A DNA stretch of 63,897 bases, the filler included, from Reticulomyxa filosa (lineage: Eukaryota > Protista > Foraminifera): assembly GCA_000512085.1 (NCBI GenBank). It is 23 parts of 23 records of this genome, joined end to end, with 100 filler letters (N's around TTAATTAATTAA, not from the genome) between each part and the next. Parts side by side here need not be neighbours in the genome. Positions count along the whole stretch, not along the records: positions 56,718 to 57,877 come from ASPP01034777.1; 22 more parts are not named here. One strand, given 5' to 3'. The translations under genes were made by a program, and so were the position numbers. Within the stretch, counting starts at the first letter, position 1. Each line of letters begins with the position of its first letter. Positions 1 to 63,897 of the stretch are shown piece by piece. Under the pieces are notes generated by a model. It saw only the letters and a list, made by a program, of their open reading frames with translations. It was not told where the DNA came from and searched no databases.

Positions 1-333
1 TGGAATTTATGTGTATAATTCAAACCGAAACAATTTGTTCTTTTAAGATTTTATTAAGTAGATAACACGTTCAATCTGTTACAGTTTTTAAAAGAAATTT
101 CTGCAAATAAAATTGCCACGGTGAGGTACTGAAAGTAAAGTATTTATGATCTAAGGAGTTAAATCGTCAGATTAAAAAAAATCTTTCTGCAAATAGTTTA
201 ATAAAGATATCTTTTTGCATAGTGAAGACAAATGAGTATATTTCTTTTGAATATTGAAAAGAAGCAAGCCTTGGATTTGGCATTTTTTCTGTTCTATAAT
301 TTGTGTGTAATTGGAAGTCATAAATCAAGTGAT

Positions 334-1000
334 TCAATTATTGTCCCTGTTCGCTTTTTCCACAAATTCACAAAAGTCAGCCCAATTGTTAATATTCTGA
401 ACACTATATTTTGTGTCGTGTTGTTTGTTAAGATATGCAATATTTCCAATATAATCTTGCAGTTGGTGCATGAAATGGCGAACATCAGTAACAAATTGTT
501 TTTCAACCAAATCAGCTCCACTCATAGTATCAGTTTTGATATTCGATTCGGAAAGTCTTCGGTTTGTGCGCCTCTTGTTAATGGTGTCCACAAACTTGGA
601 CATTCTCTCTTTTGCAGTTTTCATTTTGTTCCAGTATTCAGTACTGACAGCATTTAAGACATTGTAAATTAAGGCGTGCTTTTGTGATGCACTCATGTGA
701 TCAAGTTCATGATCACTCATAAATGCGAGAATACTTTTCAACGGCGCAAACAATTTCTGCACATACTCAGAAGGTGTAAAATCACCAACAGAAAGGGTAG
801 AAGAGGAAGATTTGAATGTTTGCCAAGAGTCGGCCAGAACATCTACTTCCGTCAGACAAGTGACACTTTCTTCCAAAACAATAGTGATGAGACGATTCAT
901 CAATACTTGATCGCTCCATTGAATATATTGTTGAACAGATGGAAGGAGTAAACCATCCAACATTTCTTTCATTTCGAGTTGTCGTTTGTTCAAATGCCCT
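334..1000 (-). CDS. COG2: Conserved oligomeric Golgi complex subunit 2, C-terminal part (5'-truncated by contig end)
   Basis: TPSEYVQKLFAPL and MSGADLVEKQFVTDVRHF resemble the COG2 C-terminal motifs (..SxYVxxxLxPL, SDxDKIxxQLxLDVxxF) in the right order; recognised by eye. Confidence 0.65.
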
Positions 1001-1100
1001 NNNNNNNNNNNNNNNNNNNNNNNNNNNNNNNNNNNNNNNNNNNNTTAATTAATTAANNNNNNNNNNNNNNNNNNNNNNNNNNNNNNNNNNNNNNNNNNNN
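1001..1100. other. Artificial contig linker N44-TTAATTAATTAA-N44 (first of 22; others start at 2516, 5097, 10441, 12758, 14200, 17214, 20613, 21843, 25150, 29413, 34750, 36504, 38912, 47909, 52004, 53175, 55018, 56618, 57878, 59577, 62690)
   Basis: Identical 100-bp N-padded 12-mer that places stop codons in all six frames; ORFs are cut abruptly at each one. Confidence 0.98.
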
Positions 1101-2615
1101 CTTGCTCGACAAACACAAGACTACAGCCCTTGCAGCGATGGAACCGAAAAATGAAACTGATATGTTGACCAGTGAAGAGAGAAGAGAGAGAGCTCAGTGT
1201 ATCGCGAGCTCACAATTTAAAATCCAAATTGCGCATGTGCGCACGCACACAGCCAGTTTCGGCACCAGTGCTCGATATCTGCGCTAACAGAATTAGCTCA
1301 ATTTCTATAATGATCTAGTGATCATTGTTCGTTGGCGACGTAGACTGCATTCCGACATTTTCTTTGGTGCTGTGTCTCGTCAACAATTATCCACAGAGAC
1401 TTTTGTAGGCCAGTGTTGACGCAAACGTTCTTCCCATTGCTTCGAGCTGCCACTATTGAAATTGCTGCTTTCATTTCCATTTAGGACACGATATTTGAGG
1501 CTGGCCCACGTACGTAAGTGGCGAATTTAGTGATGGAATTGTTCTTCTTGACCGGAAATACGCAAATTGAACAAAGACGGCAGACTGCTTGGTTTTTTTA
1601 AAAAAAACAAATTTAACACAGTAAGGACTTAACATTATTTTTCTTTTCTTCACGTCCTCCTCCTTCTCACATCATCTTCAGCATCTTGCTTCCTGATGTC
1701 TTGGCACGAATTTCGTATCTTCTCCGATTGAGTCATTTTTACATGGACCGATTCTCACGATTTAGTCGCTCGATCGCCATGAACAAGTGTTTCCTGCAAC
1801 TTCCACTCTATTTTCTTCTTCGCCTTCGATTTCTCCGTTCGACTAGTTCATTTTTTTCTTTTAAATAAATCCAACGCAATACGGACTCGTACTTCTTTTT
1901 CTTCTATTCATTCTCGCCGTCCTCATTATTCTCATTTTTCTTTCTTGCGTGCTGGCGCCTACAATCGACAAACTCATGAACAAAGTTTAACCGTTGCGAA
2001 TACGCGCGTGTATATGGTCAGTCGAGAGCAATAATCGTGAAGAGTAGATCGATCGCTCAAAATATAAAATTCTATCATTCCACACCGATCGACTTTTACT
2101 TGGTTATGATGAAAAGTTTGGTGCCCACCAATTGAAGCTTCTGAAGGTTATGAACGATCTGGTAGCCGCAATCTGAAGAAGTAGAAAGACTTGTGCCTAT
2201 ATTGACGGCGAACAAGTATATTGAAATTGTTGGAGTAAAGATTGCATCGACGACAATCTTTTTGGTTGACATTGACCTTGGCTTGCTTTCTACACTTCTC
2301 CACTCTCGGCCACTCGTCAGGATCTTCTTCTGCGCATTTGTTGATGCGTTCGTGCGTAACAGTACGCACACATCCATAGTTTTTAGGGAACAATTTCCCT
2401 TTTTTTCATTTACATTTCTCCAGTTTTTTTTCTTTTTTTTCTCTTTTTTTATATTATTTTTCTATCATTTTTTTCTTTTTGCTTTTTTTATTGCCATTCT
2501 TTTTTTTTTTCTATTNNNNNNNNNNNNNNNNNNNNNNNNNNNNNNNNNNNNNNNNNNNNTTAATTAATTAANNNNNNNNNNNNNNNNNNNNNNNNNNNNN
2601 NNNNNNNNNNNNNNN

Positions 2616-4030
2616 AAAAAAAAAAAAAAATTGACGTATAACGATATGCAGAAAATAATAATATAGTGAACTTCCATGATAAACAATATCAACAACAGCG
2701 AATAGTGTTAATGCAAAGACACATGAAGATGTTGGATTTTGAAACAGTATTGGGAGTGCCATATCCACTCAGTCAAATATAAATTTGTGGATCTTTTCCA
2801 AGGCAACGTCCGAGTCAAGAAAATATTAGACATCCTTTTCACAATTCACAAACTCTAAATACCATATCTCGTTCTTGTTGTAATACCTGCGTTCTCAAGG
2901 ATCACTATGTCTCGCAAATTCATGGACAGCCCTGCCATCGTAAATACGAGTACGAGTCATCACTTCGTGTCGGAACAATGCAGACCCCCTTTGCCTAGAG
3001 ACAAAGCGGCGACTCAACACATTAAACAATGACCGAGTCATTGTATTAAATGTAAATAAAGATAAGGTCACAAGTGTTGCCTTTCAATCGATTAACATTT
3101 CCCTTTGGCTCCATTTTGTCGATATTGTCTCCATTGGGCACTTGAGACGACGACGTCGATACAATGATATCTAATCTTGGGATCACAGTTGTATCAACGT
3201 ATTTTCTCTATCTTTTTCTTCGCTAATTGCATTGACTGCTGCCAAAGACATCTTTGGTTACATTACAATCGTTATTATCGAAGCCAATTTTTATTGTAAA
3301 GTCTTATTATTGCTGCACTAGCAGAAGAAGGCAAGTACGCTTATCACGATCTCGGAATCCACGCAAAAAAATGGAAATGAAAACCAACATTACCACAATA
3401 TATACATATATATTGGCAATACTGTCCGTTCGATTCCTTCGTAATATAACAGGCATGTGTTCTTGTTGGAGTGAAGTTGTAATCGGGTATGTTTGATGTA
3501 TGCCATTCTTATTGCGATGAATGTTCTACGCGATTTCGAAGATCTACTGCGTCTATGCCTTGACAAAGATGATGAAGTGCATCTGTCCAGGGGATTTCTC
3601 GCAGTGGCAAGCGATGGTCCTTCTATCCGTATTCATAGATGGCGATTGTGTTACTTTGGTCTACGTATACTTGCCGATCAGGGGTGGTACTTACACCATC
3701 CGAAAATGCATGACCGGCCTCGTGGAAACCCAAGCAACTTGTTTGTGTTTGGGCACTATGTGTTGATGTCGCAAGGATACCTCAGTATGTTGCTGTGGAA
3801 CACTTCGCGATATGTGAGTGTGGCCGTGTTCGTGATCCATTCAGTTCGTTATTTGCTAACAACCCCTCGTCCGTGTGTCGACGTTGTGTCGGTTTGCTAG
3901 CAATGTCACACACAGTTTTCTGTCGAACAGTTTTGCATGTGATTGCATCAAGGCAAGGGTCGTCCGACGGACATGCGCTCATGTCGCCAATATCGTCCAC
4001 ACAACCAAAGTACTACACCATAATACCCAC
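2616..4030 (-). pseudogene. Degenerate Cys-rich / membrane protein-like coding remnant
   Basis: Cys-rich fragments (GCVDDIGDMSACPSDDPCLDAITC) followed by hydrophobic segments (SCVFALTLFAVVDIVY), broken by many stops and frameshifts. Confidence 0.25.
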
Positions 4031-4589
4031 CACAATGGCACGCTCTTGTTCGTCATTTTTTTTTTTTGTTGGTTATTCAATAACTGTACCTACTTTAAAA
4101 CATCATTTGCTACAAAAAAAAAAATTTATTCTAATGACATGTTCCGCTGTGTTTGTTTAATTCACTAGCACCATCATCAAATCCAAAAATTATGTTTATA
4201 ATTTCATAAAAAAGTGTTACATTTGCCTACGTACAAGCATAAAACGTGTAAGTTATTTGTAGAATTTTTTTCAAAACAATTGCTGTGAACACATCTCTTC
4301 TTTTTTTGTGGAGAAAAAGAAAGCATTTATTTCGTGATTAATTTTTTATTTAAAATGAAAAGGAGGATGTAGGTGACTTTAAGTGTTTTGATTGTGAAAA
4401 AAAGGAACCAAAAAATTGGGCTATTGAAAACTTGCTACACTATTGAACAAGTACACATAAAATTGACAAACTAAAGGCAACGGGCCAAAAAAACACTTGA
4501 GTAGTACACTTTTTTTTTATTCTCTCTCCTCAGCCGAACAAAAAAAAAAAAATTTCAAGAATCTTGTGATTGGCAAGGTGCTGTTTAAA

Positions 4590-5096
4590 AGTGATTTTTA
4601 TTGACTTTTTTTTTTGACCTGTTTTTGAGCGTGTTGAATTTTCTTTTATTCCTCACACGTTTTTTCGGCGAGAACGAGTTGTTGCTCTCTGATTTTGTCA
4701 CACAGCACTTGCTTCATCTTTTTCGTCCATGCAAACGTCCACACACATATTATTCTCATTATCTTTTATCGTTAAATCCAACCATCCCAAAAGTCTGCAC
4801 ATTTCAACAGCTCTTCCGCCATTTTCCTACTCAAAAAAAAAAATAAATAATAATAATAAAGCATGTTATCTCCTTCCAACATACATATATGTATACGTAA
4901 TATATGTATATGTATGCACGTATAAAGAACCATTGCTCATTTCGAACGACCCAATTCAGTGGCGTGCGTCCAAAGCCGTCGGAAATGCCAAAGTTAACGT
5001 TGTTGCGCATTATGTATTTCTTGCCGCACAACAACGACAGAACACTCTTCTTTTTGCTCAACACGTTGCTGTTCGGCTCCGACAGCGCGCAATGCA
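4590..5096 (-). CDS. Ankyrin-repeat protein, 3' fragment
   Basis: HCALSEPNSNVL...DGFGRTPLNWVVRN matches the ankyrin D-x-x-G-x-T-P-L pattern. After an AT-rich intron comes LDLTIKDNENN; homopolymer frameshifts are present. Confidence 0.5.
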
Positions 5097-5196
5097 NNNN
5101 NNNNNNNNNNNNNNNNNNNNNNNNNNNNNNNNNNNNNNNNTTAATTAATTAANNNNNNNNNNNNNNNNNNNNNNNNNNNNNNNNNNNNNNNNNNNN

Positions 5197-5237
<41 letters not shown>

Positions 5238-5307
5238 AATAAAAATCTTTTTTTTTTTTTTTTCTCTTGCTATTGTTTACAAAAATAAATGCTTAATATA
5301 CTCAAAC

Positions 5308-5406
5308 ATATTGTGCAATGATTTTGTCAAATTCTTCAATCCATCCAAAATTTATAAATGATAATCTAAGCCAACTTTCCAAGATCATTTTAGACTTTTG
5401 CTCTGT
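5308..5406 (-). CDS. Exon encoding the lineage-specific W-x-R...FGWI-x-E-x-DK...Y motif (gene runs off contig)
   Basis: AG/GT-bounded exon TEQKSKMILESWLRLSFINFGWIEEFDKIIAQY; homologous to the exon at 16899-17000. Confidence 0.6.
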
Positions 5407-6112
5407 CTTTAAAATTTACAAAGTATAACTTATTTCTCCAATCATACAACAACTTCTAACAAATATTAAAGTAGCAAGAAATATCTTGAAAAATCTTACC
5501 AAAGACAGTTTTATTCTCTTTTTCCGTCGATTACGTTTTCTTTGTTTCTTCTCATTATTTGCATTTGCATTCATTCCTCCGCAGAGCTTACTGCTCCTCT
5601 TACGAACGTCAAGGTGTTGCCATGATCGCTGTTGTGGTCAATCCAATCAACAAAATTACTGCCGTCTTGGTTTGTCGTTTTCTTTTTTGTTGTGTCCATT
5701 TTATGAAGGATATCCTTTCATTACATACAAATTACAAAGTAAACTAGTGATATTTTTGCTGTCATTATATTAATTTTTTGTCCAAGATCGAACAAATTAT
5801 ATCCAATCAATAGTTTAAAACTCAGTGGTTGTGTTTAAATTTTTTTGTTGGTAGAAACAGCATGCCACCCAAAGACGTTTGAAAAACAAATAATAAACAG
5901 ACTTGTTACAATAAAGTTGAAGAAAAACAAATTGACTGCTTGTTTTAACATTTTTATTTAAAAGGTCAGCAAAAGAAAGCAAAGTAAAACAAGTTTTTCA
6001 ATAATCCAGTATGTTTGAAAAACAAACTGTTATTTTGATAATGCAAAAAATGTGGACAAATTGAAAAATTGGTTTGTAAATCCTTGGTCCAAAAAAAAAT
6101 TTTAAATGTTCA

Positions 6113-7066
6113 ATGGCATTTGAATCCTTGAAAAATTTGCCAATATCATTTTGGCATGCCCAATGCGTGTCATTAGAAGATGAGATACTAATCTGTGGTG
6201 GATTTTGCATCAACGCTTGTTATTCGTATCATCTGGTGGTACAAGATTACAAGTCGGTTTGCACTTACCCGACAAACTTGGAAAGCGCACTAAACGGACA
6301 TGGTGTAATTAAATGCGAAAAAAGCGCATCAACGAAAAGCAAAGATAAAAAGAAAGAGGAAAAAGTGGACATAGAAGAAGAAATGTTGTTATCATTTGGA
6401 GGTGAATCAAGTTCTTCAAACAATCATGTATTGTTGATGAAGTACAAAAGTGTTTGGGAGAATCCCAACTATCAAAATGTGTGGCATCCCCTTCGCAATG
6501 GATTCGGATCGAACCATTACATGGAGTACGTACGTGCAGTGATAAGTGGTCCCAATGACAGTTATTTGTTCATAGTGTACCCCCTGAGAAATTTGGCAGT
6601 CATCGATTTGAACTCACTCCAATGTATTGCCAAGGAAGAGTTGCCAATCGAACGTCTTTGGTTTGGGAGCTGCTTCGTGAAGGCAAATGATGAATTGCTG
6701 TTATTTACATACCGTCAAGGCTTATCCATCAAACAAATTGATAATTTCAGACGCTTGAAATACCAAGTCTTTTCGGTTTGTGACGGACTCAAAGATACAA
6801 ATAGTTATTCTTTTGTGTGCCTCCGAAATTCGGTTGTCGTTTTTTTTGGAGGCTATCAAAAAGATGGTACACACTCCAATCACATTTTTCAATTTTTCGT
6901 GCACGACCAATCCTGGAAACTCTGTCCGCTGCAAATGCCCGTTGCCATCAGTGGCACTTGTGCGGTGGTCGAAAGAGATGCTCTTTGGATTCATATCATT
7001 GGTGGACATGATGGCAATCGACCGAAAAAAAGACATTGCAAAATCAAAACTAAAGAATTTATTGGA
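6113..7066 (+). CDS. Divergent Kelch-like beta-propeller protein (expanded family), 3' end missing
   Basis: Kelch-type blades ILICGG, LLSFGG, VFFGG, IHIIGG with spaced Y/W residues; paralogous to 17314-17793 and 62790-63897. Confidence 0.8.
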
Positions 7067-7169
7067 GTTTACCTCTTTTTTTTTTTTTTTTTTTTGTGTT
7101 CCTTTTTTTTTTTTTTTTTTAAAAAAAAAAAGAAAAAACAAAAAGGTCAGAATGAAGTCTAAAATACCA

Positions 7170-8297
7170 TTGATGGGAGAGTCAGTAACCAAACCAATGC
7201 TAGATTGCATCGTCTCAGCAAAACCGATGACGTAAGAGGAAATGGCAACACTCATACCGACACTCAAGAGCAACCCAATGGCAGAGCCGACGTGTGGTCC
7301 AATGGTGCGACTGGTCATGTAATAAGCGCCACCACCTTTTTGAAGCCCATTGCTACAAATGGCGGACAACGACAGGCAAGTCAAACTCGTGGCCAAAGTG
7401 GATAAAAACAAAATAACAATAAAGTAGGGCAGGCCCGTTTCACCCACAACAAACGCTAACCGCAAAAACATTATCACACCAAAGACACTCAGCATCACAT
7501 TGATAAACACACCATTCCATGTCCCAAATTTTTGGGGTGTTATCACTGTGTCTTTTTCTATTGTGTATACATATACATATATATTTGTTTATGTATTTAT
7601 ATAATTGTTTGTTTGTTTGTTTGTCTTGTTTTAAAGTGTAAATCAAACAAAGTTAAACTTTTCTCACTCGTTTCTGACTTTTCGTCAGTGATAGTAGTCG
7701 CCCCTTGAGATTCTGCTTGCAGTGTCGCCTCTTTTTCGACAATACTAGCTGTTCGCCCTTTCGTTTCCGTGATCATCTTTTCGAGCAATCCCGATGACCT
7801 TGGCACGCCCAGTTTGTCCGCTTTGTCATTGCTTGTCATTTCTATCATCGTTGATTTTTCTGGCTCGTTCGCATTATGCAATTGTATTGATAAATGCATT
7901 GTTTCCACTTTATTTTTTATGTTTGTTTAAATTAAAAATAAATGACGCCTTTTTTTTTTTTTTTTTTTTGCTTTCATTCGACCCCTTACGTCGCTCCCTC
8001 CTTTGTGCACAAACCAAGTCCTCCTATTTCTGGTGTTTTGTCCGGCGTTAGAGATACGGAATTCTCTTCTTCTACAGACCCCGTGTGATAGTTCGGACGT
8101 CGTCCTTGATGAGACAAGTAGTAGGTCGCTTGTGGGAAAGATTCGTTGGGATCGACATAACACACAAGACCATACTGCTTTCGTTCAATCATCATTCTTT
8201 GCGTTTTCTCCACAAACTGGTCATACCAGTTTTCATCTTGCCCTACTTCTACTCCTTCTTTGCTTTCAACTACCTGTGGAAGTTTGTTTGGTTCCAT
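7170..8297 (-). CDS. SLC12A: SLC12-family cation-chloride cotransporter (NKCC/CCC-like), 5' exons only
   Basis: KFGTWNGVF..MLSVFGVIMFLRL..VVG and LSLSAICSNG..GGGAYYMTSRTIG are SLC12 signatures. Three exons (about 8297-7990, 7908-7650, 7560-7170); truncated after DSPIN. Confidence 0.88.
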
Positions 8298-8629
8298 TTT
8301 TAACGTAAATTGGGCAAGCGAACTTTTTTTAAATTTTATTTAGATAGTTTGCGAGGGAATTTCCAACACTTAAAAACTAAAACCTTGCGAACAGTGTCAA
8401 ATCATTTCCTCTGTTATGTTTTTAAATTTTTACACATCGTATTTTATTATAAATAAAGATTGAAGATGAAATGGTTTTTGCCATTAATATAAGTATTACT
8501 GTAAAGTTAATTGAGTATTTAAAGGACAAAAAAAAGGTTTGAAGCGGTCTAACAATGGTTTGACCACAGTGTTGAGTGATTATAGCCGTCATAGTATTGC
8601 TTTTCGAATTTAAACAGTTGCAAAATAAG

Positions 8630-10284
8630 ATGGAAACATTATCACGTCAAGAGACAAACAACAACGAGGAAATGACAGCGCTAGACACGCAATTATGGAA
8701 AATACATGTCCAAAGATCCAAAAAACAGGGAAAGAAAAATCGCGTGTACAGCGTTAACAACGCAGCTCTTCAAGGGAACAAAAAAAAATTCACCCCTGAA
8801 AGTTTCCAAATTAATTCCAAAACCAATTCTCTGACAAATCTCAATCGAACGACAACATCTAAATGGCAAGTAACCAATACATATGATGGAGAATGGAAAA
8901 ACGACTTGCGACATGGTGTGCATCTTGCACTTGTGTAAAACACTGCAAAATACTAATGACAATAATTGATTGTTTTTGCATTCAAAGGATATGGAGTGGA
9001 AACGTTGGCAAATGGAGTAAAATACGAAGGTGAATGGAAATATAATAAAAAAAGTGATTATGGAGTGTTGTGGGTTCCAAACAGCCAAAAAGAAAACAAA
9101 ATTGCAAACGACGAAATGCAATCTGTACATGTGCAATCATTGTTGGAACTGCAGACAAAAATACAGAATGAGATGATCCAAAGCAATTCGGATAATTCAG
9201 TACAATCGACATCAATGCGTCCACGTGAACATCAAAACACTCATCTCTTGAAGAATAATTTGAGAAAAATGTATCAGGGTTATTGGAAAAATGACTTTAG
9301 AGATGTAAGTTATCTTATGAAAAAAAAAAAAGTACTATCAATTTGACGTAAGTAATCAAAAAAAAAAAAAAAAAGGGAAAAGGTATATTTTATTTTAAAA
9401 ATGGAGATCGATATGAAGGTGAGTATCGCAAAAATGTAAGACATGGTTATGGTGTGATGCACTATAAAAATGGAGACAAATATTCGGGAGATTGGCAATT
9501 CCAAAAAAAAACAGGGTTTGGTCGTTATACGTTTGCTGCCACCAATGACATCTTCGAAGGGTACTGGTTATTTGATCGCAAAGAAGGCCCAGGTCATTAC
9601 ATGTATTCCAAAACAAACCAATTGTACGTAGGAGAGTGGTGCAAAGACGTCCCTGTTTGTGGCTATCTTATCAATCCAAACCCAACATTTTTGCAAAATC
9701 AAATCCCTGAGGTAATATTTCCTCCAGAATCTATATACGTATACACACATATATATACATTTTTTTTGGAAATGTAAACAAAAAAGTGTATACGTAACAA
9801 CATGTACGAATAGCTGTTTTTGGTAGAAGCGGATGACGTGTTGAAAAAACAAATTCAAAGCGTTAGACAAGAAAGAAATGCTATTCGCTCACTCGCAAAT
9901 TCCAGTATCGAAGCCTTGTTCGAACGTCATTCACAGACAGCAGACATGTTGAACGTGGTTTTCTTGGGTATAGCAGTACCGCTCCGTAAAATGCATCCCA
10001 CAGATTTGCATTTTGTGCGCTTTTATGTTTTGCAATCGCGTCTATTACAAGTTATTGCGGAATTTGGAATTGGTAATACTTCAACGGATATTCTTCACTC
10101 AACTTTGGATAATTTAGGAGTAAAGTTTGGAAAGCCAAGTCAAAAGACTATACTTAAACTCAAAGAAAAAAATTGTGTTGTAGATCAAAAAACTTATACT
10201 CCTACACAATCACAACAATACCTAATCATGACATTGTTTGATTTTGCCAAATTTATTTTTTTGTTAAAAAAAATAAGGAATTAA
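8630..10284 (+). CDS. MORN3: MORN repeat protein, MORN3-like, multi-exon
   Basis: Seven MORN units (YDGEWKNDLRHG, YEGEWKYNKKSDYG, YQGYWKNDFRD, YEGEYRKNVRHGYG, YSGDWQFQKKTGFG, FEGYWLFDRKEGPG, YVGEWCKDVPVCG) followed by IPE..ADDVL as in MORN3. Confidence 0.78.
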
Positions 10285-10639
10285 AACAAATCAAAGGGTT
10301 TACAAAGTTTTAATAAATACAATTTGATTTCATTATCACAATTACAGTATGTTGCAAAGAAAATTGAACGCCTAAAACATATCTTATGATGATAATTGAT
10401 TTTCTCAATGAAAAATCAACATTTAGACCTAATTTTTTTTNNNNNNNNNNNNNNNNNNNNNNNNNNNNNNNNNNNNNNNNNNNNTTAATTAATTAANNNN
10501 NNNNNNNNNNNNNNNNNNNNNNNNNNNNNNNNNNNNNNNNTTTTTTTTTTTTTTGTTCAAAATAATCTTCCGATATAAGAGGTTTTAAAAAATACACGTA
10601 TACATATATGCACATAAATATTATTCATTTGCCACACTA

Positions 10640-12757
10640 AACTCGGACCCATTCCTTTGCAGGATTGCGTCTCTGGTTTTCGAATATGTCAATAGTGACC
10701 GGCATTTGCCTCATGTTGAACGAAAAGCCTTCTTGTCGAAGTTCGATATCCAAGCCCGTTTTGTTGACAAACAGGTAATTGGTATACAAATAAAGGATAT
10801 TGGTGGCCAGGGTTGAGGTCGACTCGTCGCGGAAGAATGGGACCGTATTGCAAGTCTTCACCGCCGCGCATACCTTCAGCAGCTTTTGCTTTGTCTGGGT
10901 ATGCATCAGGTGGATTTTTAGAGGCTCGCTGTCCGCACCGGCAATGCCACAAAATCGGACTTGCCGATGCCAGAGATCCAAATTGACATGAAAATTTCCT
11001 CCAAATTCTGTGTCACATCATCGTAGTTTTTTTTTTTTTTTACAACACCACTTTGGGATAAATATTTCCAAAAAAAAAAACACATTTTTGTTTTGAACAA
11101 AACGTTGTCGGCCAAATCCAATGCCACGTGCTTGCTTTCGTACGCGGCGATCTTTTGCTCCCAATTAAGACGGTTTTTCTTGAGGTGGACGACGATTTCA
11201 AAGGGAAACAAATTGGTGATTAACAAGGGTGTTTGAATCATAATACTGATTAAATCGCGATAGGCCCTTGGCATCACGAAAAAGTTTTCAAGGTTATCCA
11301 ACTGCTGCCTTTGTGATGATGATGATGATGATGATGACGATGAGGAAGAGGAAGAGGGAGGGGAAAGACGTTTGGATACGACGGTGAGTACTCGCGAGCT
11401 TTCGATCATTTCGTCGACCGGTTTCAATTTGATAAAGCTCCAATCACTGGTTTTCTGCGGTGCAAAGTGAATGTTGATATGTTGCGGGTCAATGGATAGC
11501 GGGACAGGGACACTTTCCCCTGGCTGGACAATACCAAACTCTTGAGTGGACTTGAGCGTGACTGGATCAAATTTCATAATGTGTAGATTCTTGAAACTGC
11601 GCAGCGAGTCGCTGCCGTATTCCATTCGAATGCGCAGGGGCTCCAAAGTGTGGTTGCGTATTTCGCAAGGACTCCAAATGAACACATATTTACTACCTTT
11701 GCGAAACACGGTGTGCAGTACGACCATTACTTTTTTTTCGCGGTGATAATACTTCTTTCGTCTGTCTCAATTTCACATACACATAATAAATAAATAAATA
11801 AATGAATGAATGAATAAATGAATGAATTAGAAATACACACAAAACTCAGTGTCAGCAACGGATATATTTTCAAACAAGGCAATATCCCCGATTTGAAATG
11901 AAATGCAAAGACTGTTGTATTTGAACAGCTTTCCGTCAAAGGCGGACTTGAGACTGCCCGGGATTTTTAACGCCGCCGTTTTGTATGGTTCAATCACTTG
12001 CTTGTTGGCAGGCTCCGTGGTGGGCCAAACCTCCAAGGGTTCGCCCGTCTTATTTACAATATAATATGGTTTCCAATTGGTTATGATTCCATGTCTGCAA
12101 CAAAAAAAAAAAGATAAAATCAATGTATATTTTTTATTTTGTTTTATTTGATAAGTGTTACATTGTTCCAAACTTGTGTGTAGTGGCAAGTCGTGGCAAG
12201 GCGTACAATGTATCCATGACAGTCTTCAAAAAAAAGTGTGTGATGTTGATATTGACGGGGTCGGGCTCTTTTTCGTCGGACGGCGCCAGTCCCTGGAGCT
12301 TGAGAAAGATGGCCCAATTGTTGGTACGACTCTGCGATTGCAAGGCGCGATTTAGGTTCAACTGCACGTCGAGCTTGGTCTTTTCGAGCAGAGGCTCCAT
12401 GGTCACGATCATAGGATTGTAGTAGTGCGAAGTGAGAAGCGTTTCCAGATTCCCGTCGACGCCGTGTTCGTGTTGGCTCACATCGCATTGGATGTTGACG
12501 GCCTTGAGATCGAAGAAGGGCATGGCCGACGTGGTTACGATATCGTTGATCACGGATAGTGAGATCTTGTTTGCGGAAAAGGCGATTCGACGACTCATAG
12601 AAGAAGAAGAAGACGTGGGGATGACTGCAGTGGATTTGGGAGTTCCACTTTCGACAGTTTTTAATTGGGCTTGAAGTAGTCTTCTTCGATAGCACGAATG
12701 GAGGGACCAGTTTTGGTAAGCACAGGAGATGTCACCGTCGTGGAAGAGGAGGAGGAG
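10640..12757 (-). CDS. VPS13: VPS13-family lipid transfer protein, internal fragment (VAB/SHR-binding repeats)
   Basis: YYNPMIVTMEPLLE, PYYIVNKTGEPL, SPCEIRNHT, TPLLITNLFPFEI and YLFVNKTGLDI are the repeated P-x-x-I-x-N motifs of the VPS13 VAB region. Confidence 0.88.
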
Positions 12758-15700
12758 NNNNNNNNNNNNNNNNNNNNNNNNNNNNNNNNNNNNNNNNNNN
12801 NTTAATTAATTAANNNNNNNNNNNNNNNNNNNNNNNNNNNNNNNNNNNNNNNNNNNNAACAAATATTCCACATTTTCGATAGCTGTACGCTTACGAGTTG
12901 AATATGACATCCAAGATCAAATCACAAGTGACTAAATATCGTATCAAAAGAAGAAGATGACCAGTCTGTTAAATTAAATGGAACAAATAGTTACATCTAT
13001 CTTTCTTTAATAATATACAATTGATGTGTTATTCTTGTATATGTACATAAATAGATCTGAAAGAACAAAAAATATTGTCTGGAAGAAATCGTTGGAACTA
13101 ATAAATAACTTGCCCAAAGTCAAGTTGGTATATTATACGTGGTCATGTTTTGGTTGTATTTGCACTGTCTATGATCAATATGAGCATCCTCAATAAATAG
13201 TGATACTAGCAGACAAATAAATTGGAATCAGGTTCAGTAATATTGGAATCGGCTCTACAAATGGTCAATTGAAATGGGAAAAATATACAATTGAATTGTC
13301 AAATATTAAAATGTATCCAGTGTCACTTAGTCACCACCGAGGATGACAAAAAAGATATTGATCCAATCTATTGATAAAATGCAGTACATTATGTTGTTAT
13401 CAAATTTGCGGATTGGCTTGTGAACTTACCACAAAGCAATCGACTTTTGAATTTTGATTGCGATATACAAAAGAGATCAAAATTTACATTACACCAACAC
13501 AAGAAAGATAGATTACCAAAGTTGTGATGAATCTTAATATGAGTGGTAAAGAATAGAGTGAGTGTTCGAGCGAATGCGTATTCCATGAACAACTTCTCTT
13601 ATAACGTATAATCCTGTTATCATTTGAACTCCCAAGAACACAAAATGGCAAAGATCAATCATCAAAATTCTATTTCAAGGTATACATTTTATTTTTATCA
13701 TGTTTTTAGTTTTTGTAATATGTAACAATGTGGACATAGATATTTTCATTGTACAGTGGTTTGCTTCAGATTTGTATTGAAAAAAAAGAAATATGAAGAG
13801 GAAGAAGAAAAATACATTAAGGGAAAGGAAAAAAAATGACAATCATGATATTATAAACATATGGATTAATGTAAGAAATATCACAAGTGCTAATGAATCA
13901 CGCAAGATGAACTTACCTGATGAAGCAAGTGGACCAGTGCAAATAAATAGAATTGGTGCAATTAATCCACAAAAGGTGTTGGCATATGTCACCAAAATTA
14001 TGAGTTGTTATGGGTGCTGTTAATGGAAATGAAGCAAAGTGACAATGGACATTGTGTGATTAAAATTACACAACAACATCCAGATTAGCACACAATTTTT
14101 ACTCAAGCCCTCATATGCATAATTGATCAACTATCCATCGTCATCATTCACATGTATTAGCAATTGTGTGTATGTGGCTCCCGATATCGACACACCAAAN
14201 NNNNNNNNNNNNNNNNNNNNNNNNNNNNNNNNNNNNNNNNNNNTTAATTAATTAANNNNNNNNNNNNNNNNNNNNNNNNNNNNNNNNNNNNNNNNNNNNG
14301 TGTCAAACATGAAGACAGTATACACCTATGTTAAATAATATTGGAATATTTTATTGTCATTAAAAAAAGGAAAAACAAATGGACTAACATAATTGACAAC
14401 GAGTTTGTCAAAATCTTTGATCCATCCTAATTGAATATTTAATGTTCGAATCCAATGATGAATAATGATTTGGATCTCTTCTTCTTTTGACTGTTTTGGT
14501 CATAAGGCAAAATGAGAAAAACAATAAGAAGAAAAACCTAAAAAAATAACTTAAACGAACTTTCATTAATAAACTAAAGTAATTTCTTTCCATTTTTTTT
14601 TCCTTGAGATGATCTTTGATTGCAAAGATGATGAAAAGAAGTTTTTCAACTTTTTTTTAAGATTACGAAGGGTCAATAAAAAATTGAAATAAATTTTTTT
14701 ATTTAATAAATATAAACTTTGTAATGAGAAAATATTTACAGCAAAACTTTGTGTCTTATTGAACTTATAATGACATCCATTATTTACACATACATACAAA
14801 TGTTATTTTTTTTCCTATTGGAAAGAAACCTTCTTTTTGTCATTGCAAACAATTAACAAATCTCTAAAACTGTACATTAAGCTTTTTTGATCGACTTTTT
14901 CTTCGTTAGCCACGTGTCCCTGTCGTTACGCCAAATAGCGAGCAGCCATCAATTTCATTTTCACAAATGGTAACAATTGTTGCATTATCTTATGTTTCGT
15001 ATGTTGTGATTTAATTTCAAACACCTCTTTGAAATTGCTCACAGCCATATCACTTTCAGATTCTGAGGTAATTTTATATCTACATGTTTAGTAAAATTTA
15101 CAGGACAACATTTTTTCAAAATCTTTTTTCTAAAAAATGTTTCAAAGTGCATTTCATTTTTTTCTACAATTTTTTGTCAATTACAAACATTTTAATTATT
15201 TTTTATAATATTAGTATTGATTTTTTGAATTTTTATTTTTTCTTTGCAAATTTGGTTCTTTTTGTGTTTTTAAAAATTTTTTAGTAGTTATGTTATTGTT
15301 CAAATGAAGGTTTAATTCATATTTGGGGATGATCACACTAATAAATTGATTTTACTACAATTTTTGTGAATAAATGTTTATTTTAAGAATTTTTGTACCA
15401 AATAAAAAAACTAGCAATTAATTGATATATTTTATTTCATCAAATACCTTTGTAAAGTGAATGACAAATCTGACAATGAATTAAATTTTGTATAGTGAGC
15501 AAATATGCAATGAAAACATTTATGTTCATTTATAGAGCACACAATTTATAAATTATTGAAGATTAATCATTTTTATCAAAATTAAATTTGTAAAAAGAAT
15601 ATATCATCAAAATATTTCAAGAGCAGATAAATCAATATAACGTTAATGATTACATACTGGAGCTCAAGTTATTGCTAGCTTACCAATTGACATCAACACT

Positions 15701-16769
15701 GTCGAGCTTATGCATCTTCAAATATATGTACCAAATGTACTGGATGATTAACCAAATGTTGCTGTTAGCAAAAGGCTGATAATTTTCGAAATAAGATTCG
15801 TGTTGAAAAGTTTTTCTTTTTGTGCAAAAAAAAAAAAAAGAATGTTTTTGCTTAAACAGGTATAAATCCAAAAAAAAAAAGAAATTTTTGTTGTGTTTTT
15901 GTGATTTGGTTGCACTCGATCCACAACGCGTTGACGCATTCACTCCACATTGTCGATCACTGAGTTTACAACTTGGAGATACCGGTCGATCAATCAACCG
16001 GTTGTCTCTACGTTTTTGAATGATACAAAAGTCAATCTGCAAACTAGTGTACTCCTCCCCTTCTACAAAAAGCAACTGACAATGCGTAAACTGGTCTGTC
16101 GGAAACGTCACATGTGAGTGTCATTGTCGTTATCGTCCAACTTTCAGCGCATAGCCATGACTGTCCTCCATTCAGCGTAATGCTTGTAATTCGGGCTGCT
16201 GCTCATCCAAAACTCCCATTAACGCGGTTGCGACTTGGTCATCCATTTGGACATGTTGCATGCATGGACTTACAGTGGTCGTGGAGTCTTGGATAAGTCC
16301 CCTCCCGGTGTTGTGCGCTTTTGTTCCAGCTGTTCGACATTGATTTCCATTTACTTGTTTTTTTTGGACCGCACACTTTTGGACAGTTCGACGGATTCTC
16401 TTTTGTTTTCGCAATTTGTCTTTCCAAGTCGTCAATAGTTTCATTATTGTCATCAATCACTTTTTCCTTCATCATCATCATCATTGTTATTTACTATCCA
16501 TGTCAAAAAAAAACATGAAAGGGGAAAACACGTACACTGATGGGAAAAAATTAATTTTTGTTTCTAAAAAATGTGTGGTATACGTGCGTACTCAGTATTG
16601 GACAAATTTTTTAAAAATTTCTTATCTTCATTAAAAAAAAAATTACATGTATTATCAAAATCATGTATCATGCCAAAAAAAATTTTGAAAACAGCTTTCA
16701 TTACCCTGAGAAAAAAAGTTCAATATCTTACATTTTACATCATCAAAAGATCTTAAGTAAAAAAATAAA

Positions 16770-17213
16770 ATGACAACGCTTAGCAATGATGAGCAAACTT
16801 CAACAAAAATAGTGGTGGTAAGCTTTATTACGAGCTTTCAGAAAGTTTGTTGCTTTTTTATTGTTTTATTTATTATATTTAATTTGTGATTCAAACAGTC
16901 TGAAGAAGTAAAGATTCAAGCAATTGTACGACATTGGATTCGGATATTACAAGTCAAATTTGGATGGATTAATGAGCTTGACAAACTTGTTGTCAATTAT
17001 GTTAGTTCATATATTCTTTCTCTTTTTAAATGCTAACCAAAATATTCAAATGCTTATTTAACATAGGTGTCTACTGTCTTAATGTTTGAGACATTTCGCT
17101 CATCCAAATTAATCAATACGCTCACTGGGCATACCAATATTGTGTGGAGTATTGATTATTCAACATTTGGTAATTATCAGTTCATTTGTTCTGGATCAGG
17201 TGATGAAACAGTT
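16770..17213 (+). CDS. WD40-repeat protein, 5' part (exons 16770-16817, 16899-17000, 17067-17213)
   Basis: Clean GT-AG phase-0 exons: MTTLSNDEQTSTKIVV / SEEVKIQAIVRHWIRILQVKFGWINELDKLVVNY / ...GHTNIVWSIDYS...ICSGSGDETV (WD40). Confidence 0.85.
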
Positions 17214-17313
17214 NNNNNNNNNNNNNNNNNNNNNNNNNNNNNNNNNNNNNNNNNNNNTTAATTAATTAANNNNNNNNNNNNNNNNNNNNNNNNNNNNNNN
17301 NNNNNNNNNNNNN

Positions 17314-17793
17314 GCTTCCACCAATCACTGCACGCACTCCTTCATAATCATCTTGTTTTCTTCCAATTTGAATTGGATAATTATGACTATCCATCAAAGG
17401 GGTCCATTCATTATACTTTTTTAATTTATTCCTTTTGATATCACTCCAAACACTTACATATTTCATCACCAATGCATGCTTATGTTTTCCACCAAAAGAT
17501 AACAGAGTGACTCCATTTTTGTCTTTGTTGTCTCTGTGATCTGCCAGTTTCAATACGCAGTGTCCAAGTAATTTGACTTCATTTGGATACTCACAGACGA
17601 ACTTGTATTCGTTTTTGAGTGTATGATAAGAATAACAAGCCCTCTGTTTATAACCTCCACAAATGAGGATTTCGCATTTGTACCGTATACATTGAGGTAA
17701 AGCAAGTGAAGAGGACACATCCTTCACATCCTGAAAGGGAGTTGAGGCAATAATGTCTTGCTTTTGCTTTCTTATTATGTTCTGGTTGCTCAT
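17314..17793 (-). CDS. Kelch-like family protein, 5' part
   Basis: QCIRYKCEILICGGY..CYSYHTLKNEYKFVCEYP..GHCV..LLSFGG; aligns with the ORFs at 6113 and 63876. Confidence 0.82.
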
Positions 17794-19003
17794 GCGTTAA
17801 TGTTGAGGCACCATTAAGTTGAATTTTAAAAACTACAAAACTCTGTTTTCCCTTTTTTTCTTTCAACAAAAAAAACTTAGTTTTTAGAAAACAAAAAATA
17901 TAATGAAGAGAGTTAATGTTATTTTTTGCGTCTCTGAGTTTTCAAATATTTGGAATTGCTTGACAAAAAAAAAATTTGTGTCTTTTTTGACAGCTTAAAA
18001 TTTTCAATTTAAAATGTATTTTATTATTTTTGATTAAAGACTTGACTAAATAATAGATTGTGTCAAACTATTTATCATGCCTTTAATATGTCAAGATTCA
18101 ATGTTCAGTTTTCGACTCCTAAAATCACTTAATAAGATTTTTGCTTTTTTTTATTTGTTAAAAAATTGAAAAAGAAAAAAATCAATGTATTCCAAAAGGT
18201 TTTAACAAAACTCTAAAAACAGTTGTTCAACTTTTTTGCTAAAACAAACGTAGTTATGTTTCTCAGCAGACTAAAAAAACTTTTCCCTTTTTTGAACTTT
18301 GTGGATTATTTGCATTTCAATCCTAATCTCTTGCTACTTACATATAAGAAACCTGTTATCTCGTGCATCTCCAGCATATTTTCTATCACAATAATCGGCT
18401 TTGTTCTGTAATTTTCTTTCGTTTTTGTGACAACATGACATAACGTGACTTCTCACCCTTGTTTGTAAAACACAATAAAATAAATTTTGCTTTGTACCTT
18501 ATTCACAATAGTTACCTAAAGAAATCCAATTTCGTGTTTGCGAGGTTTTGGCAGAAAAAGTTTCGTTATTATTATTTTTTTTTTTGTTTCTATCATCCCC
18601 CTTTTTTCCTTTCTTCAAAACAAAAAAAAAAAACTACGTACTATTTTTAGGAAAACTACGCAATGTCATATAGCAAAGAAAACAAGACGAAATACTTGGA
18701 GGTTAATTTTATTTTTAGTTTATGTTTTTATGTGTTTTTTTTTTTATAAAGGAAAAGTAGATAACCTTATTTTCATATTTTTTTATCATACAAAAAAAAA
18801 AAAAGACAATACCCAGTGATGTCAATCCTTTTGCTATGCTGTCCGTGGTAATAAAATCGATGAGATATCATGGAGATGCATCACTTGGAATATTTCCTGT
18901 TTCTTCTCAAAATATAAGTTATAATGACAAAACAATATGGTATATATATATAATTGATAAAACAAAGAAAACAAAGAAATAGTGTCAAATTGTATTTCAA
19001 TAG

Positions 19004-20612
19004 GAAATGCGAAATGTAATGGAGGCATGCAAGACAATAACAACAATAACAACAATAATAACAACAATAACAACAATAATAACAATAACAATAATTACAA
19101 TGACACAAACGAAAAAAGATCGAAAATATATTAAGGAAATAAAAATATTGGTCCGATTATTCGGAGACTCGATCATTGAAGAAGAGTTGCAAAAGAAAAT
19201 AGCACATTATAACGGGAATATTGAATTAGTGATTAAGGACATTGTGCAAGAATGTGTTGAAAAAGAGGTATTGAAACAACAAAAACAAAATAGGGTCTTC
19301 TGTTCTAATCTGTATTAATTTTACAAAAAAAAAAAAAAAAAGAATAAATTAGAAGCAGATCACAAAAGCAATAATGAATTAGAGAATGTAGAACAGGTAA
19401 TAATAAATTTATTTTATTTATCTATTTTATCTATTTTTTTTTTGGCTTGTTTTCCTGAATAAATGAATAGAAGCAAGAACAAGGAAATACAGTGAATGAA
19501 GATAATAAAAGAGTACAAAAGGAAATGGAAAAAACGGAAATTGGAGAAACAAAACCAGGAATTAATTTGCAAGGATATTGTAGCAATGAAACCTGTTTGG
19601 CATCAAAAGCGAAATTACCAGTATGGGTAAATATTGGATTTGACAGTATTGCAATCATTTCAGATAAGACATCATTTAATTGTCCTGATTGCAAAAAATC
19701 AACAGTCATATACATTGCCAAGGCAATGTTCTATAATTCTGAACATTCGATTTATGCAAGTAATGATTCAATGCCTTTGACGGATAATAATTATCAATGC
19801 TCGTATTCAATCAAAACTGGATTGTCTTATGAATTGAAAGCAAACAAAATAAGACAGCATGCAAAGAGTATTGAAGATTTGAGAGAACGTAGTGAAAATG
19901 CAATGAACAGCATTGAAATTAAGAATTTAGTAACAGAATTGCAGAAATTCGAAATTATGGTTGTAAAACCACCAAGTTTGAAAGGAAATGAAAGATTATT
20001 GGAAAAGATTCAAGCAGATTATGGTGGTGATTTTAATCAAGCATTTGATATTGGAAGATTTACTATTTTATGTGATAATCCGACCAAATTACAAACTGCA
20101 GTTGCAGTGATGAAGAAGGCTGAGAAATTCAATTTGATTGTATCCGAAGATAAGAATTTTTTTGGTAAACAATCAAAGACACATCATCGATTCCATAATA
20201 TTAAATTGTATGTTCCAAAACATGATGTATATATTGAAATGCAAGCAACATTGAAGAATTTTACAACATTGGAAGGATATACTGTCATTGAAAATCCAAA
20301 ATTAAGTCATTTATTTTATGAGCATATTCGGGCATGGAAACCTAGTAATCAATTAGAAGAGGAATTGAAACAAGCAAGCGATGAAGCATTGACTAAAATT
20401 AATGATATAATTTGTGAATGGATTGATGTAAAAGAAATCAAAAAAATTTCAAATCGTTACAAACCACATTCAGAAATTCGAATATTGAAACCTCCACAAC
20501 TAAAAGGAATAAATGATGAAGAAATCAATGTCAAAAATAATATCTCATTAAAATTGGCTAAGTTTGCATATGATCAACTTTGTAAATTCAATCCAAAAGA
20601 AATGAAAGGACA
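19004..20612 (+). CDS. Ubl-junction / CUE-like / C4 Zn-domain / RelA-SpoT-type nucleotidyltransferase protein, copy 1 (exons 19004-19267, 19343-19396, 19471-20612; 3'-truncated; one homopolymer frameshift near 19115)
   Basis: CNGG-MQ at 19015-19032; KEIKILVRLFGD..EEELQKKI..YNGNIELVI; PGINLQGYCSNETC...FNCPDC; then K..ER..EK..DY.GD, FDIGRFTI, HRFHNIKL, IEMQ, SHLFYE in RelA/SpoT motif order. Probable degenerate upstream exons at 18650-18940. Confidence 0.8.
19034..19100 (+). repeat. (AAC/AAT)n trinucleotide microsatellite (poly-Asn linker in the GGMQ frame)
   Basis: acaataacaacaataacaacaataata... directly visible. Confidence 0.85.
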
Positions 20613-20712
20613 NNNNNNNNNNNNNNNNNNNNNNNNNNNNNNNNNNNNNNNNNNNNTTAATTAATTAANNNNNNNNNNNNNNNNNNNNNNNNNNNNNNNN
20701 NNNNNNNNNNNN

Positions 20713-21842
20713 TGGCATCAAAAGCCAAATTACCAGTATGGGTGAATATTGGATTTAATAACATTACTTTTGCATCGGATAAGACATCATTTAATTGTCC
20801 TGATTGTAAACAATTAACAATTACATCAATTATCAAAGCAATGTTCTACAATTCTGAACATTCAATTTGTGCAAGTGGTGATTCAAAACCTGTGATGGAT
20901 AACAATTATCAATGTTCATATTCAGTCAAATCTGGATTGTCTTATGAATTAAAAGCAAACGAAATAAGACAGCATGCAAAGAGTATTGAAGATTTGAGAG
21001 AACGAAGTGAATATGCAATGAATAGTATTGAAATTAGGAATTTGGTAACAGAACTACAGAAATATGAGATCACAGTTGTGAAACCACCCAGTTTGAAAGG
21101 AAATGAAAGGTTATTGGAAAAGATTCAAGCAGATTATGGTGGTGATTTTAATCAAGCATTTGATATTGGAAGATTTACTATTTTATGTGAAAATTCTACT
21201 AAATTACAAACTGCAGTTGCAGTGATGAAAAAGGCGGAACAATTTAATTTGATTGTATCTGAAGATAAGAATTTCTTTGATAGACAGTCAAAGACACATC
21301 ATCGATTCCATAATATTAAATTGTATGTTCCAAAACATGATGTATATATTGAAATGCAAGCAACATTGAAGAATTTTACAACATTGGAAGGATACACTGT
21401 GATCGAAAATCCAAAATTAAGTCATTTATTTTATGAACATATTCGAGCATGGAAACCTAATAATCAATTAGAAGAGGAGTTGAGACAATCAAGTGATGAA
21501 ACATTGACAAAGATCAATGATATAATTTGTGAATGGATTGATGTAAAAGAAATTAAGAAAATTTCAAATCGCTACAAACCACATTCAGAAATTCTAATAT
21601 TGAAACCTCCACAATTGAAGGGAATAAATGAAGAAGAAATCAATTCCAAAAATGATATCACATTAAAATTAACAAAATTTGTTTATGATCAACTTTGTAA
21701 ATTCAATCCAATGAAAATGAAAGGACAGGCTATGTATGTTATTTTATTTGAATATTTCAAGAAACATATTATGGGTGAAATGAATCCAGCAAGTTGTTCT
21801 GATGTTATATCATTATTAAAAGAATCAAGAAAACAAGAATTG
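20713..21842 (+). CDS. C4 Zn-domain / RelA-SpoT-type nucleotidyltransferase protein, copy 2 (both ends truncated)
   Basis: Uninterrupted ORF across the whole contig with long stretches identical to copy 1 (KPPSLKGNERLLEKIQADYGGDFNQAFDIGRFTILC; KTHHRFHNIKLYVPKHDVYIEMQATLKNFTTLEGYTVIENPKLSHLFYEHIRAWKP) plus scattered substitutions. Confidence 0.85.
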
Positions 21843-22703
21843 NNNNNNNNNNNNNNNNNNNNNNNNNNNNNNNNNNNNNNNNNNNNTTAATTAATTAANN
21901 NNNNNNNNNNNNNNNNNNNNNNNNNNNNNNNNNNNNNNNNNNGCGAATATGGGAATACCAAGCAACAATATTTTTAAAAAAAATGTAAATTCTGAATAGA
22001 TGATTTGAAACTATTCATTGAAAGATTTTACTATATTACAAGGAAAAGGAATAAATTTTGTTAATAATTAGTTGTTTAAATTGTTTTTTATTGTTATTTT
22101 TTATTGAGTGTTTTTACTTAAAAAGCTTCTTTTTTCACAAGATTGCTTTGTTAAAAAAGTCAAAAAACATCATAGTTCTGATTTTAACTTTAAAACTTTT
22201 AATAAGTATTTATCATTTCAAGAGCGATTACATCAGCCGTTTTTTATAAAACAAAAATCACTAAAAAAATAATTAAAATACAAGAGTAATTTTGCACAAC
22301 AGTTTTTTTGTTGTTGGAACTTCTTTTAATGAAAAGTACGTTTCAAAAAGTTTTTGATTTCAAAAGTTTGTTCATTTTTTATTTTGTAGTAACATGTTTT
22401 ATGAGGTGCTTAGAAAATATATTGATTGCTAAATTTCTCCAAACAACATATTAAAAAAGATCGTTTTTGTGTTGTTTTTGTAAATGTTTGGTTCGGCTTC
22501 ATCAACTGACAGTAATAAAACAATTGGAAAATATCCAATTGTTCCACGACCTTATTGTGACTAAAACGGTTTTTAACAAGTAAACGCAAAAGTCAAAAAA
22601 GAGAAAATTTAAAGTCTCGTTTTAAACTGAAAGAAAAGTTCATGAAAAGACACGGTGACTTCTTTGATACTGTAATTATGGGAAGTACATTAAACTTATA
22701 GGC

Positions 22704-23844
22704 TTAAAATTTGGGAACAGGTTGAACAGGCCATGTTACCTCTGATTCAAACTCATAGTTCAGTGGTCTGTAAAACAATTCAAGGAATTCCTCGAATGTA
22801 AATAACAAATTACTTTGTGCGAAAGTTTGAATATTATTGGAAGTAGGAAAACGAGAAATAATTTCTCTCTGATTAGATTGAAATAATTTAATTGCAGATT
22901 CTCTGTCTGGTTTAATACTTAATTGTCGTCCGATCTGTTTGCAGAAAAAATATAACAATACAAAAAGAATAATTGCTTAAACAACAAAAAAAAGAGATAA
23001 CCAATACTGAATTACTTGAATGACATTTTTAATGCAATCAAATATTGTGTTGAACATGCGTTCACTGTTTTCAATAGAGTCAACAATAGGTTGATCTATT
23101 AGTGAACTGAATTTACCACTTTGTGGACGATCTTCTTCTAGAGAACATAGTGGACAGTTTTTAAAAGACCAGTTTTTGTGGAAAGGCAACGCAAGGGCAG
23201 AAAAAAATGTATAATTTTAAAAAATTGGTACCATTTTCACTTAAATCCCTCATCTGCCAAACCGGGAATTCTCTGGATATGTCATAGGAAACACAACAAA
23301 CTTTATACTTGCAAATATATGCTTGTAAATTTGTGTTGACGTCAGTTTTACGTGCGTCAAACAAAGATTTTTTGCCGAATTGTGCATGAGATTGCGGACG
23401 AGATGATAAAATTGCATTGTTAATAGTTTCAGAGCGTGTTATTACATAATCGCTATTGTTTAACTCATCTAAAATTGTTTTGCTGTTTAAATCATTTTCT
23501 GAAATTGTTAATCTGCTTTCTTCTAACAAATAAGCAAAAAATTCCTCCAAAAATTCAAAAGATTCTATCTCTAGGCAATGAAACAACACCGTTTCGTTGA
23601 TGAATATTAATGCCCCTGTTAAATGTTGATGGGCGCTTTGTTTGTTGATAAATTGTTCGTGTATCATTTTGATTTTGTTTTTATAATTTTTGTTTAGCAA
23701 TTGCCCTAGATAAAACAGTCGAACACATCGATTTGCAACTACTCGGTCATAGACTTGATTCAAATTATCCAGCAACGACCGACTTGCCACAATGTTTTTC
23801 TTTTCCGTTTTGATTTTAACTTTTTCCTCATTTTTTGTTGACAT
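22704..23844 (-). CDS. TEX47: TEX47 (C7orf62)-like BLUF-fold protein, three exons
   Basis: RLFYLGQL, HLTGALIF..HCLE, SYDISREFPVW and C-terminal EEFLELFYRP..FESEVTWP resemble TEX47 family motifs; recognised by eye. Confidence 0.62.
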
Positions 23845-24069
23845 TTCCGGAAATAAAATTACTTTTAAAAAATTTTAATAATTTTTTTGTGCGTTTAAAA
23901 CGTCATAAACAAATTCTTTGTAGTAAAAACTTAAGATTGACTTTGATTAAGTTCTTAGTATATTTAATGCTTTCGTTTCAACACTATACTTGGTTCAATA
24001 AAACGAACTTTAAAGGGATAAAAGACTTAAGTGAATAATAAAAAAAATAATCATTATAAAAACAAGTTG

Positions 24070-25058
24070 ATGACAATGTCTCATCTCAAGATATTGGTGA
24101 GCTTCACATTTTTTTTCTTAGTTTCATGTTGGGGTAAATTGTATGAGGAAACTCCTCCAGATGAGGATATGAAACAATACGACCAAGGCAAGCACCGAGT
24201 GTGTTTATATCACGAGTGGGAAAGGCCAGTGGAATCAATTGAGACAGTGGAAGCCTTGAATTCCTTGGTGCCAAACGACGAGGCAGATTCAATGGGTGCA
24301 GAAAACAACATACTGTTGGCATTGTATGAAGACCAATGTGAGCAGGACGCACACAATGCAATATTTATTGGATCACATTACCAAACGGGGCCAGGCGTAT
24401 TGCATTTGGCGGCAATGAACAAGAAAGTGTTTCCACAAATTGAAGCCGACTGGGAATTGCCATCCAACTGTTCGCATTTCGTTTTTATCCCAAAAGGCAG
24501 TTTTTATGGCGACCACGCCACTTTTCAGCGCCTTTCCGATGCCAGTTAAAACAGTTTCTCACACTCGTATTACACTTTACATAACTCTCACCCAATCAAG
24601 AAACGCAACATTATCTCTACACAATACGTATCACTTTTTCTTTTTTTTTTTTTGACAAAACAACTTGTTTGCATACACTTAAGGTGGTCCCTCTTTCGTC
24701 GTATTTGTCAACGAAGTCCGACACGTCACCGTTAACTTCCGAAATGATTACGGGAAACCGGTCAAGCTCTTTTGGTATGTTTTTACATCGCCATTGCATT
24801 TTTTTTTATTAGTATTGTTAACCAAAGGTTCAAAAAAGGGGGAAGGGAGAGCAACTGTCTTAAACACTTTTTTTTTTTAATAAAAAAATAAGGTATGAAA
24901 ACGATGCAATGGTGCCACTGTCAGAGCTAGATCCAGATAACACATATGATTCGATGACCTTTTTGGGACACGCGTTTGTGGCTCTTGACGCCAAGGATGA
25001 CCATTTGATCGATTATTATCTAGTTGATGGTGGAGGACCTATTAGCATTACTGGTTAG
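24070..25058 (+). CDS. Secreted protein with a C-terminal VHL-beta-like domain, three exons
   Basis: Signal-peptide-like N-terminus (KILVSFTFFFLVSCWG). Later exons give VTVNFRNDYGKPVKLFW / YENDAMVPLSELDPDNTYDSMTFLGHAFVA, matching the VHL-beta pattern V.F.N....V.L.W ... T[YF]..H.[WF]. Confidence 0.55.
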
Positions 25059-25249
25059 TTTCGAGTTATTTTTTTTTTTTTTGCACACAAAATGAACTTT
25101 TTTGTAAAAAAAAAAAAAACTTACTTTAAAAAAATAAATTTTTTTAAAGNNNNNNNNNNNNNNNNNNNNNNNNNNNNNNNNNNNNNNNNNNNNTTAATTA
25201 ATTAANNNNNNNNNNNNNNNNNNNNNNNNNNNNNNNNNNNNNNNNNNNN

Positions 25250-26792
25250 TAATAATAATAATAATGATAATAATAATAATAACAATAATAATACTAATAA
25301 ATAGAACAATATTCTGGTCGAAATTGAGAAACTGAATAATGATTTCAAAGATAAAATGAAAGCAGCCCGGACACAAGATGACGAAAATGCAAAAATGAAA
25401 GAAAAAATCCAAAAGCATTTGCAAACCATTCAATCGAACGAAAAGCAGCTTTTGAAAAAAGAAAATGAAATAAAAAAGATGCAAAAACAACACTGGGAAG
25501 AAATAAGCAAACTTTGTACTGATAGGGAGACAATGGAAAAAAGTTTCGTTGAAAAGGAAAAACAAACATCAGTTCATTATGAGCAATTGATGAAAGAGTT
25601 GAAAGAAAAGAATGCTGAACTTGGACAAAATGATAGAAAGGATATTCACCAGCAAAATGGCAGACAAAGACAAGAACAAAAGGAAGAAGTTCAATGCGCT
25701 AATCAATTTTCTTGTTCTTCTATTGTTGATTCTGATTTGTTTCGTTCTGCTAAATTACTTAAGATTTGTCATGGACATACATCTACCGTGTGGAGTATTG
25801 ATTATTCAACATTTAATGATGGTCAGTTCCTTTGTTCCGGATCATTGGACAAAACAATTCGTGTGTGGGATATAAAAACAGCCAAACAGCTCAAAATATT
25901 CCATGGACATTCGGATTATGTATCTTGTGTGAAATTTTCATCATATCATCATTATAATAATCACAGTTTAATCACTTGTTCAGCGTCAAGTGATAGTACC
26001 ATTCGATTTTGGGATTTCAAAACGGAGAAAACATTTCGAACATTTATTGGACATGCTGATACAGTTAGTAGTATTCAATTTTCGCCATTCAATCATGGTC
26101 GATATTTATGCTCTGGATCATTTGATGAGACAATTTGTTTATGGGATATTGAAACGCACAAGTCATTACATTTTTTTAAAGGTCATACAAATAGTGTTGC
26201 GTGTGTAGACTTTTCACCATTGCAAAGCAGTATTGATGTCAATGGAAATAGAAATGCTGGTGTTGGTATTATTGGTGGTAATGGATATACCATTTGTTCT
26301 GGATCAAGTGATAAAACCATTCGTTTATGGGATGTTGAAACGACAAAAGAATTGACTGTTTTTAAAGGACATAATGATACAGTGAGAAGTGTAAAATATT
26401 CACCATATGATGGATACAGTGGAAATATAATATGTTCTGGATCGTGGGATAAAACAGTTCGTTTATGGGATATTCGAACCAATAAACAAATTAAAGTGTT
26501 AAATGGGCATACCGATTATATAACTTGTGTTGATTTTTCACCATTTACGACTAACAGCAACAATGAAAAAATTGGTTGCTCACGTGTAATATGCTCTGCA
26601 TCATTTGACAATACTATTCGTTTTTGGGATGCTCGAATGCCTAAACAATTACAGATAATCAACGAAAATAAACATAGTCGTAAAATACTATGTCTTCAAT
26701 TTGTTTCTATGAAAAATAAGAGCAATTGTAGCAAGTATAGTAATATCTTGTGCTATGGCTCGTCCGATGGTTTTGTATGTATGTATGGATAG
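25250..26792 (+). CDS. Coiled-coil + WD40-repeat protein (5'-truncated)
   Basis: Six clear GH...SGS/SAS.D.TIR.WD repeats plus a degenerate seventh, after a K/E/Q coiled coil; intact ORF. Confidence 0.93.
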
Positions 26793-27486
26793 ATTTACCT
26801 CCTCACATATTTTGTATTGTTTTTAAAAATGAAAAAAGGGAATAGTAATGGAATAGCTGAATTATTTTTTTTCTGTGAAAGTAATGACTTTGTGTTTTTA
26901 AAGTACAACTCGTTGTAATTAGAAAAAGATAAAAAACCATTTTACAGCAATACGGAGTGAAGAATGCTCACTGATACAATAAAAAAATTCAACTGTTATC
27001 ATCAAACAAACTTTGATTGTTTTGATTTTTACACCAATTGAATAAAATCAAAAACATGATTACAAATAAACGTCAAACAAAAAAATTTTATTTGCTATCA
27101 AAGAATATTGGTATCTTGTAAAAAAAAAATTCATTTTATTAAAAGACAAGTATATTTATCTTCGATTGCAATTTTATTATTAAGTAACTGTTTGCACTGC
27201 AATGTAAACTAACCCAATGAAATGTCCAATATCAATTTACACAAGCAAATTCATAAATACAAAAAAGTTTCAAAATCCAATAATTTGAAGATATTCAATT
27301 GAACTTAGCATTTAAATATTCCATGTGACATTTCTAAAGATCAATTTACCAGTAAAAACCGTATCGTGATATAAACAAAATTAAACGAGACTGGGAAAAT
27401 TGTTTTAGTTAATGATTAAATATAAGAAATTATGTTTATTTGAATAACAACATAAAAAAATTGATGTCATAATTTTTTAACTACTC

Positions 27487-28890
27487 TCACTCTTCTTCCG
27501 ACTGTTGGCAACCAGGATATTGCCTCAATTTACTTCCAGTATATCCCGGTTTAGAAGCGTGAGCAGAACTTACCCGTTGACATACACGTGAAGAAAATTC
27601 ATTATTGTCATGAAAACTTGACGCAACTTCAATTTTTTTCTGAAGGTCTTCAATTTTTTTTTCTGACATCACCTTTCCAAAATTTTCAAACAAATTATTA
27701 ACACAAATTTAAAAAAAGTAAATGTTTGTACTAAACTCTGTCATTTTCCAAGCACTGAACATACAAATTGGCATGTGTCAAAGCATCTTGGTAATTTTGA
27801 AGTTGACTATTCATTTCATTTAATCTTTGTTGCAACTGCTGGATTTTGGCATCTTTGTCTTTGCCAGTGTTCAATTGTGAATGCGATAGTTCTGAGCTCT
27901 TCTCAACAAACAAAACAAAGAAACATTTTAATTGATGTTATAAGCATAAACGCTTAACAAACTGTTATATGTTACAAGCATAGTGAAAATCAATTAAAAT
28001 AAAATATAAAGTAAATAAAACTTAAGTACATAAAAAAACCTTGGTCGAGTCAAACAGCCTTCTTGGCGCAAGTTTGCAATCAGTATGCTTTTTGACCTTA
28101 TCTTTGGAGCTGCTTTGAATTGGTGTTACATGTTCAAGTTGTCTGATGTTTATTGTTTCGGCTTCTTGTGTTGCCTTCTTTCTTTGACCAGTCGCTTTGT
28201 TTTTTTTTAAAAAAATTGTGGGGATGCCCCTTTGGTGTCCATCCTCACTCCTCTTTAAAGATATTTGTTAGACTAAACCTGACGTGGAATGATAAATAGT
28301 TGGAAAGGAGGAAAATTCATGACGAACATGTTGAACAGGGTTCCGAGAGGAAACGCCAGCGTCTAATTTTCTTTTTTGAAGCGTTTGGTTTTGCTCTTCT
28401 TCTTGTTTTGCTTGCTCTTTTTCCGTCTTTTGACCGTCATTGGTACGTTCGCAAACCATGGCCCTTTCGTCTACCTTTTGTTTCTTGTCCTGCTTTCCAT
28501 CAACCTCACCACCGCGCACTTTCGCACTGCTTTTCTCTTGTTTTTCGCCCTTTTTAAAAAAACTTTTAGTTATTCCTCTTTTTGAAATAAAAAAAGTAAA
28601 AAGTAAAATAAATTCTAAAAAACGACGATAAAATTAGTTTTAAGAAAAACAAAAGTAAATAAAGCAAATTATGTCACTTACACACCAAGTGAGTCTGAAA
28701 AGTCTTTGTGGTACATCTTGTTTCAACCTCCAGAGTTTGCTGATGGAACTGTGTCCTCATTCGAGTGAACACGATCGTGTTACTCTCGTTTTCGACGTCG
28801 TTGTTGTTGGGTTGTTGTGTGTTGCTGTGCTTTTCTTGTTTGGTCTTTGACTTGTCGGTTGGGTTTTCATTTGGTGCTTTTGCATTTACT
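27487..28890 (-). CDS. Hypothetical multi-exon coiled-coil protein (possibly degenerate)
   Basis: Several K/E/Q-rich exon-like segments (e.g. KDAKIQQLQQRLNEMNSQLQNYQDAL) separated by AT-rich introns; no family recognised. Confidence 0.35.
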
Positions 28891-29379
28891 TTTTTATTAT
28901 ATCTTAATTTATATATTTAAATATATAAACTAATAAATAAATGTAAATATTGTTTTACTATTTATTGTCAATTAATTACAAATAAATAAAACAAAAACTG
29001 TAATCAGGCAAATAAGTTGCAAATTCACTAGGTATTAAGCTTTGATTGCACTCGCTGTCCAGAACATTGTCACTTGTATCTTCTTCCTTTTTTTTTTTTT
29101 TTGTTTTGTATGTAATGTCAGCACGATTTTACAAACAAGCGTTATTTTGAATAAACTGTTTTTGGCAACGCAAAATTGGAAACAGCACAATTCGTCTGGT
29201 CATTCATCGTGCCACTCATCATTCCGTTTTTTTGAGGCACATTGCAAAACGTCCATACATCTTCACATATCGCAATCTTTTCCTTCCTTTTGTCCCTCCT
29301 ATTTTTCGTCTCATTCTTTTTTCTCGGCGCAATTACCATCTCTTCTTTTGTTTCAATCATACTTTTATTATCATCATTG

Positions 29380-29412
<33 letters not shown>

Positions 29413-29599
29413 NNNNNNNNNNNNNNNNNNNNNNNNNNNNNNNNNNNNNNNNNNNNTTAATTAATTAANNNNNNNNNNNNNNNNNNNNNNNNNNNNNNNN
29501 NNNNNNNNNNNNAAAAAAAAAAAAAAAAAAAAAAAAAAAGAAAAGCAAATAAACAAACAAATGAACGAGCGAAAGAAAGAAATAGCACAATGTTTGAAA

Positions 29600-29861
29600 C
29601 TGATAAAATTTTAAAGTTAGTGCTGGAGATACGATCGGAGTTTGCAATCAAAAACACCAGAAAATTCAATAATGCCATTGTTAACGCATCGTTCAATTGC
29701 GCTATGCTCTCACTCAACTTCTCGTTCACGCTGGTGACTACCGAGGCCCATTCTTGAATGTCTCCTCTTTCACCTTTCCATTTCTTTGTCGTTATTGACT
29801 GCACCTCCTCCCATTTCAATTCCTTCGACATTAAAAATGTCCTTTCAATTTCTTCAGCCAT
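29600..29861 (-). CDS. Hypothetical protein, first exon (runs off contig)
   Basis: ATG-initiated helical ORF MAEEIERTFLMSKELKWEE... with higher GC than its flanks. Confidence 0.45.
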
Positions 29862-32389
29862 TGGGTGCTTTTTTGTTTGTTGGTTTTTTAATGTACTTTC
29901 CTTTTAACTTTTTAAATTACTAAAGACTAGAGGGGGAAATAAAAACGAAAACTGAATATAAACTGTTCTTATATTATTACTCAAACTTACTCTTTTCTGT
30001 GAAGAAAAGGACTCAGGCTTCCAGTTAAATTCATCTGCAAGCGTTGAATGTGATTTCCTCATGTTTTTGAATTTTTTTTTTTGATCCTTTTTTTGTTGAA
30101 GACGTTGAGACTGGAAAAAAGAATTTTTTTACAATAATATTCAGAAGTGGATTAAATAAAAGAAATTCTTTTTCTTAAAAAAAACTCAGTAACTCCACAA
30201 CAAAAACATTTTCACTTCTTTAATAGTTGCTTGTTTTCCGAAATTCAACAAATTGTTATTATTCTTTAATATCTTTAATTAAAGGTTGGATCAATATCCT
30301 TTAATAAAAATATTTATTTGCCTCATTTTAACTTATTAGTTATATTAACCAAAATTATGTATTACTTAATATCGAATATCGATAGTAATTCTCATGTTTC
30401 TTTTGCACTAACTAAGAATTTTTTTATGAAGAATTGCCGAAATTTTAAGTTTTTTTGAAAATTTTTTTTAAATTTTTTGCCTTTTTTGTTGTTTTTTGAC
30501 TGCTTTTGTGCACTTTATTTTGTATTATTCGTCGTTTTGCAGCTTTTATTAAAATTATTTTTTACGTTCTTTTTTATTCTTCAAAATAGTTACAATAACC
30601 AAAATAATGTTTATTTTGGAAAAAAAATCTATTGAAAATTCTTGATTAATTTATTTTTAAGCAACATTTATATCGTTTATTATTGCTAGTAGCACTTGAG
30701 CGAAGATAAACAAAGTATTTTTAAATTACGCTCCGAAAAATTGACACTAAATGGCAAAAAGTCAAAAAAATTAAAATCAAGCTTAAAAAACTTTCATTTA
30801 AACTACTATTCTTAACATAATAGTTACTTTGTCATTTATTTTTGTTTTTTTAGCTATATTAATGATTTTTATTTTTAATGCACTTTTTCAACAATTTTTT
30901 TTTATTCGTTTACATTGCGAAATCTTGTTATTTTTTAAAAATAGTGCAAAATATTTACGGTAGAACATTTTTTGAAACCACTTTTTAAAAGGTTGGTAAA
31001 TTTCATGGTTGCAATGTGGTTACAATTGTCAAAAATTTTGAAAAATCAATAAAATATTCAAATAATGATTAATGATTTAATAAAACCAAATCATATTTAA
31101 AAACTATACTATTCATTTACAACGTAATACTATATACATAAATTGTTCTAATTCTTTTAATTGTTATATTTTTGTTCTATGTAATGATTAAGTATTTCAA
31201 TGTTTGTGATATTTTGCTTCTTTTGTTCTGATTCAATTTGCAACTTGTATATTTTCTTAGAAAGTATGCAATACATCAGCTATCATTCGCCTTTTGCTTT
31301 GTGCTTAACAATATGATACCACGTGTCTACCATGTCCACAAAGAAAATATAATATTTTTTATGTTTTTTTTAATAAGTTTAAAAAAATTTAATTTACATT
31401 TGCATTAAATTAAAATGTCTCTTCTTATTATCTCGACTTTCCATGTATTTTCGTTTTTTAGAGAATCTTGTTCTTGATAACACTGTCTCATGTTAATGCT
31501 TTTCATTATAAATTTGATCTGTGGCTAGCAGTGAACTTTCAATAATATTTGAGTAATTTTCTTGATTTTAAAATATTACAAACTGAAAAGTTAATACTGT
31601 ACATCAAGTTTAAAAAAGAAAAAATTAGTCTTCATATGTACTTTTTTATGTCTCTATTTTCAAGTTTTTTAATCAAACAAAAACAGATAAATTTTCGTTT
31701 GGAAAATGTCAAAATTTGCAATTATTTCTTACTTTTACAACCTTATTGTGACAACTAAGAGATTTGTACTTTGTGATTTGTCAATTGAGTACTTATCGAA
31801 AAATTTCTATTCATGTTATCGTGGCAACACATACTAAAAGTTTGAAAATGAAAAGAAGTGGAAGAAGGCACTAATAAAGACAAAAAAAATAGCAAATCAA
31901 AAGCAAACAAGCTAAAACAATGCAACAAATCGACGAAAAAAAAAACTGCAAAAAAGGAAGAGAAAGCAGACCGTGGAGGGAGCAAGAAACGAGCATACAT
32001 GGAATATAAAAACTTGAAAAGCCTGGGAGGGGAGAGGAGTATGGCAATGGTGAGAGCATACCAGCAAAATGCTATTCCCACATTGTGACACTAAAAAACT
32101 CAAGTCTCTCTTCCCCCCCCTCCTCCCTTTCCCACAAATGACCAAAAGCAGGACAAGTTTACAAAAGGAAGTAAAAGATGTTGCAAGCTACTCTCGCAAT
32201 CCCAATACTATCCAACGACGAAAAAAAGGTGACGAAAAAAAGGTAAACCTTTCGTTTCTTGGCGTGACAAGCACTCAAGACGATGAATGAGAAAAAACGA
32301 TATATATGTATATATATATATATGTATATATATATATTTATATATGTGTATACAATATGCGTATATGCATATATAAATATGCACCGAAG

Positions 32390-32877
32390 TAGTCGATGGC
32401 TCTGGTTTAAATAACTATCGACAACAAAACAAGCCAAGTTTTGTGACAGAAATGAAGAGCATATGAACGACAAAAGAACAAAACTGCGACAATGTTTTTT
32501 AGCCTCATGGATGGCGTTTGTATCCACTTCGTCTCTATGGCCAGCAATGTCATGTTCGATAGTTTGTGTAAAGCTCGCGCTTTTATCCCACTTTTCAGGC
32601 ATGAAACAGCGCATTAATGTCTGAAGAGATTGGAACTTGTGTTCGACGAGTCTGTGTTCCATCTGTTGCACATCAACGGTGCCAGCGCCAAGACTTTTGA
32701 GAGTTGCACTAGTCCGCTTGTATTCGTGAATGGCAGTCCATTTCACAGCGCGCGCCTCCTTACTGCCACGCTTGAGAACGCCAATCCACTTTTTACTTGA
32801 TGGGGATGATTGCACAAGAGAAGAGGGGGATTCGAATAGCCATTTCATTACCGAGTTATTTACAAATGTGACAACCC

Positions 32878-32926
<49 letters not shown>

Positions 32927-34269
32927 GTTCTCATTGTCGGCAAAACGATACACTGACTCGATTCGATCCAAAGCGAGCACACCAACATTGGCATTGTCCT
33001 CTCGTGAGTGCTTATATTCCAAAACGTCCCCTGTCAATACGAAATAAAACTCTTTGTATTGTTTCACCACGGTGCCTTGCTTGTCCACGTTTTCGCGAGC
33101 AAACAGCAGCGTCCCGTCACAAGCGACGGTGTGTGTGAGATGGGGTCGAATTGCACACACGTCGACACGTTTGGTGTCTTCCTGTTTTTCGTCTTCACTC
33201 AATCTTTTTTTTTTTTAATGTATTCATTTATTGATTGATTTATTCATTCATTCAATTCATTCATTTATTTATCAAAAAAAAAAAAAAAAAAAAAAAGAGT
33301 GTTTAAACACATACAAAGGTTTGTCTCCGAGTGCCACCGACAGCGAGGCCGACGTCTCTATCACAAAGTCGTCTTTGTCGACCGCCCAGCCACGCAGTTC
33401 TAATCTTTTTTCGACATTGCTTTTTTTGGCCTTTCCTTTTTGGTGTTCGTTATCATCGGCAAGTTTGGCATCTTCATTGTCTTTGCTTTTATCGCAAAGT
33501 GTTGTTCCAAGACTTTGCTTGTAAAGAGATTGGACATGAAAGGTGTCGAAATTTCTTTCAAACAACGCCAACTGTTGCAAATGCTCTCGCAACGCATGAC
33601 GATGCCTTTTTTTGGCATCGATCAATTTGTTGACCCAGTGGCGACATAGCGCCGAATTTTCACCGCGCATTTGCAAAGTGGTGTTATCAAAGTAAATATT
33701 AAATCGTGTGCCGCTGGCCTTTTCCACACATAAACAGATCCAACATACGTTTGCCAACTTCCATCGATACTCGGGTTCCACATCCGTCTCTTTTCGGTAC
33801 GCACTCAAATAATGCGTAGTCAATTTAAAGTATCGATTTTCCCATAACTTTTTTCCAAACACTTGTTGCATCGTTTTGCGTTCCAATGCCCCTTGCATTA
33901 ACATTGCTTCTTCTTCCTTTTTCACTTTTGTCTCTATTTGCTTCACTTGCTTTTCTAACTCTTTTGCTTTCTTTGAAAATGTTTCCAAATTCCACACTTC
34001 CACGGCTTTCGCTGCTTCCTTTTCTTCGTCTTTTTCTCTTCTCTTTTCGCTCAAACTGTCCAACTCGTAGTCTTTTGTCAACCCCCACATACTCTTATAT
34101 GCATGCGCCCATTGTTTGTCCCTTTTCAAAAACTTTTTTTTTTTTAATTGACGTCCACTACAAAAAAAATAAATAATTGTTCCCATTGGTTTGTCAGAGT
34201 CTAGATACCAGAGTATTCTTCATCGTCACGGAAGCCCATATCTCCACTTTCACTGTTTTCATATTCCAT
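32390..34269 (-). CDS. Protein with two PH domains, multi-exon
   Basis: PH1: LMQGALERK..KKLWENRYFKLT..LSAY...MRGENSALCRHWVNKL. PH2: ACDGTLLF..KEFYFVLTGDVLEY...KKWIGVL. Includes a poly-Asn insert. Confidence 0.8.
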
Positions 34270-34849
34270 TTTTTCTGGATTCTTTGTTTTTTCCTATTTT
34301 TGTCTTGTCCTTCCTTTCGTCTTATTGTGAAATGGAATTTTGGATTGTGGCTTGTTCCTTCTGCAATTCTTCGTTTGCTAGATTACTTGCTCGAGTTGAC
34401 ACCGTTTGTCCAATGCTTTTTCCATTTACAAACAACCAAAAATACTGTAGCTTGAAAAAAAAAATAAGTGCAGTATGCTATTTTATAATACTTTTAATAT
34501 TTCTAATGATGGGACTGATAGTTTCAACTTACTCATTTGTATTTTGATATTTTTTACTTTAAAATTTTTTTTGTGCGTTTTAAATTGTTTTTTTTACGAT
34601 ACATATCATATTTTTTCAACTTTTTGTGTTAAATTTGTAAAACTTATACAGTATATTGTAAAAAAAACTTCTAATGAGTCCATATAAATTGAGCATGTAT
34701 TGAAAATAAGAAATTTTAAAATTTTTTTATTTTCATTTTAGGAATCTTCNNNNNNNNNNNNNNNNNNNNNNNNNNNNNNNNNNNNNNNNNNNNTTAATTA
34801 ATTAANNNNNNNNNNNNNNNNNNNNNNNNNNNNNNNNNNNNNNNNNNNN

Positions 34850-36459
34850 CATGGATGAATCATTAATTGTCGGAGAGAATTGCTTGAAGCAATCCTTTAG
34901 TCAAAACCCAAATTCTTGTCCAATTGAATCACATAACAACTGTTTGTATTTACAAAATCGATTGGCAAAGCGATACATTGGAAAATTAGACGTGATTTGT
35001 CCTCGACAATTTGAACGAGGACAAGGATACGAAGAAGGAGAAACTTCTGGATTTGTGAATTGTGATTTTAAAGGAAAGATTAAACAGGTGGATTATCATT
35101 TGGAAAATTCTTTTTGTTTACAAGTAGTCAAGTGCTTGTTTGAGCCATTTGGATGTAATTATACATGTTTAAAATCTATAACACAAGACCATTTGATTTC
35201 GAATATGCAATTGCATTTTAATTTGGTTATCAAATCTTTTAATGCATTAAAACAAAATATTCAACAATATCAGGTATCATTCCTTTTTTTTTGAAAGGTG
35301 GATTTTAATCATTTTGAACAAATGCAAATAGGAGGAGATAAAGAAATTGAATTTGGAAAATGAAAGACTTAAAGTGGAATTAAAGCTGAAAGGAAAAAAA
35401 GATGAGAAACAACAATTGGAGCAAAATCAAAAAGACATTCTTTAATTCAATTCTTCTCAGGTTTGATGCTGTTTTGTTTCTAAAGTATGAAATATCAAAG
35501 GAAAGAAAACAATGATTAAACAGAAAATAACACTCCTTGAAATGGAAAAATTGAAAAAAGATATTGAATCAAAAGATAATGAAATTAAAAAAATAAAAGA
35601 AATGCAACAAAAAAATTTGGAAGAAAAAAATAAACAGATTAATGACAGCAAAGAAGAACAAAAAAGAAAATAATAAAAATGATAATTTATCAACATCAAT
35701 TAATTTTAAGCTGGTACGTTCTTTTACATTACTTAGGACATTCACTGGACATACCAGTTATGTGTATAGTATTGATTATTCAGCATTTGATGATTGTCAA
35801 TTCATTTGTTCCGAATCACATGATAAACACAGTTCGTGTATGAGATGTTGGTAAACAACAAACAAATTCAATCATTCAATGGACATTCATATGCTGTGTA
35901 TTGTGTGAAATTTTCACAGTATCATTACCATAATAATCGGCAAAATGTCATTTTTTCTTCATCATTTGACAATACCATTCGTTTTTGGGATTTCAAACAT
36001 AATCAACAATTGTAATTATTCAAAGGACATGAAGATATAGTACGTAGTGTAAAGTATGGATCAAATGAATTAGTAAATACAATACTATCTGGATCTGTAG
36101 ATAAGAGTATCCGTTTGTGGGATATTCGATCTCGTAAACAAATTCAAATTTTCAATGGACATACAAATCAAGTATGGTTTGTCGAATATACATCATTTGT
36201 AATAAAGAATGGTAGTGGTAATTCAAATGTAATATGTTCTGGATCACTTGATAATACAATTCAATTTTGGGATATTCGATCAAATAAAAATGAATTGTAT
36301 GTGATCAAAGGAAATGATAAAGAAGATAATGGAATATTGTGTCTTAAGTTATTGTCATTAAAAAAGAAAGAGAAGAACATTGGAAATACAAAAGATATTG
36401 CCTATGATTTAAACTTGTGTTATGGTTCAAGAAACCGCCCCATTCGTATTTGGGGATAA
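34850..36459 (+). pseudogene. Degenerate RING/TRAF-type Zn-finger + coiled-coil + WD40 gene
   Basis: GENCL...CPI..H, VICP..CDFKG....HLE...C.F..FGC......HL (TRAF-like), then WD40 repeats. In-frame stops near 35442, 35671 and 36013 and a frameshift near 35830. Confidence 0.8.
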
Positions 36460-37881
36460 TTTGCATTTATCCAACAGAAATGAAAGTTGTTTTTTTTTTT
36501 TTTNNNNNNNNNNNNNNNNNNNNNNNNNNNNNNNNNNNNNNNNNNNNTTAATTAATTAANNNNNNNNNNNNNNNNNNNNNNNNNNNNNNNNNNNNNNNNN
36601 NNNAGTTTCTCACATTTTCATTAGCGTATGCAATGCTGCGTTAAATGATAAACTTCCACTCTTACAGTGCGAAAAACCATTGCTGCACTTTTTTGAAAAT
36701 GAACAAGTTACGACTGTATTTACGTTTGTAGAGAACCATAAAATAGAAAACTTATGATGTTTCACAGCATTTTTTGCTATGTACAAGTATACTGAAACTT
36801 GTGTTGAAATACAAATTCGTGTCTGATGATTTTTCATAATTTTCAAAAATTTTTTTAAAAGTTGAACCAACATTTGGTTGTGTTTGTTTTTTTTAGATAA
36901 AAGTATTGAAAAGAGAAATTATTTACAATGAAGTTTAACAGAGTACTTTTTTAAAGTATGTGTTGTGTTATTTGTTGCTTTTATGTTTTTGGGGAAGTTG
37001 CTTGCTTTGCTGGTCTTGTTTTTCGCTTTTTCAACACTTCAACTTTTTCTACTGACTTCTTTTGTTTGTTTAATATTACTGTTATTCTTACCATTACTTT
37101 TTTTTTTGCAAATTATTTTTTGGTAAAAGTAAATCGTTTTGATGATCAGGAATGTCATATTTTTTCGACATCGCTTTCCAGCGCTTATTTCTTCTAGAAT
37201 TCAATGTCCGAATGTCTATTATTCCCGGATTTGTTGAGTAATTTTTGAAGTGTTTTGCTCTTCGTGACTTGTACGGATCAAAGGCAAACTTCATTGGTCT
37301 TCGTTCTAAATAATAGATATTCTTGATGCTTTCAAGTTCGTGTAGTCATGATAATAACAAAAAAAATGAATATGGGTATCTTTTCAAAATTAATTTTTTT
37401 TTGTAAAGTGCAAGGATTGACAATCTATAAAAAGGTACTCACATGTGATGATTGTTTGCTTTGCTAATGTTAGTGGATTGTTTCGCATGTCTTAATACAA
37501 TATGATGCAAGTCTAAGGAGCTATGATTGTGTTTAATTTGCGTTTGTTCATCATTGTCTGAAGTGAACATCGAAGTAGGTTTTGATTGGACCATGACGCA
37601 CCAGAGCAATTTTTACTTGAAACCACTGTTTGAATAGAACAAGTACTATTATTCATCAAGGCAACGTGACCTTAAATACATTTGTAAAAATGGGAAAACT
37701 TTCAAATAAATATCAAACAACATCCAGTATAAAGAACAAAGAATTTTAGTACCTTAATTTCCCATTATTTACGACATTAAAAAAAATATTTTTAAGAACA
37801 TAGATTAAAAATGATCACTTAGACAAAGTTATCTTTGGTTCAGGATAAAACACTCAAATTCAAAAACACATTGTAATGTTA

Positions 37882-38911
37882 TCACAAATCATTCATATCT
37901 ATTTCTACTTCATTTCGTCTGAAAAAAGAATTGGAGCTGTTTTTGTTCAATGATTGTCTTTCATTCCATTCGACGTTCCAGCTGCAAGAAAAAGCCGTAT
38001 TGGAAGAATAATTATGTGTTGGATTGGAATGCTTGCTCGAAATATTGTCCCAGCGAAGAACTGTTTCTTTTGAATCGAAGCAATTGTTATTATCATTTGA
38101 ATTCTCCCAACCCCAGTTTAATTTTGAATTGATTGACAACTTTCCATTTGGAGCGGTCGCAAGTGATGGTTTTGAAGTTTTGAGAGAGGAGCTATCAAAA
38201 TCCGATAAGTCACTCAAAGTCTCTGTATTCAGAGGAGAAGAAGCAAGAGGTTTCCATGAGATGCTAGCAAAACGATGTGTGATCGAATCAAACCGCCGTC
38301 TTTTTTTAGAAAAGCTGTGACGTTCATCTGAGGTCTTATCATCGCTGGAGCAATCAAAAGAGGAAGGACTGTCACCTATTTTATCCACCATAATGCGCAA
38401 CATCAAAACACGCAATCTAGAAAACAAAAACAAAAACAAAAAACAACAAAAACTGGAATTATCAAAATCAAAATCTTTTCGTAATCTTTTCTTAGGAATT
38501 CGGTTGATTGGTGTCACATTGTTGTCACTGCAATTGTTAAAATGATTGTGATTGTGACAATGGGTTTGATTGAAATTGTGACTTTGATAGCGACTTGAAT
38601 GTGCGCAAGCAGAGCAAGCAGGAATATACAAATAGAAATGTCTTTTCGAGCAAGAGTTGGAGTTTTGAAACAATGTGGAATTGGGTGGGCAGTTGTCACC
38701 ATGTTGGCACTTCCAAACGGACTGATTCGTGTCCAACAAGCACGGCCAATCACGTCCAAACATGCACACATTGCCGCGCAACAGACTCTGACAAGTCTCG
38801 TCAAAGGTTTTTTGATTTTGGTGAAACAATTGTGACGCATCCAAATTATGAATCATTGATATCTTTGGTATTGGGGAACTTATATTCGAATCTTTCCTTC
38901 TGCTGTTATAC
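37882..38911 (-). CDS. Hypothetical Ser/Asn-rich protein with a Cys/His-rich N-terminal part
   Basis: 324-aa ORF with CQSLLRGNVCMFGRDWPC..CQHGDNC, a probable internal intron near 38400-38450 and a KKRRR basic patch. Confidence 0.45.
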
Positions 38912-39011
38912 NNNNNNNNNNNNNNNNNNNNNNNNNNNNNNNNNNNNNNNNNNNNTTAATTAATTAANNNNNNNNNNNNNNNNNNNNNNNNNNNNNNNNN
39001 NNNNNNNNNNN

Positions 39012-41544
39012 CTGCTTTGATAGGTTCTTCTTTCAATGCGAACACAGCATGTGAGTATGGTGGAGTAATATATGCAGTTAATTTTTTCTTCATTCTTTTA
39101 TTGAACTATTTCTGTGAGGGAGGGGAAAGGGGGGGAAAAAAGAAAAATATTTTTGTCAATGATCAAAAATGTTGCCTGTTTACTCACATGTCCTCGTGAT
39201 TATGATGGTAAAACGTGATCGTTGCAAACATGATTAAACAGAATGAGGTAAACGTAGTAATGAATGACTCGGTGGTGATTGGAAATTGCCAACATTCAAG
39301 CTTGTGTGATGCAAATTCAAAACCATTGTGTGGAAAACAAGGTGGCAGTATTGCAATATTTGCCGAGGAAAAAAAGATATCAGCAAATTTATACTTGCAC
39401 AATGTAAAAATGTACAATTTGAGTAGCGAAGTCGGCGGAGCAATATTGGGTCGACAAGAAACAGGTACTATGATGAAAGTTACATTAAAGAATGTGATAT
39501 TTGGAGGAAATACTGCAAGTGTGCTCCCGTCCGGCAGTGATGTGGCCGTCTTCCAAACCTCTGGACAATTGTCCGTAGATGTGCGAAATGTCAGCAAAAA
39601 TGCGCAAATGATATCTTTTCCAAAAAAAATGAAATTGAACTTATACGCAAGTTCGAAAGAAGATGCATTGACTTCGATTTGTCCCAATTGCACCATGTTC
39701 GGAGTTGTCCAATCATGGAATGTATTCGATCAATTGTATGAACCAATAACCGAATATTGCACTATAGATGGTGTATGTTCCAATGTTCAAATCCAATTGC
39801 AGTGTTCGACAGCATACAGTAATGACAGTTGTCCACGAGACATACAAGCATTGACCAGCGGTTTTTCATTTGGCAATGGAAATGCCACATTTGTTGCCAG
39901 ACCTGGAATGATAGGACAATATGTGAATATAACTTTAGCTTGTCAAACAAATCAACGTGGAGGACTGTGCTCTTTGGATTCGAACCTGACAAGTTCGAAC
40001 ATTCGTCAAGTGCCTTTTGTCAATTGTCCACGTGACTTGAATCGCAAAGTATATCCAAATTCGAATGATCTCAATTGGTTTTGGTGTGAGTCGCCTTTGC
40101 TTCCAAACTTTGATTTGACTAAAAAAATGGACAAACGACCTGCTGCTGTCGCTCTTCTCACATTCGTTGCCTTGTGTATAATGTTGGTGTTCCTTTTGGG
40201 ATGGTTCCATGAAATGAATATCTTGCGATGCGGGTATTGTTATCAAAACAAAGTCCAGCAAACTCACGTTCAGTCTAAATGTCTTTATGTGTATTCGTTG
40301 CATTTTGCTATAATAACAATATAATACAATAATAATAATAATAATAATATGAACCAGCCACAAGCAGTACTTCGTTTTATTTTGAAGCTTTTGGATACAT
40401 TTACAGGTTACAAAAAAAAAAAAAAAATATAATCTTGTTTTTTCCCGTCACTGCTATTTGTATGTGCGTTGGGCTTCAAATAGATATAAACTTGTGCCAG
40501 GCTTTTTGGCAAGCGTACGTTTACTTGGCGTGGACTGGCCATAAAAATGAAAGTAATGTGTGGCTACGATTCGCACTGACCTCCACCATCTTTTTAGTGT
40601 TGCCGTGGTTGATGAACGTTGGTATAACAATTGCGATAAACTCTCGACTCTTGAACATAATTCCAAAGAATAAATTCACCCAAGCCAGTTATGCGTCAAA
40701 ACGAGTCATTATTGGAATGCTGGTAGTATTCTCTGGAGATTTCTATTCGGCGGTGGACTTAATGAATTGTCGTTTGTTTGGATTGCCATTGTTCCACTTG
40801 GGAATGACCCAATACGAATTAAGAAGATTTTCTCAATTCCGCCTTTTCACTTGCATTTTCCAAAACTTGCCACAAATGATATTGCAACTCGCTGCTTTAA
40901 GATACACTCAGAAAAATACTGTCACGGATATTGACGGCAGTGTATATTTGGCCTTTTGCATGAGCTTGTTATCCATTACAGCAACAGTATTGGGCTATTG
41001 CTTACAACGCAACGAAATGTATCGCCTAGAAACATTTGAACTTGTCATCAAATTACATTATTCCAGTTCGGTCAATCCCAGCGTCAAAGAAATTGCCGGA
41101 AAAACTATTCGTGAAAATCGTGGGCGCTACTACACAATAATTCAACCTCTGCTACAACATTGCAAAGATCTGACTTCAAACCAAGTGAGTGTTGGAAGTG
41201 TGGATATTACTGGAGACACTATTTGTATTTATGGAAATATCGTGCGCTTGACGAGTAACATTCCGACAAAGTTGGACACTGCCAATGGAGAAACTGTCGC
41301 AGACGGAAAATATACTTACGAAGGAAAAGAAGAAAAAATATGTCAATCAGTACTATTGCGAGGATTTGGACTAGAAAAACAATTAAAAACGTATTTGCAA
41401 TCCAATCAACCTAAAGTTACTTTGAAAGGTTCTTATTTCAAAATATTTTCAAATGAGCCACAAGTTCCTAGACCTCCTAATACTAATTCAGTAATGTCTC
41501 GATCTGGAGACGGGGATATTGAAATTGGCGGGAGACGTGATTGA
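39012..41544 (+). CDS. Large surface/membrane protein: GGA(I/V)-type beta-helix repeats + Cys-rich stalk + multi-pass TM region (5'-truncated)
   Basis: FNANTA..GGVIY, GGSIAI, GGAIL and FGGNTA are PMP-like motifs; several hydrophobic helices including FQNLPQMILQL; multi-exon. Confidence 0.68.
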
Positions 41545-42119
41545 ATCAAAGAGAAATAAATATTTGGGTTTTTTTGGGAGGGGGGGGGGGGGGGGGGGGA
41601 AAAAGAAACGAGGAATGGGAAGAGAAAGTGGGATGACAAAACATCAGCCACGGGGAAAAGGGGAACCGATGAAAGCAAAACTGTGGTTCAATGTATATTG
41701 CGGTTTGCAAAGGGAGCATTGGGTTACTTTTGATATTTGGATATTGGATTACAACATGCTTTGTTTCTTTGTGTGTTTTTTCTTATTTTGAAACAAATGG
41801 CTGTTGCTCTTTTTGTCTCTTTTTTGGAATTCAAGTTACGATTGGCATATATATCATTTTCAATTGAATTGGGTGCAGCTCTATCAAAATTCTTTGGTTG
41901 TTGATCGCAGATATGCATTTTTTTCAAGAACATGAAATACCAACAATTTTGTATACATTACTATGATTAAAAAACAACACAAAATGATTATTGCAACACT
42001 CGTGCAATCCTACGGAAAAAAAGATTACAATAAGTGAATATGGCTTTGTCGTGTTAAAAAGGTTTGTCTTTTTTTGACCAGCTTCGCCTGTTAAAGCAAA
42101 TTTTCGTTTTTAGTGTATA

Positions 42120-45100
42120 CTAGCCAGGTGATTTGGTAAATTGCAGTGCCTTATTGACGTAGTCTTGAGCTTTATCTGGTTTTTCCAATTTCTGATAAAC
42201 TTTTGCCATCTCAAGGTAACCATCGCTATGTTGACTTCGCAATGAAATAATCCGTTTTGCGTGAATTACACATTGTTTCCATCTTTCATTATTGAATTTT
42301 TGTAATAGCAAGTCAATTAATAACTTGTGTGCTGTCATTTCAATGAAAAGGCACTCTCGCAATATCTCTTGATCGTCAGTTGCATCAACCAGATCAGAGA
42401 TATTGTCCATTGTCAGTTTCACTTTTTTCCACTCAATAGTTGTCCCATCGGTGTTGTTTTGTTCAGCATTCAATGGCTTACATTTTTCTTCACAATTTTT
42501 TTGTGATGGAGTTGTCATCTCTTCTTCATTCTCTTTTTCGTTGTTTTCAGCATTAGCCCTTTTGTTTATTGTTGTTCCTCACTGAAAAAATATTTGCCAA
42601 ACATATATATACATATACGTGTATGAACATATGAAACAATTGCCTGCGCTGACAATATCCGTCTAGCAATTGATGACACAATTGAACACACGTGCGATAA
42701 TGATGCTCGCTTTCTTTGGGCTGATTAACAAAGTAATGACAGATTTGGCCCAATCCCAAATGGGCTTGGGCATTGTCTGGAAAATACTTAAGCGCAATTT
42801 TGTAATGTCGTTTGGCTTTGTCTATTGTTTTGTTTAGCATTTCATCCCTTACACTTACAATATCTTTTTCACTGTTGGACACATTTTCCACTTTATTTAT
42901 TTTTTCTTCCTTTCTTTCTGTCATCATAACGCCTTTGTGATTCGACATCAAATGTGATGGGGCCATGACTTGCATTTTTTCATGGAGAATGCAATCAGCT
43001 AAGCCGCAATGGACTTTAGCTATACTCCAGCTTGGAATTGGTAAATGTTCAATATCTATCTCACGCGAACTGAGAAAAGTTGTCAATTCTTTTTTCTTTG
43101 ATTGGAGCGACGCTTCCTGCTCGACGATATCAATTGCAAATTGGAAGTACTTTTGGGCTTTGAAATATTCGTTTTTCTTTCGATAAATATCGCCTTTATC
43201 ATTAGCAATTCTCACGAATTGTAACACCAAATGAAAAATAAAAAATAAACAAAAGACAAACAAAGAAAATAAAAGATTAACCTAACAATTGATACGCATG
43301 CATTTGATTGACAGAATGCTTTTGCGTTTCGTGAATTAAGTACTGTAGCAAATGATACTCAGCCAACTCATCATTTTTCAACACGTCATTAGCACATTTC
43401 CCATAATAATAATGAGCAGTGACACAATGAGGATCATATTCCAACGCAGATTTCAAATGTCTTTCTGCTTCATTGCCATATTGGAATATTGTCAACAATA
43501 ACCCCCCATAATCCGACTTACATTGCGACAATAGTTTCTTTATTTCTAAATACATTACTTCATTATGCTTGTGATCATTCATTATTTGCTTCAAGTACTC
43601 ATATTCACGATTCGCGTCGTTGTCGTCATCAACTATATTTTCATTATAATTATAATAGCAATAGTTGTTATCATTGTTATTGTCGTTGTGAATATTTGTA
43701 CTTCCATCTTCTACATCATTATGACTATCGCTATCATTACTGTTTCTCTCTCCTTTGTCTTCTTCTTCGTCGTCACTACTTTCGTTATTGCCATATATCT
43801 GCCATTCTTCTTCAGTTATTTCCATTGACTCAGTTTTCATATTGTGTTGTGTATCATTTGTCAAAATCAATCGCTTCTCTATCTTCCTTTGTCCTTGTTG
43901 AATTAGTTCTTCCAAGTAGTCGTGTCTTCAGTATCACGTGTGCAACAGATGATAACAAGCAATCATATACACGCATGCATGCATGCACACATACATTTGT
44001 GAAAGAAGAGAAAGAGGCAGATATATTCACACTTATTCGGACATGTATGTAAAAGGAAAAAAAATAAAATAAATAAATAACACAACAAACAAACACTCGT
44101 TTAAAAATGGAAATGGCTCGCTGCAAATGAATTTCAGCAGAGTTTTGATCATGAAGATACAGCCACAAAGCATTTCCTAAGTGTCGATGTGCATCGCAAT
44201 GATCGGGAACAAACTCCAATGTCTTTTTCCAACACAAGGCCGCCAAAGACATGGCCCGGGGATGAGTAGAGTATGCCTGCTGTGCTTTCAACATGCCGAG
44301 GTTGCACCACACTTGAACATAGGAAGGTCTGTGTTTCAATGCCATCTGGTAATAATCGACAGCGTGATCGATTTGTTTCAGTTTGTATTGATATAAAAAG
44401 CCCAATTGCGCCGCATAAATAGAAGCATGTTCCGAGGAATTTTCCGAGGAATTTTCGGAAGTGACCAACTCATATGCACGTTTCCAATGCTGTTCCGCCA
44501 AATGATAGTCCCCACGGCAGTCGTGATTATACAGTAAGGCAATATCATGATGCAATGCAGAGTCCGTTTCACTCACTGCCATTGCTTCCATTAATTTCTT
44601 CAGTCCCAAATCAATCATTTTGCATTCTTTTTTTTTTTAATTAAAAAAAAAAAAAATATAATAATAACAATAATGATACATTCAAGTCAGAGTTAATAAC
44701 AACAAAATTAATCCTCTATCTATAGCACTAAACAATAGGAAAAAATAACAAAACAAAACAAAACGCTCTTCAATGGAATGGGAATAATTGAACGGTGGAA
44801 GACATTGCAAGTATAACAAGCGAGCATAAGTAGCACATATGCCAAAGGCCAATGAATCAAATGGTGTTAGAAACTTCATGCAAGTTCGAATGTGATGAAT
44901 GCAACGAGTCGCCGATTTGTGACGATCTTCGTACCAAGGTGAATATCTCCCACATCCCCATTGTTTGTTATCTTTTTTTTTATTATTACTTGTTTTGCTA
45001 TTGTGGCTGCTCATTGTTTCTGAAACCTCTGTCTTTTTTTCTTCATTTGTGCCGCAATCACGGTAATTCGCATTATTATTATCATTATCGTCATTGTTGT

Positions 45101-45806
45101 TATTGCCATTGTCATTGTCACTGTCATGATAATCACAGCCGTCCTGATAACATCCATTGGTTAATACTTCTTGTACAAAACTTGCGATAGATGAAGGTAT
45201 TTCATCAGTGCTATAGCACACACATGTTTGTAATTGTGTCAAATATAGCAATGCCAATTGATAATGAGTTTCTACATCATTCATTTTTATTTCCAACACT
45301 TTGTGATAACATTGCATTGCATCATTCCCATATTCAAATGCGTCCCCCATTTTTTTCTCTAAATATGCACGATACAAGTTTTGTTGATGCAGTAATCCTA
45401 ATGAATACCATGCTGCTACATTTCTTCCATTCAATTGCAACGCCGCTTTGAATTGATACTGCGCCTCGTCATTTCGATCTTGCTTTAACAAATAGTTGCC
45501 AAACTTCACTCGAACATTACCAGATTTTGGATTTTCGCTTATCCTTTCGATCCATGTTCGCTCTTCTTCTTCTTCTCCTTCCTCTAGCTCAATCTCTTTT
45601 TCTTCTTCGATTAACGGGCTCGCTTTGTCTTCGGTATCTTCACTTTCTTTTTTTCCTGTTTGCTCTTTACGCTCCATTTTTTTTAGAGTGCCACCTTCGC
45701 TGTCAATTCCTTTTGAATGCACATTATTTGTGGCAACATTTTCTGAAGATATTCCTTCAGGGCCTTCATGAGGTTTGTTGGACTCACTACTTTCATTACC
45801 ACCCAT
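42120..45806 (-). CDS. Tetratricopeptide-repeat protein, multi-exon
   Basis: Many TPR units (AQYQFKAALQLNGRNVAAWYSLG, AVDYYQMALKHRPSYVQVWCNLG, HYKIALKYFPDNAQAHLGLG, AQDYVNKALQ). Confidence 0.88.
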
Positions 45807-46199
45807 GTCAATCCCAATATTTGCAATTTAATGAAGAGTCACACATTTGAGGACCCAGTGCGTTTTGTGTCCGTGAGTAACGATTGCCCGAGATTAACTT
45901 CATTTCTTTATTTGGAATCACATTATTTGCAATCATGTAAAATTAATTTTTAAAAATATCTACAATGTAATTTTTTGCAATTGCAAACATTATTCTTTTT
46001 TTACAGCTTTATACTACACTTCATGTTTTTCTAAATATTAGTTTAATTTTGCATTTTTATTTTTCATTTGTTTTTTATATATTGTCGATAAAATAAAAAA
46101 TTAATAAAATTCAAGCTTATAGCAAAATTAAAAAAGTTAAATTTTCTGCTTTTTTAAAAATAGATCAGGAATTTGTGAGTAAATTTAAAATGGCATTAT

Positions 46200-46337
46200 G
46201 TAGGGCAAGTCCCTACGTATAGCAAAAATCCATATGAACTGTGAAGCCCCACAACACGTTTTCCAATCACAGTTTTTACGTAGGGTAAGGTCCTAGCAAG
46301 CGTAAGTGAAGTCGGTCTGAACTTAGAATCCTTTTTT
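46200..46337 (-). ncRNA. Candidate structured RNA (snRNA-like, tentatively U11-like) or small palindromic element
   Basis: GC-richer island in AT-rich intergenic DNA. The minus strand reads AAAAAAGGAUUC, three stem-loops, an Sm-like GAUUUUUG, then a GUAGGG-ACUUG-CCCUAC terminal hairpin. Confidence 0.3.
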
Positions 46338-47495
46338 CCCAAAACTTACTTGTTTACTTTTGTTTATTTGTTTTATTTTTCTTTATTTAAATCCTTTTTT
46401 GTTTTTGTTGAAATGCCCAAAAAAAGGAACCATTAGTCACCTTTTACCAGCGACACTTACCACAACGACAAACAGACTTGAAGTGGTGTTGTCTTTGTTG
46501 CAAATATAGTGAATTACATAGCTTTGATATAAATTAAAAAACTCCGCTATATTATAAATAAAAAGATACATTTTTTTAATAAATCAAAAGTCAAATGAAA
46601 CACAATGTTTACTTTTTAAAATTAGAAAATACACTTACACTCCATAACAATAAATTGTGGAAAAAAGCACTATTGTGGAATTATCCATGATGACAAAAGC
46701 AATATTTCAATTCATTGGAGCTGTTTCTTAATTTAAACAAGTAAACATTGAATAGACAATGAAATGACTATTGAAAACGACAGAAATAAATGTGGATATC
46801 AAACGCAGAAGCAAATGCTACACAAAAAAGCAAATAAAAATACGCAAAAACGTAAAATCAAAAACACAGAAACAAATTTATTTTAAAGTAAGGTACATTT
46901 ACTTGTTTTTGAATGTCTATACGTTTCATAGTTTTATACACAGAAATAATTGTTAGCTAAATACAAGAAAATAATCAATGAAAATAAAAAAGCATTACAA
47001 ATACATTGCGAATAAATTTTTCAAAATGATATATTTTTATTTACCTGAACCTAATTTTCATTAGTTGTTTGTTTACTTATGTAGCACATTGGTAATAGTT
47101 CTATGTATAAGTACAGATAAGTTATCTGTTTGCGATGCTTATTTGGATTAAGTCCATTTTAAAAAATGTGCAAAATTATAGCTTTCTAACTCAAAGCGAT
47201 GCATAAATAAAAATAGACAAGTATTTTTCATAAATACAGTCAATACTATCAGTAAAGGCAGTAGTTCATTTACCTATTTTTTAGAGGCTGTTGTGTTTTG
47301 ACAGAATAAAAAGGGACAACCTGGTCAACGATTGTTTTGTCTTTTCTGGCTTGTCTTTGCTAAAGCGAGAAAAAACGACACCAAAAATACCAATTATCTT
47401 TGCATTTCAAGATGAGCAAACATTGTGGCTACATGAAAAATGTCTTTTGTCAAAAGTCGTCGTCAAAATACTGTGGAAAAAGTTGTTTTTTCAAG

Positions 47496-47908
47496 ATGAT
47501 TGGAGTAGTTGCGATAATGGTTTTGGTGCTCATTGTTTTAATCTATGAGGTCATTTTTTCCTTGTCCTTTACGCACCTTTTGTTATTAAAAGAAATATGA
47601 AAAAACATGTATACACATATGCCGAAGATGCAAGCACATACCGTCAGTGCTATATTGTACATGACAGCTCACAACGGCAGTAAAGTGTATGCCTTTGACG
47701 CTCGTGACGGCACATTGTTATCAGAGCATGTGTTGGATCTAACATATGTGTTTCCCAACATAACCAATAAAGAAGCAGACGCTAATGATTTGTTTGGTTT
47801 TCGAGGCATATTACAAGTTTTGTATGTGTATGTTAGAGAGAAAGAAAGAGAAAGGACAAATTTCAAAAAAAAAAAAAAAAAACAATAACGACCACAACCG
47901 CATATCCG
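47496..47908 (+). CDS. Secreted protein, 5' part, beta-propeller-like (3'-truncated)
   Basis: Signal-like MIGVVAIMVLVLIVLIYE, then LYMTAHNGSKVYAFDARDGTLL (PQQ/NHL-like blade). Confidence 0.5.
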
Positions 47909-48347
47909 NNNNNNNNNNNNNNNNNNNNNNNNNNNNNNNNNNNNNNNNNNNNTTAATTAATTAANNNNNNNNNNNNNNNNNNNNNNNNNNNNNNNNNNNN
48001 NNNNNNNNGGAGTAGCTTTTTCTTTAGTTCTCTCCCACCATCAACTGTTCTCATTTACATAAATAAAAACATCCTCTCCTAGCAAGTACAATTTTGTGAT
48101 TAGGTTTTTAAAATATTGAAAAGAAAAATTTTTAAAAAAACATATTTTATTATCTTCATTTTTTTTTGTCTTTGTTTGTGTCAATTCAAAGCAAACTTTA
48201 TTAATTTTATTTATGTTAGCCTCAAAAACTTTAAATTAATAATAAAAGGGGAAAGCAGCGCCTACAACTTTTTAACGTCGCTTGGCTCTCTTTCCCAAGC
48301 AATCTTTGCTCAATTTATCCTCAACTGGACTAATATTTGTTCATAAT

Positions 48348-51300
48348 ATGTTTACTCCGAATCTTCCAAATGAACAGCTACCAGGGTACATGCCAACGGT
48401 GTGCAAGGCGTTGGCGTGTTCTGACTCTCTACTCCTCTGCCAGTTGTTAGTTGAAGGTTGTGCATGTCTTGTGATCGAATAGGTGATATCTTCCAATATG
48501 ATAGACATCTCATTAATATTTAACCAAAGAAAAATTATAAGTTTTTGGTTTAACTCAGAAGGCACAGTTGCCACGTTGAAGAGCGTTTTGGAGCTATATT
48601 TACAAACCATTACGGGCTCTATGACTCCTGTTCGATTTATGTATAATGATAAAATTCTCTCCTTAAAATCCGATAGAGTTATTTATTTATATCTTTTTGA
48701 ATTTTACAGTCGGTACTAGCCACAGGTACAACCATGACATAAAAAAAAAGATACGACTAGTCGATCTTGTAAAGAATAATGTCTACCAAATGAATGTTTT
48801 TGCTTGGACGCCAAATTACCCCAACAAGCAGTTTCACAAAGAGCAGAGAAAAAAAAATAAGGCAAATGAAAGCAAATTAACAAAAGTAGTTTTGTGTGTG
48901 CAACACTTGGTATTTAGTATAGCAACTTCTTGTGCACTCCAAATTTGGATGAATATGTGTACGTTACCTGACGATGGAGCTTTTGACATCAGTCGTCCTG
49001 CAATGGACTCCAGTAAGATCAGCTGTTCCAAGAGTGCGATTCAGGTACATTCATTAGGTGTTTTTTTTTACACGTGTAATGTTCGCATTTGCTTTCGTGG
49101 GAGTGCAAGATACAAAAAAAAAAAAAGTGTCTTTTTCATTCCAAAACGCTCGTGGAAGCACTAGTGTGCCCGATACCTTATTTCTTGCCAAAGGAAAACG
49201 ATTGGTGGAAAATCTTTAAAGTCATGGCAAAGCGAAAGCATCACGGATGTTTTGTGTTAATCCTTTCTTTTCTTTTTTTTTGAAAAAAGAAAAATGTAAT
49301 TTGTCTTTGTTTTGAAATGAATCAGTACCCATCACTTGTACGTCTTATCAACTACTTGACCAATTGAGCCAACATAGGGACTCAGAAAAAGTAGAGCCAA
49401 TCTGGGGTTGCTTGGAACATTTGCTTTGCACAATTCAAAGAAGCTGCAATGCCTACGAATGGCAAAATCATTTACAAAAACTATTGCGTGACCTTAATCA
49501 ACAAATTCAACATCTTAATTTTCTCCAACACCCATGTCATGGTCCTGTGCCAATGCACTTCCTTTGTATATGGCAAAATAGCGTTAAGAAAATACTTTTT
49601 CTGTTAGTATGTACGAAAAACAAAACAAAGCAAAAAAATGGAGCGAGAAATTTTCTTAAATAAACTTTTAGCAACAATGCAGTATTTGCAAGTTTATGCA
49701 CCGCAATTATAGATTGGCGTTGGGATATACGGAGCCTTTGCCAATTGATTATATTGAATTGGACATTTGCGTTTTCATCACGCCCTCTCAAAAGAAAGTA
49801 CTTGTGAAACACGTATCTTATGACTCCCCCATCACGATGTTAGTATCAAAGACAATGAAACGAGCAGGCATTTCAACAGACAACTGCAAACATACAACTA
49901 TGCACACAGTGCAAATGTCCTCTGATAAAGACTCTGTTTTATTTACTCAATGTGAAAAAAATAAGCCTATTAGCGATTTTATCAAGGACGGGATTCCTTT
50001 GTTTATTTTGAGCGTGGATAAAAACAACGAAAAAGACACTTTCAAATCCAAAAGAACAGCCTTTTGGATCATTGAAAAAGGCCGCTCCCAGACAGAAATT
50101 GAAATCTATCAAGCAAAATGGAAAAATGAACAGAACGAAAAGATATCTTTAGTTTAGCTTGAGCTTTACCAGAATTAATATTTCTTTTAATGTTTCTCTT
50201 TCCAAAAAAGTATTTTTCTGTTTTTATTGAGCCAACCAAAAAGAGGAAGGGGGGGGAAAAAAAAGGCTGCATTTCAAAATGGAACAATTAGTGGTTGGAG
50301 GCTAATACCTGATCGTCATCCTTATGTCATCATCCGTGGACAAAGGCTCGGTAATGTTCATTATGCACAATTGACTGAAAATGAAGTCGTGTTTATTGAC
50401 TGGACACACGAAGTAGAGCAACCTTGGGTGTGCATACGTGGATATGAAAATCTTGCACCGGACTTGAAAAGCGAGTACATGTATTATGTATTAAATCGAT
50501 CACTTATGATGATTCGATTGGCAGCAGCAGTAAAGAGGCTGGCGCTCATTCCTCTAGCCGAAGGGCTCAATGATGACTATCGAGATTTGGAAAGTTGGGA
50601 GGCAGAACAGTTACTCCTCACCAATGTTATCAATCAAATGGAAAAAGATGGAGTCTTTACCCGCAACCACACCAGCGATATTCCTGATCTTTCTTTGGTT
50701 TGTTGTACTTAAAAAAAAAGATTGGCTCTATCATTTGTGTATACGTGTGCACATACTGTATGTTTGAAGAATATTAAATGGACTAAATCCTTGATAAAAT
50801 TTATCGCCACATACTTATCACCGAGTTCCTTGTTGTGTAACACATTTTGGAATACAAAAAGTATGAAGAACTTATTTGAATGCGCTGCAATTTGTTCGGA
50901 AAAAAAATCGATAAAAGATTTTTTTGAATTGGAGGATATATGGCAAGAAATGGTTAACCCGATTATCCGAGATCAATTAGAATCGCAATTAATCTACCTT
51001 TTGTCCAATCATACCCAACGTATTTTGGGAGACATTACCAAAACTTTATTAAACTTACTCCAAACTGCTGCTACAACTTCCACTGTATTTTTTATTTTTT
51101 TACTTAATTTAAAAAAAAGTGAGCATGTGTGATGCACAATAACAAGATACAATTAATATTTGAATAGAAGCATCATAATTACTGCAAATCCCTAGCGCAG
51201 TGTATGAGCATACATGAAAAGGGGGAATGGCGTGACTCCAGTGAAGCATGCCCCCGCTGTCAAAATACGTAATATGCTTGGAGGGACTCTATTTTTTACG

Positions 51301-51838
51301 GGATCTTTTTTTTTTGAGGAAAAAGGTTTGATGAATTTTTTTCATTGTGAAGGCTGAATGTGTATATGTGTAACAAGGATTTTGGTGATCCGGAAAAAGA
51401 TGCTGAGTTTTCCCAGAGTGTTGATCATCCCGTTGGCTCAGCAACACTGGAACGACAGCACGTCAACTCAGTGCAAAGACAGACCTCCATTAAAATGCGA
51501 AATTAATCTGACAAAAAATGAAAATAACAAGTACACGCTTTATTCAATGGTTGATCACCACAGAAATGCTTCCACTGATTACTATGTTCTGTATTTGAAA
51601 ATACGATTTAAAAGGAATTTTATGTTTCATATTATTGTCACTTTCAAAAAGAAAGAGATATATAAAAGATTTTTATGCTTATTTATATATCTTATAATAG
51701 ACCACTACTGTCAAGGACTTTCAAAACGGAAAATGGCTCACCATTAATGATGAAACTATCACTTCTGTTCCTACAAAGCCCAACAAGTATATTCTTAGCA
51801 ATACTGTTGTTGCATTGTTATACGAAAAAACACAGTAG
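48348..51838 (+). CDS. Ubiquitin-like-domain protein with a C-terminal USP (peptidase C19)-fold domain, probably catalytically inactive
   Basis: Two Ubl-like segments (TVATLKSVL...RFMYNDKIL; ICVFITP..DSPITMLV); FPRVLII; YTLYSMVDHHRNASTDYY/TTTVKDFQNGKWLTINDETI...ALLYEK is a USP His box with GHY changed to DYY. Confidence 0.65.
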
Positions 51839-52103
51839 AAGCGCTTCAAAACAAATACGTTGCTTCAACAAATACTTTTTTTAGTTGTACTTTTTTTTTC
51901 ATTTTAAAAGTAGTGTATCATTAGATTAGATTATTGATGTATTACAAATGTTGAACAAATATTGAATTTTAGGTTTATTTTTTTGAAAACCAAAAAAAAA
52001 AAANNNNNNNNNNNNNNNNNNNNNNNNNNNNNNNNNNNNNNNNNNNNTTAATTAATTAANNNNNNNNNNNNNNNNNNNNNNNNNNNNNNNNNNNNNNNNN
52101 NNN

Positions 52104-52930
52104 CACTCTTTGATTTTGTCTGTACAAAAGGCTTTAAGGACTATGCAGACAATTGCTCAAAACAGAGGAATAAAAGACTGGAGAGTTTAAAGATGGATCT
52201 TGGTGAAATTTGTACTATGTTGTCATTAACTGACAGAAAAAGGACCATCCAAAACGCTGTCTCACAACACAGATGCTCCTCTCTAATGCAAGTTCAGTTT
52301 TCAATTTTTTCCTTCTCCGTCAAACTCGGTGAGCCTCCAAACTTGCGGCTCAAAACTATTGCAACAAATAAGTTAATCTAAACAATCAACAATTCTGATT
52401 GAAGTTATTTCAATTTTTTTTTTTCTTGAACACAATAATTTGTAATTTGTTTTGTATGACATCATCAATGTTGCCCCTTTGACAAGCTGTCACTATTTTG
52501 TTGCGATATCTCAAGCAATCACTGCAATGTCTTTTGAATAGTAAAAATAAAACTGAATAATCATTTTTTTGTTCATTTTTAAAAATTATTCGAAAAAATA
52601 AAATTATTGTTGACATATACATGTTTACTTTGTTGAAATAATTCGAAAAGAGTTTTTAAGTTTCGACAAAACTTTGGTACCTTTGAGAGAGTTGGGTCAA
52701 GAAGCTTCAGTTAAACGTTGTACTTGCAACCATGGCAACAGGAAGCGGTTTTGCAGACTGGTTAAAACAAATGGCTTTGAAAAATATGTCCATGCGATTA
52801 TTGAAGAAAGAGTTACCGACAAGTAGGGTTTAAAGGCAGATTTTGATGAAATCTGCAAAATATTGCTTCTATCCAATGAACAAAAAGATAAATTCAAATC
52901 TGTCGTTTTTGCAGCTAATGCACTCGCTGT
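52104..52930 (+). pseudogene. Fragmented coding remnant of unknown family
   Basis: Coding-like stretches (LFDFVCTKGFKDYADNC..., NRKRFCRLVKTNGFEKYVHAIIEERV) interrupted by stops. Confidence 0.3.
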
Positions 52931-53274
52931 GGATGATATGCAAGTTTAGTATTTTATTTATTTTCAGGTTAAATGTATTTTTTTACTCCTATGACTATGT
53001 TTTTTTTTATTGTACACTGTCTTCTAAATATTTGTTGTTGTAAAAGAAATTCTGCGAAGATTGTAATATTGTCCAGTTTAAAGATGCACTGATCAAAGCA
53101 GGTTATACTAATCCAAAAATGTTTTTGAGCAAAATACAGTAGGTTGCAAAGAAAACTGAACGCATAAAACATATNNNNNNNNNNNNNNNNNNNNNNNNNN
53201 NNNNNNNNNNNNNNNNNNTTAATTAATTAANNNNNNNNNNNNNNNNNNNNNNNNNNNNNNNNNNNNNNNNNNNN

Positions 53275-55017
53275 TTTACCACTTAATCATTAATATTAAC
53301 TTTTTTTAAAAAGTTGTATTTTGAAAGAGATTGTGCGGAAGTGTCAAGATACTTCGACATATCTTAAGTTTTGAAGGAGATTTTGAAAGTCAAGCGAAGG
53401 ATTTTCAACGTCTAGTCGTGATATAAATTTTTTATAGTAGTTGGATTTTCTAACATTGTGAGTGGAGTGTCGCTTCTTACCTTTTGTTATTGTTTTGGCA
53501 ACGTTTTTCGTTGCCGGCTCAGCATATAGTGTGTTGTGTGCTTAAGTGCATTTTAAACTTCACGAGTATCTTTTACTAAGTTGCTTTAATAGTACCGAGG
53601 TGCAAACTACTGGTAACTGGGATATTAACCCTTTCATGAAAACAAGCGGCTTGCGGGAGAAGGTTAAACATTGCTTGCCTTAAGAGTGTTTGATGCCTTT
53701 AAAATTAGCAATTTCGAGGCAAATATCCGTTTTTTGTGTTTGGCAGAACCGAGGGTCGGGTAGTTTCTACTGAACGAAACAAACTAGCTGATAACAAGAC
53801 TTGTAAATGCGGTTCGGACGGCTGAGGCAAGATGTTTTTACCATAATCGGCTATACTGTAAGCCATGTTGGGACAAAATATCACGAATAGCCAAAAAAAT
53901 CAAATGATAGATTAACTGGTGCTCAATCTTAGACATTTCAAGTTGTATTGCATAGTTCAAGTATGCAACAAAACGGAGAAAAGAATATTGATGAAGTCAC
54001 ACTTGAAAACGTGTAGAAAAGAAAATATGCAAATTCGACGACAATTCTCGCGTACGAATACGCCAGCTATTGTCGTAACTACAATCAAATCCAAAGAACT
54101 TAAATCAGTAAAATTGATGATTAAGTTCATTAGATTGAAAATAAGAATACGCTGTCCAGAAAAGTATTAGCTAATATATTTTCTGGAAATTTCAGGACAT
54201 TATTTGTCCATTTTGCAATTGAATCAATGAGCAGCTAATTCAACTAGCTCATAACTTCAATAATGCAAAGAATGGAAAATTGAACAAAAAGAAAATCAAG
54301 ATGTAAAAAAATTGTAAGGCAGCCAATATGTGACATTTATCGTAAAACATTCGCTGCTGAACAAAAGAAAAAGCGTGAAGAAGCAGTGACTAATCCTGAA
54401 GTGAATAAATATGTCTTGCTTCGAGGAGTATCAACTCGCGAAAGCGACTGTGAAATCGAGGAGATATTGGAAGACTATGGATATCAAATGCAATGAAGGT
54501 GCATTCCTAAAGGAGAGAGCATATCAAACAATTACAATTAAATCAAATGCACAGCGGCAACCAAAGAATTATTCTTATACTGATGCTGCCAAGGACAAAG
54601 ATCAAATGGAAATGAAAGCAAGAATGGACCTCAAAAACCAAAGAAGAGGGTCAATAGAAAGAATAACAATGGTCAAATGCTACAGAACAAGAAATCTGAT
54701 GCTGATGGCAGATTAAATCAGCATTTCAGCAATCATAATCTTATTGCAATCAATTAACCTGACGTTGATGGAAATCGATCAAAAAATGAAATCAACATTT
54801 GCGAATATGCAAGCAGATCTATGATCAGTAGTTTATTCTCAGAATAATTAACGGATTTATTGCAAGAAGGATTCAGATCAAAGAAGAAGGATTGCCATTT
54901 GACTGTACATTCATGAAAGATAATGTGACATCAAGCATTGATATCACAAAAAAAAAATAATTTACACCCTTCGTCATTAATATTAACTTTTCTTAAAAAG
55001 TTTTATTTTGAAAGAGA
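53275..55017 (+). mobile_element. Degenerate non-LTR-retrotransposon-like element (gag/ORF1 remnant) bounded by 44-bp direct repeats
   Basis: 53287-53330 and 54974-55017 match at 42/44; an A-run precedes the second copy. Remnant YVLLRGVSTRESDCEIEEILEDYGY (54338-54496) and SYTDAAK resemble Jockey/I-type ORF1 motifs. Confidence 0.5.
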
Positions 55018-55249
55018 NNNNNNNNNNNNNNNNNNNNNNNNNNNNNNNNNNNNNNNNNNNNTTAATTAATTAANNNNNNNNNNNNNNNNNNNNNNNNNNN
55101 NNNNNNNNNNNNNNNNNAATCCAAAGAAATTTCTCAAAGCAATGAACATAGAACTGTTTTGTTTTGACGCAAATTACAAATTGTTTTGGATTGGATTGTT
55201 AAATCTTGACTTATGTGCGTGTGTGTGTTGTGTGGGGAAAAAACTACAG

Positions 55250-56125
55250 GAAGAAGAAAGAAAACAGTCAACGGAAGAGCTAAATGATCTGGAAAAGACG
55301 ATAGAGAGTTGGTTTGCAAATTTGTCTGCGATCCTTTCCAACCGTGAAACGGATAAAGATACGGACAGCACAAAGACATTGGACAACGTTCAAATAGAAG
55401 TGTAACAATTGAGAGAATCAGTTCAAGAACAAAATCAACAATTGCAATTGGTACTGCAACAAGAACACAAAGAAATCACAATACAAAATCTCGAATCTTT
55501 TGATTCTCGTCTCCAAACTGTTTTGAACAAGCTGTTGGATGCTTGTACCTTCTTGAAGATAGCACAAAGGGCTCTTCCACTGAATTTGAATCAAATGTCG
55601 TGGTGAAACAGTTTGTTTTTATTTAAAAAAAAAAAATTGAATAACACATTATACGTATACTATATACAATACATAATATGTGTACATAAACATATATACA
55701 TATATCAATATTATGACAACAAACTCTCTTAGCCAAAGCAACAACTTGCAATTGATATTTCCCAGCTGGAAACAAACATTGAACTTTGCTTTCAAAGATT
55801 TGCATCATTTCTGTGATGTCCTTGGAATATAGATGTAAAGACTGGAAGGAAAAATGTCATATAATCTAAAGTATTGTAAGCAAGAAGCACTGATGGGAAG
55901 CTGCAGTAGACGAAGAAAGACTCACACAAAATGTTTTTCAAGCGAAGACACAACAAATCAGCACAACTCTGCCTGAATTACTGCAACATCACATAGACCC
56001 GGTCACAGACACAGTCAACAAGCAATTCCAATCTTTCAAATGCTTTCGCAATACTACTGTCATTCTTCTGATCATTGCGTTTTCCGCTGCATGTTTATTC
56101 TCTTATGTCTATCTTATTTTATGTA
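55250..56125 (+). pseudogene. Coiled-coil protein with a C-terminal hydrophobic anchor, degenerate
   Basis: Q/E-rich helical frame interrupted by an in-frame TAA at 55403-55405; terminal hydrophobic segment VILLIIAFSAACLFSYVYLIL. Confidence 0.35.
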
Positions 56126-56337
56126 ATTTCAAAAAAAAAATCAAATTTTATTAACACGATTATTGTCGTTGTGGAATAAATAAATATTATTAACAAAGAT
56201 TTATTTGTTGGATGCAAAAGTATTATACGTATTACTTAATGTTATGCTATACAACAAGATCCAAAAGTCAGAACAAAGTATAATGTATTTTTATCTTTTT
56301 TTTACCAACATTATAAATATATAATGTAAAAAAAATT

Positions 56338-56617
56338 AATAAGTAAAGTTATACTTATTTTTATGTAATATATAATAAATAAAAAACAAAATAATGAAAT
56401 TTATCATTATTTTACATAATATAATAAATAAGTAAAGTTATACTTATTTTTATAATAATATATAATGTAAAAAAGTAATAAAGAAAGTTATCTTTATTAT
56501 TATAAAAAACAAACATCATATATATAATAAGTAAAATTATACTTATTATTAACTAATATAATAAAAAATAAGTAAAGTTATACTTATTTTTATATAATAT
56601 ATATAATATAATAATGA
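56338..56617. repeat. Array of at least 6 short hairpins (8-11 bp stems, AA[G/A/T]TTA loop)
   Basis: Loops start at 56346, 56398, 56435, 56485, 56534 and 56575; a seventh left arm is cut by the contig end. Confidence 0.85.
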
Positions 56618-56791
56618 NNNNNNNNNNNNNNNNNNNNNNNNNNNNNNNNNNNNNNNNNNNNTTAATTAATTAANNNNNNNNNNNNNNNNNNNNNNNNNNN
56701 NNNNNNNNNNNNNNNNNTTTTTTTTTTTTTTTAAATGATAGAGACGATTAAAAACTATATTGTCTATGTTTGACACAACAATACAAAGCAG

Positions 56792-57877
56792 GAGAGGTTT
56801 GTATATAAGGAAAGTGGAGATCTCTCGGGAGGAATGCAACATAACACAGAACCAAATAAGAATGTCAAAGAAATAAAAGTGTTAATGACATTATTCGGTG
56901 ATGCGATTGAGGAAAGTGAATTGAAAAAGCATCTAGAAGAGAATAATGGAAATGTGGCCTTGGTGATTGAAAAGCTGACATCGAAATTGATCAACTTAGA
57001 TGTATTTTTTTTTAACAAACAAGCAATATATAACTAAAAAAAATTTGTACACGTTTTGTTTTTTTTGTCAATTACACGTTAAAAAAATATATATAGAACA
57101 AAGAGAGTGAAGAAAAGGAAAAAAGTAAAGAAGTTGAAAAGGAATCAGAAAAAGTGAAAAAAGAAGAAGAAAATGAAAAAGTGGGACAAATAAAATCAGG
57201 CATTAATTTGCAAGGATATTGCAATAATGAAAAGTGCTTAGCTTCAAAAGGAAAACTACTCGTTTGGATTAACCTTGAATTTACTGAAATCTCCCTCACT
57301 CCAGACAAGATCAAGTTTGAGTGTCCTAACTGCATGGAAAAAACAGTAACGACGATCATCAAAGCCATGTTTTACAATTCAGATCATTCCATTCATGCCA
57401 TTGGAGATTTAAAGAAATTGGAATCGAACAACTATCAATGCACATACACAATCACATCTGGACTTTGCTATGAATTGAAAGCTAAAAAGATTAGACAGCT
57501 TGCAACAAGTATTGAAGATTTGAGAGTGAGAAGCGAGAATGCTATGAATAGCAATGAAATAGCAAGTTTGATCGCAGAATTACGAAAATACGACATTACA
57601 GTTGTAAAACCACCAAGTCTAAAAGGGAATGATAGATTATTGGAAAAGATTCAAGCCGACTATAAAGGCGATTTCAATCAGGTGTTTGATATTGGAAGAT
57701 TTACAATATTATGCGATAATCCAAACAAATTACAAACAGCAGTAATGGTAATTAAGAAAGCAGATCAATTCAAATTGATTGTATCTGAAGATAAAGATAA
57801 TTTTAATAAGCTATCCAAGACACACCATCGAGCTCACAATATTAAATTATATGTTCCAGAACACAAAGTATATGTAG
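56792..57877 (+). CDS. Ubl-junction / CUE-like / C4 Zn-domain / RelA-SpoT-type nucleotidyltransferase protein, copy 3 (exons 56792-57001, 57097-57877; both ends truncated)
   Basis: DLSGG-MQ; KEIKVLMTLFGD..ESELKKHLEENNGNVALVIEKL; SGINLQGYCNNEKC..FECPNC; KPPSLKGNDRLLEKIQADYKGDFNQVFDIGRFTILC; HRAHNIKL. More divergent paralogue with an in-frame splice. Confidence 0.85.
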
Positions 57878-60800
57878 NNNNNNNNNNNNNNNNNNNNNNN
57901 NNNNNNNNNNNNNNNNNNNNNTTAATTAATTAANNNNNNNNNNNNNNNNNNNNNNNNNNNNNNNNNNNNNNNNNNNNAAAAAGGCAAAAATAATGAACAC
58001 TATTGTTATGGTGTCCTTTTTTGTGCAAGTGAAGATCCCAGTGCATTTGAATTACACACAATCGACTTCGGCGCTGTGCTTGCATTGTCGATTGGATGAA
58101 TATCTCACGTATGGAACTTTTAAGGCATGTCTTACGCCGAAATCATGGAAAAATAATAACGATATCATTCATCACGATGTTTACGATGCGGAATTAGTAC
58201 ACAATCCACCTTCTTGATAAAACGCTATGCGCATCAAGGTAAACCCTTTCGAGATTGAAGAGATGCTAGAAAGTTGAAAATAATGTGTACGTCCACTATT
58301 GTTGAGGCAGCACCTTCAAAAGTATTGGCGAAAGTGAACTGAACCCGTGAATATTTTTTTAAAAAAATAGTAACGAAAAAAAATGTGTAACCCATGCCAC
58401 CACAAACACCTGAGCTACAATATACAAAATAATATCAATGACTTAAATCTTCTAATATTTTTTTCGTTGCTTTATCAATATTTTCAATTGTCATTGCAGT
58501 GAGGCCTTTGAAAAATTAAAAAAAAATCAAACATGGAGGAAAATACGTGTTCTCTTACATTGGTTGTGATACAAAAACGCTTGCAATGCAAGTTCTTTTC
58601 TTTTTCTTTCTCGCCATTATCTTTATCATCTTCATGTTATACGTATTCTTTTTTTCATCTACTCCTACATAACACTACCCCAAGTCTTTTTTCCCAATAG
58701 TAACAAGAATCAATTCCCATTTCGCACAGTCTAACACGCTTTCCTTTAGATTTAAAATATTAAAGTTCAAAAATTTTTTACGATGAGTATAATTTGGTTA
58801 TAAAGAAGTCAAGTGAGCTGGAGGTGAGACATTACAATTATCATTAAAAGAAAAATTCAAAAAAAGTACAAAAAGATACATTTTTCAATTAAAAAATGGA
58901 GGCAAGCGTTAAATACTTGCAATCAATATGCCATAAATTTGGCATTGTTTGTACTTCGCTTCATCTTTGCTTGACACCGCAACCACAACAACTACTTTTC
59001 AAGTTCTTGATAGACAGGTATTATATTCTTTGCAGACCTATGTTATATACGTGTGTATTGTCATACATATTTCAGTCACATTACAAAAAGTTATTATAAC
59101 TTGGAATACAGGTTGCACATATAATCACGATAATAACCAGCTCACCACTTTCAATTCATCATGAACCACAGTACACGGTATGGACCTCCTATTTTATTTT
59201 CCAAACTATACGTCATTAAAAACGCAATAACATGATCCATATTTAATGCACGCCATCATTAATAGATATTTGTCCAATGATGAACAAATAAATTTATTGG
59301 AAAAATGATAGATACGTGCATTGTAGTGTGATTTCCATGATTTGCCATATTGTGTGTTCCATCAGCAATAATTCGACCATGATGCTGCCACTTTTGCTTT
59401 CATTTACTGCAGCCATCGATATTGCTGAGGTTGCTGTTACAATTATCATTATCGCTGGGAACTCGCTGCAGCACCAATGACAATATAAACAACAAAAACG
59501 TGTCCATCCTCATTCCAAAACTTCGTTAATACACCTTGGAATATCTGTTAAAATATTTCAAGCAATACATATCACANNNNNNNNNNNNNNNNNNNNNNNN
59601 NNNNNNNNNNNNNNNNNNNNTTAATTAATTAANNNNNNNNNNNNNNNNNNNNNNNNNNNNNNNNNNNNNNNNNNNNATTAGAATAGATCTACTATTTCGA
59701 TTGGGTAACTTGGATTCTTTCTTCAATCGAGTGTACTCACACAGAAGAAAAAGAAAAGCGAATATCTACACAAGAGCAACTACAAATTGATGTTATGTCT
59801 TGATGAATCAAAAATGCGATATTGTAAACCCCAAAAAAGATATTATTTTCTCATAAATTGGTAGAATCATTGGTGTAGTGTTTGGATTGTTTTACTTGGT
59901 TCGACGACTGAACTCTAATTTTTTCCCCACAAAACAAGAAATTTTATTACTATCTTCAATGGGGAACTTGTAATCATCGAACCCTCGTTTGGCATCTATT
60001 CCTTCTAACGTTCGTCAGCATTTCATTGGTGATGTACTCGCCATTGTATTCCACGACAACTCTTGAGATAGGATGTCTCCAAGAATGCCATCGTGATTGG
60101 TAATGATGCATATACTCACTCGTGCACTTCCATTTCGTCTTTTAACTCCAAAGTGATCGCGATTGTGACAACATCCGAGCTGTCTGTTTTTCGTCCAATG
60201 ATTATATTGCCTTTAAACACTATTGTGACCAGACGGTACAGTGCACGTATAGGGGGAGAGGATTATATATTGTCTGTTGACAGCATGTTTCAACGTGACC
60301 GTTCGGAACGGTGTCTTTTTCATCGCCGAGCATAGCTTCGATTGTCTCCTTTAATTTCTTTTCGGAGAGTGTCTTGTTCCGGACATGTTCTTTGTTCTTA
60401 TTGTTATTCATATGTTTGTTCCTGCTCCAATTTCTGTTTCTTCTCATCCTCAAATTTTTATTTCCGGCCTGTTCTGGGTCTAAGTTCAAGCTCAGGCCCC
60501 CTCCCCTGGAGCCAGTCGCTTCGACACCAGCGGATATTCTTATTATACTGATTTCATTTTCAGCTTCTTTTACTTGTGTTGTTTTCATTGTTATTATTAT
60601 TATTATTGCTGTTATTTGTTGGGAGATGGTTCACATTATCTGCCAAAAACTCCATCGATTTGCGCTTTCGGGTTGTTTTTCGCTAATGCAGATTGTATTA
60701 TCATCTTTTTTCCCCATTTCTGTGACGGCAGCAACGGCGACACTAATCGCTGGTACTATTGTGGCTGCATCTTTGTTGTTCGGCACGCTTGGCTCTTTAC

Positions 60801-61160
60801 TGCTGTTATTATTGCTATGTTACTATTGTTGCTATTGTTAGTGCTAGTGTCACTCTTGTCTGACATGCGCGCATCTTGCCCATCACGTCTTGTACTGCTT
60901 CCTTTGAATCCAACTCCAGCAAAAGAGCAAGAATAAACATTCATCGCTCGAATTACTCGCTTTCGTTGCTGTCCGATTGTACACATTTTTCAACAAACGA
61001 GATAAGGAAATATTACACCGCTTGCAAGAAAGCTACTGGTGTGGAGGCAAATGAATTTTCGGGATTGTGAAGTAGACATTGTTTATAATAGATGATGGAG
61101 TTTTTTTTAATGTGATAATCGCGTCCCCTTTCTTTGTCTTACTTCAAATCAATTTTTTTT

Positions 61161-61560
61161 GAATATATAGATAATGAAACGTGGGGGAATCTTCCAAATG
61201 TAAAAGAAAAGGATTTCACGAATTTCAAGCAATTATTTGAACAAGAACTGAATTATGAATTTGATGTTATCTATCACAAAAATGACAAAACAAGATATTC
61301 AATCATTTTTAGTCAAATCAATTGCCGGAGCTTTATAAAAATACACGCAAATATGGTTGTTTGATTGTAATTACTTGTGGACGTGGAGAAAATGTAGATA
61401 TATGAAAATGGTTGTCACTTCAAAATATAAGAATAGTTATCCATTCAAGCAAATGCCACATGATATGGACAGAAATTCGCAAACATAAAAGTAGTGAATG
61501 TTATTTTGTGCAAAGTGAAGACACTATTGATTAGATATCATTTTTTAACAAAGAAAGCGT
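61161..61560 (+). pseudogene. Decayed caspase-like (peptidase C14) gene
   Basis: EYIDNETWGNLPNVKEKDFTNFKQLFEQELNYE..KMTKQDIQSFL..YGCLIVITCGRGEN resembles the caspase-fold pattern L.G...D...L...F..L.Y, T...I..., then hhhSHG. His is replaced by Arg (CGT at 61382); frameshifts and stops are present. Confidence 0.55.
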
Positions 61561-62789
61561 GTCTAGAATCAATTTGAAAATGAAAATATAAAAAATTTAA
61601 CTCCTAGAAATAATCTTTTTAACGAAAAGCCTATATTTTAAAAATTTTTAAATAAATAAAATGGAATTACTGGGTCCAAGTTGTTTTTATTGATGCATTC
61701 AAACGTCTTTTTTATGTTGAAAAAAAAAATTCTGTTTAAGTGAAAAAGAAAATTGGAAAATATAACTAAAAAAAACCATTGGATATATTATAAAAAAATT
61801 AGCTCCTTCAGACTGTGGAGAAGAAAGCATTAAAAATCAAAAGTAAAATACAATTACTTTATTTTTTTAAATAATCGGGGTCCCTTACGCGATCATCAAG
61901 AAGTTTATTGTTTATTATTTTTTTGAAAAAAACAAACAATAGACACAAAAAGTGTTGATATTGAACGACAAGATTGTTTCCCCAAATGCTTCAAGCTCAA
62001 TCTTCCACTATCTTTCTTCAAAGCGAAAAACGGTTTACAAGACCAAATCATCTTCAGGAGTATGCCGCATGTCACATTTGGAAATAGTGATACAATAGAG
62101 ACTCATATAGAAACAGCATGTACAAATATTTCCTTGAAGAAAAGGGAAAAAAATAACAACGTAAAGAAAACATAAAAAAATTTGTTGATAGTTTTCAAAT
62201 CTAAAAAGCCCTAATATTCGATGATCTTTGCCCTACTTTTTTAACAATATTCATATGTCTTCCCATCCCAAAACCGTGAGAAACAGCAGAAACAAATAAC
62301 TATAATATTTTGGCTAAATGTTTTTTTTCACAAAACCTAGACAAAAAATAATTTTTTTGGTTTTTTGTTCCACGTTGTCATAGTTTTCGTTGGCTGATCG
62401 AAATTGTTTATAATTTAAACCATTTCATTTTTTCTTCTTTTTAAGGAAGCAAAATTGCATAAGTTGTGGTTGTTAAAAAAAATTTTATCTGAATATCTAT
62501 TTTCCATGTTAATGAGCATGGAAAAACTCTAAAATGTTCCTTTAGCATTATTTCTTTGCAAAGCAGTTTGCTGATTGATAGTATGCATATGTTTCGTAAA
62601 AAAAAAAATTATTAGTCTATGACAAATGCAACAATGTTCAAAAAGCAGACACTAAATATTAAAAAAATAAAAAAATGCGAAAAAGAATGNNNNNNNNNNN
62701 NNNNNNNNNNNNNNNNNNNNNNNNNNNNNNNNNTTAATTAATTAANNNNNNNNNNNNNNNNNNNNNNNNNNNNNNNNNNNNNNNNNNNN

Positions 62790-63897
62790 AGAAAGCGCTA
62801 TTTAACTGTTAGTTTTTTAAAGTCAAAATCATCATTCATCTCTCTCAATTCAAGTTGAATTTGTTCAATTTTCGCTTCTCCTTCTTCTTTCTTAATTCAT
62901 TGCTTTTCTGTTATTGTCGTCGGCTCTTTCATCCATACTCCCACTTTCGTCCTCATATGAGATAATGCATTATCTTCATTCTCTCTCGCGCCGAGGATGT
63001 GCACACACATATTATCTCCACTTGGCACTGCGACAGCATCTTTGAAAAGATAAGGCAGCGTCTGTTCAAATCGCATCCATTTGCTGTCTTCCATCGAGTA
63101 TTTGTATATGCCATTGGAAGTATCAGATTCAAGACTGCCAAATCCACCAAAAAATAGGATGCAATCATTGACAGCCACATATGTACACAAAGAGAGTGAC
63201 TTAATTGGACTGTAAACACGTATTTTGTGAAATTTGAAGATATTCTTATCTTCGATATACTCAATTGACAATCCTGTACTTTTATGAAATAACAGCATTT
63301 GTTGTGTCTTTTGATTGCTGTCTTTCATTAGTAATACACCATCTTTTGTCTTTGCCGCGAAACAATGATATCCAATAGTGTCATGTATTGGCAATGTCGC
63401 ATATTTAATATATTCAAATGTATTCAAATCAAACACATCCATGTTATTTGAAAAAAGGTAATAAACAACAAATGATTATCACTGCCACCAATTACTGCCC
63501 TTGCTCCACTATAATCTACTTCATTTCTTCCAATGTAAACGTATTCATTGAAATTATTCTTAAGAGGCTTCCACTCATTGGAATACGTTTTATCAATATT
63601 ATCCCAAACGCTGCGGTATTGCATTATCAACGTACGCTTGTCGGAAAATTTCTTTCCACCAAAGCATAACAAAGTAATGTCGTCCGCATTGTTGGGATTT
63701 ATACGCTTTACCACACAATATCCTTCCAAAATAACTTCGTATGGATAACGACAGATCAATCTGTACTCATTTTTTAGTGTATGATAGGAATAACAATAGT
63801 GTTTGAGATAAGTCCCACAAATGAAAAGCTCGTGCTTGTGAACCACGCATTGAGGATCTCGAAATGAAATTGGCAAAGAGGATAAGACTTCAAAGTT
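62790..63897 (-). pseudogene. Kelch-like family gene with a frameshift and a premature stop
   Basis: ORFs 63424-63876 and 62897-63442 are consecutive halves split at a T-homopolymer (~63450). TGA at 62897-62899 interrupts a frame that continues IKKEEGEAKIEQIQLEL. Confidence 0.75.

Follow-up and report, generated by a model that had tools for sequence, protein, structure and literature searches.

The segment 19007-20612 of the window (the whole 63,897-nt stretch of Reticulomyxa filosa DNA that was analysed) appears, on balance, to cover the 5' portion of a nuclear gene with introns that encodes an NLR-like (STAND) protein, in which a RelA/SpoT-homologue (RSH) domain would be a Tas1-like pyrophosphokinase and NACHT and WD40 regions would follow beyond the contig end. 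This RSH domain most likely serves a large immune-receptor-like protein family as its killing or signalling end. RSH-type pyrophosphokinases have a central place in the stress signalling of bacteria, and toxSAS enzymes have recently been recognised as a class of bacterial toxins and antiphage effectors. Eukaryotic RSH enzymes are known chiefly from plastids; R. filosa is a giant syncytial foraminifer. New here are the expansion in a foraminifer, the Tas1-like subtype and an additional, putatively zinc-type beta-sandwich, while the architecture itself has a fungal precedent. The features of the locus are collected in Table 1.

The exons were searched singly, each as its own query. Exon A shows 61% identity to residues 62-102 of paralogue P0003, and ends at the same EKE junction; exon B matches the segment after EKE in paralogues P0003, P0001 and P0011. 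The matches of both exons to P0003 segments support the two GT-AG introns, which lie upstream of the RSH domain and agree with the spliceosomal introns that an earlier, sequence-only reading had noted for two of its three copies. An ATG at 19097 is a possible alternative start within exon A. The Pfam search with exon A gives no match, and a UBA/CUE-like reading of this exon was dropped as unsupported by Pfam. Bacterial contamination is ruled out by the introns, by a GC content of 30% at the locus that equals that of the flanks, and by the neighbouring gene, which encodes a foraminiferal kelch-family protein.

Table 1. Features of the R. filosa locus, in positions of the window
Feature	Position	Strand	Details and basis
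Exon A	19007..19267	+	Low-complexity N-terminus, then a short helical segment (KEIKILVRLFGDS...VIKDIV) kept in paralogues
Intron 1	19268..19342	+	GT...AG, 75 nt, 21% GC; removal needed for the frame to run into exon B
Exon B	19343..19396	+	18-codon mini-exon (NKLEADHKSNNELENVEQ)
Intron 2	19397..19470	+	GT...AG
Exon C	19471..20612	+	Open frame, 380 codons, truncated where the contig piece ends
All-beta domain with four conserved Cys (GYC, CLA, CPDC)	19537..19878	+	Alignment A3, AlphaFold
RSH synthetase-like domain as modelled	19825..20493	+	Pfam, AlphaFold, Foldseek, VIA
Conserved RSH core	19966-20337	+	Motif-bearing region
Donor-ATP phosphate-binding motif KPPSLKGNERLLEK	19966-20007	+	K-x6-K-x3-R-x3-K; HMMER alignments to Tas1
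DYGGD	20017-20031	+	Follows the donor-ATP motif (region 19966..20031)
FDIGR	20044-20058	+	Asp codon 20047..20049, predicted catalytic, Mg2+-binding
G-loop equivalent THHRFHNIK	20179-20205	+	Replaces GYRSxH of classical RSH enzymes and GYRD of distant relatives
IEMQATLK	20233-20256	+	ExQ is EMQ at 20236..20244; predicted catalytic Glu
SHLFYEHIRAW, HxxYE...R..W helix	20305-20337	+	Aligns with Tas1 GHKYYEDWR
Start of linker toward the NACHT P-loop	20494..20612	+	Cut ~100 residues short of the expected P-loop

The identity of the RSH domain was examined by profile and structure searches. The Pfam RelA_SpoT profile (PF04607), which the sequence-only reading had named as a check, matches 23 of the 26 paralogue domains at E<=1 (best E 6.9e-7), but this copy scores 16.9-18 bits (E 0.0035-0.0078), below the gathering threshold of 27 bits, so the check holds for the family and falls short at the cut-off for the copy itself; paralogue L001, at 26.3 bits, is also under the threshold. 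We compared three further profiles: A1, built from foraminiferal sequences only, A2, a 55-sequence alignment, and A4, a non-foraminiferal set of metagenomic relatives. An exhaustive A1 search reaches non-foraminiferal proteins at E 6.5e-9 to 1e-3, the alignment of A1 to A4 by hhalign has a probability of 99.8% (E 6e-28), and the non-foraminiferal relatives P0105, P0108 and P0111 pass the Pfam RelA_SpoT cut-off. The nearest of these relatives stand in a toxin context, with an eCIS core and a calpain domain in P0107 and a phage MuF domain in P0110. Against solved structures, A4 matches Tas1 at E 2.1e-26 (96 bits); the next match is at 44.5 bits, and the E values for other RSH enzymes lie between 1e-10 and 1e-4. 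A2 matches Tas1 at E 1.5e-22 (83.7 bits), with the next match at 37.3 bits, and for A1 alone Tas1 is the sole relevant match in the PDB (E 0.0014). The NCBIfam search returns only noise.

The AlphaFold model of the domain (pLDDT 82.8) has the SYNTH fold, a central mixed beta-sheet with flanking helices. In the Foldseek search with this model, Tas1 (6ox6_A) ranks first at E 2.4e-8 and the top 50 matches are all RSH synthetases, so the proposed fold check comes out in favour of an RSH enzyme. The VIA structure comparison gives Z scores of 13.4 for Rel, RelQ and YwaC and 12.3 for Tas1 and RelP, aligned over 128-178 residues; RSH enzymes reach 10-13.4, whereas the other nucleotidyltransferases stay at or below 8.4. 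On these scores (7.5-8.4), a generic Pol-beta-type enzyme such as Cid1, Pol mu or lambda, or RsfS was rejected. Tas1, RelQ, RelP, Rel and CapRel are tied in this comparison (Z 11.7-13.4), and for this reason the acceptor substrate cannot be read from the fold. Judged by its profiles and its predicted model, the domain is a divergent member of the RSH superfamily rather than a non-member. Its nearest relationship is to Tas1 over the (p)ppGpp synthetases by the profiles and the Foldseek rank, with the VIA scores tied. The assignment as a RelA/SpoT-type nucleotidyltransferase of the toxSAS/Tas1 kind, made before any database search, is thus borne out by Pfam, profile and structure searches alike.

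All the motifs listed in that reading are found, in the same order, in one open exon at 19966-20337 on the plus strand (translation of 19474-20610). The number of homologues, the Pfam matches of the paralogues and the outcome of the profile and structure searches put this well beyond a chance resemblance. Any given catalytic position is covered by 47-61 sequences. The basic donor-ATP motif (K-x3-[SR]-x3-K) is present as LKGNERLLEK at 19981-20007 and is kept at 90-98% (K in 56/58 paralogues, R in 52/58 and K in 58/59), and the longer pattern K-x6-K-x3-R-x3-K with DYxGD also occurs in Tas1 (IKSRERAMQKINNDYKGD). The Asp of FDIGR falls opposite the active-site Asp of the SAS enzymes when aligned and is the sole invariant column in alignment A2. 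A lack of conservation of this Asp and of ExQ across the paralogues had been named beforehand as one of the refuting outcomes, but both are conserved, the Asp in 54/58 paralogues, the Glu in 44/47 and the Gln in 51/54. Alignments with Tas1 and YwaC show that the Arg of classical ExQxRT is missing here, as it is in Tas1. The downstream helix motif keeps its His and Tyr in 56/57 paralogues each and its Trp in 58/58. The Gly-Tyr of the G-loop is absent from this copy, where it is His-His, and a His occupies the position of the base-stacking Tyr; across 60 paralogues this position is His in 45 and Tyr in 11. Going by the sequence, the replacement of Gly-Tyr by His-His could alter or abolish acceptor binding. 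The catalytic residues are intact and conserved, and homology suggests both an enzyme activity and its substrate.

The replaced Gly-Tyr could also mean that the domain is catalytically dead or repurposed, as an adaptor or an oligomerisation module, or that this copy is a relic, a pseudogene fragment left by a family in decay, and many paralogues do carry deletions or frame disruptions (P0011, P0014, P0067, P0080, P0023 and P0070). With several paralogues visibly degenerate, a pseudogene is conceivable for each individual copy. However, the Asp, the ExQ, the basic motif and HxxY are retained in 89-98% of the paralogues despite overall identities that range from ~50% to 93%, which argues for selection on the active site, and the 380-codon frame of this copy is unbroken. 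We regard a catalytically dead, repurposed or decayed domain as improbable and favour a functional Tas1-like pyrophosphokinase.

Tas1/Apk1, the (p)ppApp synthetase toxin of the Pseudomonas aeruginosa type VI secretion system (PDB 6OX6), is the best solved match by both profile and Foldseek. The foraminiferal domain shares with it the K-x3-R-x3-K motif with DYxGD, the catalytic Asp, the Arg-less ExQ and the HxxYE..R helix, whereas the two are ~20% identical and the G-loop reads GYSGVN in Tas1 and HHRFHN here. Tas1 is a secreted bacterial toxin with an immunity protein, while the foraminiferal domain would lie within a eukaryotic protein of several domains; the Pfam search of this copy finds no secretion-related domain, and we do not class it as a delivered toxin. 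Tas1 synthesizes (p)ppApp and depletes ATP (PMC11782079; PMC12691689). The acceptor of the foraminiferal domain would, by homology, be an adenine nucleotide, and its product (p)ppApp.

Within the same NLR-like architecture, the domain might instead pyrophosphorylate the 3'-CCA of tRNA like CapRel/FaRel2, and the outcome would then be a halt of translation instead of ATP depletion. Of the adenine-specific toxSAS enzymes, some make (p)ppApp and others modify tRNA (PMC11782079). CapRel (7ztb, 9erv) gives the longest aligned stretch in the structure comparison (Z 11.6-11.7 over 173-178 residues), and the changed G-loop could suit a macromolecular acceptor. The profiles speak against this, since A2 gives FaRel2 an E value of 0.5 compared to 1.5e-22 for Tas1, and A4 at E<=0.001 does not include FaRel2 but finds Tas1 at 2e-26. 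In addition, the helices before the first strand are not notably basic by eye, whereas basic helices would be expected for tRNA binding. We consider a tRNA acceptor unlikely, if the least unlikely of the alternatives, and keep to an adenine nucleotide.

The product could also be (p)ppGpp or a related guanine nucleotide, which would act as a second messenger or be aimed at bacterial prey or symbionts in order to manipulate them. Bacteria are the food of R. filosa, and RelQ, RelP and Rel are among the top VIA scores (Z up to 13.4). The same idea has been put forward for the RelA_SpoT domain of fungal NLRs (Dyrka et al., PMC4986451). RelQ/SAS1, RelP/SAS2 and YwaC share with the foraminiferal domain the fold (Z 12-13.4), the catalytic Asp and the ExQ; in contrast to it, they are stand-alone enzymes of ~210 residues that carry GYRSxH and ExQxRT and make (p)ppGpp, and their profile scores are far under that of Tas1. 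The foraminiferal features are Tas1-like, with K-x3-R-x3-K and DYxGD, an ExQ that lacks the Arg of ExQxR, and a G-loop other than GYRSxH, and the domain is embedded between the Cys4 domain and the NACHT linker, which sets it apart from a stand-alone SAS. Moreover, it is not evident how nucleotides made by a NACHT-WD40 protein inside the cell would enter bacteria. There is accordingly little probability in a guanine product, and (p)ppApp remains our preferred assignment. The long RSH enzymes (Rel, RelA, SpoT and plant plastid RSH) have a homologous synthetase core, but the foraminiferal copy lies in a nuclear gene with introns and in another domain context. No HD, TGS or ACT domain is found in this copy by Pfam or NCBIfam, even at E<=10, in agreement with the earlier statement that a hydrolase domain is lacking.

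Upstream of the RSH domain lies the Cys4 beta domain, whose AlphaFold model has a pLDDT of 90.2. In alignment A3, C20 and C52 are invariant and C15 and C49 are conserved at >=90%, and the four Cys probably form a zinc site. The domain matches no Pfam family, Foldseek against the PDB finds nothing at E<=0.001, and the best score of a wide VIA comparison is Z 5.5. ESM Atlas models that resemble it (TM 0.68-0.76) belong to rotifer, sponge and Mucoromycota proteins, which also bear ubiquitin, RING or ART domains.

The protein search returns 82 homologues, nearly all of them R. filosa RFI_ proteins (best 89% identity), and the closest representatives that were looked up are named R. filosa. The genome holds at least about 60 copies, and 96 domain matches were found among the 103 family proteins retrieved, which confirms the large family suspected from three copies in the window. 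The earlier reading implicitly took the domain for a free-standing enzyme, and this part did not survive: in the paralogues, it is the N-terminal module of NACHT proteins. A GxxGxGK[ST] P-loop is present in 19 of the 25 paralogues that are long enough to show it, 200-253 residues past ExQ and mostly at 222-241 (n=19). As for the other 6/25, the four that were inspected keep NACHT remnants, and P0044 has a precomputed NACHT match. Paralogue L001 (P0007) combines the RelA_SpoT match (26.3 bits) with a NACHT match of 37.5 bits and 13 WD40 repeats; NACHT is also found in P0083, P0085 and P0088, and WD40 arrays in P0084 and P0086, with 9-14 repeats in L001, P0084 and P0086. At the DNA level, L001 contains no high-identity WD40 tandem repeats of the kind seen in fungal-style repeat evolution. 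The fusion of RSH to NACHT in the paralogues, with WD40 in three, gives concrete support to the earlier guess of a role in immunity or cell death.

This copy runs for only ~125 residues past ExQ before the contig ends, so that the contig stops before a NACHT could appear, and some annotated paralogues are short. Both points would fit a stand-alone small synthetase without NACHT or WD40. However, the final 40 residues of this copy can be aligned to the conserved pre-P-loop linker of every sufficiently long paralogue, and the short paralogues are marked partial or lie on short contigs, which makes a stand-alone enzyme very improbable. The linker at 20494..20612 also holds ILKPPQLKG, an echo of VVKPPSLKG. 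By homology with the paralogues, we infer that this copy continues into NACHT and WD40.

RelA_SpoT-NACHT-WD40 is known as a rare type of fungal NLR, for example in Gaeumannomyces graminis (Dyrka 2014, PMC4986451; PMC12258605). It accounts for <1% of the N-terminal domains annotated in fungal NLRs and for 17 of the 4,613 NLRs of Sordariales. The likeness to the foraminiferal family is one of architecture, with the same tripartite order of RSH-like effector, NACHT and WD40 in a filamentous or syncytial organism. Compared to the fungal NLRs, the foraminiferal family belongs to a different eukaryotic supergroup, Rhizaria, and numbers at least about 60 copies within a single genome, and its effector is preceded by two extra modules, the helical segment and the Cys4 beta-sandwich. 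The literature search finds nothing relevant on NACHT, NLR or RelA in Reticulomyxa.

We propose that the full protein would consist of a helical N-terminus, the Cys4 beta-sandwich, the Tas1-like RSH pyrophosphokinase, a NACHT ATPase and WD40 repeats. The WD40 array would sense a ligand that signals non-self or danger, upon which the NACHT module would oligomerise, and oligomerisation would gather or free the N-terminal RSH domains. These domains would move pyrophosphate from ATP onto the 3'-OH of an adenine nucleotide, so that (p)ppApp is made and ATP is depleted, as with Tas1, leading to local growth arrest or death in the giant syncytial cell. The strongest form of this proposal is tentative and, in our judgement, stands somewhat short of an even chance: a NACHT-WD40 receptor family of at least ~60 copies with an active Tas1-like (p)ppApp synthetase as the executioner, killing by alarmone synthesis and ATP depletion, and with an undescribed zinc beta-sandwich as a regulatory or targeting module. 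To our knowledge, bacterial toxins are to date the sole known case of such killing.

In filamentous fungi, NLR expansions have been connected with the recognition of non-self, and the role suggested here for the foraminiferal family, in immunity or allorecognition, would be a similar one. The fusing, multinucleate foraminiferal network parallels the filamentous fungi, which makes the allorecognition hypothesis testable. If the enzyme is active, receptors composed of a toxin-like effector, a NOD module and repeats would have originated in, or reached, lineages far outside fungi, animals and plants, and nucleotide pyrophosphorylation may be a eukaryotic mechanism of cell death or arrest. In that case, the family would also offer many natural variants on which the function of such domains could be tested.

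We modelled the RSH-like (RelA/SpoT homologue) gene and searched its exons individually. The gene model has three exons on an AT-rich piece (17314-20612, GC 29%), and a protein search with the long plus-strand frame returned 82 homologues, nearly all of them R. filosa RFI_ proteins, with a top identity of 89%; the closest representatives examined carry the name R. filosa, which makes the piece a short contig from this freshwater foraminifer. Exon A resembles the paralogue P0003 as far as a common EKE junction, and exon B resembles the segment next in line in the paralogues P0003, P0001 and P0011. The poly-Asn frame of the microsatellite in exon A (MQDNNNN...) is the frame of the paralogue P0002 and here stops at 19134, and the Thr/Ile frame is continuous with exon A. 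Two explanations would fit this conflict: an error near an A6 run (a 1-nt indel or a homopolymer error), or a true start at ATG 19097. The divergently transcribed neighbouring ORF, across a spacer of 1.2 kb with 26% GC, is a member of the extensive 'Kelch motif family protein' group of foraminifera, with an Atlas feature score of 0.97 and clusters that are 100% Foraminifera, and has no Pfam match of its own.

Features of the RSH-like gene and its surroundings
Feature	Position	Strand	Remark
Neighbouring ORF	17314-17793	-	start MSNQNIIRK..., runs off left edge of piece
Exon A	19007-19267	+	alternative start possible at ATG 19097
AAC/AAT microsatellite	19035-19110	+	readable in two frames
Intron 1	19268-19342	+	GT-AG
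Exon B	19343-19396	+	mini-exon, 18 codons
Intron 2	19397-19470	+	GT-AG
Exon C	19471 to piece edge	+	380 open codons
Cys4 domain	19537-19878	+	four conserved Cys
First-strand VVKPPSLKG	19960-19986	+	
RSH-like domain core	19966-20337	+	
Linker ILKPPQLKG	20482-20508	+	conserved in paralogues

The sequence-only reading assigned the domain to the RelA/SpoT type; every motif it named is present in the core in the same order, and profile matches, hhalign, Foldseek and VIA support the assignment. Pfam RelA_SpoT matches this copy weakly (16.9-18 bits, cut-off 27) and is matched by 23 of 26 paralogue domains (best E 6.9e-7). When 1.84 billion representatives were searched exhaustively by profile, 95 proteins matched at E<=1e-3, among them the non-foraminiferal P0105, P0108 and P0111, which score above the Pfam cut-off. 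The only relevant solved match of the foraminifer-only profile (A1) is Tas1, a (p)ppApp synthetase toxin (PDB 6OX6; E 0.0014). Aligned by hhalign with the profile of the non-foraminiferal relatives (A4), A1 reaches a probability of 99.8% and E 6e-28 over 143 columns, and A4 matches Tas1 (E 2.1e-26), YwaC (1.5e-10) and Rel, RelP and RelQ (1e-7 to 1e-6). At the sequence level, the homology chain from the foraminiferal family through these relatives to Tas1 is clean.

An AlphaFold model of 19825-20493 (pLDDT 82.8, pTM 0.74) ranks Tas1 first by Foldseek (E 2.4e-8), with RSH synthetases making up the entire top 50. By VIA, Rel, RelQ and YwaC reach a Z score of 13.4, Tas1 and RelP 12.3 and CapRel 11.7, and other nucleotidyltransferases at most 8.4. 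On these two comparisons, the fold is RSH-SYNTH. The subfamily is beyond the reach of structure alone, and the placement with Tas1 comes from sequence. Tas1 and the foraminiferal domain have in common a K-x3-R-x3-K donor motif with DYxGD after it, an ExQ motif (carrying the catalytic Glu) that lacks the Arg of ExQxRT, and an HxxYE..R helix. They differ mainly in the G-loop, which is HHRFHN in this copy and GYSGVN in Tas1. A rival reading is that the domain makes (p)ppGpp; the G-loop of (p)ppGpp synthetases is GYRSxH, in contrast to HHRFHN.

The domain could also be dead, an adaptor or part of a pseudogene. The active site of this copy reads as intact, and its residues are conserved among the paralogues: the catalytic Asp is kept in 54/58 family sequences, the ExQ Glu in 44/47 and the ExQ Gln in 51/54. 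The first and second motif Lys are kept in 56/58 and 58/59, the His and the Tyr of HxxY in 56/57 each, and the G-loop aromatic position is His in 45/60 and Tyr in 11/60. These counts derive from 96 domain matches in 103 retrieved family proteins, and each catalytic position is covered by 47-61 sequences. Since these residues are kept while overall identity to this copy falls from 93% to about 50%, the active site looks selected. Neither of the outcomes that would have refuted the sequence-only reading, a missing fold match or unconserved Asp and ExQ residues, was observed. Many members (P0011, P0014, P0023, P0037, P0067, P0070, P0080 and P0081) are damaged by deletions within the protein, by scrambled sequence or in the P-loop: P0014 has lost EMQ, the Cys domain of P0011 is disrupted and the P-loop of P0037 is deleted. 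Such damage suggests that the family turns over rapidly by birth and death, or that the fragmented genome contains errors of assembly and annotation.

The architecture of its paralogues shows that the domain does not form a small synthetase on its own. P0007 on contig ASPP01027167.1 begins with a Cys-rich domain, continues with RelA_SpoT (26.3 bits) and NACHT (37.5 bits) and ends with 13 WD40 repeats, spread over three abutting frames and annotated as two genes of 641 aa and 1026 aa (7831-12994 of that contig, +). It reads as one RSH-NACHT-WD40 protein, and the change of frame points to a short intron, a frameshift or a mistake in the assembly. In P0084 (1368 aa) and P0086 (1734 aa), the RSH-like domain lies near residue 150 and is accompanied by 9-14 WD40 repeats, and NACHT was found in P0083, P0085 and P0088. 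Among the 25 family proteins reaching at least 260 residues beyond ExQ, 19 have GxxGxGK[ST] 200-253 residues after ExQ, mostly 222-241; of the other six, the four inspected retain traces of NACHT, and a precomputed NACHT match exists for P0044. P0066 (RFI_31460, 321 aa), in which the RSH-like domain is cut just past ExQ and runs straight into WD40 without NACHT, may result from recombination or from a gene model joined wrongly.

This copy could be genuinely stand-alone, but its ~125 residues after ExQ align with the conserved linker leading to NACHT in the paralogues, so the contig ends ~100 residues short of the expected P-loop. Because of this early end, we infer the NACHT fusion for this copy. 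The linker ILKPPQLKG echoes the first strand nearly verbatim; it could be left over from a duplication, or act as a pseudo-substrate or in autoinhibition. The AlphaFold model of the Cys4 domain is all-beta and confident (pLDDT 90.2). Foldseek and a wide VIA search (best Z 5.5) found no solved relative, and no Pfam relative was found. Its ESM Atlas look-alikes (TM 0.68-0.76) come from rotifers, sponges and Mucoromycota, in proteins where it is fused to ubiquitin, RING or ADP-ribosyltransferase domains. The Cys4 domain may represent a eukaryotic family not described before, and we would guess at a regulatory or targeting module.

Two metagenomic or bacterial relatives look like delivered polymorphic toxins. 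In P0107 (3127 residues), a Tas1-like domain occurs together with an eCIS core and, at the C-terminus, a calpain protease; P0110 (2115 residues) has a Tas1-like domain fused to a phage MuF/SPP1 gp7 head-morphogenesis domain; these partners suggest a delivered-toxin context for the non-foraminiferal relatives. P0117, an uninterrupted 1170-residue ORF (2745-6257) on a compact, apparently intron-free ENA metagenome contig (L002), combines a Tas1-like RSH domain with ankyrin repeats and NACHT, and thus the RSH and NACHT combination exists outside foraminifera and fungi too.

We know of no biochemical test of a fungal NLR RelA_SpoT domain. RelA_SpoT is one of 12 N-terminal domain classes in fungal NLRs, and Gaeumannomyces has proteins of the RelA_SpoT-NACHT-WD40 type (PMC4986451). 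The class is rare in fungi, with <1% of annotated N-terminal domains and 17 of 4,613 NLRs in Sordariales (PMC12258605). The fungal proteins are of the same kind, whereas the foraminiferal family is from another supergroup, is far larger, belongs to the Tas1-like subtype and carries two additional modules at the N-terminus. Unlike in fungal HNWD-type NLRs, no high-identity tandem repeats were found in the WD40 DNA of the P0007 paralogue. Our literature search found no paper connecting Reticulomyxa with NACHT, NLR or RSH. The NLR-like context is an addition to the earlier finding, and some novelty is lost to the fungal precedent.

Tas1 synthesizes (p)ppApp and depletes ATP, and related toxSAS enzymes pyrophosphorylate tRNA (PMC11782079; PMC12691689), which is a rival activity for the foraminiferal domain. 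We infer the enzyme activity, acceptor and biological role of the domain. In the best-supported mechanism, the WD40 array would sense a ligand, the NACHT module would oligomerize and the RSH heads would be activated. They would then transfer pyrophosphate from ATP to an adenine nucleotide, and the resulting ATP depletion would arrest or kill part of the syncytium.

Follow-up and report, generated by a model that had tools for sequence, protein, structure and literature searches.

The partial protein RFI_34569 of the foraminifer Reticulomyxa filosa appears to be encoded by the 5′ part of one gene of an NLR-like STAND family, the full architecture of which is given by homology only. In family order, a leader ending in K/R-hydrophobic-x-Gly-Gly is followed by Met-Gln, a CUE domain, an acidic linker and a four-Cys beta-sandwich module, and then by a predicted Tas1-like RelA/SpoT-fold pyrophosphokinase, a helical region, NACHT and WD40 propellers. 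On balance, we favour this reading as a whole—the head of an NLR-like family, tied to ubiquitin by the CUE domain and the module, in which the junction between Gly-Gly and Met-Gln would be a tail-like site of a short leader. NLRs with RelA/SpoT-type heads are known; the four-Cys module is probably a new domain family.

Locus and gene layout

The gene lies at positions 56718–57877 of the window (the whole stretch of R. filosa DNA that was analysed, 63,897 nucleotides in length). These positions are identical to an entire 1160-bp contig (ASPP01034777.1), for which the NCBI annotation gives the partial protein RFI_34569 (P0001). The interval is AT-rich (G+C, 22–39%) and carries one gene on the + strand, consisting of an upstream frame, exon A, an intron and exon B (Table 1). 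The gene was searched exon by exon, and the NCBI model P0001 served as the spliced protein for folding. Given a mean intron of 87 bp in R. filosa (PMC13746701, table), the 95-nt intron is typical for this genome. Exon B runs from 57097 off the end of the contig and reads, after the linker, GINLQGYCNNEKC...VWINLEF...FECPNC.

Table 1 Features of the RFI_34569 contig in window coordinates
Feature	Position	Strand	Remarks
T15 homopolymer	56718..56732	+	5′ contig end, assembly break; further upstream part of the gene absent
In-frame TGA	56771..56773	+	Ends the frame 20 codons 5′ of the Met
Open frame HNNTKQERFVYKESGDLSGG	56774..56833	+	Without ATG; conserved 3′ end of the leader
Candidate splice acceptors	cag/56792 or aag/56810	+	NCBI partial model begins at 56810
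Gly-Gly codons GGA GGA	56828-56833	+	Last two leader codons, frame ...DLSGG-MQHNTEPNKNVKEIKVLMTLFGDAIEESELKKHLEENNGNVALVIEKL...
ATG CAA (Met-Gln)	56834-56839	+	Directly 3′ of GGA GGA
Exon A: invariant Met-Gln, short disordered stretch, CUE	56834..57001	+	Pfam, model and fold match
CUE Pfam match	56873-56980	+	Helical from nt ~56864 onwards
Phase-0 intron (GT..AG; 95 nt), T-rich towards its 3′ end	57002..57096	+	Splice identical in NCBI model P0001
Acidic Lys/Glu-rich low-complexity linker	57097..57183	+	Start of exon B; disordered in model, pLDDT <50
Four-Cys beta-sandwich module	57184..57504	+	P0001 residues 94-200; without Pfam model or solved relative
Four Cys codons of the module	57220-2, 57235-7, 57322-4, 57331-3	+	Read in exon B
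Predicted RelA/SpoT-fold (Tas1-like) nucleotide pyrophosphokinase domain, N-terminal two thirds	57505..57877	+	Cut by the contig end

NLR-like family

A word search returned 39 relatives, 39/39 of them from R. filosa, and an exhaustive profile search returned at least 128 representative clusters at 50% identity. The strong profile matches that were looked up were all from R. filosa and named as NACHT or NB-ARC proteins (10/10). In full-length paralogues (833–1734 residues), NACHT passes the Pfam threshold and WD40 propellers come after it (NACHT in P0040, P0042 and P0049; WD40 propellers in P0042–P0044), which makes the 'synthetase' the N-terminal head of an NLR-like STAND protein, a context that the earlier note on this DNA had missed. 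The window copy itself ends inside the RSH domain, and NACHT–WD40 was seen in the paralogues alone. P0052 has a VCBS-repeat, transmembrane and coiled-coil region in place of the CUE part.

RelA_SpoT is already listed among the N-terminal effector domains of fungal NLRs (bioRxiv 10.1101/2022.03.16.484565). In the searchable part of the literature, we found no description of a head that combines a CUE domain, the four-Cys module and a GG-ended leader, no account of the expansion of such a head in a foraminifer or of the module itself, and no described CUE–NACHT architecture.

Catalytic domain

The earlier note had spoken of the enzyme downstream of the junction as a nucleotidyltransferase with alarmone-type chemistry. 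Profile and fold matches to RSH synthetase domains bear out a nucleotidyltransferase, of the RelA/SpoT fold, with a closer likeness to the toxin Tas1 than to alarmone synthetases. Searched against the PDB, a profile of full-length family members matched Tas1 (6ox6) at E 7.4e-9 and YwaC/SAS2 at E 1.6e-4. Comparison of the model by VIA gave Z scores of 9.3 for Tas1, 8.5 for RelQ, 8.1 for CapRel and 8.0 for RelP, and Foldseek returned Tas1 at a probability of 1.00. By sequence profile and modelled fold, the catalytic domain appears closest to Tas1, a toxin that makes (p)ppApp. The Pfam RelA_SpoT model scored 16.7–19.9 bits, below its cut-off of 27, in the window copy and paralogues that were scanned.

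The family alignment (A5) has invariant K, D-x-x-R, R and E-x-Q columns; in H-x-x-Y, the Tyr is invariant and the His nearly so. D-x-x-R, G/H-x-R, E-x-Q and H-x-x-Y are all conserved in full-length paralogues and in homologues from outside R. filosa. The window copy has D-x-x-R and H-H-R, and its contig stops just before E-x-Q (VEMQ in full-length paralogues).

CUE domain

The suggestion that the helical segment after the junction is CUE/UBA-like held up at the levels of profile, model and fold. Pfam CUE (PF02845) matched residues 14–49 of exon A above threshold (22.6 bits against a cut-off of 21.1), and AlphaFold2, given P0001 together with 32 paralogues, modelled a compact three-helix bundle in this region (pLDDT 90–94). 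The closest fold was the CUE–ubiquitin complex of Cue2 (1otr; Z 6.2, rmsd 1.8 Å over 49/49 residues, 33% identity), with further matches to SMARCAD1 CUE1 and several UBA domains. The CUE match exceeds the Pfam threshold only in the window copy: among the eight paralogues scanned, two scored about 12 bits and six gave no CUE match at E up to 1. At the ubiquitin-contact motifs, MFP of Cue2 is LFG(D) in the window copy and the di-Leu is KL; the Phe of LFG, kept in the window copy, is Tyr or Cys in some paralogues.

Four-Cys beta-sandwich module

The module comprises about 105 residues with knuckles of C-x4-C and C-P-x-C. Across 33 sequences (homologues outside R. filosa included), each of the four Cys is either invariant or conserved to at least 90%. 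Folded alone, it was modelled as an eight-stranded beta-sandwich (pLDDT 91.6, pTM 0.83). Thus, of the C4 zinc domain proposed in the earlier note, the four conserved Cys stand, but the small zinc ribbon is replaced by a beta-sandwich. Pfam gave nothing above noise for the module (zf-UBR at E 5.6), NCBIfam gave nothing useful for either exon, Foldseek gave no match at E up to 0.001, and structural comparison (VIA-align) reached a best Z of 6.4 with generic beta-sandwiches and no solved relative. Zinc-ribbon, UBR-box, IBR, NZF and ZnF-UBP assignments, which had been considered as leads, were rejected because the fold searches gave only generic beta-sandwiches.

Module-bearing proteins outside R. 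filosa were found as weak matches of the family search. In P0148, the module directly follows a near-canonical ubiquitin (Pfam, 80.5 bits) that ends in GG; in P0151 and P0158, it follows a Ubl ending in GG (Pfam-positive for ubiquitin in P0151); and in P0153 and P0159, it follows a trypsin-like peptidase. At the locus of P0148 (L011), genes without introns follow one another at short distances on one strand; their products are a peptidase–module protein, three ubiquitin–GG–module proteins, one di-ubiquitin–GG–module protein and one ankyrin protein; the ubiquitin fusions (four genes) have CaaX-like tails. When the shape of the module was searched in the ESM Atlas, the clusters returned were 93–95% Pfam ubiquitin, plus rotifer proteins. 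On the basis of these fusions and clusters, the module is a recurrent fusion partner of the C terminus of ubiquitin. In the R. filosa family, the GG-ended leader and the CUE domain both precede it. The link to ubiquitin that had been drawn for this head is retained through the CUE fold and through the position of the module after bona fide ubiquitin–GG elsewhere, but not through an upstream Ubl.

Gly-Gly junction

We compared 62 family proteins with a recognizable CUE start. Gly-Gly stands directly before M[QDE] in every paralogue model that has sequence upstream of the Met (48/48), and 11 further paralogue models begin at MQ. The string DLSGG-MQ had been read and placed correctly (GGA GGA ATG CAA at 56828-56839), and conservation of its Gly-Gly across paralogues, which the earlier note had named as a check, is borne out by these 48 models and by synonymous codons. 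Over 11 loci, the Gly codons are GGA GGC, GGA GGA, GGT GGT or GGA GGT, the third position alone varying, and over the last eight leader codons the entropy is 0.94, 0.84 and 1.25 at codon positions 1, 2 and 3, respectively, with position 3 the most variable. At least 12 codons upstream are open in 11/11 loci (median, 28), and the leader tail has the consensus K/R-[L/C/V]-x-G-G with a hydrophobic stretch before it. Since the codons vary synonymously, the Gly-Gly is translated; judged by these patterns it is also under selection, and neither chance nor a nucleotide signal.

In our reading, the most likely role of the leader-GG/MQ junction is that of a site for processing or recognition, similar to the ubiquitin tail (LxGG-type), which would end a short, pro-peptide-like leader. 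A doubtful, if credible, alternative dispenses with proteolysis and takes GG-MQ as an uncleaved hinge or recognition motif before the CUE domain, or as the mark of two translation starts that give a long and a short isoform. The invariant Met after GG, with Gln or an acidic residue next (48/48), fits a used start codon. The 11 gene models that start at this Met agree with such an account, as do the window copy, which has no upstream in-frame ATG and may make the short form only, and the disorder of P0001 residues 1–18 in the model (pLDDT below 50–70). A dual start would account for the Met. It would not account for the invariance of the Gly-Gly and its Lys-hydrophobic context among leaders that otherwise cannot be aligned, and it leaves the occurrence of the module after ubiquitin–GG elsewhere unexplained.

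Leaders upstream of the junction

The best-supported leaders are 34–46 residues long and variable between subfamilies, within an exon structure 5′ of the Met that was drawn from a comparison of unreliable gene models. This length follows from conserved starts (MTSDEH.., MTFxFKR.. and ..EDIKxSLKFTN) and from the normal 75-nt phase-1 intron in the leader of L003. The loci and models behind it (P0010 and L003; P0028 and P0092; P0031 and L007) combine a conserved start peptide with either one 75-nt phase-1 intron or a continuous open frame. Leaders of 64–116 residues (P0041, P0127, P0104 and P0138) are confined to models that run across T-rich, low-complexity sequence, and several leader models use 'introns' of 21–23 nt, some of which bridge stops, against the genome mean of 87 bp. 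Leaders can be aligned between subfamilies only over their last 14–25 residues, and when the 1.6 kb upstream of the Met was compared all-versus-all in six frames at ten loci, very recent duplicates (L001/L002 and L007/window copy) were the only pairs to share conserved segments. The stretch before the D-type ..KCNGG tail can be read as a plain acceptor (ttttaatag/G) or as a coding, NCILIG-type stretch. The paralogues differ here, with an uninterrupted stretch in P0051 and P0063 and an interrupted one in L003 and L004; the model with the 75-nt phase-1 intron (P0010) seems better supported than a translated NCILIG-type stretch.

The frame upstream of the Met in the window copy comprises 20 open codons with no in-frame ATG. 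The position of its TGA (56771-3) is TGC (Cys) in L007 and TGA in L008. A TAA at 56732-4 breaks the frame of the window copy, the corresponding L008 frame being open, and the 5′ T-run of the contig aligns with a T/C-run inside the L008 leader region. For this copy, the first leader exon may lie off the contig, the protein may start at MQ, or the leader may be decaying or lost.

The earlier note had placed a beta-grasp Ubl in the upstream exons. A true Ubl of this kind would be removed by a deubiquitinase-type peptidase, as ubiquitin–ribosomal-protein fusions are cleaved, and its removal would arm or regulate the enzyme; in-cis binding of the Ubl by the CUE domain could also occur. The K-L-L-G-G tail consensus resembles the tails of ubiquitin, NEDD8 and FUBI, true ubiquitin–GG occupies the equivalent place before the same module in other organisms, four models have the leaders of 64–116 residues, and a first-exon peptide (IKxSLKFTN, MTFxFKR) could be a beta-1 strand. 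Every test of the leaders for sequence similarity to ubiquitin was nevertheless negative: Pfam found no ubiquitin-clan (PF00240) match in 10 leaders at E up to 10, phmmer and tblastn with the P0148 ubiquitin found nothing in leaders or loci, and hhalign of a leader profile against a ubiquitin profile gave a probability of 0.1%. For P0138, the protein with the longest clean leader, the ESM Atlas model was poor (pLDDT 0.40), and an Atlas search with the leader gave no usable match. A beta-grasp upstream is further disfavoured because 34–46 residues are too short for it; the window copy has its 20 open codons, and leaders are unalignable between subfamilies beyond roughly the last 14–25 residues. 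We therefore regard an upstream Ubl as quite improbable, and the Gly-Gly probably does not terminate a folded domain of ubiquitin type.

That the sequence upstream of the Met is 5′ UTR, with GGAGGA a nucleotide signal (initiation context or a splice acceptor AG/G) or chance, is highly improbable. In its favour, GGAGG contains AG, the upstream frame of the window copy is short and without ATG, and the leader gene models are poor. Against it, the Gly codons are GGT GGT in L009, where AG is absent, and GGA GGT in L010; these codons vary at third positions alone, and variation peaks at that position over the last eight codons. In addition, the upstream frames are open at all 11 loci, and leaders share a peptide-level consensus and conserved start peptides.

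Proposed mechanism and implications

Under the preferred reading, in which the junction is a ubiquitin-tail-like site at the end of a short leader on an NLR-like head, ligand sensing would fall to the WD40 repeats and oligomerization to NACHT, as in fungal and bacterial NLR/STAND proteins. Oligomerization would switch on the N-terminal pyrophosphokinase, which may deplete or modify adenine nucleotides, or pyrophosphorylate tRNA, and would thereby act as an effector of growth arrest or cell death. A tie of this effector to ubiquitin may come from the CUE domain and the beta-sandwich module, either by recruitment to ubiquitinated cargo or through control by ubiquitination; for the module, the tie is proposed because it occurs elsewhere directly after ubiquitin–GG.

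A further proposal, which we consider unlikely, is an undescribed ubiquitin-coupled control of an NLR effector, in which the module would be a ubiquitin-associated domain that evolved as a C-terminal extension and K-L-x-G-G/M-Q would be a mimic of the ubiquitin tail. Deubiquitinase-type peptidases of the host could cut such a mimic as a maturation site. Alternatively, LxGG-specific proteases of viruses or symbionts could cut it as a tripwire, in which case the cut would release or expose the CUE–module–pyrophosphokinase head and lead to (p)ppApp-type nucleotide depletion.

The family bears on the general question of what RelA/SpoT-type heads do in eukaryotes and how they are restrained. It is a protist family, expanded to well over a hundred copies, the head of which joins two ubiquitin-linked modules and an invariant Gly-Gly similar to the ubiquitin tail. 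For eukaryotic proteins of innate-immunity-like kind, it offers a concrete and testable connection of ubiquitin signalling with nucleotide pyrophosphorylation of the toxin type. The family also includes a conserved four-Cys (putative zinc) beta-sandwich, without a Pfam model or structure, that recurs as a fusion partner of ubiquitin in unrelated genomes.

Comparison with known systems

Fungal NLRs (NACHT or NB-ARC with WD40, ANK or TPR) share with the R. filosa family a RelA/SpoT fold N-terminal to NACHT and WD40, and the organization into a large, fast-diversifying paralogous family. The R. filosa family differs in belonging to a rhizarian (foraminiferal) lineage, in having a domain that falls below the Pfam RelA_SpoT threshold, and in what stands before its effector, namely a GG-ended leader, a CUE domain and a four-Cys beta-sandwich, an arrangement not described for fungal NLRs in searchable papers.

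For the catalytic domain, the top profile and fold match is Tas1, the type VI secretion (p)ppApp synthetase toxin of Pseudomonas aeruginosa (6ox6), and the K, D-x-x-R, G/H-x-R, E-x-Q and H-x-x-Y motifs of Tas1, RelQ/RelP and CapRel are present in the R. filosa family. Unlike Tas1 and the small alarmone synthetases, to which it is only 20–27% identical, the R. filosa domain is eukaryotic and embedded in an NLR-like protein, and in the window copy it is cut before E-x-Q.

The helical segment of the head resembles the CUE domains of Cue2, Vps9 and SMARCAD1 in its Pfam match, its three-helix bundle and its 33% identity to Cue2 CUE1, but the MFP site is LFG with one extra residue and the di-Leu is KL. 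With ubiquitin C-terminal extension proteins (ubiquitin–eL40, ubiquitin–eS31 and FUBI–eS30), the head shares a GG-ended N-terminal part followed by a cysteine-rich zinc-type module, and the outside homologues P0148 and the L011 genes are literal ubiquitin–GG–module fusions. In contrast to these proteins, the part before the GG in R. filosa is short and showed no likeness to ubiquitin in the tests run, the GG and the module are separated by a CUE domain, and the module is a 105-residue beta-sandwich rather than a ribosomal zinc ribbon.

Gene models and neighbouring sequences in R. filosa

In three paralogous loci the leader region (the sequence upstream of the invariant Met-Gln, ending in Gly-Gly) holds very short GT..AG 'introns' that are either annotated or required for an open frame. 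These span only 21–23 nt, against a genome-wide mean intron of 87 bp, and are probably annotation devices bridging stops; the leader gene models are therefore unreliable. The studied contig itself begins with a homopolymer that aligns with a T/C-run within the leader region of paralogue L008, and the assembly probably broke at this T15 run.

Coordinates of features in the window, in family loci, in protein P0052 and at L011, a locus outside R. filosa
Feature	Position	Remarks
Run of 15 T	window 56718-56732	contig start
Short leader 'introns'	L002:6102-6124; L008:6202-6222; L004:5186-5207	GT..AG
WD40-propeller genes	L005:1227-2499; L008:1711-3282; L010:1-978	adjoin family members
Ubiquitin-like segment	L010:925-1032	internal stop
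Four-Cys module of P0052	residues 601-715	RSH domain also present
Gene array	L011:120-5855	GCA_034680565.1, contig JAXOUH010011527.1; single strand; closely spaced, without introns

WD40-propeller genes adjoin family members on several contigs. Each may represent the C-terminal end of an adjacent family copy; if so, the family would lie in tandem arrays. Inside or overlapping one of these called WD40-type genes, 3.6 kb upstream of the L010 family gene, lies a segment resembling the first half of ubiquitin (tblastn E 0.019), perhaps a remnant of a ubiquitin pseudogene, perhaps a chance similarity. One R. filosa variant, P0052 (1017 aa), lacks the CUE domain. Its N-terminal region resembles VCBS repeats and, together with a hydrophobic segment and a long coiled coil of Glu and Arg, precedes the four-Cys module and RSH domain, giving the protein the look of a membrane-anchored form.

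Relatives outside R. filosa

At L011, the locus of the non-R. filosa protein P0148, the array encodes a trypsin-like peptidase-module protein, an ankyrin protein and four ubiquitin fusions, three of the ubiquitin-GG-module type and one with di-ubiquitin-GG ahead of the module. All four fusions end in a CaaX-like C-x-[IV]-[IV] motif. Such a layout could belong to a symbiont or pathogen, or else to a compact eukaryote. The remaining non-R. filosa matches to the family profile (P0157, from Guillardia theta, 1281 aa; P0146, 2115 aa, named 'SPP1 gp7 family phage head morphogenesis protein'; P0143; and P0150) match in the RSH part and retain its catalytic columns. The enzyme head thus has distant relatives in a cryptophyte and among phage-like or metagenomic proteins.
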